Assembly (NCBI GenBank): GCA_977030845.1 | Contig: OZ365113.1 | Location: 14,384,001 to 14,448,000, forward strand | Direction of reading: 5' to 3' | DNA: 64,000 nt | Source of the DNA: Fimbriosthenelais zetlandica | Lineage: Eukaryota | Shown: in pieces, positions 1 to 64,000 of the stretch | Numbering within the stretch: position 1 is the first letter of the stretch | Layout: the number at the start of each line of letters is the position of its first letter | Translations under genes and position numbers: made by a program | Notes under the pieces: model-generated | Seen by the model: the letters and a program-made list of their open reading frames with translations, nothing else | Database searches by the model: none | What the model was told of the DNA's origin: nothing

Positions 1-3000
1 TGTGCCAGGGAACGTAAATTCTGATGGTACCAAGCATTTCAGTTTAAAGGTCAATGTGGTTCATCTAATCCCTTTCCCAGAAGATAAGAAAATGCAATAT
101 CAATTAATATGGTACGAGATGCGAGATCTGGGACGAGAGCTCTTGGGTACAGTCGGTCTTTACTCGTTTCCCTTGGCTCCCTCTCTCCCTGGTGTGTGAG
201 GAATTTCTCAGATCCTTAAAATGAAGTTTCCAGGTGTGTCATAAATCATGTCTCACAAAACAAACAAGGCCTTGGCTCTCCTCGCAGGTGAGAGAAGCTG
301 TATCGGTAATGTGTTCCACATTGATGCTCTAAATAAAGAACTGGGTACCGTAGCATGATGTGAGATCATTTTATTACCAGTAAATATCTTCTGAATACCT
401 ATATTGGTCTATGATATACAGAATAAAAGTCTGCTTTGAACAATAATTATGATATTGATCTCAGAGTTTTTTAAGGTAAGGCAGAAAATATGGCCTCCGA
501 ATGTTGCCTTTGGCTATAAGATCAATCGCTTTAACTTGTCAGTCAAAGTGATTGGTCTGGAGATAGGACTTCCACTTCATTGGTTAGCCTCGGGCTACAG
601 TCTGATACATGAGGATATCAATGGACAAACTCGGCCTAGCGCTCCAGAATCTGATGTGATCTAACCGTTAGGGTCTGTCTAAAAAAGGTTTTAAAAAGTT
701 GGGATAATATAGTGGGTACGGACCTCGTATGGTCGGCTGGGTAGATGGGGATGATTAGAGCTACACCTTGATTAAGGCAGTTTAGATTTTTTGTTTTAGT
801 CATTTAGTCAGTTATATGATACATTTTATCGGCTCCATAAAGTGGGAAAAAGTCGGCATGTAAGAGAGAGTGTTAAAGTGAGAGAGTATGTGAGGGCATT
901 TGAAGGGAGGGAGGTATGGGAGTTTGATACTTTGATCTACTGTGACCCGAGGTTAGGGATCAGAGCCAGAGGTAGTGAAACATATAGCTCCAAGCTGAAA
1001 CAAGAGCAGGAATTCAAAAAAATAATTCACTGAAGAGTGAAAATTGGAAACGGAGCAGTAGCCTACAACAAAGTTAGACATTGTCAAATAGTACTTTTGG
1101 CCTTTCTTTTGCTGAGGAGGAGGTTGTCTTTGGCAAGTTTTCTTTTGGTTTGGCAGGAAACTGTCAGATTTTCATCGGCATTTTGGGACTTGTGATTATA
1201 CTGTCATTCCTGACCATGGACTGCCTCGGGAGTAGAACAGAAGAGATTCACAAGAGTCCATAAACTATTCGTTTACCTCGGGGCATAATAACACTGAGCT
1301 ATACTTGTCATGATGTGCTGTACAATGCCGTGATGGCCTTTATGTACACATTGCACCTATAGGTTCAAACTTCTCATTTTATCCTTTCATATTACTTACT
1401 GAAAGTGATACTCGGACTGGTGTGTTGAAACTGATAGATTATATATCATTATGCTCATCATGTTTCATTGTCTCTTCTTCTTTATACAAAATAATGCCCT
1501 TGTTATTAATATCTGGATATCTCTCCATACGACCATACTAATATAAGCAAGTAGAAAAAGCAAAGAACAAGAAGAATATCATATCTCATCAAGTCTACTT
1601 CTCCCATACATCAGATATGACATTAATTTGTCTCATTATATCAAGTTACTAGTTTTTCTCGATAACACGACCAGTAGAAATGCTATTATTTTATGGCAAA
1701 CAGAGTATAATATATTATATGAATACTGGAGTAGAGGCATAATGGTGTGTACCAATTATTGTACATCATATTTGCTGAGAGCTGTGTGAAGTGAGGTTGT
1801 TGCCTTGGAAACACCAAAGCTCCAGTGAGTCCTGGAGGGCTTTCCACCATTGCTCCACCCGGTTCCATGTATACATTCATCTGTCCCGTTTACCGTTACT
1901 TTGATGTTTTGTGATTTAACACTGGAGGCGAGCGAGCACCTGGGACGTATTGGGCTGTTTCAATATTCATTCCTCAACAAACGCCTCATCCATAACAGCA
2001 CTGTCTCCCTAAATACACATACTTTTCACATTAATTTCCATTCACTAACCGATCTGTTTTTCTTATAAATATGATTCGTTTGGAATAAGGCAAATTCACA
2101 AATGGTATGATACACATTTTGCATTTAATAAGTTAACTGATCATTTACCCTGAACGGCACGAGTGGATTGGACTCTTGGATTGCTGTAACTCTAAACCAT
2201 GTATTAGGAAGCTTTGTTGTGTAAATGCTCCCTTCTTATTCATGCTAGTCACTCGTTGGCCAATTAGCATTAGTGGTCCTTGTAATGAACCTGGAGTTAT
2301 TCACAGCAGGTATTAAGTCCGCCTGCCATAATTGGCCACCCATAGAGAATGACTATAGTGTTTACAGGTGTTTAGATTGACTACTGACAGAAGGTCACTT
2401 CCAGGCAGCCTTTCCTCTATGTAGATGAGGGTCCGTATGGCATACCATTCTCTATAGAACCCAGGGCAAAGATCATTAATATGTTTGGTCTAACTTTTTC
2501 TCGTCCATGCTTTTGCTTCTATCAGAATAGCGTCACCCAATAATACTGAGAGCTTATAGTCTCTCCATAGAATAATGTGTCTACTAGGTAGATAGGCTAA
2601 GGCTAAGTGTAGTATGACATAAATCTGTCTGAAGGACTTGAGTGCTCCCCCCTCTTTGTTACCCAGCTTAATGCCCTCTCTTGACCATTAATCCAGATTG
2701 AGCTTTTATATCAAGTGCTTAAGTTGAATGGATTCCATGAGAAATTATTAAATGGGCCAAACATTTTAGTGCAGGTTGTTTTTGTGGTGCTATCTTTTAC
2801 AGTGCAGCTGTAGATAGACTGATACAGTTGTTTTCCTCTGATTACCGTTGGATGTATTGTGTACATGTATTTTATTCTATTTCTGGTCATGGGTTGATTT
2901 TATCTCAGCATCATGTATCATGAACAGAGACAACCATTCTGTAATGTAGGAAGTGCTCTCATGGCTCTCACTGATCATAAATGCCCCTGAGATTTACATC

Positions 3001-5982
3001 ATGACGTCAGGGACCCCAGGGCCAGGGCATATAATTCTCATAGAAGTGCCTTGCTGGAGACTACATGTCCTCTGCGTGCTGACCTTTAGCATGTAGTAGC
3101 TGACCCTTCACAAAAGCTGACCCCCAAAACCGCCCAGAGACATGCCTCAAGCAGGTCCCTGTGGAGTAGACCCACGTCTTGCTAAGGCCATCGATTTTGT
3201 GTATTTGATATTTAAATGATATTAACTTCACTGGACACTCTTTGTCTGCAGCGTATTTCACATAAGCCCTCATAAAATCCTCCACTGGTCGGTAGCATTA
3301 GACTCGTTGTGGGCCTTCTCAGATATATTATATTATCTTGAGCATTAAGGCTAGTCCATTGTGGACCCAATGGCTATGAAATATGGATTGCCTTCTACCA
3401 CTGCAGGGAGGGAAGGTCATGGTTTCTAGTGGGTGGGACGAGCTTGGTTTAAGCAAGAAAGATGACTACAGGAGGAAAAACAGCCATCATACATCATGCG
3501 TGCAGGCAATTTGTTGTGGTCAGTGGCAGAGGTGTAGAGATCAGCAATGAATATGGAATGAGAAATACATGTAAAATCACATAGTGATGAATAGACTCAT
3601 GCATCCCTTCAGCCTCTAAGCCAAGAAGTATATTCAGACTAGTTTTACCCTATAGAATATCTCAAATTGCCTTTGATAGTATCTCCACTTCCACATCCCA
3701 ACATTTTTCTTATTAATATTAATATAATGTTCTGGCTTAATTGATGTTGGTTCATGTAAGGAAGCTGCATGCAGATATATATGGTTCATGTCAACCATCA
3801 GCATGGCATGAATTTTGGTGATATATATGATTCACATTGTATTGTGGATGTCACCCTTTTTGACAAGAATTGGATGTACCATGTAAAACTATTGGAAATT
3901 TCCTACTTATGGAGGTCTAATGTGTTTGGCTAGGATTGCTAGCCGTGTTTAAGGGCTGCAGTAGCCGCTAGTAGTTGGCTTGTATTGCAATCATGAAGCT
4001 GGAGCTGGAGACTGGTTATTGATGCATGGGCTGATCCTTGGATTTACGACCCGCTGACATGCAGCTCTCTTCAACGCTAGGAAAGTACCAACGGCTGAGC
4101 TTGAGCAAGGGTCACATCAAGCCATCCGACTGACAGATTTGTCAATGGCAGTGAGATAAAGCAGATGATGATTATTCAAATTGAGACACTAATCAATTGA
4201 CAAATCACTGAATGACCTCTCAAGAGAAAAGGATCCACTGATGTGATTCACTGATATTCTTGCAATGAGTGACATTCAAAGATTCAGATGATTGGCTTGG
4301 TCTGGACCCTATATGGAAATCTGAAAAGGGGTAGGGCTTCAACCTACCTTTTAGCCTAGTAAATTGCGTTCCTCTTATCTGCATTTATAATATATTTTCG
4401 ATTTATATTTGTGACTGACCTTCGGTCAATCCATGGTTAAATTAGCTTCGGAAAATATGTGTATTGTATTAGCATGTATTAACATTTGATTAAAATCAAC
4501 CAAAAGCTATGCATATTCTGTATACGCCCAATACCATTATATCCCATTTTCCTATTATAGTAAAATTTTCTTTACAATCCTCGGATATCAAGGGCAACTT
4601 CCATGTATACGCTAGGCTTCCCGATCACATTAAGCCCCTCTAAGGGATTACCATTTGTCCTGAGACATGCAGCACTGCTTACCATGTTGGGATTTATGAC
4701 AAGTTGTCAGTGGCTGCCCTTCATACCCTAATATAGGCTTATAATAACCAGTGAAGGGCAGACGTGAGGCAGCATGCTAAGGAGATATTAACTTTGCCAG
4801 GGTTTGAACATGCCATAAGCAAATGATGTTCTCCTCATTGAAGGCTTCGTAGACTCGTCTACTTTTACTCGAACATATGTACACGTATAGGGATCTACCT
4901 TTGGTGCTAAATGACCAATATTTAGGATATATTGTTATAATATTAACATTTTTTCCAGTATATGTTTGTTTTGAAATGTTGAGGTATTGTAAAGTGCATG
5001 GATGCTGGTTTTATTCAGGTTAAATGTATCCAGATGATGAGGCGCTCAAAGGGAAAGGTTTGTCATTCCTGCCTGTTGGTTAATAGAAGCCATTAAGTTG
5101 TGTGTTCTGCTTCAGTCTCGTATTATGCCATTGAACATATGAACTTTTTAATTATTATCAATCATCAACAATTATTTATTAACTGATTGAAATCTCTATA
5201 TCGCTTCTACACTCTAAACGCTGCCAAACTTGTTCAGTCTTTTACAGTCATTCTTCGGATTGCTAGATTCACTCCTGAAATTTTTTAACATGAATTTGAT
5301 GATGGTAAAAGACTGTTCTAATAGGGTGTGCGTTCAAAGTGGCACATGTGCATTGCAGCATTTTATCCAGTGAATTGTAGCAATTTAAATCAAAAAAGAA
5401 CACTACACTATTCAATACCAATTTTGATGTGGTTTGTTTTAGCTTCGCTTTACAATCCAATGAAATGCATTTCCAAATTAAAAAGGCGACATTTTGTATT
5501 CCCCCACAAATTTATATGTTCTCCTCATTGCTGCAAATATGCTTTATTCCTCTTGAATCTTTGGAAGGAATATCAATATTAATTAGGGATTACGTCAGAC
5601 TATTTCACGGATTGTGTTGTATACATAAAGCCTTCGCCATTCGAACTCAGGCTTTATACCTCCACAACACAACTCGTGGACTAGCTTAGGTAATTAATCC
5701 CTCAATAAAAACTCGACGCTTCATACCAATAAGTATGCCTTAGAATCAAGGCTTTATGGTTATGAGTAGTATATAAAGAAGGAGGCAGCAGGTCTAATTA
5801 AGGCATCTACATATGGAGGGATAAATCCCAGGCCAAAAAAGACAAAAATATCAGTTACATAGGTATTAGGTAAACGTCCTGAACCTTTAAGGCTAATGTG
5901 TATTTTTATATTTAAATCCTGTTATTCGAACATCCATTTCCTCGGCCTCATGATTTTAACAATGCTTTCTGCTCTCTTTCAG

Positions 5983-8307
5983 GTCCTGACACCTCAGAAA
6001 TTTGGAGGCGTGTATGTTTATGACCAACCAAACGCTGGTTACCAAGACTACGATGTACCTCCATCCAGGTACTTTCCGAAGCAGATGCCGCCTGCCGGAC
6101 CCCAACAGTCCTTTGACGGTCCACAGGCTTTATACGACACCCCGAGTTCCTTGATCAGTAACAAACGAGCCGTGAACAGTGATGTTACTGAAGTCTATGA
6201 TGTTCCCCCACCAGCTGCTCATGCTCACATTCCAGGTGGTGCCCTCTATCCAGCCTCTAATCGTTCAAGTACAGCCTCCATGCGTTCCACTGGTTCCACC
6301 ATGAGCAGTATGTCTAGTCCTTGTGGTGCTACTGGAAGTAACCCACCCAGTACTTGTGGCTCAACACGCTCAAGCATAGAAGTACAGGATATATATGATG
6401 TGCCTCCTCCAGCTAAGGCAGTAGTACAACCCGCCAAATCTCCCCTGGTAATAGACCAACAACAATGCACTGTGGATCCAATGGGCATATATGACACTCC
6501 ACCAAAACAACCCGGTGCCAAGATTCTCATAGAGGACTTCGATCATGAGGCGTCTCAGAGAGATGCTGATTCAGGTATAGAAGCTTTTAAGGAGGAGAAT
6601 GCCTATGAAGCACCTCATAATAAGAGCTTTAGTGGCGAGAGAAGAGAACATTATATTGATGATATCTATGACAGACCCACTAACAATGCCCGGGCTGTAG
6701 CATGGGGCCAGCAGGGTCGTGTACAGGGCTTACAGGTTACAGGGGGTACAAATGATGGCTCTGTATATGACATCCCACCTCAGGTGACCAGGGACTCGGC
6801 AATTTCTATGCGTTCGGACACTAGTTCTCTCCTTGATGATATAAGCAATAGATTGTCGTCCTGTAGTGTTGCTTCTAGTGGTTGTTCCTCTGATATTCCA
6901 CCTATACCTTATGACGAGCTCCCACTGGACATTGACTCTGCCATGGAACTGTTGGTCAAGCTTCAGCAGGAAGTGCACAGTGCCACTTCCAGGCTGCTCA
7001 GTTTTGTACATAGCTCATGGCGCGAGCGCAGTGAACTTGAACCAAAGCTTTATGACATTCGCTTAGGCTGCCTAGGTGTGCAGGCCACACTGCAGGAGTT
7101 TGTAGATTTTGGACAAGGTGCCTTGGCCAATTCAGCCAAGGCTGATGACAAAAAACTGGTCAAAAAGCTCAGTCAGCTCCTTGAGCCTTTACAAGGAAGC
7201 AAAAAATCGGTCAACAAATGCTTGCAACATCTTAATGAAATTAAATGGGCCATTCACGAACTGACAGATTGTGAGAAACAGGGGGAGGCTGATGCCCTTG
7301 GCTGTATAGTGTCCCAGGCCAAGGACATCCCAACCAATGTTAGGACAATGGCTTCCTGCATACAAGGAAATTCAACTTTACTTTTCAAAAGGTCAACGCA
7401 GCAAGATGAGAATTCATCATCTGCCCAGTCATCACCAAAGAAAGCTCCCCCAGTCCGGCCCAAACCACCGGTTCTTCCAAAACCAAAAGGGCCGGTCAAG
7501 CAGGAGGTCACCCTTGAACGGCGGACCAGCGTTCAAGACCGGCCTTTGCCACCTCCGCCACAAATGCAGGAGCTGGCTTCTCCAGGGATGGATGATCACG
7601 ATACTTCTGGTGTGTACGAGGTACCACACGGAGATGAGGAGCCTGAGGATGACAAAGTCAAGTACACCAAGGCTGACTTCATGGAGGATTATGACTATGT
7701 GCACCTGGAGAATCGCCCGCCTCACAATCAAGACAGTGCAGGAATCGGAGGAGAGGATGAAACAGACAGTGGCATTGTTTCCAATGATTCAGGATCTGGT
7801 CTCAGTGCCAGATTCAAAGAACGCTTGGACCAAATACAAGGCAATGGTGCCATTGACAATAACAACACCCCTACTAAAACCAGCCACAAACATACCTACC
7901 TTCATCCCAATGACAAACAGTTATTGATGTTCTATGCTGGACAAGTAAGCACCCACACCACGCAACTTGTGAATGCAATCGATGCCTTCTTCCAGTGCAT
8001 CGAATACACTCAGCCTCCTAAGGTGTTCATAGCACATAGCAAGAATGTAGTACTTGCAGCTCACAAAATGGTTTACATCTGTGACACTTTACACAGGAAC
8101 TTGATGAGTGAGGAGGTGAGAGTGAAGGTGATGGCATGTGCTAATTATCTCTGTGACTGCCTCAAGCTCACAGTGAATACCACCAAGAATGCAGCCCTAC
8201 AGTTTCCTAATGTCGTCACTGTACAAGAGATGGTTGACAGAGTGGTGGACGTGTCACACGCAGCAAACGAGATCAAACTCCTCATCACGCAAGCAGCAAT
8301 ATTATGA
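5983..8307 (+). CDS. BCAR1: Terminal coding exon of a Cas-family adaptor (p130Cas/BCAR1/NEDD9-like); SH3-encoding 5' exons lie upstream of the window
   Basis: Acceptor ctctctttcAG ends at 5982 and the exon opens in phase 0 with VLTPQKFGGVYVYD. About 10 YxxP substrate motifs (YDQP, YDVP x3, YDTP x2, YEAP, YDRP, YDIP, YEVP). Src SH3 ligand RPLPPPP and Src SH2 site YDYVHL. C-terminal FAT-like domain (QPPKVFIAHSKNVVLAAHKMVYICDTL). Stop TGA 8305-8307. The first 29 aa of the ORF-track protein are intronic read-through. Which vertebrate paralogue is closest cannot be resolved. Confidence 0.95.
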   Translation, partial: VLTPQKFGGVYVYDQPNAGYQDYDVPPSRYFPKQMPPAGPQQSFDGPQALYDTPSSLISNKRAVNSDVTEVYDVPPPAAHAHIPGGALYPASNRSSTASMRSTGSTMSSMSSPCGATGSNPPSTCGSTRSSIEVQDIYDVPPPAKAVVQPAKSPLVIDQQQCTVDPMGIYDTPPKQPGAKILIEDFDHEASQRDADSGIEAFKEENAYEAPHNKSFSGERREHYIDDIYDRPTNNARAVAWGQQGRVQGLQVTGGTNDGSVYDIPPQVTRDSAISMRSDTSSLLDDISNRLSSCSVASSGCSSDIPPIPYDELPLDIDSAMELLVKLQQEVHSATSRLLSFVHSSWRERSELEPKLYDIRLGCLGVQATLQEFVDFGQGALANSAKADDKKLVKKLSQLLEPLQGSKKSVNKCLQHLNEIKWAIHELTDCEKQGEADALGCIVSQAKDIPTNVRTMASCIQGNSTLLFKRSTQQDENSSSAQSSPKKAPPVRPKPPVLPKPKGPVKQEVTLERRTSVQDRPLPPPPQMQELASPGMDDHDTSGVYEVPHGDEEPEDDKVKYTKADFMEDYDYVHLENRPPHNQDSAGIGGEDETDSGIVSNDSGSGLSARFKERLDQIQGNGAIDNNNTPTKTSHKHTYLHPNDKQLLMFYAGQVSTHTTQLVNAIDAFFQCIEYTQPPKVFIAHSKNVVLAAHKMVYICDTLHRNLMSEEVRVKVMACANYLCDCLKLTVNTTKNAALQFPNVVTVQEMVDRVVDVSHAANEIKLLITQAAIL

Positions 8308-8998
8308 TGACATTATGTGAAGTTCAAATAATGATGTTCTTGCTTTGAGATAAGCCACTCAGAGATGATAACTAATGAAAGATGTGAATATATTGCATAA
8401 TCATATTGCTAATTCCTCATATAATACATATATAGATATACACATGTATAGTATATATGTATTTATAATCGTATATCAGAGTGCTGTATTTGTCTTAGTA
8501 CGATTACTAATAACAGAAGAAGGTATGGTGGTGCACTGCTTGTCATGAAAACACTTGGTGACAGAGAAATCGCTTAATAGATTTTGTCGCGTATGTGCTG
8601 TACTATTTTTTCTATGTTGCGGGGTTGGAAATCCCTATAGACATGTCTAAATAATTGATGACCGTTCTAAAAATATGTCATTAATTAGGTAACTGTTCAT
8701 CCCCTGTGAAATGTCTTCTTTACCCAATAATGTATACTACATTTTAACTTAGAGTGAATTATTTGAAAGGACTATAGTATATTGGTTGTATGAGATTCCT
8801 CTTAAAACTAATTGGTGTAGAAGTTGTATTAGTGCTCCTAGAGATCTGTAGATCTTTGTAAATGTAAATACTGTCTTGTGTTTGCTCTCATGTTAATGTC
8901 TTATCCCCCTGTTTTATCTAGAGCTCCAGTCATGTAAAGTTTAATGAAGACATTTGACATTTTTTTTGGGGGGATAGGCTTCCCGGGTCAAAGTAAGC

Positions 8999-9004
8999 AA
9001 TAAA
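8999..9004 (+). other. Candidate polyadenylation signal for the BCAR1-like gene (second AATAAA at 9079-9084)
   Basis: AATAAA about 690 nt after the stop codon; usage not demonstrable from sequence. Confidence 0.4.
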
Positions 9005-11120
9005 CTCGATCAATCTGGTTAACATTGTGTTCCCCTTCACCTCCCTTTCCAGTGCCTAATGGGGGTGCACACACATACAATAAAGAACTTCACAGTGCAC
9101 GAAATTAGTTATCTTGGACGTAATTGTTGAAAAACCCGAATGCTTGCACACGTGTTGAAATTCCGAAATGAGATACCATTTGGAACTTTGCTTAATTTGC
9201 GATGATAAGGCATTGATAACATGTCTTTGAAACGACTCTTAGGAATTGGAGTTCATCTTCACTGTCCTAACCCTTAGTGTGTATGGACTTTAGTTTTAAT
9301 AGTGGTGTTTTGTGAAGATTGGCAATATTGTTGGCAATAGTGTGGCTTCTTGGTCTGGTGCTTACACATCATAATCTATGGAGAGTATATATGTGATTTT
9401 AGAGTACAATCTTATATACCGGTATAATGTTGATATTTGGTTCTGAAGAGAACCAGTGCATTTTACCTGAAATTACACACATCCTACTAAATTGAGATAT
9501 TTCGTTTCTTGGTGCTATGGTGGAAGTAGTTTGGCAGAATATTAAGAGACTCTATCCTGTCTCTGAAAATTGACATACCAAGACAAGATTTTTTTAGAGT
9601 TAGAGCTGATGTGCACGACATTCTAGGCAATCTTGAATCGCGACTCTTTTCATATCAATCCTGTCTTATATACTAATTAATGTTTTTGGCGGTTTTAAAA
9701 GTTTTATTTGAGGAAGAGGTGCATTACTGATTATTTATTATAAGCTATGCAAATAAGTGAGATCATTTATACATTATGTGAGACTTTTGCCTCGTACATA
9801 ATAGGATAGCCGAAGATTTTAAGGGAAATTCACTTAGTTTTATATGAAGTTCATGGCATCATCTTTATAAGTTATTGCTAGATTTTTATGATTGATCCAA
9901 TTGTCTTCTGTTCCAAATGAAATTAACAAGTTTTGACGATAATTATATATTGTTTTGTACAGTTATATTTCTATGCATGTAAGTATTGTAAGTGAGGTCC
10001 TGTACATATATATATAAATATATATCTTACACCATACAAATAAACCGTGTAATGTAACCAATGAGCCTCCTTTTTCATTATGTCCTTTGTAACATGATCT
10101 GAATATTAAATCTAAGGGAAATATCTGGAGAGGCAATCGACAGTCAAGCCAAGGTAGATTGGTAATGGCAATGTTCCACACAGGCCTCCTCCTCCTTTCT
10201 GACATGGTCTCGTTTCTTGGTACAGTGCTGCCACCAACGTCTGTCCATGATAAACCAGTTTCCTAGATTCCAGATGACAGAAGCAGTGCTGCCACCATGG
10301 AATACGTCATGCAGTAAGACTAAGAGGTTGCTGCCAAGTCCAGTTCACATTTTGGGGACAAGCTCAGATGGATATATTAAGTAAGTTATTTTTCGGAGCA
10401 AAACTAGGATATCAATACTGTGGATTAACTGTTTTTTTAATTCAGACAATCATCTCAATGCTCATTGATTGGCTTTTCAAAATAAAGACCCTTGACATCA
10501 AGGCCTGACTTGATCCGAAACTCATAAGTAGCAATATAAAATGAAATTAAAGTTGATGTATTATTTTCATTTACCGGTACATCACTATTGGAAATTAAAA
10601 CAATTCTAAAAATAATTTAATGGTACATCGGTCCCATTTCTTAGGCTACATATGGTTTTTCAATATCAAAATAATAGTTACTGGTATAATACTAGTATTC
10701 AAGAAATACTACATTTCATGTTTTCATTTCATCATTTTCTGTAGCGAGATAATATATTCACATTTCATTTTTGGCAGATCTTTTCACATTAAGACCCTAT
10801 TATGCCAAAGAAAAAATATTTTCCCATATTTGACTGTATGATTCTTAATATAATTGGTCTCTTATATTGCTATGTTCCCATTTCTGGGATGTATCAGTGC
10901 TATTTACTTGACATCCAACAATTCTCAATACACAGTTGGGACGATTCTGTTCTCAATAGACAAGGATATACAATTTAAGAAGTATTTTATAAATACTTCA
11001 GAAAGGTAATTACGTGTTTTTTTTTAGAGAAGAAGAAATCTGAGGTTTACAGTTCATTAACAAAAGTCCATTCATCACACACACTCACCCAGATTTACCA
11101 TAAGTTCACCTCACATCACG

Positions 11121-13174
11121 TCATCTTTTGCTGGTCCTCCGGATCTCTCGCTCCAGTTCAAACTGCCGTATGTCAGTGCGATTTAAGAACTGTTGCCGTT
11201 CAATGAACCTACAATTAAAGATGATATAGCATTAGATTTATCATTAAAACATTATTCGCATTTACAATAGGACTTACTGCCAATATTTAAGTTAGATACC
11301 TAAACGATTAAAAAAAATCAATTATTCACTTACCCGGCTTTCCCTCGATTATGTATCTGCAGTTCTTCTTCGATCCCCTCATCCTTTTTAAAAGTATTCC
11401 AGTCTAGTTTAGACTTCTCCTGAAAAAGGAACATTTTTTAGTGAAAACTTTTGTAACGCATACAGTATAACATGAGAAAGATGAAATTGTAAACAATGTC
11501 AAAGGTGAAAATATTTATTACTCACTAGTGTGCCAATCTTGGGTTTCTTGTTTATTTTCCCCAATACGCTACCAAGACCCCCACCAGGGCGTTTTAGGCT
11601 GAAAAAAAAGGAATATAATTTAAATTTGTAAGGCAATTGGCGATGTCGTAACGTGACATATGGGTTTTAATAGCACCATATATTTTACTCAGTTTCTGTA
11701 CATAATATCAATGGCTGACAGCATTAGAACCTACCCCGGCACAGAAGGTCCTGCTGACGGCGTTTCAGCTTCTTTACTCTGCTGTTTTAAATGATCCTTG
11801 GCTTCCTTGGATGCAGCATCGACTTCTTTTGTTACGCTAAATAAGAACAAATTAGACGAAAAATAACATGTACACGTGAATTAATGATATTTCAAACAAA
11901 TGCTAAAATTGATAAGAGTAGAATATATTATCGGTATCATAAATTACAGCGGAGAGCTCGAGCTACATAATATTTTTCATAAAATAATCAACAATGTTCA
12001 TAATCTTGATCATAAAATAGACATACCTGACAATTTCGCCAGCAAAGTCAAAATCTTTTGTGATGGTGATCTTTTGGGGCATGGTATTTTGTTCTTTTTC
12101 AGTTAAAGACTTCAATACAGGAGTTGGCACCTTCGAATCCGTGGTGCTGCCTACCTTCGGCTAAAATAAAACAATTGGAAAATTATAAATAATTATAAAT
12201 CAATGAATTATATAGTAAAAAGTTAATGTTCAGTTCTGAATTTTACTTTACCTTTACAGAGGATGTGAGGCTCGTGGTTTGAGTCGATGATGCTGCAGGC
12301 TTGGGCTTACAATGTGTAGGAATGTCTGACAGGAATGATGCCCACAGATCATCTGATTTTTTCTTCTCGGTGGACTCTTTCTTTTCCACTTGTTCTTTCT
12401 GGATAGCTTCCTCGAGATTCTTTTTGTGTTCCTCATCCTCTTTTTCTTCAGCAGCAGCTAACTGAGCATCAGCTTCATCCTCAAGTCTGATGCCCCCTTT
12501 TCGTTTCCTTCAAATTAATGATTATCATGTTTTAATCTAATTTAGGCTATTATCAATGTACGCTGGTATATTCATATAGGTAACGGTGACATATTAAGGC
12601 ATATAATTATTATATATGGTAGGCCTAAAAAACATGTGAATTATCATTTATATTTCACTTCTTTTAATTGGTATATTTTAAGTGTGAAGAAGTTCCAGTC
12701 CAAAATAACACAGGCATAAATTTAACATGAACAAAATAGTACTTTGCCTACCTGGAAGATGCTGGCACCTCTTTCTTCTTCTTTTTACCGATGTTTTTCC
12801 CTTTTGTAGTTTTACTTTTAGATCCAGTATCATCTCCAGCTTCATTTAACAGAGCGTTCACGTCTTCCTCTTCGCCAGATTCCTCTTCACTTCCTCCTTC
12901 CCCAGCATCTAAATTAAGACAATAAATCGTCAAATGCTTTTAGAGACGTGGTATCAGAGACGTCATACCACGGACAAGGTACAATGCCCTGTACTACTGT
13001 AGCCTACATAGTCATACTCATAGGCCTACCGGGACCGTGTCTACTGTTAACCCAAACTCGGTGAGAAGAAAGGAGATCGAACAGGATTTTACTGCAATAT
13101 ACCACATTTCACTCACCTTCTGGCACATAATCATCATCACTGGAGTCAGACCCGAAGTCCTCGTCACCAAACAT
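11121..13174 (-). CDS. CFDP1: Craniofacial development protein 1 / BCNT-domain protein (Swc5 orthologue), 8 coding exons, 317 aa
   Basis: Exons 13174-13117, 12908-12752, 12507-12252, 12160-12027, 11836-11735, 11598-11526, 11419-11334, 11208-11121 join in frame through GT-AG introns. Motifs: acidic N-terminus [37 protein letters not shown], and BCNT-C domain [39 protein letters not shown]. Confidence 0.96.
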
Positions 13175-13803
13175 CCTTTTTAATGCGCTAGGAATAGAGG
13201 TATGAAATAAATTATATGTTTCGCGGACTCAGGAACTACCTTACATGCGCAACGGAAGTAGCGGCCATTACTGTGAGGGTACTCCGCAGAAAATATTGAA
13301 TAGATAATGCACACACAGAATTAAAATATTCTCTATTATTCATGGACATTCATTACATTTTTAATAAATATTCTCATTAATTTCAATGTCTGGCAACTAT
13401 ATTATATATTTTATAATATTCAAGCTTCATTTGCTGCGGATTGCAAGTATGGAGACCGGAAGTCCTCAAATGCAGTAAAAGTTCCTTTAGTCATACGGAT
13501 TTTCTTGATTTTGACACGAATATTCACCCCGAATACAGGTAATTATTATCGAAAAACATTAATTGAAAGTTTTGAATCACAGAACATGATTAAAACTGGT
13601 TTGTAAGTTAGAATTATTCGAATAAATTATAGTTTTTCTCCTCTTGGGTAGGCCTGTGGCTTATGCCTTATGTCAGGGCAGGGCAGGGGAAGGCCGAGCT
13701 GCGAGCATCTCACACTAGTTCACGAACAGTAAAGTTGTTCACATATAAAAATAACCATTCTTATTTTTCAGCTTTATGTCGGAGGGTAAATTTCGAATTC
13801 AAA
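13175..13803. promoter_or_regulatory. Putative bidirectional promoter between CFDP1 and TMEM170
   Basis: Divergent ATGs are about 630 bp apart. ETS/GABP-type motifs CGGAAGT at 13253-13259 and ACCGGAAGT at 13455-13463. Confidence 0.65.
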
Positions 13804-14585
13804 ATGGGAAATGGTGGCGACGACTTCCAAACGGCGGAACTAGATTCAATAGAAAATGTCATTGGATTGTCACCAAAAGATCCACTCAATGGTTTTGCTG
13901 GTAAGGAACAGGAGACAATTTCTTTCCAGAGAATTCTTACGTCCAACGTGTAGATCTATCCGGTTTTGAGAGGAAAAGTTAGTCATATAGATCTCCCGTA
14001 CTTTAATATTTCTTATATTGATTCCAGAAATGTGGTATCAAGTTTTCTTGTGGGCGCTTTTCTCATCAATTTTGGTACATTTTGTTGCATCTGCCATTGC
14101 ATTCTGTCGCTTGCGAAAGCACAAACTTGGTCGCTTCGTCCCTGCAGTAATTTTAGTCATGGGCTTCCTTTCACCACTGACAGGAGGCGTTGTTACAAGT
14201 GAGTGTATTATACATTGTGTCTTACATTCAGGATAATTTACAACAGGCTACCGGTATATCCCAAAAGGTGGCGCCATTGTCAAGGGTATAAGTTTGGAGC
14301 TTGAAGGTTTGGCATTAAATGATTATCAACATGACTAGTTTGATAAGTCATTAGCATTTAGTAATATATATTAAGAAAATAAATAATATTCTTTAAAAAA
14401 TATAACTAGGCAGGAGTGTAGGCCTGTTTCATAGCATAGGGTTTGCTCTTTCAGGCGCTGCCATTGCTGGGGTCTACCGAGCTGCCGATTTTGAGATGGC
14501 ACCTTTGTATGCATTAGTCTGGGGCGTTGGTCAAACAATTGTGGTCATCATAATGTCTTTTTCTCGAGTACTCGCTACTCTCTGA
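13804..14585 (+). CDS. TMEM170: Transmembrane protein 170 family, 3 exons, 132 aa
   Basis: Exons 13804-13900, 14028-14198, 14455-14585 join in frame. EMWYQVFLWALFSS...LRKHKLGRF...SAAIAGVYRAA...GQT...SFSRVLATL matches the TMEM170A/B pattern. AATAAA at 14989-14994. Confidence 0.96.
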
Positions 14586-16214
14586 GCATTAATTTTCGCG
14601 TGTACATAGGTGGCTTCTGATGTAAATAGATATCTATAAGATGTTAACTGTGTCATAACAAAATTGTTCTATTGTAAAAATGTACAGGATGACTAGTCCA
14701 ACTTTTGCCCACGCATTTCCACGATAAGATTTATCATTTTCATCGTATGTAGTTATTTCATCGGTATACACGTGCGGTCAAGTCAGATTAGGTGAGGCTG
14801 GCTTTGTTGCTACATTATAATATTATAATTGTCAAAACATTCATTTGCTGGCAGGTCCAGTTATAAGAAAACACTGTTAAAATACTGCATATATATATGT
14901 CTGATCAAATCCTCTATGTAATTTCCTATAGGAGATCTCTGCTTTTTAAATACGCGTATTGAATATTGTAAGATGGATTTATGTATAAAATAAATAAGGT
15001 ACGAAATAATGTGAACTTACTATTGCATTTGCTCTTTAATAGTAAAATACTTATGTTCCCTTCCCGGCGTCATTATTTAACAAGAGAAGGCTATTAGGGA
15101 ATTGTTGGGTAAAAGTGTGACATTGTCCGCGTTCAAGGTCGCGCTGTTTCGGAGTAGGCATAATGAGTGTCTTAGTATGGTGCATTAAGCCCGCCTCTTC
15201 AATTGAAGCTAATCGTTCTCCTGGATGATGTCATATATATTAATGGTTGTGTTTGATCAGCCATAATGAATGATTCTGACATCAAGGTCTCGTTATATTT
15301 GGATCAATTGATGGCTTTATCCACCTCATTGCATTCCTGTCCCACGAGCACTAGCAACATAATACGTCCTCGATAATCACTCTTATACGACTGGTAATAT
15401 GACGACGTTCTTAAGATTTTACATAGTGAATTGAAGTGAAAACAAATTTCAGAAATGTCCCTCCTGTATGTGTTACAAATGAAAATAAATGTATTTAGTA
15501 TTGAAATAATTATGACGTGTTGAGCGAAAGAGTCTGATGTTCAGACAGGTAGAATATATAGAAATTAATGTGGCCGAGATGTGGGCCTATATAGAGGCGC
15601 ACTTTGAGTGACCACGCCTTGTTCAGCTCATGTACATCTGGTTTATCCATACTCGGCGCTTAATTAATCCTGATATACTCGCCACCGTATATCCTACCCT
15701 TACAGGACGGTCCCGGAGGCTTAGCGCTGCATGTTCTCTCACCAACAAGTATACTAATGGCACCACTTCCGATCACACGTGTATGCACCGCGCGTAGCTA
15801 TTCTTTAGCTACAATTAGCATCGCACTGCCCAGTCCCCACCATGAGTATAATGGGACACAGATGGATTTCAAAGTCCAGCATCCAATACTTTAAAAAGGA
15901 TTAATTCCAGCTGGCGTTGGACAATAACTAAAAGAGTCGTCTATCTAAAAGTCGTGTATGTGAGCATTAATGCAGTATTCATTGGAAAGTCTCTTAACCA
16001 AAGGATATTTCAATGTTAAAGAGTATTGTATGTTTTATTGACTTATATACATTGTTTCACTTTCATTGGGCGCAGTGACCTTATACACAAAACTGATGGA
16101 GGAATTTATTTATTTATAAATGTATTCAGTGTGTGGAATTCAGTTTGGAAAAGGTGAGGTCAACTTACGAGTAGATCTTCTGACTCTGGCTGATATGATT
16201 TTGTAACAGTTGGC

Positions 16215-19200
16215 ATGTCTACAGACTCCTTAACTAATCCTAAACAGACCAGCATGTCGGAGTGGAGCAAGGCTTGGATGTTTGAACTGCCTTTCCTGCT
16301 GTATGCCTACATGGATGTTTGGGCTTTTCCAACGGATGGCCCAACAGGATTTATCCCACTTTCAATGTGTCCAGCTGTTGTACGAAGTCTGGAGCCAGAA
16401 AGCAATTCACAGTATAGAATAATAGTCCAGCATCCTGCAATAGAAACCAAAGCAGGCTACCTGCCAGGAGTCCTTTATGAAGGTAAAATTTAATGTCCAA
16501 ACCAGTCTATGTAAAATATTCAATGTATTTTGTTTGTATCATATTATATTTATTTTGTGTATACAATGACTGTCTTGCGATCTAATCTTACAGTGGGATT
16601 GAAACCGGTCAACGATAGCATTGCCCAAAAATACATCCTCCGCTCATTTCACGACAGTTCTGGTCAGTCTTTTGGGGACTGGTCCAGTAATGTTAGTAGG
16701 AAAGAAACTAATCTATGTAGAAGTCAGCCCGAAATAAATGAGAAAGCTGCCAGTATTAGCCATGGAGAATGGACTGGAATCATGTTAAATACGTCAGATG
16801 AAATAGTGCACTGGGGTGCACCAAAGACGACAGAACTAGGTTGTGTCCGTTTTATGTAAGTAATCGTTAGAGTTATTTTTTAAAAGCCGCGCGAACCCCT
16901 ATGGGCTGTTTTTATAATCCACTGTTGGTCAATACATTATGAAACATTCCAGTTTCTGTATTCCCACTTTTTTACAATTTCACTTAGTGGAAACCATGGT
17001 GGAAATATATGATGCTATTGACACACATGTAAGTAGTATGTAGAGGTTGACCATTGAAACAGGTTCTATGAATACGGATGTTCAATGAATTATACATTTC
17101 AGAGCATATATATTAGACACGAATGGGAAGTGGTCTGCTGCAACGAGTCGATTGTGTGAGCGTGAAGGTTAGATGTGCATTAAAAATAATTATTTTGCAG
17201 AATTTTGAAACTATATTGAGCGCCCCGGTAAGCTGTATAGCTAATTAGTATCTAGCTATACAGGTGCATAAGAGGTATATGAAATATTGGTGAAATTGTC
17301 ATATTTACGCTTATTTCTAATCTCCTGTAGGTTATTTTCGTGTTGTTTCCACAACGAGTGAATTGATCATTTCTGGGGGTGATGGAGGAAAATACTTAAA
17401 CAACATGGACCACCTTGTATTATTTCAATCTCGGCTTGGTTATGAAATGAGACTTCAAGTGAGTACCGGTACCTGCATTTGAATATGAATTTAAGCGTCA
17501 GAATAGTCGATTTAATTAGCTTTTGTTACGAATAGAAAAGAATGTTTTCTGTCGAACCATGAAAGGAAATATGGCATTTTCACTGCTTGAACTTTTTTTT
17601 ATTTTCGAATAGCCTACTTTTAAAATTCACTGCCCTTCCCCCGGGCCGAGCAATCAGTGCATGGCATATTATGTATACATTAAGCTGGCAATATTGATGC
17701 ACAATCATGTTTTTCTGGTCCTCGATATCTATATCGGGTGGCTGGATTTATATTTAGACAACTGAAGCAGTTGTTCAATATTACATGGGTCGGGCACAGG
17801 GTCCACAGTATCTGGATGGGCAGGTTTGGATGACAATGTATTTGAGCTGGCGGGATGAATATTGGACGATGCTACATTCAGGTGCGCTTTGCGTTGGGAA
17901 ATGCGTCATTTCAGGCACGTGCCAGCTAGTCGGGACAGTGCTTTTGGAAGTTTTATGCCCATTCTGAAATTCAAATGCAACCATGAATAATAAATCACCT
18001 TAGTCTATGAATGAAGGTCATTTTAGAAACCGTAATTCTTGTGTAATTGCATAATTGGAATTACTCAGAATATTTCCCACGAATCTGAACAGTTCTATTC
18101 AAGCTACATTTTTTTATTTTGGGTAGACCTAATAGGACTAATATACATACGGGATTTGTACAAAATACATTATTATAGGAATAAAAATATAACAAATGGG
18201 GCGGGGAGTGGTGGGTGCGGTTCCACAGTCTTGATTAGCGACTCTGCAAAGATTAAAGGTACCGCAGGGTAGAACAGACTATGAACATTGAAGAAACAGA
18301 TCAATTCATAAAATCAACTGTTTCTTTTAAAGTTTCAGCATTTTGATATAGAACCCTTTCTTGATGAGGAGGGTCGGTGTTTTGACTATGTGAGTATTGG
18401 GAGCACAGAGGTAGAGGCAGAGGATGAGTCGCGGCGATTGTGTGGACGATATACAAGGGTCGACCTGGCGAAACTTTCATTTGTCTCTGATGAAAATTTC
18501 ATGGTGCTGAAATTTGTAACCGACGCCAAAATCGTCGCTTCTGGATTTTCTGCCGTTTTCTACTCTGTTCCTACTAAAGGTAGGTACGCGATGAAATCGG
18601 AAAAACTGTTTCATGGTGTTGAGAAAAAGTGCAATTTGATTTCCCTCCTAGAAAGATTTTAAAAAGTTTTCTTCTAAAGGATAGCATTTCATTTCAGGAT
18701 GCAATAAGGTGTTGTTCGGATCTCGTGGCATCATATCCTCTCCGAATTTTCCAGACGAATATTTCCCCAATTATGACTGTACATATACCATTGACGCACC
18801 TCGTAACTACAGGATATCAGTGACCTTCACAAACTTTTCTCTTCAACCGAAGGTCAATGGAAAATGTCACGATTATGTTTCAGTAGAAACTACCAGATCC
18901 CAGAAGGCATCTAAGGAGTACTTGTGTGGGAGTGAGTTGAAAGTTTTTACCTCCTCCTTCAATTGGTTGCGCTTGACTTTCCATACTGATTTCCTCGAGC
19001 AGATGTCGGGCTTCAGAGCTGAATATATGAACTATAAATCATGTGAGAATGTCACTTATGACGGGTCAAATGGAAGCATATCAAACATGGGATATCCAGG
19101 ACCCTACCTTAACAACCAGCTCTGTTTTATCACTATTAAAACGCCTGATGAAGGCATGAAAATAGACATTCAATTTGACCTTCTTCACACAGAAGCTATT

Positions 19201-22200
19201 CTTCCCACTTACCTCTCTGGAAACTGGTGTACTTTGGATTACCTTGAAATCTATGATGGGAATATCTCTCGGAGGTATTGTGGAGACTGGGGATCCAGTC
19301 TTGAGTTACTGAATTTCAAGTCGGTTGGTCAAATGATGAGGATCAAATTTGTTTCAGATAATTCACAAACTGCAGACGGTTTTTATTTGAGATGGATTAC
19401 AGTGAAAGAGAATTATTCAGATATTCCCTGTCCCAGTGGGTGGAACACAAGCTTTGAGAAGTCATGCTTCTCCGTAATAAAACAGAGGAAAACTTGGGAT
19501 GCAGCTCAACACTCTTGTACTAGTATAGGTGGGCGTTTAGCCACGATAGAGAGCCCTGCTGAAGAATCAATTATAAATCATCTCATCTCTGACAGGTATC
19601 TAGAAGAGGCCTCAAAAGAGGTCCCGTCTATAAAAAAATATGTGCTTATTCAATTGATAAAATGTTCCCATAATTATATCCCTCATAACCTCTAATTAAT
19701 TATTTCAGTGGACATCCAGATGGATGGGCAGTCTGGATTGGTGCGAGCGACAAAAAATTTGAGGCTGATTTTAATTGGGTTGATGGATCTACTGTAGTTT
19801 ACACAAGTGGGTAAATCTTGAACTTCAGTTGATTAGATATGATTGTGTTTACAAGGCAAATTTGAGACAAACATATGATAATGCAAATAGCATGGGGAAA
19901 TGATAGTAGGCTAATGATGATACAAGGTGTTAGAGATCTCGTTTAAGTTATATAATCATCAATTGTTATATAGATTGGTTTCCCGGATGGCCGTCTCATA
20001 ATTGGTATAACCGTCAGCCCAATGATGACGGACTGAGCGACCAGGACTGTGTAGAACTCCGTAATGTCTTCCCTCTACCCGTTAAAGGCGATATAATTAC
20101 GGACCAATATTTCTGGAATGATCGCGAATGTCACGTACATAACATGTACATTTGTGAGATGGTTAAGCAAGAAGGTTAGGCTTTTCTATTCGATAACATA
20201 TCTTACCTTTACACAGATATCATTATTCCCATGAAAATCTACAGATCGCCAAATCTAGGAATTAACCTGAAAGTCACCAACACACATGACTGTTTTTTTC
20301 TATTTTGTTCAGCAGATTTAAAACCCGAGCCGAAGAAACCATTTGAATGCTACTATGAGTTAACATTAACCACATCCAAGAAGTCCGGTTTAATAGCCAG
20401 TCCTGGATTTCCTGCTAATTACAAGGGTGATATGAATTGTACAACGGTGATATATGCACCGACTGGCTCTATTGTGGAACTTACATTCATTCAGTTCCAT
20501 ATTGAAGAATCTGAAGGGTAATTTACTCTTTATTTGATATTAAAAATAAAGATAAATTTAGCATCAATTAACCAAAAATAGCCGATTAAAAAGAATATTA
20601 TATACTGTTCATGTAATGTGTCATCTTAGGTTGGGTCGGGGGTGGTTAATATTTTATCATATTTATGCCTGTCCGTTTTCCATTTTCAGATGTGTCTATG
20701 ACAGCGTTCTAATGTCATCGATAGCAGATCCCGCACAAAATGATCACACAGCTAGGACCTATTGTGGGAACTGGAACTCACGAACTAAGCGTTTAACCTA
20801 TGTCAGCAGGAATAACACATTACGTGTGGTATTCACATCGGACCACACCAATAGTTTTACTGGATACAAAGCAGAATACAAAATGAGAAATGGTAAGTTT
20901 TACCTAAAAGTATTTAGCTTGACTATGTATATTTTCTTTAGTAGTATTTCCTATACCGTCCCTGATATGTATTGAATCAGACTTTAATTTTTCCAGTATC
21001 TAGGTTATGTCCAGATAGAAAGTGGATATATCATAGCAGAAGATGTTACTCCATTAATACGCTTAGAAATGTGACGTGGGATCAGGCTGTTACAGAGTGT
21101 CTGATGCAGGGGGGAAGCCTCGCTAATTTATCAAATTCCCCATTTCTAGCTACATTACAGGAAGGTGATCATATATTTTCTAAATTCAACTGAGGCATTT
21201 TGAAAAGTTATATATCCGATATATTTTAGGCTCCCTGCATGTGGAGTATAGCCTTCTGATAAATATTTAATACCATATTTCTGATTATAAAGGAAGGTCA
21301 TACTGGACGACCACACCCACTTGGGATGCCTCAGATGACACAATATTAGGTGAATATCTCTCTTTGTAATGTATTAAAAATTGAAATTAATCCTAAATTA
21401 AACATCTGTGTACGGCCAGGGGCAAAATATGGGTGTCTATAGATGGATGATATATAAAAGTTGGTTTACACGGGCCCATCTTCCCCTTACACTAGGAGCA
21501 AGAAGAGCGAGGCAATTAGGCCTAATTAAGGACGTGTATGTGGAAGATAGGAAGTGCTGGTCAGTAATGGGGAAGGAGGGTTCACAGCCGGTTTATCAGA
21601 TCTCTCATTGTGAAGAGAGGAAAGCTTTTGCTTGTGAAGCTTGGTTGACAGGTACGTCAATTTCTCAGAATGTTACCTCAGAATGAGCTAGACACCGCCC
21701 TTATTGAAATTGTACAGGGTCGAATCCTGGTTGACCAATTATCTTATACATGTACATATATGAAAACATGAATATTTTTGGCTCATTTTGAATCACAATG
21801 AAGTCGTACCTATTTAAAATAATAATATATTGTAATACCTGTGAATAGTAATACCTGTCCATAAATTTAGATAAATTTGTAATTAACTGAAATATGATTT
21901 TTAAAAGTATTTCCCTTCAAACTTTATCACATATACTTGTCTTAGGTAAGCGCCCTGTACTCAACATGACAGTGGATGAAGACACAACAAGGTGGATTAC
22001 AAGCCCAGGCTTCCCATCACCCTATCCTGCCAAGATCCATATCATCTGGACACTCCATATCAGAGGTAAAGTATTGACATTGTTCATCTTTAAACCCCTT
22101 GAACTGGAGGCACAGGAGGACTGTTTGTACGATTTTGTCTCCGTTACTGATTTGGACAGCGGTGCATCTAGGAAATTTTGTGGAACCTGGCCCTGGTTGA

Positions 22201-25200
22201 CTTATTCCACTCCCAGCAACTCTTCCATGCTTGAGTTAGTTACGGATTATGACATATCATTTCGAGGCTTCAATGTGACTTGGAATGCCATTGAATGGTC
22301 AGCAGTGGAAAACCAAACCTTAGGATTAAGTGTAAATCGTACAATGGGAACAATTACTAGTCCCAATTACCCTTTCGTTTACCTAAATCGCCTGGACTAT
22401 TGGACACATATCAGGGCTGAAGAAGGCTCGAGGATTTGGTTTGTCCTTGATGATCTACAGTTAAACATAATTGAATCAGACTGTTCTGACTTTTTGGAGA
22501 TATATACAGACGGAAATCATTCACATCCACACCAGCTTTGTGCCTCATCAGTGTGGTCTCCTGACAGGAGGTATCTCTCAGAAGGGAACTATGCTTCAAT
22601 ACAATTCCATACTAACGATTTTCTCAATGACAGGGGCTTCAAGATAACCTACAGACTAGGTAAGCATTCAGGTACCGGTATCTATTTTAAGGGATTGCAA
22701 GGGTGTTGGTTGAGTATTAGGGAAGGAAGGTGGAAGCCAGAATCACAGGGGTTGAAAATGAAGGAAGTCTTCAATATTTAGAATTAAATCGGAAAATTTT
22801 GGATTAAACTGGATTATCATTGAAGAAATGCACCACTTTTGTTTTTTCAGTACCATTTATTCTTTGGAGGTCTGTCGAGAGGAAATATCTTTCTAGCCAT
22901 GAAACTGGATTCATAGTGTCTCCAAACTTTCCTGATAAGTTACCAGAGAACCTGGATTATATGCTCTCTTTACAATCTCCCCTGGGGACATCCATTCATG
23001 TCACAGTTAATCAGGAGAGTTCAAACAATGCAGGCAATTGTGAAGAGGCTTACATAGAAATACAAGATTCCAGCCAAGCAAAGGCTAGAATCAAGCGTAT
23101 ATACAATGCTGGTGATTCAGTGAGTGTGTTATCTGATATGCACGTGCTAGATATCCGGATAATAACAGGACAGGGGATGGGTGTGTCCATGGATAATTAC
23201 ACGATCAAATATCAAGTATTGAAAGGTAAGTATTTTCTGACAACTTGATTGTCTGATTGCAATGGAAAGTAGAGAGATGGGTAATAATGGATGGCTAACA
23301 AGAAAAGAAAAACATGATGAGCTGATTATAATGTTATTTGTATTTTCATTCAGATCCCGACTTCGTTAATAAAACTGTTTTCAACATGAACATATCAGTT
23401 GGTGATTGTAATAAGCTTCCTTGCCAGAATGGTGGCGTCTGCCTGGAACACACTGGGGGTAGCACTTTCTGTAAATGTAACGGGTTTTACACTGGTAAGT
23501 CCGTGTAGGTCAAATATATGCCGTACATAAGACCTTCAGAGCTAAGGCAATTGAATTTGTTCTGTTATTTTCATTTATCTATAGTATGGATCAATACGTA
23601 CAGTAATTAAAGGTATCTTTCAGGACTCGTCTGTCGCTGGACCTATTGTGATCAGATGCCTTGCCTGAATGGCGGAAGCTGTCAAAATATCAATGGTGGC
23701 TACCTTTGTAAATGCCCTTCTGGTTATGGTGGATTTAACTGTGAGATCGACCTGCAACAATGTGACAGAAAAAGCTGTAATAATAGGGGGAAATGTGTCT
23801 TCAAGGAAAAGTGGAGATTGGAATGTGCATGTGAATATGAATACGAAGGTAGGTACACTTTCTCCATAATGTCTTTTGTATTACCATATCCATTATAATG
23901 ATTTAGTTAATACAGTTGTCATAATTGTACATCTATATTTGTGGCTACTTCTCTAACATAAGGGAAGTACTGTGAGATTCAGCGGGATCTTCCTCGTAGT
24001 GCCAGTGGTATCCGTCTACTGGATGAACCCTTCTGGATTGGAATCATAGCAATTGCCTCGGTCCTTGGTCTCACTCTATTCGTTATCTGCTTTAAGAAGA
24101 AATGTCAAAATCAAGGTGGAATAAACTGCTTTGGAGAACTGGAACCAGCAAAAGATGGCAAGTACCCAGTTGCTTATGTGTATGATTATGCTTTAAGAAT
24201 TGCAGCCTTCCTTACTGGCCTGAATATTTTTGATTGTAGATAAATATGGCAATGCAGAATATGGAATATATGGTTATGGCAATGGGGGCTTCATTGCAGA
24301 CTCCAGCCTGCACACCCCACGGTCTTCAGAAGGCCAATCACTTCGGACGTCTCCCAATAGGGGCATATACGGAACACCCCTTCCTGTAATACATGTAAGT
24401 ACAAGAGGTACATAATGGCATTATACATACCGGTACACATAATATGTCTCTTTAGTCACCTTATTCGTCTGGTTTCTGGTCCTAGATTCACCCTGAGGAC
24501 AACCACATTGGGTATGCTGAAGTGTACCCCTCACCGACCAATTTTATAGAGGACGCTGCTGATATAATTGTGCCTAATACAGCTGACATCATTAATGTAA
24601 CGAGTCAAATTTTGCCCAGATTTCCTAAAAACATTTTTGGTGATACACATTCCAAACCCTCCTACATAAATGAAGGACCATCGACTTCAAAAAATTTCAG
24701 TGGTGATCAAAAAGTGCGGCCAAAATCTGGAGAGGATTGGGACATTGATCACTCAACACCTCCACCCAGTGATAATTTGGAGATAATATGTGATAATATG
24801 GAAAACCATAGTCAAGATAAAACACAGTTTTGTACTGAGTACACTGAAAATTTAGCAAGTCATAACGAGGATCAAAGGCAAACGGTAGTGAATGAGAGAT
24901 GTAGTAATAACACATCTATGGACACGCTTCCACTAAGAACTGAAAATGGGAAACTCTCACTGGCAAAGGATGGAGAGTTAGGTCCATTTAGTAGAAAAAA
25001 TAGTGCTGAGAGGCGTGAAGATTATGTCGCTGCTGTGCAGAGAGCTAGACAGATCATGTCCTCTGAACACCTGACTAGTCAATCTCAATCAAGTCCTGTT
25101 AGCAGCAATAGTCAGTCAACAGCTTCTTGTCCACAAGTGTCGACGACATCCAGCATGTCGCAATGCTCTCAGTGCAACCCGTCAGCATATATCGTCCAGG

Positions 25201-27007
25201 CATTTGAAGTCAGTGATTCTGATCAGTCGGTTAGTTGCTCAATTGATATGGACTTCATTGAGCAACAACAATCAAGACATTTTTCATTAGAAAAGACCAA
25301 AGAAAGGGAGAGAAGTAAAAACTGCAAGCATCACAGACATTGGCAAAGTACATCAAGAGACTACCATAGCAAAGATACTGCTGGAAAGAAAAGATCCCAT
25401 GGAAGGAGAAGAGGACACAAAGTGAGGCACTCTAGGGAGAATAGAACGAGACATGAAGAATGTCATCGGAAGCATAACAAAGTTAATGAATTATTTAGCG
25501 TAGATGTTTCAAACGCCAGCGAACTCAGCCAAGAAAGTTTTTCCGCACAAACATCCACTGAATACCCAATGACAGCAGCAGATGCTACCCCTCATTATTC
25601 ATCTGAGAAAAACGAATATGAAATCTGTAGAGACTCTCAATGCAGAAATGAAAGGAAGCGAGAATATAGGATTTGTTCCTCAGATACATCTTGCAATACA
25701 GAAGGTGCAGACACTTTGGCACACCCAATGAAAGAAATTCAAGAGGGAAAACAAAAAGACATATCTATGAAGAAGGGCAGCATCTGCCGGCTGCCCAGAT
25801 TGAGACTGAAGCAGTCTGGAAAACATCCACTTCAAGATTCCGCCTATCAAAGTACAGTAGGGTCAACTGAGAAAAACTACCATTCAAAACCGGGATCTGA
25901 TCGGGTAAGCCCAAAACAAGGCTTTGGTGAAACACAGCAATCGACATCCCTCAAATTTGCCCCAACAAGGTAAGCTGCCGATGGTTATACAAAATGTCTT
26001 TATAGTGTACATGTTATAAAGTGTTTGATATCTCCAAACCAAACGGTGACCTATGAATCTCTTTCAGAATGCAAGAAAAACGTGTCTTAAATCAATTAGA
26101 AATGGTTGCACGAAAACTATCCGCTCTGAAAGAAGCGCAGATTCAGCAGTACAAGGATGATGAACTGGAACTAACAACTCCCATCAGCACATCATATCCC
26201 TCAGTTATCAAGGATGAAGAGGGATGTTTGCCAGATGTGGAAGAGTAGTAAGTGAATGTTGTATGTGTCACATTGGTGTAAGCATAGGTCCTGAGTCATG
26301 AATCATAATGAGAATCAGATACATGTACATACACTTGGATTGAAAGAAATATATATGGCAAAGGCTTCATTATACAAGCTGATGTTGTTAACCAAGTAAT
26401 TCAGTTATTCTTTTGCATTTGCAGCTGTATCGAGAGTCATCAAATTGTGAAGGTTAGAAGGCCTTGGCCAAGCCGAGTTCTCAGTATGATTACAGATGAA
26501 GGAGAATCAGAAAGCTCTGAAACAGGCACAAGATGTCTATCACAAAGTCCATCATGTACTCAAATCACGGCAATAGCAACGAGTACATCCGAACATGAGG
26601 CGGGTATAGCAGGTGTTATACAAGCCAGGTTAGAGCCAGTCTCCTCCAATATACAGCTACATGAGGGTGTTAATAACCTCCATGAACCAATGCACAATGA
26701 TAAATTAGAGCTCTCCGGTGACGACAAATCAGATATTGATCATCACCCCAAGAACAAACCTGATTTAGATTTGCTGCCTATCTCAGACTCTGTGCACAAA
26801 GACAGTCCCCTTTGCCAGGACAATACAAACTGCAGCAACGTCCAGAGCCGGAGAAATGCAAATACAGGAAATAATCCCATGGACAATAAAGAAGATGTGG
26901 AAAGTGGAAACAGTATGGAAATGACCTTGATTTCAGAAAGCCCAGCTGAAATGATGTTCATTCCAAATGTGGGATACCTCGTCTTTGACAGATGTAGTGA
27001 TGTTTAA
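16215..27007 (+). CDS. Large type-I membrane protein: CUB x3, C-type lectin, CUB, C-type lectin-like, CUB x3, EGF x3, TM, ~800-aa low-complexity cytoplasmic tail; ~2,300 aa, ~21 exons
   Basis: Frame-consistent exons: 16215-16482, 16594-16839, 17331-17458, 18333-18579, 18698-19595, 19709-19806, 19974-20174, 20313-20517, 20690-20892, 20997-21164, 21293-21349, 21496-21651, 21946-22659, 22851-23225, 23354-23494, 23624-23848, 23963-24157, 24240-24394, 24486-25969, 26068-26247, 26425-27007. CUB signatures (GIISSPNFP, DYLEIYDG, YCG, F-x-S/T-D, GF). CTLD motifs WIG and WND. EGF pattern CxNGGxC. TM PFWIGIIAIASVLGLTLFVIC. The first two exons and the start codon are the least certain part, and the signal peptide is weak. 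Confidence 0.88.
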
Positions 27008-30000
27008 ATGTAACGATCACATTATGATAACAATAACCAACATCCCCATTATCTGAAGGCGGAGAAAACAGGATGCTGGTCAGATGGATTACACAACCCA
27101 ATGAGCTGAATTAACTGAGTAACATGTTTATTCAGTGATTTTAACAGAACGTGATGTTAACATAATTATATATAATCACCAAAACCAATGATAAATCTGT
27201 GTCCACTGAACTTCTTTCTACAAAGTGTAAGACTTACTAAACGTGGAACTAATGGCACTGCTTATCTGGACTTGTGGTCACGTGTACATTACCATTCTGG
27301 ATCAATTTTGAGAAACACAAGTTTCGATTAACTTATATGTAGAATCAATTCATTTGTAGAGATAAGAAGTTTCTGACACAATGTTAGTCGATGAAAATAC
27401 AATGAAACAGTAAGGGAAATCCAGTATTAATGAATTCTATCACGAAACCCATATTCTCTGACATGTCGGTGAAATACAGACTGTATTTGGCGTGTTCTAA
27501 GTTACAAGTGATGGTGAGACAAATCTCAACTATAAGCGATCACAAGACGTTATACATACATCGCTTCATTATCACGTACCAACTATGACCGTAAATACAG
27601 ATACTTTACAACTGCTGAAGTACTTCAATAATTACCTGGCCTTAAGTACAAAAGGACCTTCAACATGCACTGTAAATGGCACTTCAATAATTGCCAATAA
27701 ATTCAATAAGTGCATCATAGAGTTCATTTCGGTTTCAGGTTATCACTTCTGAGAAAGCTACAGACAAAGCTATGACAGAATTTTTTCTCATTTGTTGTGA
27801 GGATAAACTTCCGCGCAAAAGTCATCAAATTTTGTGGAGATTATAATTTTTTGTCAATACATGAAGGACCTTATTTTTTTTGCAATTTCCCCATGGATCG
27901 GGATCGAAATGAAGTAGGCATATATATACGTTTCAACATTTGTAGATCACAAACAAGTTTTTCCCTCAAAACCTTGCATGACTAACCTATCTACTCTTAG
28001 TTAAAGGGATATGAAACACTTGCATTAGGAAGGGTTTATATGTAGCCTGATATCAGAACTGTACTTTCTTAAAATTTGCTGCTGGGGGAAATCATCATAT
28101 TTAGGAATATTTAAATTCATGTTCTGATGCATCAAATGGCTATGACTTTAGATGAAATGAAGTATCTTTATTTCATGAATAACTTTATACCTATGTTTCA
28201 TATCCCTTTAAGAAGATGTCAATGTAATTTGCACCCATTAAACAAACTTTCTATTCAACATTACTAATTTGAGCATACTCTAACACAGACTCCTAGTTCT
28301 ATGACTGACTATACATTATAAAGTTGATGAACTGTGTATATAATGTTGGTGCTAATACGATAGATGAGTATAACCAATCCGTACCATCCTAGTATTCATG
28401 GATTCCAAGATTGGAGAATCCATCCAATCATCAAAATGCTGTAAGCTTATACCACAATCAAAGAAAATGTAATTCCTTCTTCCCATTAAAAACCCCCATT
28501 ACAAACAGTTAATAATTAGTTACAAAGCCAAGAACATTAGGATTGTGGCATAGATTACATCATTATTTTCTTCAATTTATGTACATGTACCTTTTCTTAC
28601 CACAGACCCGTTCACAACAGTCATCAATATTTTTTGCAGGATAAATTTCACAGATAAAAAGACAGGATTGTGTAAGTCAAATATCCACAAGATATGACCT
28701 CATAAAAAGGTTGCGGTAAAAACATGTTGGTCCCATTAAATTTATCAATGTGTAGTATTTGTATATATGTGCTATAAATATTCATACATGTATATATCAC
28801 ACCCAAATTGATCACTGGATAAAGTCCCTGTAATACTTCAATTAACTTCCATACAATGAGTTAAATTGTAATAACCATGGAAAAGGGGATACATTGAACT
28901 CACAGTTGTGGCATAACTGAACTTTGTCAGCAAAACTGTAACTATATACCGGTACAAGAATGATGTGCTTACCATCAGAATGGAATGTTTGCTGCACTGT
29001 TCGGTGGTATCAATACATTTTGAAGAACTCAAAATGAACAGATTACTGTCCATAGAGTAAAAGAAGCTTTCAACTCTGATGCTCTATCACTGCTAAAATT
29101 AGTAATGAACATTAAATATAGTATTAAGTGAGTGGACCGCTAGTTACACGGCTCAAATTACGTCAGTCACGATTTTACTCTTTAATTCACAATTAACACA
29201 GAATAGTTCTAAATTACCTACATTTTGTAAACTGTGCATAATTCAATTACTTGCTATTGGGCGTAGACATTTGATAGAATTTTCTAATAAATTTTACCTA
29301 TCATATTTCATATTCGTGACAATTTCTTCTGTTTCAACATCCAAGTACTTGATTCTAAGTAAGTAGTAGTAGTTTCCTTAAACTATCTAGTAACCTAATC
29401 TATCATCATCTAAAATTAGAGAACCAGTCTCACTAGATTGTTTGTCTGATCATCGATATGCTTTTCTCCAGAAGTTTCTTCACTTCTCAATAAGTTTCGA
29501 TATGTCTAAGCTAAAAGATTTCATTTTTCAGCCATCAATCAATGTCCGGAAAAAGAATCGATCTATAGTTTGCACTTCCATGATATTGAAACAGTGCAAT
29601 GTATTTTATCTCCAAGTATTCCCTGATATGGAATTATATTTAACTGCTTAACAACTTGGAGAAGAAGAACTCTTGTCTTGCCTCTTATCATTCAGTACCT
29701 TCTTCCGCATCGTTATCTATGGGGAGCTATACATGCGTGGAACCAAAAACTGTGGAGAGCAAATAAAGCAAAATTCGTCTCACACACAGAGGCCGGACAT
29801 TAAACAAAAGATAAACCCGACCAAATAACGACCACCTGAGTAGATTCACCCCCATATACTTATCTTCATCCCGTGGGAACATGATATATATCGACTTTCA
29901 TGCACATTGATGCAAAGATTCTGGCACATACTTCAGATCAAATGCAAGTCAAGAAGAGTTATTGCCAACAATTGCTGAAAGCACATGAGTGACAATTGTT

Positions 30001-31235
30001 ATTGCCCATCAAATAAACGACTATTCCTCTCAATCGGAACAATATTTCCCGGTAATGCACAGTTCATAACACGGGAATAAATCACATCACAACCGTATAT
30101 ATACCGACAGCAAACAAATCTGGGAGCCATGTATGATCTTGGGCCTTTCTTCGCGTCAGCTAAATATAATCTAGGCAGGGGGGAAATACTTGGCATTAAC
30201 CTATGAATCCATGTAACATTCTTCTATATATGGCACTTACTATGAATAGTATATATGTAAACACACTGGAAACGTAGTATAAATTTCTAAACAAATTTCT
30301 CTCCACAACCAGAGAATGTAATCACAAATAAATATATGTATAATAAATAATTCAAAACTTTCTCCTAACTACCAACATATAAATCAACAATTAATGAACC
30401 AGGAAGGCATTTTACATGTATCACCAACTAAACAAGTATCTAAACCACCTTCAGAGTTTAATACTATAATAACCATCAGAATTCTGGGATCTTGAGTAAA
30501 AAGCGAGCTCCTAAATAAAATTGAAGAAATATCGAGCACGTTTTTACAAGATCCAGTGGAATGAAAGGAGCATAATTTTCAGTAATGGAAAACTATTGAG
30601 GGTCCATATAAATGGGGAAAAGCATATTTGTGTAATTATCCCTCATTCGTTTCTACATATTATTCATAGAAGGCAACGTCATGAAATAATAGGTTCAGGT
30701 ATAGGCAATAACAGTGAAAAGTAATGACTAGGTACTGCATTGAGGAAGTGCAACAACCAATGAATATGGAAGCATGGCAATGCGTAGAGCAAGCCAGGAT
30801 TCAGATAATTCATTACGACAAATGGGGATTATAATTAAATGGAGATTAACAAGTGAACCTACAGTCACCATCTACCTATCTCTGTGACATAGGATAATAT
30901 CAAATACCGACAATATCAAATTTAAATCAACTGTTTTTGTGAAAGAGAAACATGTGTTCTCATCTAATGTGTGGATAAATTGCCTCCTCCTCTCACGGAT
31001 AAGTTCTCAAAGATGAGAATACTCAAAGGAGGATCTTCCATTCAAAGAAGATTTCCACTTTTAAAATCAAGCCAAGACAATAACGACTTTGTACACAGGA
31101 ATATCGGGGGTACTTGTTCAAGTTACGACATGAAATATTAACATTTTCCATGCATGGTTAAGACCACATTAAATTCACATTTCATCTTGGTCGTGGTCAG
31201 TTACGATGTATTGACGATATGTTGAGTGACCTGTT

Positions 31236-33880
31236 TCAATAATCAGCTCCTAACAGTCTTTTCTTCACACAGGTCAGATGTTTCATGGTGTGTTCCAGTT
31301 TCTCGACACTCTGAGCAGAGATCCCTCCACACAGAGACACATCCAGGGTTTTCAGGTGAGGAGCATGCGCGGCCAGAGCTTCCATACTTGTGTCGGTGAT
31401 GGCATCGCAGTTTGATATGTTGAGGAAGCGGAGTCTGCGGAGGCGGAGGATGATAAAGATGAGGCCCTCGTCCGTGATGCGGCGACACTGGCTCAGATTG
31501 AGGATCTCTATAGTTGGAGCATTGCTTCCTATGGCGATCAGCGCAGCGTCCGTTATGCCTGAACACATGTTAAGGTGCAGCTCCTGGAGCTCATTGAACC
31601 TGACGGCATCGCGAATGCTGGCATCGGTGATCTGCGGCATCGCAGAGAGATCAAGAACGCGAAGGAATCGCAGGTTAGAGATGGGATAAATAGAGCCAGC
31701 TTGATGGGCGTGGTTGGATTTGAGAACCTCAACATGCTCTTCACTCAGCTCTGCTGGAGGCTTGTCAGGAAGCAGAGAGGCGAGGTCACCAAAGATTTTA
31801 GATGGTTGACGTCTCACCGGCGGGGGGTTGGAGTCGTGTGGGGTGTGGCGCTCAGTGCCAGCATCAGGGTTAGGCACACCAAGGAGGGCAAAATCTGTGA
31901 CTTCTTTACACCACGAGAGACGCAGGAATCTAAGATGACCAAGGTACTTACATATGTAATTGACACTCATGTCACGGACTCCAAAACATGAACCAATATC
32001 AAGATGAAGCAAACCAGGAGTGGATTTGCATAGTTCAGTAATAAACGAGTCCTTCACACCACTACAACAGTTGAGGTTGAGATGGGTGAGGGAACAGGTG
32101 GCTGGACCTTGACAAAGACCTCGAACCAATCCAGGCGATGTGAGACTGTAGCAAGAAGATAAATTGACCTCTTTCAAAAACCTCATGTTAGCCAGTCTGC
32201 TAACAGCATTATCTGTGATCTGACGACACTTGCTAAAACTCAGCATCTTCAGGTTTGGTAGCCGTGCTGTAATAACATGGAGAGAAGCGTCTCCCAGGTC
32301 CACACATTGAGCAATACTGATCCTCTTCAGAGAGGTTTGATTCTTACACAGCTTGGCAATGCCTTCGTCTGAGATTTCCCTGCAGGAATCCAGATAGATC
32401 TCTTCAAGTTCTAAATCCGGCATATTGGCAAGGCTTTCCAGTCCACTGTCGTTGATACGAGTGTGACCAAAATCAAGGACTTTAATCTTTCTTGCGTTGG
32501 AATGAATATACTTGGCGATATTTTTGAAGGTCAAGACAGCGGTATTGTTACAGGCCATATCTTCTGGTTCCCCTGAGTAGACTCGGGTATGGACCATGAT
32601 CTGACATCCAGACAATGAAAGCTTCCTTAGATTAGGCGCGATAAGCATGAACCTATTGAAGGTGGAATCAGCGAGATAACGGATGGAAGACAAGTTGATT
32701 TCCTTCAGTGTCCCCAGCTTGGCTCTGAGCAGGTCCACGTCCTGTTGTTTGGAGAGCAGCACTCCAGCCATAAATAGGCTATTGCAGCAACTGAGATCAA
32801 GACTTTCAAGGCTGTCACATTGAGAGAGAAGAGTGATCAGCATGGCTTCTGATATGTCAGTTCCCCTCACTGACAAACTTTGCAAGCCTTCACACATTGC
32901 CTGACAGTTGCCTAATATGAGATTCTCTGCTTCGATGTTCTCCAGTACAAGATGAGGATTTCTCCTTTCCACAACTTTCTGCACGGGCTCGGATGATGAT
33001 GCCTTTGGTATAAGGAAGACTACATCTTGGAGGAGGGCAGGAGCGCGCGATGCTTCATACCAGGTACGGTTGACCAGCGCTGCATCCTTCCTATCTGACA
33101 CACTCAGGTATTTGAGTATGTGTGCCACTACCTAAAGTTTAATAAAATACAACAGTTTATTTTAATAAGTACCGGTATATCGACAATACCTTATATATGA
33201 CAATGAAAATATGACAATGAAAATGGTTTATTTGACACACAGTGTACAGTTTATATCGGCACCTTGTTGATTATTATTAACCTTGTTAATTATTCAATGC
33301 CTACCTTTTATATTAATTTATTTCGTACAATTTTCTTAAGAAGTTACAAATCTTTCTGGTGGCCTTCTATCTTCACTTTTACAGCTTGGTTTTACCGTAC
33401 ATTCTGTCAGAATGCAGTCTTAGTTTAAGTTTTTCTGGTCTTTCCTTAACAGTTTTCACAAACACAGAATATTCCTTGTTATATTGTTTGTTGCAATATT
33501 AGGAAGTGACAAACGATGTCCTACATGTATGTTACAATATAGAGAATAGGTTCTAGATAGAATTCAAGCGTTATTGATTTAATTGGCGCCCATCACCACG
33601 TCTTATGACTATGACTGTAGTGTAGGCCCTACACCTCGTGACCCGTCGGCCGTCTACGCCGCTACGGCCTTGCTGGGCTTGGCCGGGCCCTCACAATAAT
33701 GCATTTTTCAGGTTCTGTAGTTCATACAATCGTTAATTGAACTAATTTTCAACAATACAAAGTAAATGAGGGCGAGTGTTTTCTAAACAAATGGATTTCG
33801 CAATGTTGACGATCATTCTAGAAGATTTAATCTAAAAAATTTATAATTATTCTCACCTCCGCTGGCAGCCTGTCCGCCAT
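31236..33880 (-). CDS. LRRC29: F-box/leucine-rich-repeat protein, LRRC29/FBXL9-like, 639 aa, 2 coding exons
   Basis: Exon 1 33880-33857 (MADRLPAE, donor GTGAGA) joins exon 2 33131-31236, giving the F-box LPAEVVAHILKYLSVSDRKDAALVNRTW. Many cysteine-containing LRRs follow (LxLxxCxxITDxxL). FBXL class is secure; the specific LRRC29 assignment is from remembered similarity only. Confidence 0.85.
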
Positions 33881-34110
33881 GATGGTTGTTTATGTATCGA
33901 CTTCGAGGTCAAGGTCATCTGACATAATTCTTATGGAAACAGATTAATAGGAATAATTATATCTTTATGACCATTGCCATTAACAAATATATTATGTTTC
34001 TTTAATTATGGTAACATTATCAAACACAATAGAGCTTAATCTGCCGTGTTTTCTGTCCGAAGCAGGAACGCGAAAATTATTTACTGCGGGACAGTTGTAC
34101 AAAGGGCAAG
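33881..34110. promoter_or_regulatory. Very compact bidirectional promoter/5' UTR region between the F-box/LRR gene and LONP2
   Basis: Only 230 bp separate the divergent ATGs. Perfect AGGTCAAGGTCA at 33906-33917. A YY1-like AAGATGGCG overlaps the LONP2 start (34108-34116). Confidence 0.75.
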
Positions 34111-37100
34111 ATGGCGACGTACATCTCTATTCCGCGACGACTCCCGATACTTTTGGCCGAAAATGTCATCTTACCAGGATCTTCCATTCGTATTTCTGTG
34201 AGAACTATGCGCAAGTAGGTATTTTGATGTATATTCTTTAAACTGGGGTTCGTGCTAATCGAAAAATCGTGTTGTTTTCATACGACACGTGCCGTTATCC
34301 TGTTTGGGATGATGCCACTGATGGGCGGGGCAATGGCCAATGCAAAGGCAGGACTGACTGTAGAATGCTTAATGCGGGAATAACACTTACAGTCTATTTA
34401 AGTTAACTGATCCTTTATCAAATATCTTACTTACATTTACAGTTTGAACTTGGTAAAGTCTCGTCTACTTGGAAAGAATACTCTCAGCAGTACGATCATT
34501 GGTGTCGTCCCCAAGGAATCTAACGACGAGGTTAGTATTGACTATTGTCAGTATTTTGTTTGACTATTGTGTTTTAGACAGTCGATGAGGTAACACGACT
34601 GAGCCATCAGCATTTCAACATTATTCAGATTAACCTTTATTTAAAAGAATATAGTTATACTTAAAGTGTAGTTGGAGTGTATGTAGATAAGATAACGCGA
34701 AAATGACTGTCAGGGTAATTTCTTATCTCACAGAATGATGACATGTCTTCAGCTCATGTGATTGGTACAGCAGCTGTAGTTGTTCAAGTGACGGGAACAA
34801 ATTGGCCGAGACCTGCTTATACTTTGCTGGTGACTGGTCTATGTAGGTTTAAAATAGATGCACTTCTACAAGAAAGTCCATACCCCGTAGCCAGAGTAAC
34901 TCAACTGGACAAGCTTTCAGATGATGAAGGTACAATGTATACTCAATATGTCATATTTAATATAAAAATTAATAAAGGGTCTAAGATGTAAGGTAATATA
35001 AAAGTAATGGTACCAAATAAGCCATGGTGTGGAGTACCGGTTTAAATAACTATATTCATTACAGCAGTGACCGCCTACTAAGCCTTTGGCAAGTTGTGGA
35101 TAAAATCGGTCTTTTAAATCCATCGTTTACAGATGACGAACTCAAGACTAATTCGGAGTTGGCAGACATCGCTGAAAATTTTAGAGAACAGGCGTCTAAA
35201 CTCGTCGATATGTTAGACATCTCCATCCCTGTAGTAGCCAAGCTCAGGGTTTGTATAACAATTTCTACAGCACTTAATTATTAAATTTATCCTGCATTCA
35301 GTTGAATTATATAAGGTTCAATGAATTGTAGTATTATAGGATAATAATATTACCGGTATGTACTTATTGATATTGAGAGTTCCACATTAACAGTAATCCC
35401 TATAATCATTTTCTTCTTCCTTCCTGCTTCAGAAAATGTTGGACAATGTACCCAGCCATCATTTGCCAGATCTGTGTACCTCTATCGTTAAAGCCTCTTA
35501 CTCCGAGAAGCTTCAGGTGCTGGATGCAGTAGACCTCCGTGAACGCTTTCAGAAAACATTGCCTCTCCTCATGAGGCAGATCGAGGTGAAATATTCCCTT
35601 AAATTTCTCATTGACATTCTAAATATTAATAACCAAGAATGTTAGCTTTGATTATAACCTCATGTTTAATCTTCATTTGTATTTGATTATCAGGCCCTAA
35701 AACTGTTGAACAGAACCAAGAAGACCACTTTGGAAATTGTCTCGAGGAACCCTAATCGCCCACGACCAGCCAACCTCAAAGTTTTCAGGAATTTTTCGGA
35801 AGATGATGACGAAGATACAGACGAGATGGAGGAATTGAGAAGCAAAATTAAGTAAGTTATTTCTCTGTATCTAATCTAGATTATATTATAATTTATATTT
35901 TCAATTTAATGAATATACGCAAATTTATTTCCTCACTTCATTATCTCTTGTAGGACCGCTCAATTACCAGACCATGCTCATAAAGCTGCCATGAAGGAAT
36001 GGAAACGTCTGAAGAAAATGCCAGCTCAAATGCCGGAGCATGCCATGATCAGAAGTTACCTGGAACTCATGGTGGAACTACCATGGTCTAAATCCTCTAA
36101 AGATGCTTTGGACATCGCACGTGCCAGGTAAAATAAAATACGCAAAGTCACTTATTACGTTGCACAATTATATAAGACAGCCATGTGACAGGAGTTTGAC
36201 CCATTCACTTAAAAATGTAATAGTAACTAGGTCTATCTAATATACATTCATTTTGCTTATTTCAGGATAGATCTTGATGAAGATCATTATGGATTAGACA
36301 GAGTGAAGAAGCGTATTATAGAATATTTAGCAGTCCGACAACTGAAGAACTCCCTGAAGGGACCCATTCTCTGTTTTGTGGGGCCTCCTGGTGTTGGAAA
36401 AACGTCGATCGGGCGGTCAATAGCACATACCTTGGGGAGAGAGTTCCACAGGTAGATGCACTGAAATTATAGTGGCGAGAAAAATATAGGTTTTAATTTA
36501 ACTTTACATTTATTCGTTACAAGATTAAATAACAACCTGAAGATATAATATATGTTATTGTGTGATTTCAGGATTGCGTTGGGTGGTGTATGTGATCAGT
36601 CAGACATCCGCGGCCACAGACGGACCTATATAGGATCAATGCCTGGACGAATCATTCAAGGCTTGAAGCTTGTGGGGGTCAACAACCCTGTCTTCTTACT
36701 TGATGAGATTGACAAACTTGTGAGTATGTTCTTCATTGTAATATTTACTTTTTGGAATCTATTTTTATTTCCCAGTCCTGAGGTGAAAGGATATGCCCCA
36801 GAGAGCATAGGGTCAGCTTTTAAACATTTTTGTACATGTTTTGTTTTATGTAGACCGCCAGCCTTCATGGAGATCCAGCTGCTGCTCTTCTGGAGGTTCT
36901 TGATCCGGAGCAAAACAGTACCTTCACTGATCAGTATCCTTTATTATGAAAAGAGAATCTCAGTGGTAATAGATGTATTTTTAAAATTTATTTTTCTTAT
37001 GCAATTGTAAACCGTAGAGTATTATAAATCAGATGACAGATTTTTATCTTAAATTTCAAGAGAAAGGAACAAAATCAACCTTAACTCAGTGAGCTATCTG

Positions 37101-39140
37101 AACGTACCGTTTGACTTGTCTCAAGTCCTCTTCATCGCCACCGCTAACAGTATGTCCACCATACCTCCAGCCTTACTGGACCGTATGGAGCTGATCACTG
37201 TACCTGGCTATACGCAGGAGGAGAAGATAGCTATAGGTCAGAGACATCTCATCCCTAAACAGCTGCGTGAACATGGCCTCACCTCTCAACAACTCATTAT
37301 ACCAGAGGACTCAGTCAAAGTCATCGGTGAGTGCTATTACAGTCTGTCCAAAGTAAGTTGATCCGAAACTACAGTACAAATGTATGGTCGTTTAGGATCA
37401 ACTTAGTTTGAACAGACTGTACGTATAAATGCTGTTTCATAAACTTTACAGTGCCATATTTTATTTTAAAAATCAGAAACATTTTCCCGATACATGTAAA
37501 TAAAAAGTATGGTATATTGAGTAAAATAATATTACCAATGGCCTATATATTCTCTTTTTCAAAGACCGTAGATTTACAGCAGTAAACCACCAGTAAATTT
37601 GTATATAAAAGCTTTATTTTTTTGACCAACAGCATCAAAGTACTCCCGGGAAGCGGGTGTACGGGCCTTAGAGAGGAAGATAGGAGCTGTGTGTCGGGCT
37701 GTGGCTGTGAGAGTAGCTGAAAATATCGTGGATGATAAAGCCAGTAAAGCAGTCCCAGATAAAGCTCCTGATAACAGCAAGATGGCGCTGCCTCCCGACT
37801 ACCCGATTGTCATTGACGAGACTGCTGTGGAAGATATTCTTGGGGTTAGTTTTTCTTCAGTTGCTCAATTCTGAATCATTTTGTGATCTTATATTTCATG
37901 ATACAAATTTGGTAAATCATTGTTAAGATATTCTCTTGCACACTTTATTCAAATATCTTATAAGAAAATGTGTTTGCCTACCATTATTTCTACTTCATTT
38001 ATAAAATGATATTTTATATTTCCATGAAAATTTCTAGCCCCCTCAGTATGAGAGTGAGGTCTCTATGAGGCTGTCACAGCCAGGCGTGGCTGTGGGGCTG
38101 GCGTGGACGGCCATGGGTGGAGAGATCATGTATGTAGAGGCGAGCAGGATGGAGGGGGAGGGTAAACTTACCCTCACTGGTCAGCTAGGTGATGTGATGA
38201 AAGAATCAGCCAACCTGGCGCTCAACTGGGTCCGCAGCCATGCTGACCAGGTAGGTTAGACCAACTAAAGTTAAAACCTCTCAAGTCAAGTGTATATAAG
38301 TGTAAAGAATACCATGTAATAATTTACCACAATAGTATATATTTTCAATAAACAAAATAGATATTTTCCCCTTAAATTATAAGGTTTTCCCTAAGAAAAA
38401 TTTGTGATGTGTCTCTGTGTTTTACAGTTGGGTCTCAGTAAGAAGTCGGCTTTGCTGGGTGAGACGGACATTCACATTCACTTCCCGGCCGGGGCTGTAG
38501 GTAAGGACGGACCTTCTGCCGGTGTTACCATAGTCACTGTTCTAGTCTCGCTCTTCACCGGACGTTGTGTGAGATCTGACACGGCCATGACGGGCGAGGT
38601 TACACTGAGAGGACTCGTCCTCCCTGTAAGTCAATTACCAGTTTAATGACTACTTAAATCATTAAAACATGTATGAATGAAATATTTTTTCTGGACTCGA
38701 AATGGTTGAATTAGATTGAGAATGCCAATAAATATCGATGAGAAAACCCTCGTGTAAATTGGTTAAATATTTAGTACATTTTAATGACTAATTTTAATTT
38801 TTTTAGGTTGGAGGTATAAAGGAGAAGGTGCTCGCTGCACACCGTGCTGGAATCACTAGAATTATTTTGCCAAAACGGAATGAGAAAGATCTCCATGAAG
38901 TCTCAAAAAATGTTCAGGTATGCCTTCCTATCAATCACCTTATTTCTGTTACATCTAATTTAGAAGAAAATGCAATTGCTGACTTCGTAATAGATATTAT
39001 ACTGAACATTAAGTTATGTTTCCTTGCAGGCTAATCTGACCTTCGTCTTTGCCAACTGTCTGGAAGATGTTCTCGAAGCTGCCTTTGATGATGACTTCCC
39101 CGAACTATCCTCCCCTCCACCCATCCAAAGCAAACTATGA
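34111..39140 (+). CDS. LONP2: Peroxisomal Lon protease homolog 2, 16 exons, 826 aa
   Basis: Exons 34111-34214, 34443-34530, 34734-34929, 35133-35248, 35433-35585, 35694-35851, 35954-36127, 36266-36451, 36572-36719, 36854-36933, 37094-37326, 37633-37844, 38038-38250, 38428-38625, 38807-38917, 39030-39140 join in frame. Walker A GPPGVGKT, Walker B LLDEIDK, catalytic Ser in KDGPSAG and Lys in GGIKEK. C-terminal PTS1 signal SKL-stop. Confidence 0.98.
36934..37093 (+). other. U12-type (minor spliceosome) GT-AG intron, LONP2 intron 10
   Basis: 5' splice site GTATCCTTT at 36934-36942. Branch-point CCTTAAC at 37079-37085. No polypyrimidine tract. The acceptor GAG ending at 37093 restores [14 protein letters not shown]. 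Confidence 0.88.
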
Positions 39141-42100
39141 TTCTTCTAATGATAGACCTTACTACAATAGAGAGAAATGAAGTTAAGAGGTGGGAGTCCA
39201 TAGCCTTAAGTTGTTCAATGTTCAATGTTAAATGTTATAATTAATATATATAAGGAATATAGTTCGAGATAAGAGTAGGTTAAGGCGGTACGGGTAGCTC
39301 ATTCAGGAAGGTACCAATGATCGTTCAAGCATCTCCCGATCGTTCAAGTCCCGAGTCGTACGTGGGTGTTGGGTGTGTTGTATATATATTTTGGAACACC
39401 TTTATTTGTTGTGCAAAAGGCAACATATAAAGGTCCCTTAATAAGAACCGCTACCTGAAAATCGGCCATAAAGAGAGAAATCAAGTATGTGAGCTGGCTT
39501 ACGTCCTTTACATCTTGCTCCTGATAGGAAAATTCTGATTTTAAAGTAAATTTGGTGCTTTGTATAAACAGGGAAATATATAGGTCATTCTTAATTGCAG
39601 GATTCCCTATGTACATGTATATATTAGGAGTACAGAATTAATTTACATACATGTAAATTTAATCCACCGTGCTGATGTTAATGAAGTAGAAGTTAGACGT
39701 AGCTTTACCTCGTTGTAGCATTGAATGGACCTCATTAATTCTGTGAATAGAAAGTGACCTCAGGAGACATTTGGTGATAATTAGTTTGAGAATGATGTAG
39801 TAGGGAAACAGATGTTAGATGTAGAGAGAATGGCTCTGGTCTGTCTCTGCTAGTTATGATGAGGTTAATCATTAAAGACGTAACTTGAGTTGTGAGCTGG
39901 GTTTATAACTGGAAGTCTGAGAGAAAATGGTGTAAGATCTTTAAATGCTACATGAAAATAGCCGTCATGATTATAATGGTCGTACCTTGAGAATGTCTAA
40001 TATCAGTAATATAATAGTAATTAAAGATAGCATGTGGCATAATAGACTACGGTATCGATGATTCGACTACTTTTATTTATTATTCCATAATATCTGGGAC
40101 CCAAAATAAAAAATAATTAATCTGTGATAATTTAAATTATGTTTCCTCCTCTTTTCACGAATATTCGGCTTATGTAAATACGCAAATCCAACTTATACAA
40201 ATACAAGTGTTTTAAGCTGAACATGATGTACTATCATCACGATGCGGGGGAGGCAGGTATATCAGCTTCTATTTTTATCCAAATCGTCCATCATTTTCCT
40301 CCATTTACCATCAATAATAGTTGGTCGCTCTATCTCTAATTCAATTTCATATCTGCGCCAAATTATACTCTTACATCTGCCCCCACACTGGAGCATTGCG
40401 AGTAATACATCATTAGGTTTGGACGCAAAATGCGCAGTCTGGATGATGAGGTTATGTTATGGATTGGGCGATGTCGTGTTGTTTTGCCAACCTTTATATT
40501 GTTAACATCATTGGCCTGCATGCCCTGTGGTTGTATCCAAACTGAGCTAAACTGATGCGCCTCACCACTAGGTCCTGTTTAAATACACCATTGCATGACC
40601 GCAGTCATCACCCTTAACACTCAAAAACACAAATTGATGAAGATAAATTATATAGTTTCAAAAATGACTTATATGCCATTGGATAACCCGAAAGACTCGG
40701 GTGTTAAAGAACAAGTCGCTGGCCGTTTTTACTTAGGAGAAAGATTGGGGGTGTTATTTTCATGATCATATATATGTCACCTGGAGACCTTTACTTTCCC
40801 AGAAAGTATGAATTCACGGATTTCCACTATAAGTAGAAATGTCAGAGTGTGCTAAGCGCATGGGGATGTCTCTATATGGAATTTGATGATATAAGCAAGG
40901 GAAATCTGGCGTCCAAATTTATGATGTGGAAAGATGAATGATTTCTGTCGGCCCTATCCTTTACTCTACTGTCATATGATAGTGATAGTTAGACAAAGCG
41001 ATGGAGGAGAGTGAAGGCCTTAGTTAATCTAATTACAGACATGAATGAACTCGTTGAGTATTTTCTCTCAGTTTTCTGAGCTACAGAGCGTTGCATATAT
41101 ATGGAAGACTGGGGCCTCAAGCTATGGTTTGATCAACAGCTTGGAGCTGTAGGTGGGGGACTTCTGTAGAAAAACGTCCCGACACGGTCATCTCTTGTCA
41201 CACAGACGCCCCGGTCTTGTTCCGGTTGCCTCGAGCTAAGCCTTTTACAATCTTTCCTAGTCGGTCATAGTCTTAGAGAGGAAGGTTAATAACTTTGATA
41301 TTTGGAATAAATCGCTCTGATGTTTTAAATGTTTAAACGTAATCTTCTTAGTGAACTTAATTATAAGCTTAATCTCTTTCTTATTCTTTCTCTGTAAGAT
41401 TGGTTTCTATTTAACTAATTTCTTTCCTTTTTCCTTTTTTTCTTTCATGTCCCATGTTTCATTGTCATAAGTGTTTTTGAGAAATTTTCCTTTGTGCGTC
41501 TGATTTAATTTTCGATTGTTTGTCTCTATGCCTTACCTTTGAGTTAGGGTTGTAAATTTATTGTTGACCTGGTCAGTGGTCACATTCAGCCTCCGAATCT
41601 ATTGTTTATTCAACCTGGGCAAATTTCCAGGGCGGACACACCTGCCCATTCATCCTACGATGACAATGACGCATAGTGCTAATTTGAGTGATTTATACTT
41701 GAAATTTCCTATTTGTCATTTTGCTAAGGAAATTATTGCTAAAAACATTGTAGTTTTCATCTTCAACTTTCTCAGATTTCCTCGAGAATAGGACTTAGAA
41801 CATTTCTCCATGTTCCCTCGTCTATTAGGGGCGTCTCTGGTTTATGTATACATGTACATGGGAGGAAAATGTAAAATATTTAGAGGGTACATTTTACTAT
41901 GGGAACCTAGTAAGATTCCCAGATGAAGTACCCAGACTATTGACAATACCAATCAGGAGAGAATGTTATAGAATAGTTCATAACGGGTACATTGAGCAAT
42001 ACTTGCCTGGCACATACCCAAGACCCCGTGTTCCCATGGTTTTCCATGTAAGGGATGTGTCAGGTTTGAAGAGTCATTCTGATGCACATGGCATGCTTTG

Positions 42101-45100
42101 GCTGATGTGTGGAATGAGTAATATTATATCAATCATCTAGGGTGGTATTCTCAACTGGATCGAATCATATATTGTTTGTTTCTTGGGAGCAAATCAGACA
42201 TTCATGAATTCATTCTTGGAAGATGTCATCCCATGAGACAATTTCCTATACAATTCCTGTACTTTTTGGTTGTGCGCATCCTGTTCATCTACTTGCACAA
42301 ATATGTGTAAAGTAGATTCGATGTATGGGCACGTAGACATGTAATGGATATTCTCTTGCTTTCTCTTATGTTTTAATGCCATATATATCTGAGATGAAGC
42401 CACATGTCAGTATACTGGAATTAATACATTTAGTTTTAGTTATATGGCGGGACACCCGTGGTTGCGCATCATCATGGCATTGGGAGGGCGCGCCCTATGT
42501 TTATATGTGTGTGCTTTGTATAGGGATTATAGCAGTGAGATACAAACCAGCATGAAAACATGTAATCCAGGGTCAATTTGACTGCCCCCTGCATGTGAAA
42601 AACTAAATACATGTAGCTGTACAAACCAACTGCTAAACGCCTGTACCGCCATTACTAATACTGTATGCTGCTGGAGCTGTCTCTAGACCCAAATGATCCC
42701 ATATTTTTCCATTAGTTATGACTTCCAGACATATAATGGGTCTGTACCGTCCTACCATCCAGGCATCCTATATTTTCTCATTTATCCGAGAAGATATAGG
42801 ACGTTTCCTATAATAATAGGACCGGTAATTGGGGATAGAGCATTGGATGGTAGTTGCACAAGATTTCAAGGACGATACTAATTGTCCTGTTCAAATTTAT
42901 GGGATGGTTGAAATGGTCATGTTAGTGTTCTTTTATGAACTCATTATGCTGATAAGACAAATTACATCATGACATTGTTCAGAACATAATTACCGCTCCA
43001 TGCAAATCAAGATGGGCTGATATGACATTCTAATCGCTCTCCATCTTCATTGGATTTGAGAATCAAAGGTAGCTTTATATAAAACCTTCCAAAGGGTATT
43101 TGTTTATATTTATAATCTTCCGAAACAACCCTTTTGATGTAAATTTATACAGCAACCTTTAAAACAATCCGAAAATCAAAATATGTGAAAATATCGCATA
43201 CATGATCGTAGAAAAGGTATCATACTTGAGCATTCAAAGGAAGCACTCCGTGGGAATTATGTATGTTTGTTCACGTAAGGTATATCCCATCTATGTTTAT
43301 TGTATTCAGTGAGGTAGAATACAATATAGACCCCTGGTACACACAATAAGAAGCATATTGCATATACGTGTGAAGCTGTGGGCACATTGACCTGAATAAG
43401 CCCATGGAACGATATACAGATCCAAACTTTACTGATAGTTATGGGTGTTAGAGTGGATCTTAGAGGGGTCAGACTCAATATAAAACTCATATACTTACAA
43501 CACAGCATAGGGATGAATCCCCGGAGTGACTTACATTTACATTTTATCCCTGTACATAGTTACAGTTCAGGACTTTCGGGTCATTAGTTATAATGATAAA
43601 CTATCATACCCCCTAGACTCTGATGTCCAAGAAATATACGATGCATAACATTGTACTGTACAAAGTTAAGGTTTGACAAACTAATGAAAATTAAGCCCAT
43701 TATGCTTCTCTCTCATGTGCAGATATATGACACATAATCTCCGACATGTGAGAGATAAATTGTTCCCGTCCTGAACCTAAAATAAATTATTTTCTGGATC
43801 ATATTTCACCTGTGATATATAAAACATTATTATATACATATACACAGAGTGGGATTTAAGGCTGGAATTATGAGGATTGGCTGTGGTACACTTGAGGGTA
43901 TTGGAGTGTATGTGAGGCGGGGAGGGGGGTCGTACTCTGTACCTGATTCTGACAATAGCAGAATTAATCCCCGGTGAGATAATGACCTTGTTACATTTGA
44001 TCCCTCCCCATATTACTTACAATTCCGGGATTCTTCAGCCAACTTCTATTTACACTAAGTCTGGGGAAGGTTGAGTGAGTGTCAGTATAGCCGTATAGAG
44101 CAAACCACGCTTGTATGGAGAAGCAGTGGACCAGAGGGATTAGAGAAAAACTGCGACTTCAAAGGGGGATGGGCATTGTTGGGGACGTTGAATATTACTC
44201 GTATTTATGCAGCGGGATAACTGAGGGGGCTGACTGAAGGATGTCACCCGACTTGGTGAATTCTATCAGCAGGAAAGGATTTTTTTCCATTCAAGTTAAT
44301 TATGTTTCCTCGTATGAAGCAGTGTGGTGTTTTTAATTCACAGCTTTCCATTCATTCCTTGTTCTATATCAGTACATAAAACATGAGAAGTGGGATCTGT
44401 TTCAGAAGGCCAGTACATGTATACTATATTTCCCCCAGAGACTAAGCATTTAATGTAGCTGTGTTTTTTAATGAGACGGACCCACTGGAATTCAAAGGGG
44501 TCGTTTATTCCCAATTTACTGCTATTTCAGTCGACAAGGGGCGTGTTGCATAACGAAGAGGCACTACAGTACTTTAGCAAATATTAAGTCTACAAGCTAC
44601 TGTAGCCGATTTCTCTTCTGAAACTGGCCGCATTCATATGAAGCGATTTTGATTAATGTTGACACTTTTCGGTCACACATTAAAGTGGGTTTCTGTATCT
44701 ATAATGGATTAATTGGAGCGAGTGCTATAATGTACACTCGTGAATGTGACATATGTTGAAAACTCGAGTGTTTAAACATCCCTAGTCTGAGCCCCATTAA
44801 CATTCATGTCAGGATGAGGGCCATGATTCACAGAATTCACATTTCCTTATTTCTAAAGCCCCATTCAGAAGATGGTTCACACCAATACGGTTATGATTCA
44901 TTAAATCTTTTCTATGCCTATGGAGGGGGAAGATTTCTACCAGTCAAAACTGGGGTGAAAAACGTTTTAATTTCAAGTCCCAAACATTTGATGTAGGTCA
45001 TAATATACCTTCTTTGTTAAATGTCTAATTTCTGAAGGATAACAATGAGAGGTAAATAAATATCCAGGCTATTCTTTATCGCGGTGAATAAATCATCCGA

Positions 45101-45980
45101 TATGAATATCATCCCTGTCCCTTGGAGCTAAAGTTATCTAAAGTTCTCCTTTATAACGATCTGTGGTTTTAATGTACGTAGGGAGTTACCGACTCCAGCC
45201 CATATCAAATGTGTATGGAAGTGTTCTTTATGCCCATAAAACTCGGCGGGCCACATGAGAATTAGCTAGAAATAACCAGCAGCTTTTTCGGTTACCAAGT
45301 CCATAAGCTAACTTCTACTTTGAAAGCAGCCCCTATCATTTCAAGCGCTTTAGGACTTTCTGAACCAGCTCGACCCTCACTGGACTGGATTGAAAGTGCT
45401 ATAAAAGGTGATTGAATGAACCCCGGCGGCCACAGTGGGCGGGGGTTATTAAGGTCTGGGGGCAATAAGCCACCCCAAAAATACAACAGTAGGTAATCAG
45501 TGACTGGACAACCAACTATAATACCCTCCCCCCCCCCTTACCAAACAAACCCCCCACCCCACTAATCCCCTGGTCGCCAATGCGGCGCTTGTAGCAGGGA
45601 CAGGGGATCAGTGGAAAGACAAGCTGCATGAGGGTAACTCATTCATTAAATAGGTTGTTATCAACCTGTATGGACATTTCCCTCCATATCCATGGAGTAC
45701 ATGTTAGGGGATGTGCGCACATGAGAACATCATGTTACTCTAAATCACCAAAGGATCATTCCGCCCATTATCCAATCTACTTTTAAACAGTGGGCGCCTA
45801 CTGCATGTATTCACTCACATGCATCTCTCAGACTCTGATTCCCAGGGCTCTGATTGTAGGATATATAGAGAGGCCAGTCTGGGTTTTGTTGAGGCTACAG
45901 ACACACATGTGTGTGGATGATATATTATTTGTAGGACAACTAAAGCTGACTCGCCACTCAGCCTGGAGATATTGGCCACT

Positions 45981-46012
45981 ACCACCACCACCACCACCAC
46001 CACCACCACCAC
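45981..46012 (+). repeat. (ACC)n trinucleotide microsatellite, ~10.7 units
   Basis: Perfect accaccacc run read directly from the sequence. Confidence 0.95.
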
Positions 46013-46363
46013 ATACCTCATCCCTCCCTCCAAATCTAGAGTGGAGAGCTTCACTATTACAGCCTCTATACCACTAGAGAAGTGCATGGTGTCATCCGAG
46101 GCAGGACATACCTTGGATTCAGAAGCGTGTCCAGACAGTATGGGCAGAAATACTATTAGTGTGTGTCAGTGAAGTGGAGAAGGAGTGGAAGTATGAAGAA
46201 CACATGCTTCTTGTGTGTTGACAATGTTGGACGGTAAACTACCTATAGTAGGGTGGACGTTATCTGTTGTTTCATTCAAACGGGACGTCCACCCCTGGAG
46301 TAAGTTACATCACCAGAGTATGGAATAATAATTTTTGATTTATAGTGCCTGAGATAAAATACC

Positions 46364-47807
46364 ATGTGGTCTCAGAGCCTTATACAGCAGGTGGAGGAGG
46401 AGGTGGGTGAGGAGGAGGAAGAGGGCTTACCCAGAAAAAGTTCCTTTAACACCAATACAGATCTCTCAATTGGAAAAACATCATCCAAAAGGTGGAGTTC
46501 AGGTAACAACAGTACACAGGTAGGGTCGAATAAAACCAGAACATGGCCTGGAACAATGGCGAAAACTGGCATGGAATATGCTAGATCATCACCCGAGGAG
46601 GGTGATGAGGAGGCAGGCAGAGGGAAGGGGGTCCCACTACCCCTTGATAAACTCACACTTCAGTGGGATCAACTGGACAATTGGAACGATCCATACAGCA
46701 TCAACGGACGTGATTCCGGCATCCATCTTGATGAAGACAGCAGGTTAGATCAATCAGGATCTGATTTGAGATCAGAACAATCTTTTTCTGATTTGAGATC
46801 TGATCAATCTAACACTGATCTTAGCAGACTCAGCCAGTCCAGCCCTGATCTGGGTATCGCTCATTCTGAACCGGACCTTCTCCGACCCAACCTATCTGAT
46901 CTCTATGCCTCCTGTCAATTCACCTCAGACCGCACTCTTGACCAATCGGACCCTGATATTTGGGGTGTTGATGATAATCATGCTTGCATCAGTGATGAGG
47001 ATGTTGACGATGACCAATCCACCCCAAGACATCATCCATCTTATCTCACACCTGATGCTAATACAATTGATATTGATTCCTGCCGGCGGCTTGATGCCGC
47101 TGAACCTAATGAAATGCAGAAAGTATCCCACCCCTTGACTATATCTATATCACAAAATGATGACTACTTCTTATCAGACGATGAAGTGAGTGAACAAGAC
47201 AGTTCCCAAGATAGCAGTAGCCTCAGTCCCTTGGCTTTACACGGTGGACAAATCTACAAAACACGTGGCTTTACTGATCTCTCCCTTAACACCGAAGATA
47301 ATCTCTTACCCCTCAAAGACTCTACAGATATGAAATTGCTCTCCATCGATCCTCGACCTTCCCAGAGATCACCACTGGGTGATCATTTCGAAGGCAACTC
47401 AATAAGCCTTAAAGAGTGGACAGATGGCATACAGATGTATGCAAACGATTTCGACCTGGAAGGGTATCTGACGGGTGAAGGCATCATACCAGAAAGTAAC
47501 CCATTTCATCCACAAACCCTCAAAGACGGCCAGTATTTGGACATCAGCTATGAACGACGTAACACGCGTCCCAAAGACTTCTGGGCTGATGATGAAGAAG
47601 ATGATGAGGAAGATGAGGGATGTGGCGATTCGAGCAGTGGAGGCGACCGTCGATTCTCCTTTGAAGATGAGTTCTTTCTGGAGGGAGGCGAGGTAGACTT
47701 CGACGGAGATTGGGAAAACACCACATCGAGCTTTCTCAACTGGGTTCCTCAATTCTCGCATTCCCCCGGCCTCCGACCAATATCCAACTACAGGATATTC
47801 CAACCAG
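46364..47807 (+). CDS. Orphan acidic, Ser/Asp-rich, probably disordered 481-codon exon; likely first coding exon of an unidentified gene
   Basis: Stop-free 1.5-kb ORF in AT-rich DNA. Context accATG with an in-frame TAA just upstream. Possible acceptor ending at 46345. Probable phase-1 donor CAG|GTTCGT at 47807/47808, after which the ORF becomes AT-rich and intron-like. No recognisable domain. Confidence 0.65.
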
Positions 47808-50800
47808 GTTCGTTAATATTGCCATTCGTTATATTTTTGTCATTAACTTTCTTGGGGTTATCACGCGTTTATTCAAATATTTACATATTAAGAATAACGC
47901 AAGAAATTGTTTGAAAATATTTGTCAAAAACCAACATATGAATTAGAGAAGGTTTTTAGGTGGTATAAAAAGTTTCCCACACAACCTCGAGCTCGTCCCA
48001 GAGACCTACGTGTCTTTTCCATGGCCGAGGGCAGTGTATGCAACGCGGAGTCACGTCATGTGAGGCCCTGGGCAGACGGTAATTTTACTCTCTCTAATGA
48101 CTTCTATTAAAGCTATATACTCTTCCCTCCTCGACCAGTCAAATTCTTTCTCCTTTATAGTGAGATATGGAGTTTTTTGGTGTCTATTTTACCAGGCACT
48201 TCTCGCTCAATGTGAAGGAAGATGCCTTGCTTTAGGAGAAAGGGGGTGTTATTTAAGACTTGTGTCAGACAGTGAAAGGTGGATGTTTTTAAGAATGGTT
48301 TATCTTTTCTCTAACTTTATATGTTTTACCTGAAGGAACAAATCAGACCAGAACGCAGAATGTTGTCTTTTGTGAAAGGTAATGATTTGAAAAGTGGTCT
48401 GAAGAAAGTCACTTTCTCGGTCTTACGTACCCCTCCAGAAATCTTTTGCAATGGACTCCTTTTCCCGACCTCAACTGATTCTGAAACGCACATAATGTAC
48501 CTTCCTCAGGTGATGTTTTCAGAAGAATTAGATGTCCATCTTCCTGATCCAATGCAGGTTTACATATAGTGAACAGAGCTACGAGCATGTTTAATCATGG
48601 TTCACTTGTGTTTCTTGTTGCTTGACTCTATTGAAAGTCAAGAACAGGGTCGATTGTAAAGATCTAAGCTTGCCCTGCGTGCAGATTCATTCATGCAAAC
48701 CTTGTGAATGGTATATACATGTACATGTAGTTAGGACAGAATGACTGAGTAGACTGTTGACGAACTGACAACTATAATTCTATTTTCCACTTAACTCGGA
48801 AAGTGCTTATTATGGTTCGAAAAAGAAAGTTTTCTCTTTAACTTTCTTTTTTTAAATACTATAAGATGGCCCAGTCTGCATATATATTATGCACGAATGT
48901 CTATATATGCGTAATCTAGATACAAATCTTTATAATATTTTAATTTATATCTTCCTTCATAACATTTGTTTCATGTTTTCATTGAATTGCATTGTAATTG
49001 AGAATGTTAATTCTTCATTCAGAAAAGATTTTGAGCTTTCGGTATCTCTTTCTTTGTTTACCGATTGGACTAGTTTTTGTGTAGTTCTTTCTAAGCCGAC
49101 ATATGTCTTGAGGCTTGGTATCAACTTTGGCATGGGAATACCCTCAGGCATCATTTAAACTTAATTGCTTAATTGATAATAATGGATTCTTGGAGGAATG
49201 GGAACGAGGAATGCGAATTTAAATTTTATGATACAAATAATTCATTCAGTTTTGGAAGGATTTTATGTAATAACTTTTTAGTCATGTGTACAAAGAGGAT
49301 CAATGTTGCGTGACTGATATTGTATTAATTGGGTCAGAACTATTTCTATATCCTACTGGAATGATAATTTGCTGGCATTAGTCCAGAGTAAATTTAGGTT
49401 AGGTATTAAATGAATCAGAACTGCGGGAGGCACATGTTAGGGGATACAAATGCCAAATCTCAGTAGGGATTCACTCTGATTTGGATGAGCAACTATTCAC
49501 ATTTTATTATCTACAATTGGCATTATGTGATTTAGACGAGAGTCTGTTTGCCCATGTCCAAATTAATCATATATATGCACAGTAAAGAGGTCTTTTGGCT
49601 TGTGTTTTCATCACATGGATGTGGGTGCATCATTGTTGTATCATTTGACCTCCCTGAATCTGCTTTGTCACAAAAGGATGCTATGTTGAATGGGCCTTTG
49701 CCCTGACAAAAAGATTTGCTAGTGAAATATATACCCATAGAAGTGTAGGGAACACTTCTATGATATGCCCTAGCTTTTTATTTGCAAGAGCTGAGATGAA
49801 TGGAAATGCTTAATTTAGGAACGTCCAGGAGCTAGTTGAGGCTTTCTCTACTTATGGCCTCGAGGCTTCTGTAGATATTAAAACGTCGAACTCTGCTTAG
49901 TCTGTTCTTGGGCCTATCAGCTATTCAACATGTGGAAACATGTAAAAAGGTTTTATTTGGGAAATATGGGCTATACATATATAGACAGTAATTTTGATGT
50001 GAAAATAGGACAAAATGTCCTGGCAGCGCGGAATATTCACAATGACGTCAGAAATAGGCGCTTTTGGAGCCAAATTCAGAGAACGCCATGTGTCCAAAAC
50101 TGGACCCAGGGGACGTCCATTATACCTAGAGGGTACCTGAAAGGCGTCATTACTTGTCAGCTGTTGGACTTTGATCCCAAATATTAAATGAATTGCGTGG
50201 AAAATGTATCGGTTTAATCACAGCCGATGTGACGTCTTTTATTTACTGTGGGGAGATTGGGGAATGGCCTGGTAATTTTTTTTTTTATCTTACAACAGTT
50301 TTATCTTACAAAACAGAGGGTGTCCCCACAGCCTATTCCGTCCTATAGCGGTCTTTTTACTTTCCCATTGACAAATAAGTTGATGTCATTACGCCTAATT
50401 ATAATGCATTGTCATAAAAATATAATGCATTATCATAAAGCAATAAAATAATGATAAGAATTATAGTGGCTAGGATACAATGTAATTCTTATAATTGTAT
50501 AATTATGTAATGTATAATTATACTGATCATACTTGTGATATTCATAATATATTAGTATAACATGTATGTACATTATATTATGAGATAATGCGTTTATAAA
50601 TAGCCTATATGTATATAGGCCTACGTACATGTTTGGTTTGTATTGGTATTGTAGATGAGAGATAGATGATATGGGGGAGGCTGTATACTAATTACCTAAT
50701 GCGAGGCATGCCCAGGAGGAGGCACTGTGGCGTGATTCTCCTTCTACTCCATAGATCATGGGGAAAATCAATCTCAAGGGACCGCATGGAAGCGATACAT

Positions 50801-53800
50801 ATGTCGTACATGCCCTATACACAGTATATTAATATATATACGTATATATTTTTTTTACATGAACCGAATTATTTTCACATATATGTATTTAATGTATCCT
50901 AAATTGTAGACCACGGGTGCACATTGTCAATAGCAGATGCAGCTGTGGACTATATATAATCTATATAATATTGTGTTGTTTTTTTCGAAAACACAGTTTC
51001 TTTTCCATATGTCATGTGCATATTTAAATTCGCACAAATCAGGGAGAGAAAATCTGAAGACAAAAACATGTGTAGAGAAGTAAACAACAGCTGGAGATGG
51101 TGTGTGGAGCAGGTGTTTGAATGTGACCCGGGGCGTTAGGCAATGTAGCAAACAAGCATCGTCCTTGCGGCTGTCCTTTGATCTTCCACTTTGTGAACTG
51201 CACTTTTCCCAGGCTTAAAACTGTGCACATTCTTCCACAAATATCCATCAAATAGTCTCTGTTTCCGCCAATTGGGAGTGTGTGGATAATAATTAGATTA
51301 TAGTTTTTTATACACCAGAAAAGTTGGCCTATTAAGATGATATATTTCTTTTGTTTTACGATTCCTTAATCAAAATTGGAGTAGAATAAATTTGGACAAA
51401 CTCTGCAGATATTTCACAAGAATTCCACTTTGTGTGATAGCTGAATGAATGTTGGCACAATTATGTTCAATTTTACTCGTAGGAATTACTCATAATAAGT
51501 ATTGCTGTATGTTTACTTCACGAAGCATATATTAATTAAATCGCATCACTACCTATGCTTACGGGACTATTTTTCAACTTGTTTGCCACGATGTGACCCA
51601 TGTAATTGTTTCCACTCACTTGGCCTCTATAGAATTGCCGGGTGGAACCAGAAACTAGACCATTGAAGACGTGCATTACTTGTGGACCATATATAATGTA
51701 CGCGACAAGTATGTAATATGCTAAAATATGGGTCTGTCCATAATTATGATACAGTGTTTTAAATGTATAGATCTACATTGTGGCACATAACACTAGATGA
51801 TACCCCGTATAATGAAGAATTTATTGATGAATAACCTATTTTTCTATAATACTCAGTCATGCGCACAACGTATATATTTTTGAAGACCATGAAACTCAAA
51901 TTGAAATGCATTAAAAAATTTGAAGTATATCGTTTCTGTGGGAAAGGCATACATATTTAGGGAATCGTATGTAAAGACTATTTGGATTACCGAGCGACAT
52001 GTGTGTAGAGGATTATTGCCCATCATATAAGCTGCCGCTGAGTGACGCGCCGCCTAGTGTATTTTACGTGACTTACGCATCTTTCGGGTAGACTCTATTG
52101 AGACATTCAATGTGGCTCCCCCTACACTATAATCTTAAATATTTCTGTCATATTCTGAATTTATGTCTTCGCGGGTTTAGTGGAGACATCTAGAGTGAGA
52201 ATCCTCCTGAGTAGTCGTATTTGTCTTCAGCAATATTCACTTAAAAAGAGAAACATATTTCGTCTAAAATATGAAAGAAATATGAACTTTCCTGGATCTG
52301 CACCTGAATTTGATTTTTTCTGAGTGGTGATAAACAACCACCATATTAAAAAGCTGACATTATCAAACTTGAGCTTTCAACGCCTGATGTGAATTTTAAG
52401 CCTGTCAGGATCACATGTGTTCACGGTTGATATAAATCGAGTACCACAACATGTGCATAATTAATTGAAAAGTGTACAACACGTTTCAAATAGATTTGAA
52501 CAAGTAGTTTATGCATATATATCAATGGCCTGAAGCCATAGATTTGGACCAAGATCAAAGACTGCTGTTGGAAAGTGTCAAAATGGCCATTATGAATTAG
52601 GTTGATTAATCATACTGTATACAATGGGAATCCGATGTAATCATCTCGAGTACAGACGGATGTGAGAGTTTTTTTTTTACATTTCATTAATTTTCACATC
52701 CAAGATTTCCAATTTTATAGGTTACATGACCATTCATGGGTATACAATTATTTTATCATAATTAATATAATTCAATCATGTCCATGCATAGGCGTATTTA
52801 TAGTTGTACATACGAAGTATCCATAGTTGTACCTTATTTGTCATCTAAATATATAGAATATAATTATATTCTGTTTGGTGAGTCATCGAGAATAATTTGA
52901 AATGGTTTAATTCTTTTTATCGACATACATCTGGTGCTTCTGCAGCGCTTATAATTAACACGATACAGAATTATTCCTGTCTGGAACAATCACCCTCCCT
53001 CTCCCAGCCCCCACCCCTCCCCAATCCGTGACCATGAGGTCTGGTGGATTTATACCACTGTCTGTGTGATATATGATGATTTGTATCAGTCTACCATGTG
53101 TAGCAGCGCATGCAGCCCACTCTACATCCACTCACCTGGACTCCAAACACACACATACAATACCATTTAAACTCACTCTCTCATTCTCCACCACCGCCTC
53201 CTCCTCCCATATGGATCCTGTCTACAAATACTTCATCTAAAGAGTGGAACAAACTTTTTAGATAATATCACACACAAGATTGGTGTTATGTTAGTACCAT
53301 TTGTAGACAGAAGGGACTCGTGTATATATATTATATCGATCCCATGTGAAGTGGATACATGGTATAGGAGATAGGAAATAATCCCTATTGACTTTGCCCT
53401 CTCTTGGGGCTGTTCATAACCAGCTTGTAGACTCTACCAACTTCTTATGTAGAGTTTTCCTGGTGTTCATTGAAGACTCCCAAGGGATTTTCGGACATTA
53501 ATGATAATGGTACATAAAGTCTGCCAATTGTACGGATAAAACGCTTAATGTCTTTCGAGAGGAGGACGTGTATTTTCTTGCCCCGGAGAATTGAATTACT
53601 TTATGTCTGTGCATTGGACATTCTGTGGAGAGCTTTTGAGCAAGAGGAAATTCTCCTTGATCACAGACTAAAAGTGGACTTCTTTTGAATTGATTTGATA
53701 CCTGGTCCAACTATTTTTGGAGACATTCTTCGGTGAGATTCTTTTCAGCGAAAAAGGCCTTAAAACTTGTTATCACCTGTGCTGTCTATATTATATAATA

Positions 53801-54406
53801 TAGATTCATTGCTATAATCAGTTGCCAGTAACAAGTGTTATTTCTGTCGCTCTGCCTCTCTCCCATCTTCTTGGCACACTGCTCAGTCCACTCCCCCTCC
53901 CCTCACCACCAGCACCCTATCTTACCTACCCTACCTATTCGCCCCTGACTAATCCAACCAAGGCCTTGCTATCTCTTATACCCCAGGGGCTCGTCATCAG
54001 ATACCATTTCTGTGGCGTGACATATGTGGCTGCTGCCTGGAGTGGTGGTGGATGGATCCTTGGATTGGTGGATCGCTTCCCCCTGAATAATACCACAGGG
54101 GGAATAGGCATTATCCAAGGATTAAAAAGACAGATCATCTCCCCATTCAGACTTAATCAGACTGCGTCTGTGGAGGACTATACAATACCTCTCACATTGT
54201 GTACCGTACCACTCATTTTTATGGTCAAGTCTGGGTTTTCATTGCATTTCATAGAGTCACTTATACTCTTTCTCCTCTCTTATTCTCCTGCTTTATTATT
54301 GCCTCATTATAAGGGATCCCATTTTCGGTAGCTGGGTGTGTATATATATGTACCTGGTTGAGGAGGAGGAGGAGGAACTGAAGGTGACTTGGTGGTACAG
54401 GTGAGA

Positions 54407-54446
54407 ATGAGGGATTACCCACGCCAGCCAGCTACTTACTGGCAAG
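54407..54446 (+). other. Candidate short alternative first coding exon (MRDYPRQPATYWQ, phase 1)
   Basis: ATG followed by a consensus donor AAG|GTGAGT. A competing phase-2 reading 54348-54400 ends at CAG|GTGAGA. Confidence 0.3.
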
Positions 54447-56000
54447 GTGAGTGTCACTCAACTCTCTTTCTCTTTTATATATAGGAAATCAATCACTCCT
54501 CAGTGCTTTACTCTGTCATTTAGAAACACATTGATATCGCATCTATGCTCGTATGAAACCTGTGTTGTATTTCTATTGTATCAGTGTACAATATATACAG
54601 GGTTATGGCAGAACACATCAGATCAATGTTGCTTCGATCACTGGCTATTTCCATTTTTATTCAATTTTGCTTCCATAATGGTAAATTATTGGGAAAGTGA
54701 CGTGTTATAGGAGGGTTAAGAGCTATTGAAATGAGGACCCGCCCATGAATTTAGGCGCGCTTTGCATGTTACAACGTGTTTACAGGGGAACAATGTTATT
54801 AACCACTTTTATTCTCATTGTTAAAAACTTTTTGAACATGATTCACGTCAGAGACAGGGTGCCTCATGAACGTTTGGACGTGATTGATTCAGATAACATC
54901 CATATATAAAGTAATCTTTAAAATGTTCACCTTTCTGTGGCAAGAATATTGTTGATTAACTATCACGAAAAGATTATGAAGAGGGTTCACAAGTTAATAA
55001 TGTTAATACCCCATCTGAAGTAGGACTGTTGTATGAAGGTAAAATGTATGGGAAAGAGGAGTCTATGTTCTATGTATATAAGCTGTGTGTAATGGTTCCA
55101 TGGACCTCATCCAGATATGTACCCTGCCAATGCAGGACAAAGATAAACTGGCACTCTGCACGGAATTTCCATATAATTACAGCTGCGGAATAAGAAAGGT
55201 GGCTTCCTTGGCTATAGGCAATATGAAGTACTAATCTAACACCGTGATCATGGACGCATACAGTCATTTCCTCTCTCTATCTCAGTCCATGCTCTATAAA
55301 TTACTAAACTCTTCATACCTTCTTCGTAACACAATGCTGTTCCTTTGTTCTCTCGGATATGTATTTCATGCTTAAATTGATTGATTAAATTGATTAGTCC
55401 CAAAGAGGCACGTGTAAATTTAGTATGTTGTTGCCAAGAAGCCATTCTTGTTGCAGGTCATATGCATGTTGTGAGTTGTTAGTTGGAAGCGAGCAGCTCA
55501 TTAAGTATTAATTACCCCCTTACCCTCTACCAGTGAGTACCTTCATCCAATTGCTTGGGGAGCAATTGCTCCTGGAAAACAAGGGTTGCTGGTATGCAGC
55601 ATACCATTTACTAGCGTCTATTCTACTGCCAGACCATGAACCAACGCCCAACCATCACCACCCAGTGTGAGCAAAATCAGCACCGGCAGCGGCTGTGGTT
55701 AGAATGAGAGGCATTCCGAGCTTCTCTGTCAATCCCCTTCGATCTGACATAACATCCCTAAATCTGTAAACACACTGTGAAGAGATTAGTGGATTAACAG
55801 AGGGGCATGGTGGGCGGCCGGAGGAAGCAGGGGATATACGGAGGAGAAAGGTCATTCCTGTTCCTCACATCTGTAGCATTATAAAAATTCATAACGGAAG
55901 CAATTGCTAAGTTGGTTATTTTGAGGTCAGGTCGAACATAAGACAAGCCTGTATACTACTGTGAACTCTATACCGGCCGGCAGAGAGATATATAGAGATT

Positions 56001-56103
56001 ATGTGGTTGATAAATGTCACTACATTCTATATTTCAACCTCTTTGGCATATATGACCAAAGTCTTCCAGATACTCTGGGATGTCACAGATTATGGTGACT
56101 CAG
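56001..56103 (+). other. Candidate alternative first coding exon (MWLINVTTFYISTSLAYMTKVFQILWDVTDYGDS, phase 1)
   Basis: 34 open codons from the ATG to a consensus donor CAG|GTGAGT. Confidence 0.35.
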
Positions 56104-59100
56104 GTGAGTGATGCTGTAGTTTTGGCTCGTGTCAGGAGCTGTATTGACTATTCGGCCATTGTCGCTGGCTTCTCTCTCTCTCTCTGTATGGCTGGCTTCC
56201 TCTTTCCTTGACGCTTTGCTTCGCCAGCCCTTCATGCACACTCAACTCATTGAAACACCGTTGAAATTAGCCCTTGAAATATTTTCTTATTTGATTTGCA
56301 TGGTTATTTTTAATAGGCATGCATTAAATAATCATGCCGTGCAACGAAGAAAATATTTTAATCTTAATTCAAACCTACAATGCATTGTGACGCATTTGTT
56401 TTATTTGTTTAATCCCCCTCCCCAGAATTCTCTTGGGATGTGAAACACCATTTGGGTTATATTTCTCTCACGTTGCTCTTTATCCCAGTATAATATTTTG
56501 CTGGTCGTTCCATATTGCTGCCCCTCCCATGTGCCATGCCGTGTCCATAAAATGGCAATAAAGTATAGGCATGACTCAGATCTAGGCTCTAGTTAGATCT
56601 CTAGTACTCTGATGTATATAAAAACATACGCAATGAAAAATAGTGATCGAGTATTCCCTCCAGGTCCAGGTTCGCGTTACAGCTGGGCATACAAATCAAT
56701 GGCTTCACAAATATAACAAAAAAAACCCTGGATATTCAGACATATTCAATAGGTGGCTAGACCATTTAATGAGGGCAATGTATCAATCTCTTGGCAGGAA
56801 ATCCTGGCTTTTGTTTAGGCCGTTATAAGTACCTAAAATATAAAAAAAAAATTACATTAAACCAAGTAATAAATCAAACTTAAATGTGCGAAGATTAATA
56901 ATTATACCCTATTAATCTAATTAATAATATTATTAATTCCCACCGTGTGAGCAATAACAAAGCCTGAGTTGGACGGGAGATATATTTTTATCTGACATGG
57001 ACTCTATTCATTGCCTGACATTATGATATATACCTGATGGTATAGCACTCTTTTGTAACCTTATCCCCGGGACTACCCGCTTCACCATATAAAATATTCA
57101 TCGGATCATTTGCTGCGTCGACCTCTAAGTGCGCACAAAAGCCATCTCATAAACAATCCCCATCTCTTACAGATATGTTTTTCTTAACAGGTCGGATATA
57201 GGCCTATCTAGTACAGGCGACATCATTTTGTTTTCTAAAATGATTGTTTTAGAAGTTATTTTATTATATTGTTTTGTTGTTGTTATATTTTGGGATTATA
57301 TTTGTTTTTGCATTTTGTTTCTGACCTAATTTTCTTTTTAAGTTCAGTAGTTACTGATTGGGCAATGATTTTCCAACATGCTTTCTTTTTTAAGTTATAT
57401 CCCTTACCGTTATAGCCAGTACAAGTTTGCCATTCCGTTATACTACTAGCACACCCACTGCCTGCACACCCATGCCACCTATAGGTTACTGCGACAACTA
57501 CTGCTTATTGTAGTTGTCTCTTATGTGTCCCATATTCGCGAAAGATTTAATCTATCTTGCTGTCCTACATTAGAAATTCCACGATTATCTCAACTTCTTT
57601 TAAATTGACCAGCAGAAACTCAATTTTCTCCGTTTATCTTTGCATTTTTGATGAGCAGGTGTTTGCGGTATGGCAGTGGATCTTCTGTGCATATTTGGTA
57701 ACAACCCCCCTCCCCTGGATTTAATTTAAGCATTTAGTTTTTATACTGTAGTTAATATCATTCCATTTTTGATTTGTCGAGTTGAGACTTTTTGGTTTAA
57801 CCAGGATTAGCATCGATTTAATTAAAGGAGATTAGTCAGAAAAGTTAAGTAACATTAGACAAGAACGAAAGCTTATTTAGCATTTATCCGTTTCATTGTA
57901 GGCCTATAGCATTTTGTGATGAGGGAGGGGGCTTTATAAAGGCATGTGCACTTTTATACATTATAGCCTTTCTCATATCGCAATCAAACTGAAAAACGAA
58001 TGTGAACAATGAATGTTTTTAAGCGACAATCGATGTGGAACTAAAAGCCCCTATGCCACATTTTGTCCTCGGGACTCTTTTTAGTCTTTGTTATATCCAG
58101 ATTGCGTTTATGCTTGGGCCATGACCTTTGTTGAATAATGCAGAAGGAACTATGAAAGACCTCTGAAAATTTTCTTTTCATTTGATCAGCCGATAGAGTC
58201 GAGCTGGTGCATTCGTCCTTGCAGGGCTATATTAATGCGATAACTAATCTCAGAGTAATCTATTTGTAGAATGAATTAAAAGTAAAGATCCGTCATAACA
58301 CTGATCGATAACGGTCAGAATTAATTCACCTGACAAGCTTGCCATATTAATTACCTCAAATACTGAAATGGGGCTTGGGACCACATTTATTCACGTATTG
58401 AGGTTTTTGAACACTGCCAGCGGCCTGTGGCCATCGACATGGTGTGGCAGCATTAGAGGCTGACCCAGTGGGAACAATCACTTAGCAATGTATAGAGACC
58501 TCCAGAGGGACGGAGAATGGATCTAGCCTTGTGTGAATGCAAGTAGAAAGACCATAAAGGCGTACCACGGAAAAAAAGCTTAGCTTGGCGTGCATTAACC
58601 AGATTGCAAACGTTGGCCAAGTAATTAGCTGAACAACCAGGGAATTTCTAGAAGCCATTTGAAAGGGAGACCGAAAACTTCGGCTAAACAAGTGGAAAGT
58701 TGGAAAAGTGTTTTAAACTTCTGGAAAATACATAAGGTAAATTATTCTCTCCTATAACAATAACTGCTCCTGACGTAAAGTTAGCAAATTGTTATGCCAT
58801 TGGAAGCCTGCCTTGGGATTAGTCACATGATCTGTATTTGGTTATGATTAATCACGTTGCATTAATTGATTTTACTTTTCTTTGACTAGTCCAGGCTGCT
58901 ACTGTGTTTGGGGAATTGGATGTCGATGGTGACACGTGTTAGATCATTTTAAAGCCTTGTTTACGCTCTTTAAAAGTTTTTTGTGAGTTCCATGGAAGAC
59001 GCACATAATGATGTACATGTACCCAAGTAGCCTACTGAAGTTTCACAGTATAGGGGGTATGATACTTGTAGTATTAAAGCTTTGCTTTCTCCTGTGCTGG

Positions 59101-62100
59101 AAAATATATCCACGTATATTTACATCACAAATATGAATAATACAAACAGTGCGGCCCTTTGATATAATATATATATAGGGTCTTTAATATAAGCCTAAAT
59201 AATCTACACAAAGGACATGGCACGAAGTTAGTATTAGCGAGGGGAGGGGATTAATGATACTTTCAATCATCCTGTATATATCCATTAACTAAGCACCCTC
59301 TGGCCTTATGGCAGTGGTGGAATCACTTGTGTATACAATGGCTTACCTGCAGGCATGGCTTGTACAGATATAACCCTGCCAATCTGGCAGGTCAGAGTCA
59401 ATGCCATGGAAAAGTATAAGGTGTGTGAAATGTGCCACATGATCATATCATCTACATAGAGCAGCAAATATGGAGAAACGAGCAGGCGCCAATAAGGCCC
59501 AAAGCAATATTGCAGCATTGGAAATATCCACACAGCTGCCCCATAGATATTACGGTCATACATATAAGCAAATAGCAATATCTATATAATCATATGTATC
59601 ATGTATTCGTGTTCACAGCATACTGTGAAATACTTATAGTCAAACTTAAAAATGGTAGGAAATCGAGCAGCTTCCACCAGGTGTGGTGCCAAACGTAAAT
59701 GTTATGACTCATACACATGGCCCCCACTTTATGACATTTCATATTCATTTATGCATGCCATGATATTGTCATGTGCTACTGAGAAGCACACTTGTGTATT
59801 GTTGAACTCACAAACACATTTAATTATTAATAATTATTACCTACATCTAGGGCACTCATAATAGATCGAGGGTTATGAGCCTATAGATGTATACATACGG
59901 TACACATGCATGGTTCCTGCAAAAAGGTTAATCTTGTCAATAGTTAAATGGTAATTCCTGTACCACAAATTGTATAGGTATACAAAATTGTACCGTATAC
60001 TACATGAAAAAAAGCTGCTGTAAACACCAGCTCCAAAACCGAGATGAGAAAATTCCGTCCTCGCGTTTTGAGACTTGTATTGCCGGCCGCTAGAGGGACC
60101 ATGTAGGTGTCTGTGAATGTCAATGTCTGACCTCTGCCCTCTTTGAAATATAGCCAAACTTGCTGAACCACTACACCTCTATGTGTGATTGTAGTGCCCG
60201 CCTCTCACTAGCGTTAAACAACATGTAGCATGCAGAATGTCAATTTGTTGCTGTGGTAAACATAATGGATCAGTTGTTAAATTATTCTAAAATTTCATTT
60301 TAAAACGTTTTTTAAATGCCCAAACTACTCACTTTTGATTGCCGAAATTTGATTTTGATTCATCCATTTGGGATATCTGCTCTTAGTAAAGAAAAATTGA
60401 CCAGGTAGTTGAATAATGATGGAGAATATTAACACCATTTTGTTCTCCGATAAAAACTTTTAGAAAACCGATCTCATGTGTCATGACTACACTGCGCAAT
60501 AACCACAATACCACTGCAGGCCATTCTGCTGGATTAACCGAGACTAATCATAATTAACAGAAGAAACCTGGTTTACTTTTTATGCCAACCAGGAAAACAG
60601 TTACCAAGAGGTTATTGTTAATTGACCTTTTGCGCAAGCGGTGAGACATTGTGTAGGAGATATTTAAATGAACGAAACAGATATTCATAGTACTGCCATA
60701 AAGTGAAATAGCGTACAGTATCTTGAGGGGACAATTGGGAGGGTCTTGCCCTACAGGAATACCTTACATGCTAGTCATAATTATGGCTGGGCATGTGATC
60801 GTACAATTATTATTCTTTCGGGAATCGCCGCCTTTTCTGCCATTCACGACAATAGATTTCCTTCCATGTAGTCTCGTTTCCACCCCACCTCCCCACTCTA
60901 CCCTCCCTCGGTTGTCACAGAAGGTATTTTGAATACCTTTTATTAAACCAAAGTCATTTTTTAAATGCACATTTCACCATGGCTTGGATCACCAACAGCT
61001 TTATGAGAGTGTGGTCTGGGGTAACTGTGAAGACACCCCTGTGTACAATAGAGCTCATTTGTCCCATGGCCTGCTCACTTATCAGGCTAGCCCAGATGCA
61101 TGCCCCTCGTTTCCCCTTACACACCCATTCGATTTTTCAATCAATTACATAACTTCACTATCAGTTGGCTCAAATCGATCGATGCTTTAATCGGATAATA
61201 TTAAATACTATAGGATTAAATGGGGAATAATATAAGTCGTGGGATTTTCTTTTCATGAACGCTGTTGGCAATGAGATCAGTGAATATAAACGATTAGCCT
61301 GTGTGTTCTCGGCTTAATTCGCTCAGCAGGGGTTATGTCGAGGCCAGCCCTCCTCGATGATCCAAGTTGTTAATGGGGTTTATGACCTTTGGACTTTTTA
61401 GCCTTTTCACATAGATGGGAGCTGGGGAAAGGGGATCTGGGAAAGGTTGTATGAATTTTCCAAGATTAATAATTGAAATCGATTTATTCGAACAAATGTC
61501 AGATGAAAAATGCTAAGTGTGACAGATAGCGACAATATTAATGTTCTACTAATGAGACTTGTACGTGCTTAGAATATTGTCCTAATGCATTGGCCGTATT
61601 GTTATTATAATGTTGCTGTACTGCCAACTTTAAATGAGTTAGGCACTTCAATTGTTATAGGTGAATGCTAATATATGCATGCCTATTACCTTCTTGACTC
61701 CCTTTCAATCTGAGTATCAATCGTTGATGTGGTCAACTATTTTTTGGCCATACTAATATACCACTTCTTTGTTTTTGTGGATTCCTATAGGAAGGGAGAC
61801 TCTCTAACCTAAATGACTGTGAGTATTTGTGATTAGGAGCTTGGGTTAGACTGGGTAGGACCATTAACGGGCTTTAACTATTCATGGCTCAGTGTGATCT
61901 CTATGGGTTTGTCTGTCCATTTAACGAAGCGCTTAGATGATTAATCAGCATCGTTGAAACGATCACCTCGAACAAAGACTTCCTCGCCACAATGATTCAG
62001 TCAGGTTGTCCTTGTGCTAGGACAATGCTGCTGAATGATCGCCATCAGCTCTACTTTCCGAACATTCAAGAACTTTCCTGTGACATTGATATTGTACAGG

Positions 62101-63552
62101 AATAATCTCTTGAAAAAACTACCTGCTATTCTATGAGTGTTTATGACATGAGATGCTGACATACCTAGTTTATTGTGGCCGGGTCAGGCACCTGTATAAT
62201 AATGCAGCTCACGTGTAGGAGGAACCCCTATAGTTCACCCTCACCTGGTCTTGTCCTCCACTCTTCACAGTCCATGTATTTATACAGGAGGTTCCGGTGG
62301 TGGTACCCTACACCCCAGACATAACATGCTCCTCCTTAACCTCCTGCCTACTGAGCATAACCATCAGCTGGTTTTTCGCTCAAGACAGGAACCTCCGAAA
62401 TTGAACAATCAGTTTTCCTTTTTCTATTTTTATTAAGGGGTTTACTTAAGTGATTGGAACAAGTGGATTTATTGCTGGGTGTTACTTCAACCTTTTTGTC
62501 GACGTTGAGATTTACTCGATCTACTATTCTTGATTATACGTTCTAGGGTTGTCAATGTGTGGTTTTCTTCATACTTATTATGCATGCTTCGCATTACTCG
62601 TGAACGTGGGGAAAATTCTGATTAGTGCTCCATTTCCCATGAGAGTATGCGTAAGGAGAAATCCATGTAAAGGTTGATCCGAGTGGCTGAAACGAAATTA
62701 TATAATTGTTCCCGTATCAAACCCTTTTCGTTCAGTTTTGTTTTGAAAGACTGAAAATATTTCAGTACATTATATAGGCACTACATTCATATAATTCCAT
62801 ATCAGTCCGGATCATCTTACTTATAATATTCATCTACAAATATACAGTCATACGGTTCACATGATAAGCTTATTGACCGTGTTAATGGTTTATCGATGTA
62901 ACAATCAATATAACTATCAATTGTGAATAAAGACGGCATAGGTCTGGTCTAAGCTTCCATGCAGATAGAGTAAAGTACTGGAATTTAAACTTAAAAAACA
63001 CAGCATATTTACATGGTACTATTGACAGTCGAAATTATTTATTAGAATCTAATCAATAACAATGCTTTTGATGTAAACAGACGGAATTTCCCTACCTGGT
63101 TACAACCGATAACTGATTATATAGTGTATATAGTTGAACATCTTGGTGTTTTATGACACCTGTCTAATTTATCATTGTCAGATACACCTGCACCAGAAAT
63201 TTAGAGCCAAAGTTTGCAGATTTTAATCATGCATGTTATCCGCATTAGCCGAGGTGTGGAGTAGTAGGTCTGCGAGTTGTCTGTTTTTGACTGGCTTCAG
63301 GTGTGCTATACCTAACCCCTCATGTGATAAACCAAGGGTTTAGTTGCCCTCACACTTGGCCTTCATCCCCCCTGTTTTGGCTGGGAGACAACCAATACCA
63401 GGTATGATGTGTATAATGCATGTGAGGTAGGGGGTTGTAAGGGTGGGGGTGGGGGTAAGTAAATCCTCGTGCCATTCAGGCTCTGTGCTTGTGGCATCTA
63501 CTGGAGGAGGGAGAGGAAGCGCCAAGAGCTCCTCCAGGGCTGACATTCCACG

Positions 63553-63564
63553 CCACTAGGGGGC
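63553..63564 (+). promoter_or_regulatory. CTCF-like core motif
   Basis: CCACTAGGGGGC matches the CCASYAGRKGGC core; motif match only. Confidence 0.4.
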
Positions 63565-64000
63565 CCCTCCCTCTGCTCCCTCTCCTCTCATTCTGCTTTC
63601 CCTGTGAGGAGAGTATAAGGTATGTCAGATCAGTAGACTGATGGCGTCCGAGTCGGATGGATGGCTGTGGTATGTAACAGTTGATTTATGCCATATTTAG
63701 ATTTGATTTATTAGTTTTTTTTCTTGTGTTGTATTTTTCTGCATGCTCCATCATGTTTTGAGGGTTTCTTTCTCGTTCCATCTAGAGAGCCACTGTTCAT
63801 TTCTCGGGTTTAAAGTGGAAGCAGCATTGATGATCCAACTAAAATAGATTAACACTAATGTACATTGTGCAAGATATATGGCTTTGGATTTTTCCTATCT
63901 TGCAGCTATCTTATTTTATACTCAGCTTTTCTTAGAAATTTTTATTTACCGGGTATTTTTCGACTTATTTTATCACTGCGATAATCAGGCATTGTCGTGT

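What the first reader, a model, noticed from the sequence alone, without database searches (positions are those of the whole stretch)
36934..37093. Minor-spliceosome (U12-type) intron inside the AAA+ domain of peroxisomal Lon
Seen: donor GTATCCTTT, branch point CCTTAAC 8 nt before the terminal G, no polypyrimidine tract, and an atypical GAG acceptor. The nearer CAG (37087-37089) is out of frame. It is the only such intron among about 45 I modelled in this window. Established: RTATCCTTT plus CCTTAAC define U12 introns, which are rare, ancient and can be rate-limiting for expression. Inference: this organism has a working minor spliceosome and LONP2 output may depend on it. I do not know whether LONP2 is a catalogued minor-intron gene or whether this position exists in vertebrates or plants.
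Basis: partly seen in the sequence, partly recalled or inferred. Interest (0 to 1): 0.72.

Follow-up and report, generated by a model that had tools for sequence, protein, structure and literature searches.

The report
Ancient minor-spliceosome intron in peroxisomal Lon
One of the 15 introns of this invertebrate's peroxisomal Lon protease gene carries the signals of the rare "minor" (U12-type) splicing machinery; the same intron sits at the same codon in sponges, placozoans and plants but is missing from vertebrates, so it is a real but ordinary conserved feature.

Summary
The stretch 36934-37093 is the tenth of 15 introns in a 16-exon, 826-aa peroxisomal Lon gene (CDS 34111-39140, ending in -SKL).

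- **Splice signals:** the donor is GTATCCTTT. The branch site ACCTTAAC lies 9-10 nt before a GAG acceptor. A nearer CAG is out of frame.
- **Machinery:** the genome encodes U11, U12 (two copies), U4atac and U6atac, all above Rfam thresholds, and PDCD7 (the U11/U12-59K protein). Its own U12 pairs with the branch site over 9 bp, leaving one A bulged.
- **Catalogued match:** the donor 12-mer is identical to that of the catalogued SLC35B4 minor intron of human and mouse.
- **Conservation:** an intron at the same codon and phase, with U12-type signals, occurs in Trichoplax, the sponge Sycon, five unnamed animal contigs and plant-type LON2.
- **Absence:** a fish and a rat lack it. LONP2 is absent from the MIDB human and mouse minor-intron tables. 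The same genome's LONP1 also lacks it.

My verdict is a genuine GT-AG U12-type intron, probably older than the plant-animal split and lost in vertebrates. I rate it a new member of a known kind, of modest interest.

No RNA runs were listed for this organism, so the GAG junction rests on reading frame and conservation alone. The scan's earlier notes report two other U12-type introns in this genome (ZNF830, ADAM10).

The parts
34111..39140 (+). Coding region of the peroxisomal Lon protease (LONP2-type) gene: 16 exons, 15 introns, 826 aa, ending in -SKL then a stop
   Evidence: Homology-guided model. It is 63% identical to Sebastes LONP2 and 64% to the Trichoplax Lon homologue. Single exons hit Pfam AAA and Lon_C.
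36854..36933 (+). Exon 10, encoding (T)[25 protein letters not shown] plus the first two bases (CA) of the His codon
36934..37093 (+). Intron 10: 160 nt, phase 2, U12-type GT-AG
   Evidence: No Rfam family and no unusual fold inside it.
36934..36942 (+). 5' splice site GTATCCTTT, a 9/9 match to RTATCCTTT
   Evidence: The 12-mer TCAGTATCCTTT equals that of the curated SLC35B4 minor intron. UCCUUU pairs in register with the genome's own U11 (AAAGGG) and U6atac (AAAGGA).
37078..37085 (+). Branch-point sequence ACCTTAAC (7/8 match to TCCTTAAC). The predicted branch adenosine is 37083 or 37084.
   Evidence: The genome's own U12 5'-UGAGUAAGG-3' pairs with CCUUA(A)CUCA over 9 bp with one bulged A.
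37087..37089 (+). Decoy CAG, only 5-6 nt from the branch A and out of frame
   Evidence: frameshift and stop if used; distances.
37091..37093 (+). Inferred 3' splice site GAG, 9-10 nt from the branch A
   Evidence: It is the only GT-AG pairing that restores D-H-Y-L. It has not been confirmed by RNA.
37094..37326 (+). Exon 11, encoding (H)[18 protein letters not shown]...VKVI, which contains the conserved FIATAN motif of the AAA+ module
   Evidence: The homologous position lies inside Pfam AAA in Sycon (residues 365-504) and Trichoplax (227-364).
39129..39137 (+). C-terminal Ser-Lys-Leu codons, the PTS1 peroxisomal targeting signal

Best explanation
Intron 10 (36934-37093) of a peroxisomal Lon protease gene in a spiralian invertebrate is a GT-AG U12-type intron removed by the minor spliceosome.

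Inferred mechanism:
1. U11, and later U6atac, pair with UCCUUU of the donor GUAUCCUUU.
2. U12 pairs with CCUUAACUCA and bulges out an adenosine (37083 or 37084) as the branch point.
3. The CAG 5-6 nt downstream is too close to the branch to be used. The next AG, the GAG at 37093, lies 9-10 nt away and is taken as the acceptor.
4. This joins CA|C into the His codon of the conserved D-H-Y-L motif inside the AAA+ domain.

What is shown: the motifs, the reading frame, the machinery genes and the cross-phylum conservation. What is inferred: the actual splicing pathway, the branch nucleotide and the use of GAG.

The intron is ancestral. It sits at the same codon and phase, with U12-type signals, in a sponge, a placozoan, other animals and plants. 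It was lost in vertebrates.
For: - **Motifs and frame:**
- **Outlier status:** it is the only outlier among the gene's 15 introns.
- **Chance:** about 7e-8 per intron.
- **snRNAs in the genome:** U12 at 124 and 123 bits, U11 at 103, U6atac at 103 and U4atac at 94, all above the gathering score.
- **snRNA sequences:** the recognition sequences are intact. PDCD7 (59K) is also present.
- **Pairing:** 9 bp between U12 and the branch site, with a bulged A.
- **Catalogue comparison:** the 5'ss 12-mer is identical to the MIDB-curated SLC35B4 minor intron, which scores 93-95. In that table GTATCCTTT occurs 455 times and CCTTAAC 377 times.
- **Orthologous introns with RTATCC-type donors and TCCTTRAY-type branch sites:** Trichoplax, Sycon, five unnamed animal contigs and plant-type LON2.
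- **Read-through fragments:** 30 of 30 animal genomic read-through fragments place AG|C/T at this codon.
- **Sycon junction:** two independent protein records show the same spliced junction across the U12-type boundaries.
- **Textbook criteria:** defining 5'ss and branch site, no polypyrimidine tract, and a short branch-to-3'ss distance (PMC3584512).
Against: - No RNA data: both run searches listed nothing, so the junction and the GAG acceptor rest on frame and conservation only.
- GAG is an unusual acceptor. It is the only one among the 11 loci compared.
- The branch-to-3'ss distance of 9-10 nt is just below the published optimum of 11-13 nt.
- The branch site has A instead of T at its first position.
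- Simple duplex energies with U11, U6atac and U12 do not single this intron out from the others.
Confidence: 0.88

Rival explanations
1. The intron is U12-type, but a substantial share of transcripts uses the nearer CAG (37089). That would give a frameshifted, probably degraded mRNA, so the odd 3' end would act as a leaky or regulated site rather than a clean GAG acceptor.
For: The CAG is a better acceptor triplet than GAG. U12-type 3'ss choice is described as error-prone (PMC3584512). The same arrangement, CAG four bases upstream of the used AG, occurs in locus L010.
Against: The CAG is only 5-6 nt from the branch A, far below the 11-13 nt optimum. Its product is out of frame with an early stop. 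The gene is otherwise intact.
Confidence: 0.07
2. It is an ordinary U2-type intron whose ends resemble U12 signals by coincidence.
For: The termini are GT-AG. Pyrimidine content near the 3' end (0.59) is not lower than in several neighbouring introns.
Against: The donor matches the U1 consensus at only 3 of 9 positions. The acceptor is GAG. The chance of both motifs together is about 7e-8. The same motifs are kept in sponge, placozoan and plant orthologues while the rest of the intron is unrelated.
Confidence: 0.03
3. It is not a functional intron: the gene is a pseudogene, or the GAG is an assembly error.
For: None positive. There is only the lack of RNA data and the unusual acceptor.
Against: All 16 exons are open and conserved. 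The protein ends in -SKL and keeps DGPSAG. It is the only LONP2-type copy in the genome.
Confidence: 0.02

Closest known systems
Catalogued GT-AG U12-type introns of human and mouse (MIDB, Olthof et al. 2019, PMC6717393), for example the SLC35B4 minor intron
   Same: The 5' splice-site 12-mer TCAGTATCCTTT is identical. The branch site is of the CCTTAAC type, and ACCTTAAC itself occurs 34 times in the table. The termini are GT-AG.
   Different: The host gene differs: LONP2 and LONP1 are not in the human or mouse tables. The acceptor is GAG rather than YAG, and the branch-to-3'ss spacing is 9-10 nt.
U12-type introns conserved in position between animals and plants (Basu et al. 2008, PMC2426677). 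The Turunen review counts about 20 shared by human and Arabidopsis (PMC3584512).
   Same: The codon, the phase and the U12-type signals are the same in plant-type LON2 (GTATCCTTT ... TCCTTGAT, 13-14 nt, TAG) and in animals. Most flanking U2-type positions are not shared with the plant gene.
   Different: This one cannot be in the human-Arabidopsis set, because vertebrates lack the intron. No mention of Lon appeared in that paper's supplement.
Other U12-type introns noted by this scan in the same genome (ZNF830 and ADAM10, both AT-AC)
   Same: The genome and the presumed machinery are the same.
   Different: Those are of the AT-AC subtype and lie in other genes. I did not re-check them.

Membership tests
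U12-type (minor-spliceosome) intron, GT-AG subtype | 5' splice site matching RTATCCTTT from +1 | tested here: met
   GTATCCTTT, 9/9. The 12-mer is identical to a curated minor intron.
U12-type (minor-spliceosome) intron, GT-AG subtype | Branch-point sequence of the TCCTTAAC type close to the 3' splice site (optimum 11-13 nt) | tested here: met
   ACCTTAAC, 7/8 match, with the branch A 9-10 nt from the 3' end. This is slightly short of the optimum.
U12-type (minor-spliceosome) intron, GT-AG subtype | No distinct polypyrimidine tract | tested here: inconclusive
   There is no uninterrupted tract (AACAAAATCAACCTTAACTCAGTGAG). The pyrimidine fraction of 0.59 at -20..-4 overlaps that of the U2-type neighbours.
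U12-type (minor-spliceosome) intron, GT-AG subtype | Terminal dinucleotides GT-AG or AT-AC | tested here: met
   GT...AG. The acceptor triplet GAG is atypical.
U12-type (minor-spliceosome) intron, GT-AG subtype | The genome encodes U11, U12, U4atac and U6atac | tested here: met
   All four score above the Rfam gathering scores. PDCD7 (59K) is also present.
U12-type (minor-spliceosome) intron, GT-AG subtype | Complementarity of the 5'ss and branch site to the organism's own U11, U6atac and U12 | tested here: met
   UCCUUU pairs with AAAGGG (U11) and AAAGGA (U6atac). There are 9 bp plus a bulged A with U12. The energies alone are not discriminating.
U12-type (minor-spliceosome) intron, GT-AG subtype | Orthologous introns in other lineages keep U12-type signals | tested here: met
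   Trichoplax, Sycon, five unnamed animal loci and plant-type LON2.
U12-type (minor-spliceosome) intron, GT-AG subtype | Removal depends on the minor spliceosome (junction reads, knock-down sensitivity, branch mapping) | not testable with these tools
   No sequencing runs were listed, so read laying could not be used.
Peroxisomal Lon protease (LONP2 / LON2) | Lon N-terminal substrate-binding domain, AAA+ module, Lon lid and Lon_C protease domain | tested here: met
   Exons hit AAA and Lon_C. The whole model aligns at 63-64% identity to named LONP2 and Lon homologues that carry all four domains. DGPSAG is present.
Peroxisomal Lon protease (LONP2 / LON2) | C-terminal PTS1 tripeptide (-SKL) | tested here: met
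   The model ends ...PPPIQSKL then a stop.

The most novel reading that the evidence does not exclude
The intron is a relic from the last common ancestor of plants and animals. Vertebrates lost it not singly but when the whole exon-intron map of LONP2 was replaced.

The window's gene shares 13 of its 15 intron positions with a sponge and/or a placozoan but only 1 with fish. Fish and rat share only 3 positions with any of the three invertebrates. This would fit a processed copy of the gene replacing the original and then acquiring new introns in the vertebrate (or chordate) stem. That would be an unusual burst of intron gain for that lineage.
Probability: 0.2. Interest if true: 0.55.

Novelty: new member of a known kind. 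Interest (0 to 1): 0.3.

Why it matters
It adds one gene to the set whose expression needs the minor spliceosome in non-vertebrate animals and plants. It also gives a clean example of a minor intron held at one codon from plants to sponges yet missing in vertebrates. That explains why LONP2 is absent from the mammal-centred catalogues.

The GAG acceptor with a closer, skipped CAG is a natural test case for the rule that U12-type 3' sites are chosen by distance from the branch point. None of this challenges current understanding.

Tried and rejected
- **RNA evidence:** two run searches on 36560-37330 (kinds rna and any) listed nothing, and one call was busy.
- **Literature:** full-text searches for LONP2, LON2, At5g47040 or Lon protease together with U12 or minor intron gave nothing relevant.
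- **Supplements and lookups:** the supplements of the IAOD paper, Lin 2010 and Basu 2008 hold no Lon entry. The 2024 MIDB paper has no supplements held. The Zhu and Brendel 2003 DOI is not held.
- **Duplex energies:** energies of U11, U6atac and U12 against all 15 introns did not discriminate, since pyrimidine-rich tails pair out of register. I rely on the in-register pairing only.
- **Organism identity:** a full-length search with the fish protein returned only fish and did not identify the organism. A neighbouring CAS-family exon places it among spiralians, with the best named hits Lingula, Lineus and molluscs at about 40%. The phylum is unresolved.
- **Own protein or transcript:** none was found in the protein collection.
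- **Fern locus:** the DNA was too large to fetch.
- **zf-U11-48K hits:** they are not specific to the minor spliceosome.
- **intronIC:** it is not installed, so no formal score was computed.

Full report
**The observation**

Reading the window and a script confirm each element at the stated coordinates:
- GTATCCTTT at 36934-36942 and CCTTAAC at 37079-37085
- CAG at 37087-37089 and GAG at 37091-37093

Splicing 36933 to 37094 joins CA|C into a His codon. The result reads ...[12 protein letters not shown]|[18 protein letters not shown]. Using the CAG adds four bases and runs into a stop. No other canonical pairing restores D-H-Y-L.

**The gene**

Guided by fish, thrips, sponge, placozoan and rat Lon homologues, I built a 16-exon model. 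The CDS runs from 34111 to 39140 and encodes 826 aa.
- It is 63% identical to Sebastes LONP2 and 64% to the Trichoplax homologue.
- It contains DGPSAG and ends in -SKL, the PTS1 peroxisomal signal.
- Single exons hit Pfam AAA and Lon_C.
- In Sycon and Trichoplax the homologous junction lies inside the Pfam AAA domain.

So "peroxisomal Lon, inside the AAA+ domain" holds. The genome has only one other Lon-type match to exon 11, a LONP1-like gene. That gene reads LDHYIDVPVDLSK without interruption, so it has no intron at this site.

**Is it more than chance?**

Among the 15 introns, number 10 is the only one with:
- a poor U1-type donor (3 of 9 matches, against 5-8 for the others)
- an acceptor that is not YAG
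- a 7/8 match to TCCTTAAC placed 9-10 nt from the 3' end

GTATCCTTT occurs once among 6985 GT sites in the window. The joint chance of the two motifs is about 7e-8 per intron. The intron holds no Rfam family and folds no better than shuffles.

**The machinery**

The window's genome is 447 Mb in 79 contigs. It carries the following snRNA genes, all above Rfam gathering scores and none found in the 14 control prokaryote genomes:

| snRNA | Copies | Bit score |
|---|---|---|
| U12 | 2 | 124, 123 |
| U11 | 1 | 103 |
| U6atac | 1 | 103 |
| U4atac | 1 | 94 |

Their recognition sequences are intact: U12 ...AUGAGUAAGGAAAAU, U11 5'-UAAAAGGGCC and U6atac ...GAAAGGAGAGAAGG.
- U12 5'-UGAGUAAGG-3' pairs with the intron's CCUUA(A)CUCA over 9 bp with one bulged adenosine, which is the canonical branch-site geometry.
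- U11 and U6atac pair with UCCUUU.
- Two exons of a PDCD7 (U11/U12-59K) gene are also present.
- Duplex energies alone did not separate this intron from its neighbours, so I rely on register, not on energy.

**Comparison with curated minor introns**

In the orthologue table of the MIDB paper (PMC6717393), GTATCCTTT occurs 455 times, CCTTAAC 377 times and ACCTTAAC 34 times. The window's 12-mer TCAGTATCCTTT is identical to the 5' site of the SLC35B4 minor intron in mouse and human, which scores 93-95.

The same tables contain MAPK8 but no gene whose name starts with Lon. LONP2 is therefore not a catalogued minor-intron gene in mammals.

**Relatives**

A search of 1.8 billion representatives with exon 11 returned spliced full-length proteins and many genomic fragments. 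The fragments read ...S|YLNVPFD, where Ser is AG plus the last base of the His codon. Fetching their DNA and locating both exon ends gave the table below. The distance is from the branch A to the 3' end.

| Locus | Donor | Branch site | Distance (nt) | Acceptor | Intron length (nt) |
|---|---|---|---|---|---|
| Window | GTATCCTTT | ACCTTAAC | 9-10 | GAG | 160 |
| Trichoplax adhaerens | GTATCCTTT | TCCTTAAT | 17-18 | TAG | 89 |
| Sycon ciliatum | GTATCCTTA | TCCTTGAC | 23-24 | CAG | 628 |
| Unnamed animal contig L007 | GTATCCTTT | TCCTTAGA | 10-11 | TAG | 126 |
| Unnamed animal contig L008 | GTATCCTTT | ACCTTGAC | 10-11 | CAG | 472 |
| Unnamed animal contig L010 | GTATCCATA | TCCTTAAC | 10-11 | CAG | 163 |
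| Unnamed animal contig L011 | GTTTCCTTT | ACCTTAAC | 12-13 | CAG | 383 |
| Unnamed animal contig L006 | GTATCTTTT | ATCTTGAC | 13-14 | TAG | 118 |
| Plant-type LON2 (L017-L021) | GTATCCTTT | TCCTTGAT | 13-14 | TAG | 89 |
| Plant-type LON2 (L012) | not on contig | TCCTTAAA | 14-15 | CAG | more than 611 |

- The L017-L021 exon is 86-87% identical to fern LON2, and the L012 exon 90%.
- All are at the same codon and phase. The intron interiors are unrelated.
- In Sycon and Trichoplax this is the only intron of 29 and 23 with such a donor.
- For Sycon, a RefSeq model and a separate EukProt record show the same spliced junction.
- A second search added more fragments. In all, 30 of 30 animal genomic read-through fragments have Ser before YLN.

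**Vertebrates**

In Sebastes umbrosus and Rattus rattus the exon runs straight through TDHYLNVAFD. The nearest intron lies 12 codons upstream, at LLE|VLDPEQ. So the position does not exist there, which fits the MIDB result.

**How it most likely works**

- **Shown:** the motifs, the frame, the snRNA and 59K genes, and the conservation.
- **Inferred from established knowledge** (review PMC3584512): U12-type introns are defined by the 5'ss and the branch site, lack a polypyrimidine tract, and have a short branch-to-3'ss distance with an optimum of 11-13 nt. U11/U12 would recognise the donor and branch site together, and U6atac would replace U11.
- **Acceptor choice (inferred):** the CAG at 5-6 nt is too close to the branch, so the next AG, at 9-10 nt, is taken. 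Locus L010 has the same layout, with CAG four bases before the AG that is used.
- **Dependence on the minor spliceosome:** this follows if the class is right. Whether splicing is slow enough to limit output is untested.

**Age**

Independent insertion of a U12-type intron at the same codon and phase in plants and animals is very unlikely. The simplest reading is one ancient intron. This agrees with the reported stronger conservation of U12 than of U2 positions between plants and animals (PMC2426677). My rough plant map shares few other positions with the animal genes.

**Novelty**

U12-type introns in invertebrates and plants are well known, and databases I could not query (IAOD, MIDB for other species, U12DB) may already list this one. 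I found no paper naming it. I file it as a new member of a known kind, of modest interest.

**The organism**

The organism is a spiralian. The best named hits of a neighbouring gene are Lingula, Lineus and molluscs. Neither its own LONP2 protein nor any transcript of it was found in the protein collection.

Noticed in passing
window 34111-39140 compared with L013 (Sebastes), L016 (Rattus), L014 (Trichoplax) and L015 (Sycon): The window's LONP2 shares 13 of its 15 intron positions with the sponge and/or the placozoan but only 1 with fish. Fish and rat share most positions with each other and only 3 with any of the three invertebrates. The vertebrate LONP2 intron map looks almost wholly replaced.
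   Followed up: partly
L023 (G000:C1:60185496-60188648): The mitochondrial-type Lon paralogue (LONP1-like) has no intron at DH|Y. It does have one right after DLSK. Trichoplax and Sycon LONP2 have a phase-0 intron at the homologous spot (DLSQ|V).
   Followed up: partly
P0484 and P0435 (protein fragments; DNA not fetched): Two animal read-through fragments have pyrimidine-rich codons just before the AG (FPLLFANS and PNPPPPPS). P0484 is the closest relative by identity (91%). This hints that the intron may have converted to U2-type in some lineages.
   Followed up: no
window 15689-16251 (+): ATATCCTAC at 15689 and TCCTTAAC at 16228 are followed 17-18 nt later by AC, just before an ATG at the start of the large CUB/lectin receptor gene. 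This could be an AT-AC U12-type intron but is well within chance, with an expectation of about 0.1-0.2.
   Followed up: partly
L006 (SRR28981371 contig): In the relative with the most similar complete exon 11 (82%), both the donor (GTATCTTTT) and the branch site (ATCTTGAC) carry a C-to-T change in the CC pair. Both signals are therefore weakened together.
   Followed up: no
window 5896-8307 (+), 31236-33128 (-), 46364-47914 (+): There is a large exon of a CAS-family scaffold protein (Serine_rich plus CAS_C domains). A 630-aa single-exon F-box/leucine-rich-repeat ORF lies on the minus strand just upstream of LONP2. A 516-aa ORF has no Pfam match.
   Followed up: partly
L001 (G000:C29) and L002 (G000:C19:36161811-36161961): There are two U12 snRNA genes that differ at several stem positions. 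One lies on the same contig as the window, about 22 Mb away.
   Followed up: no
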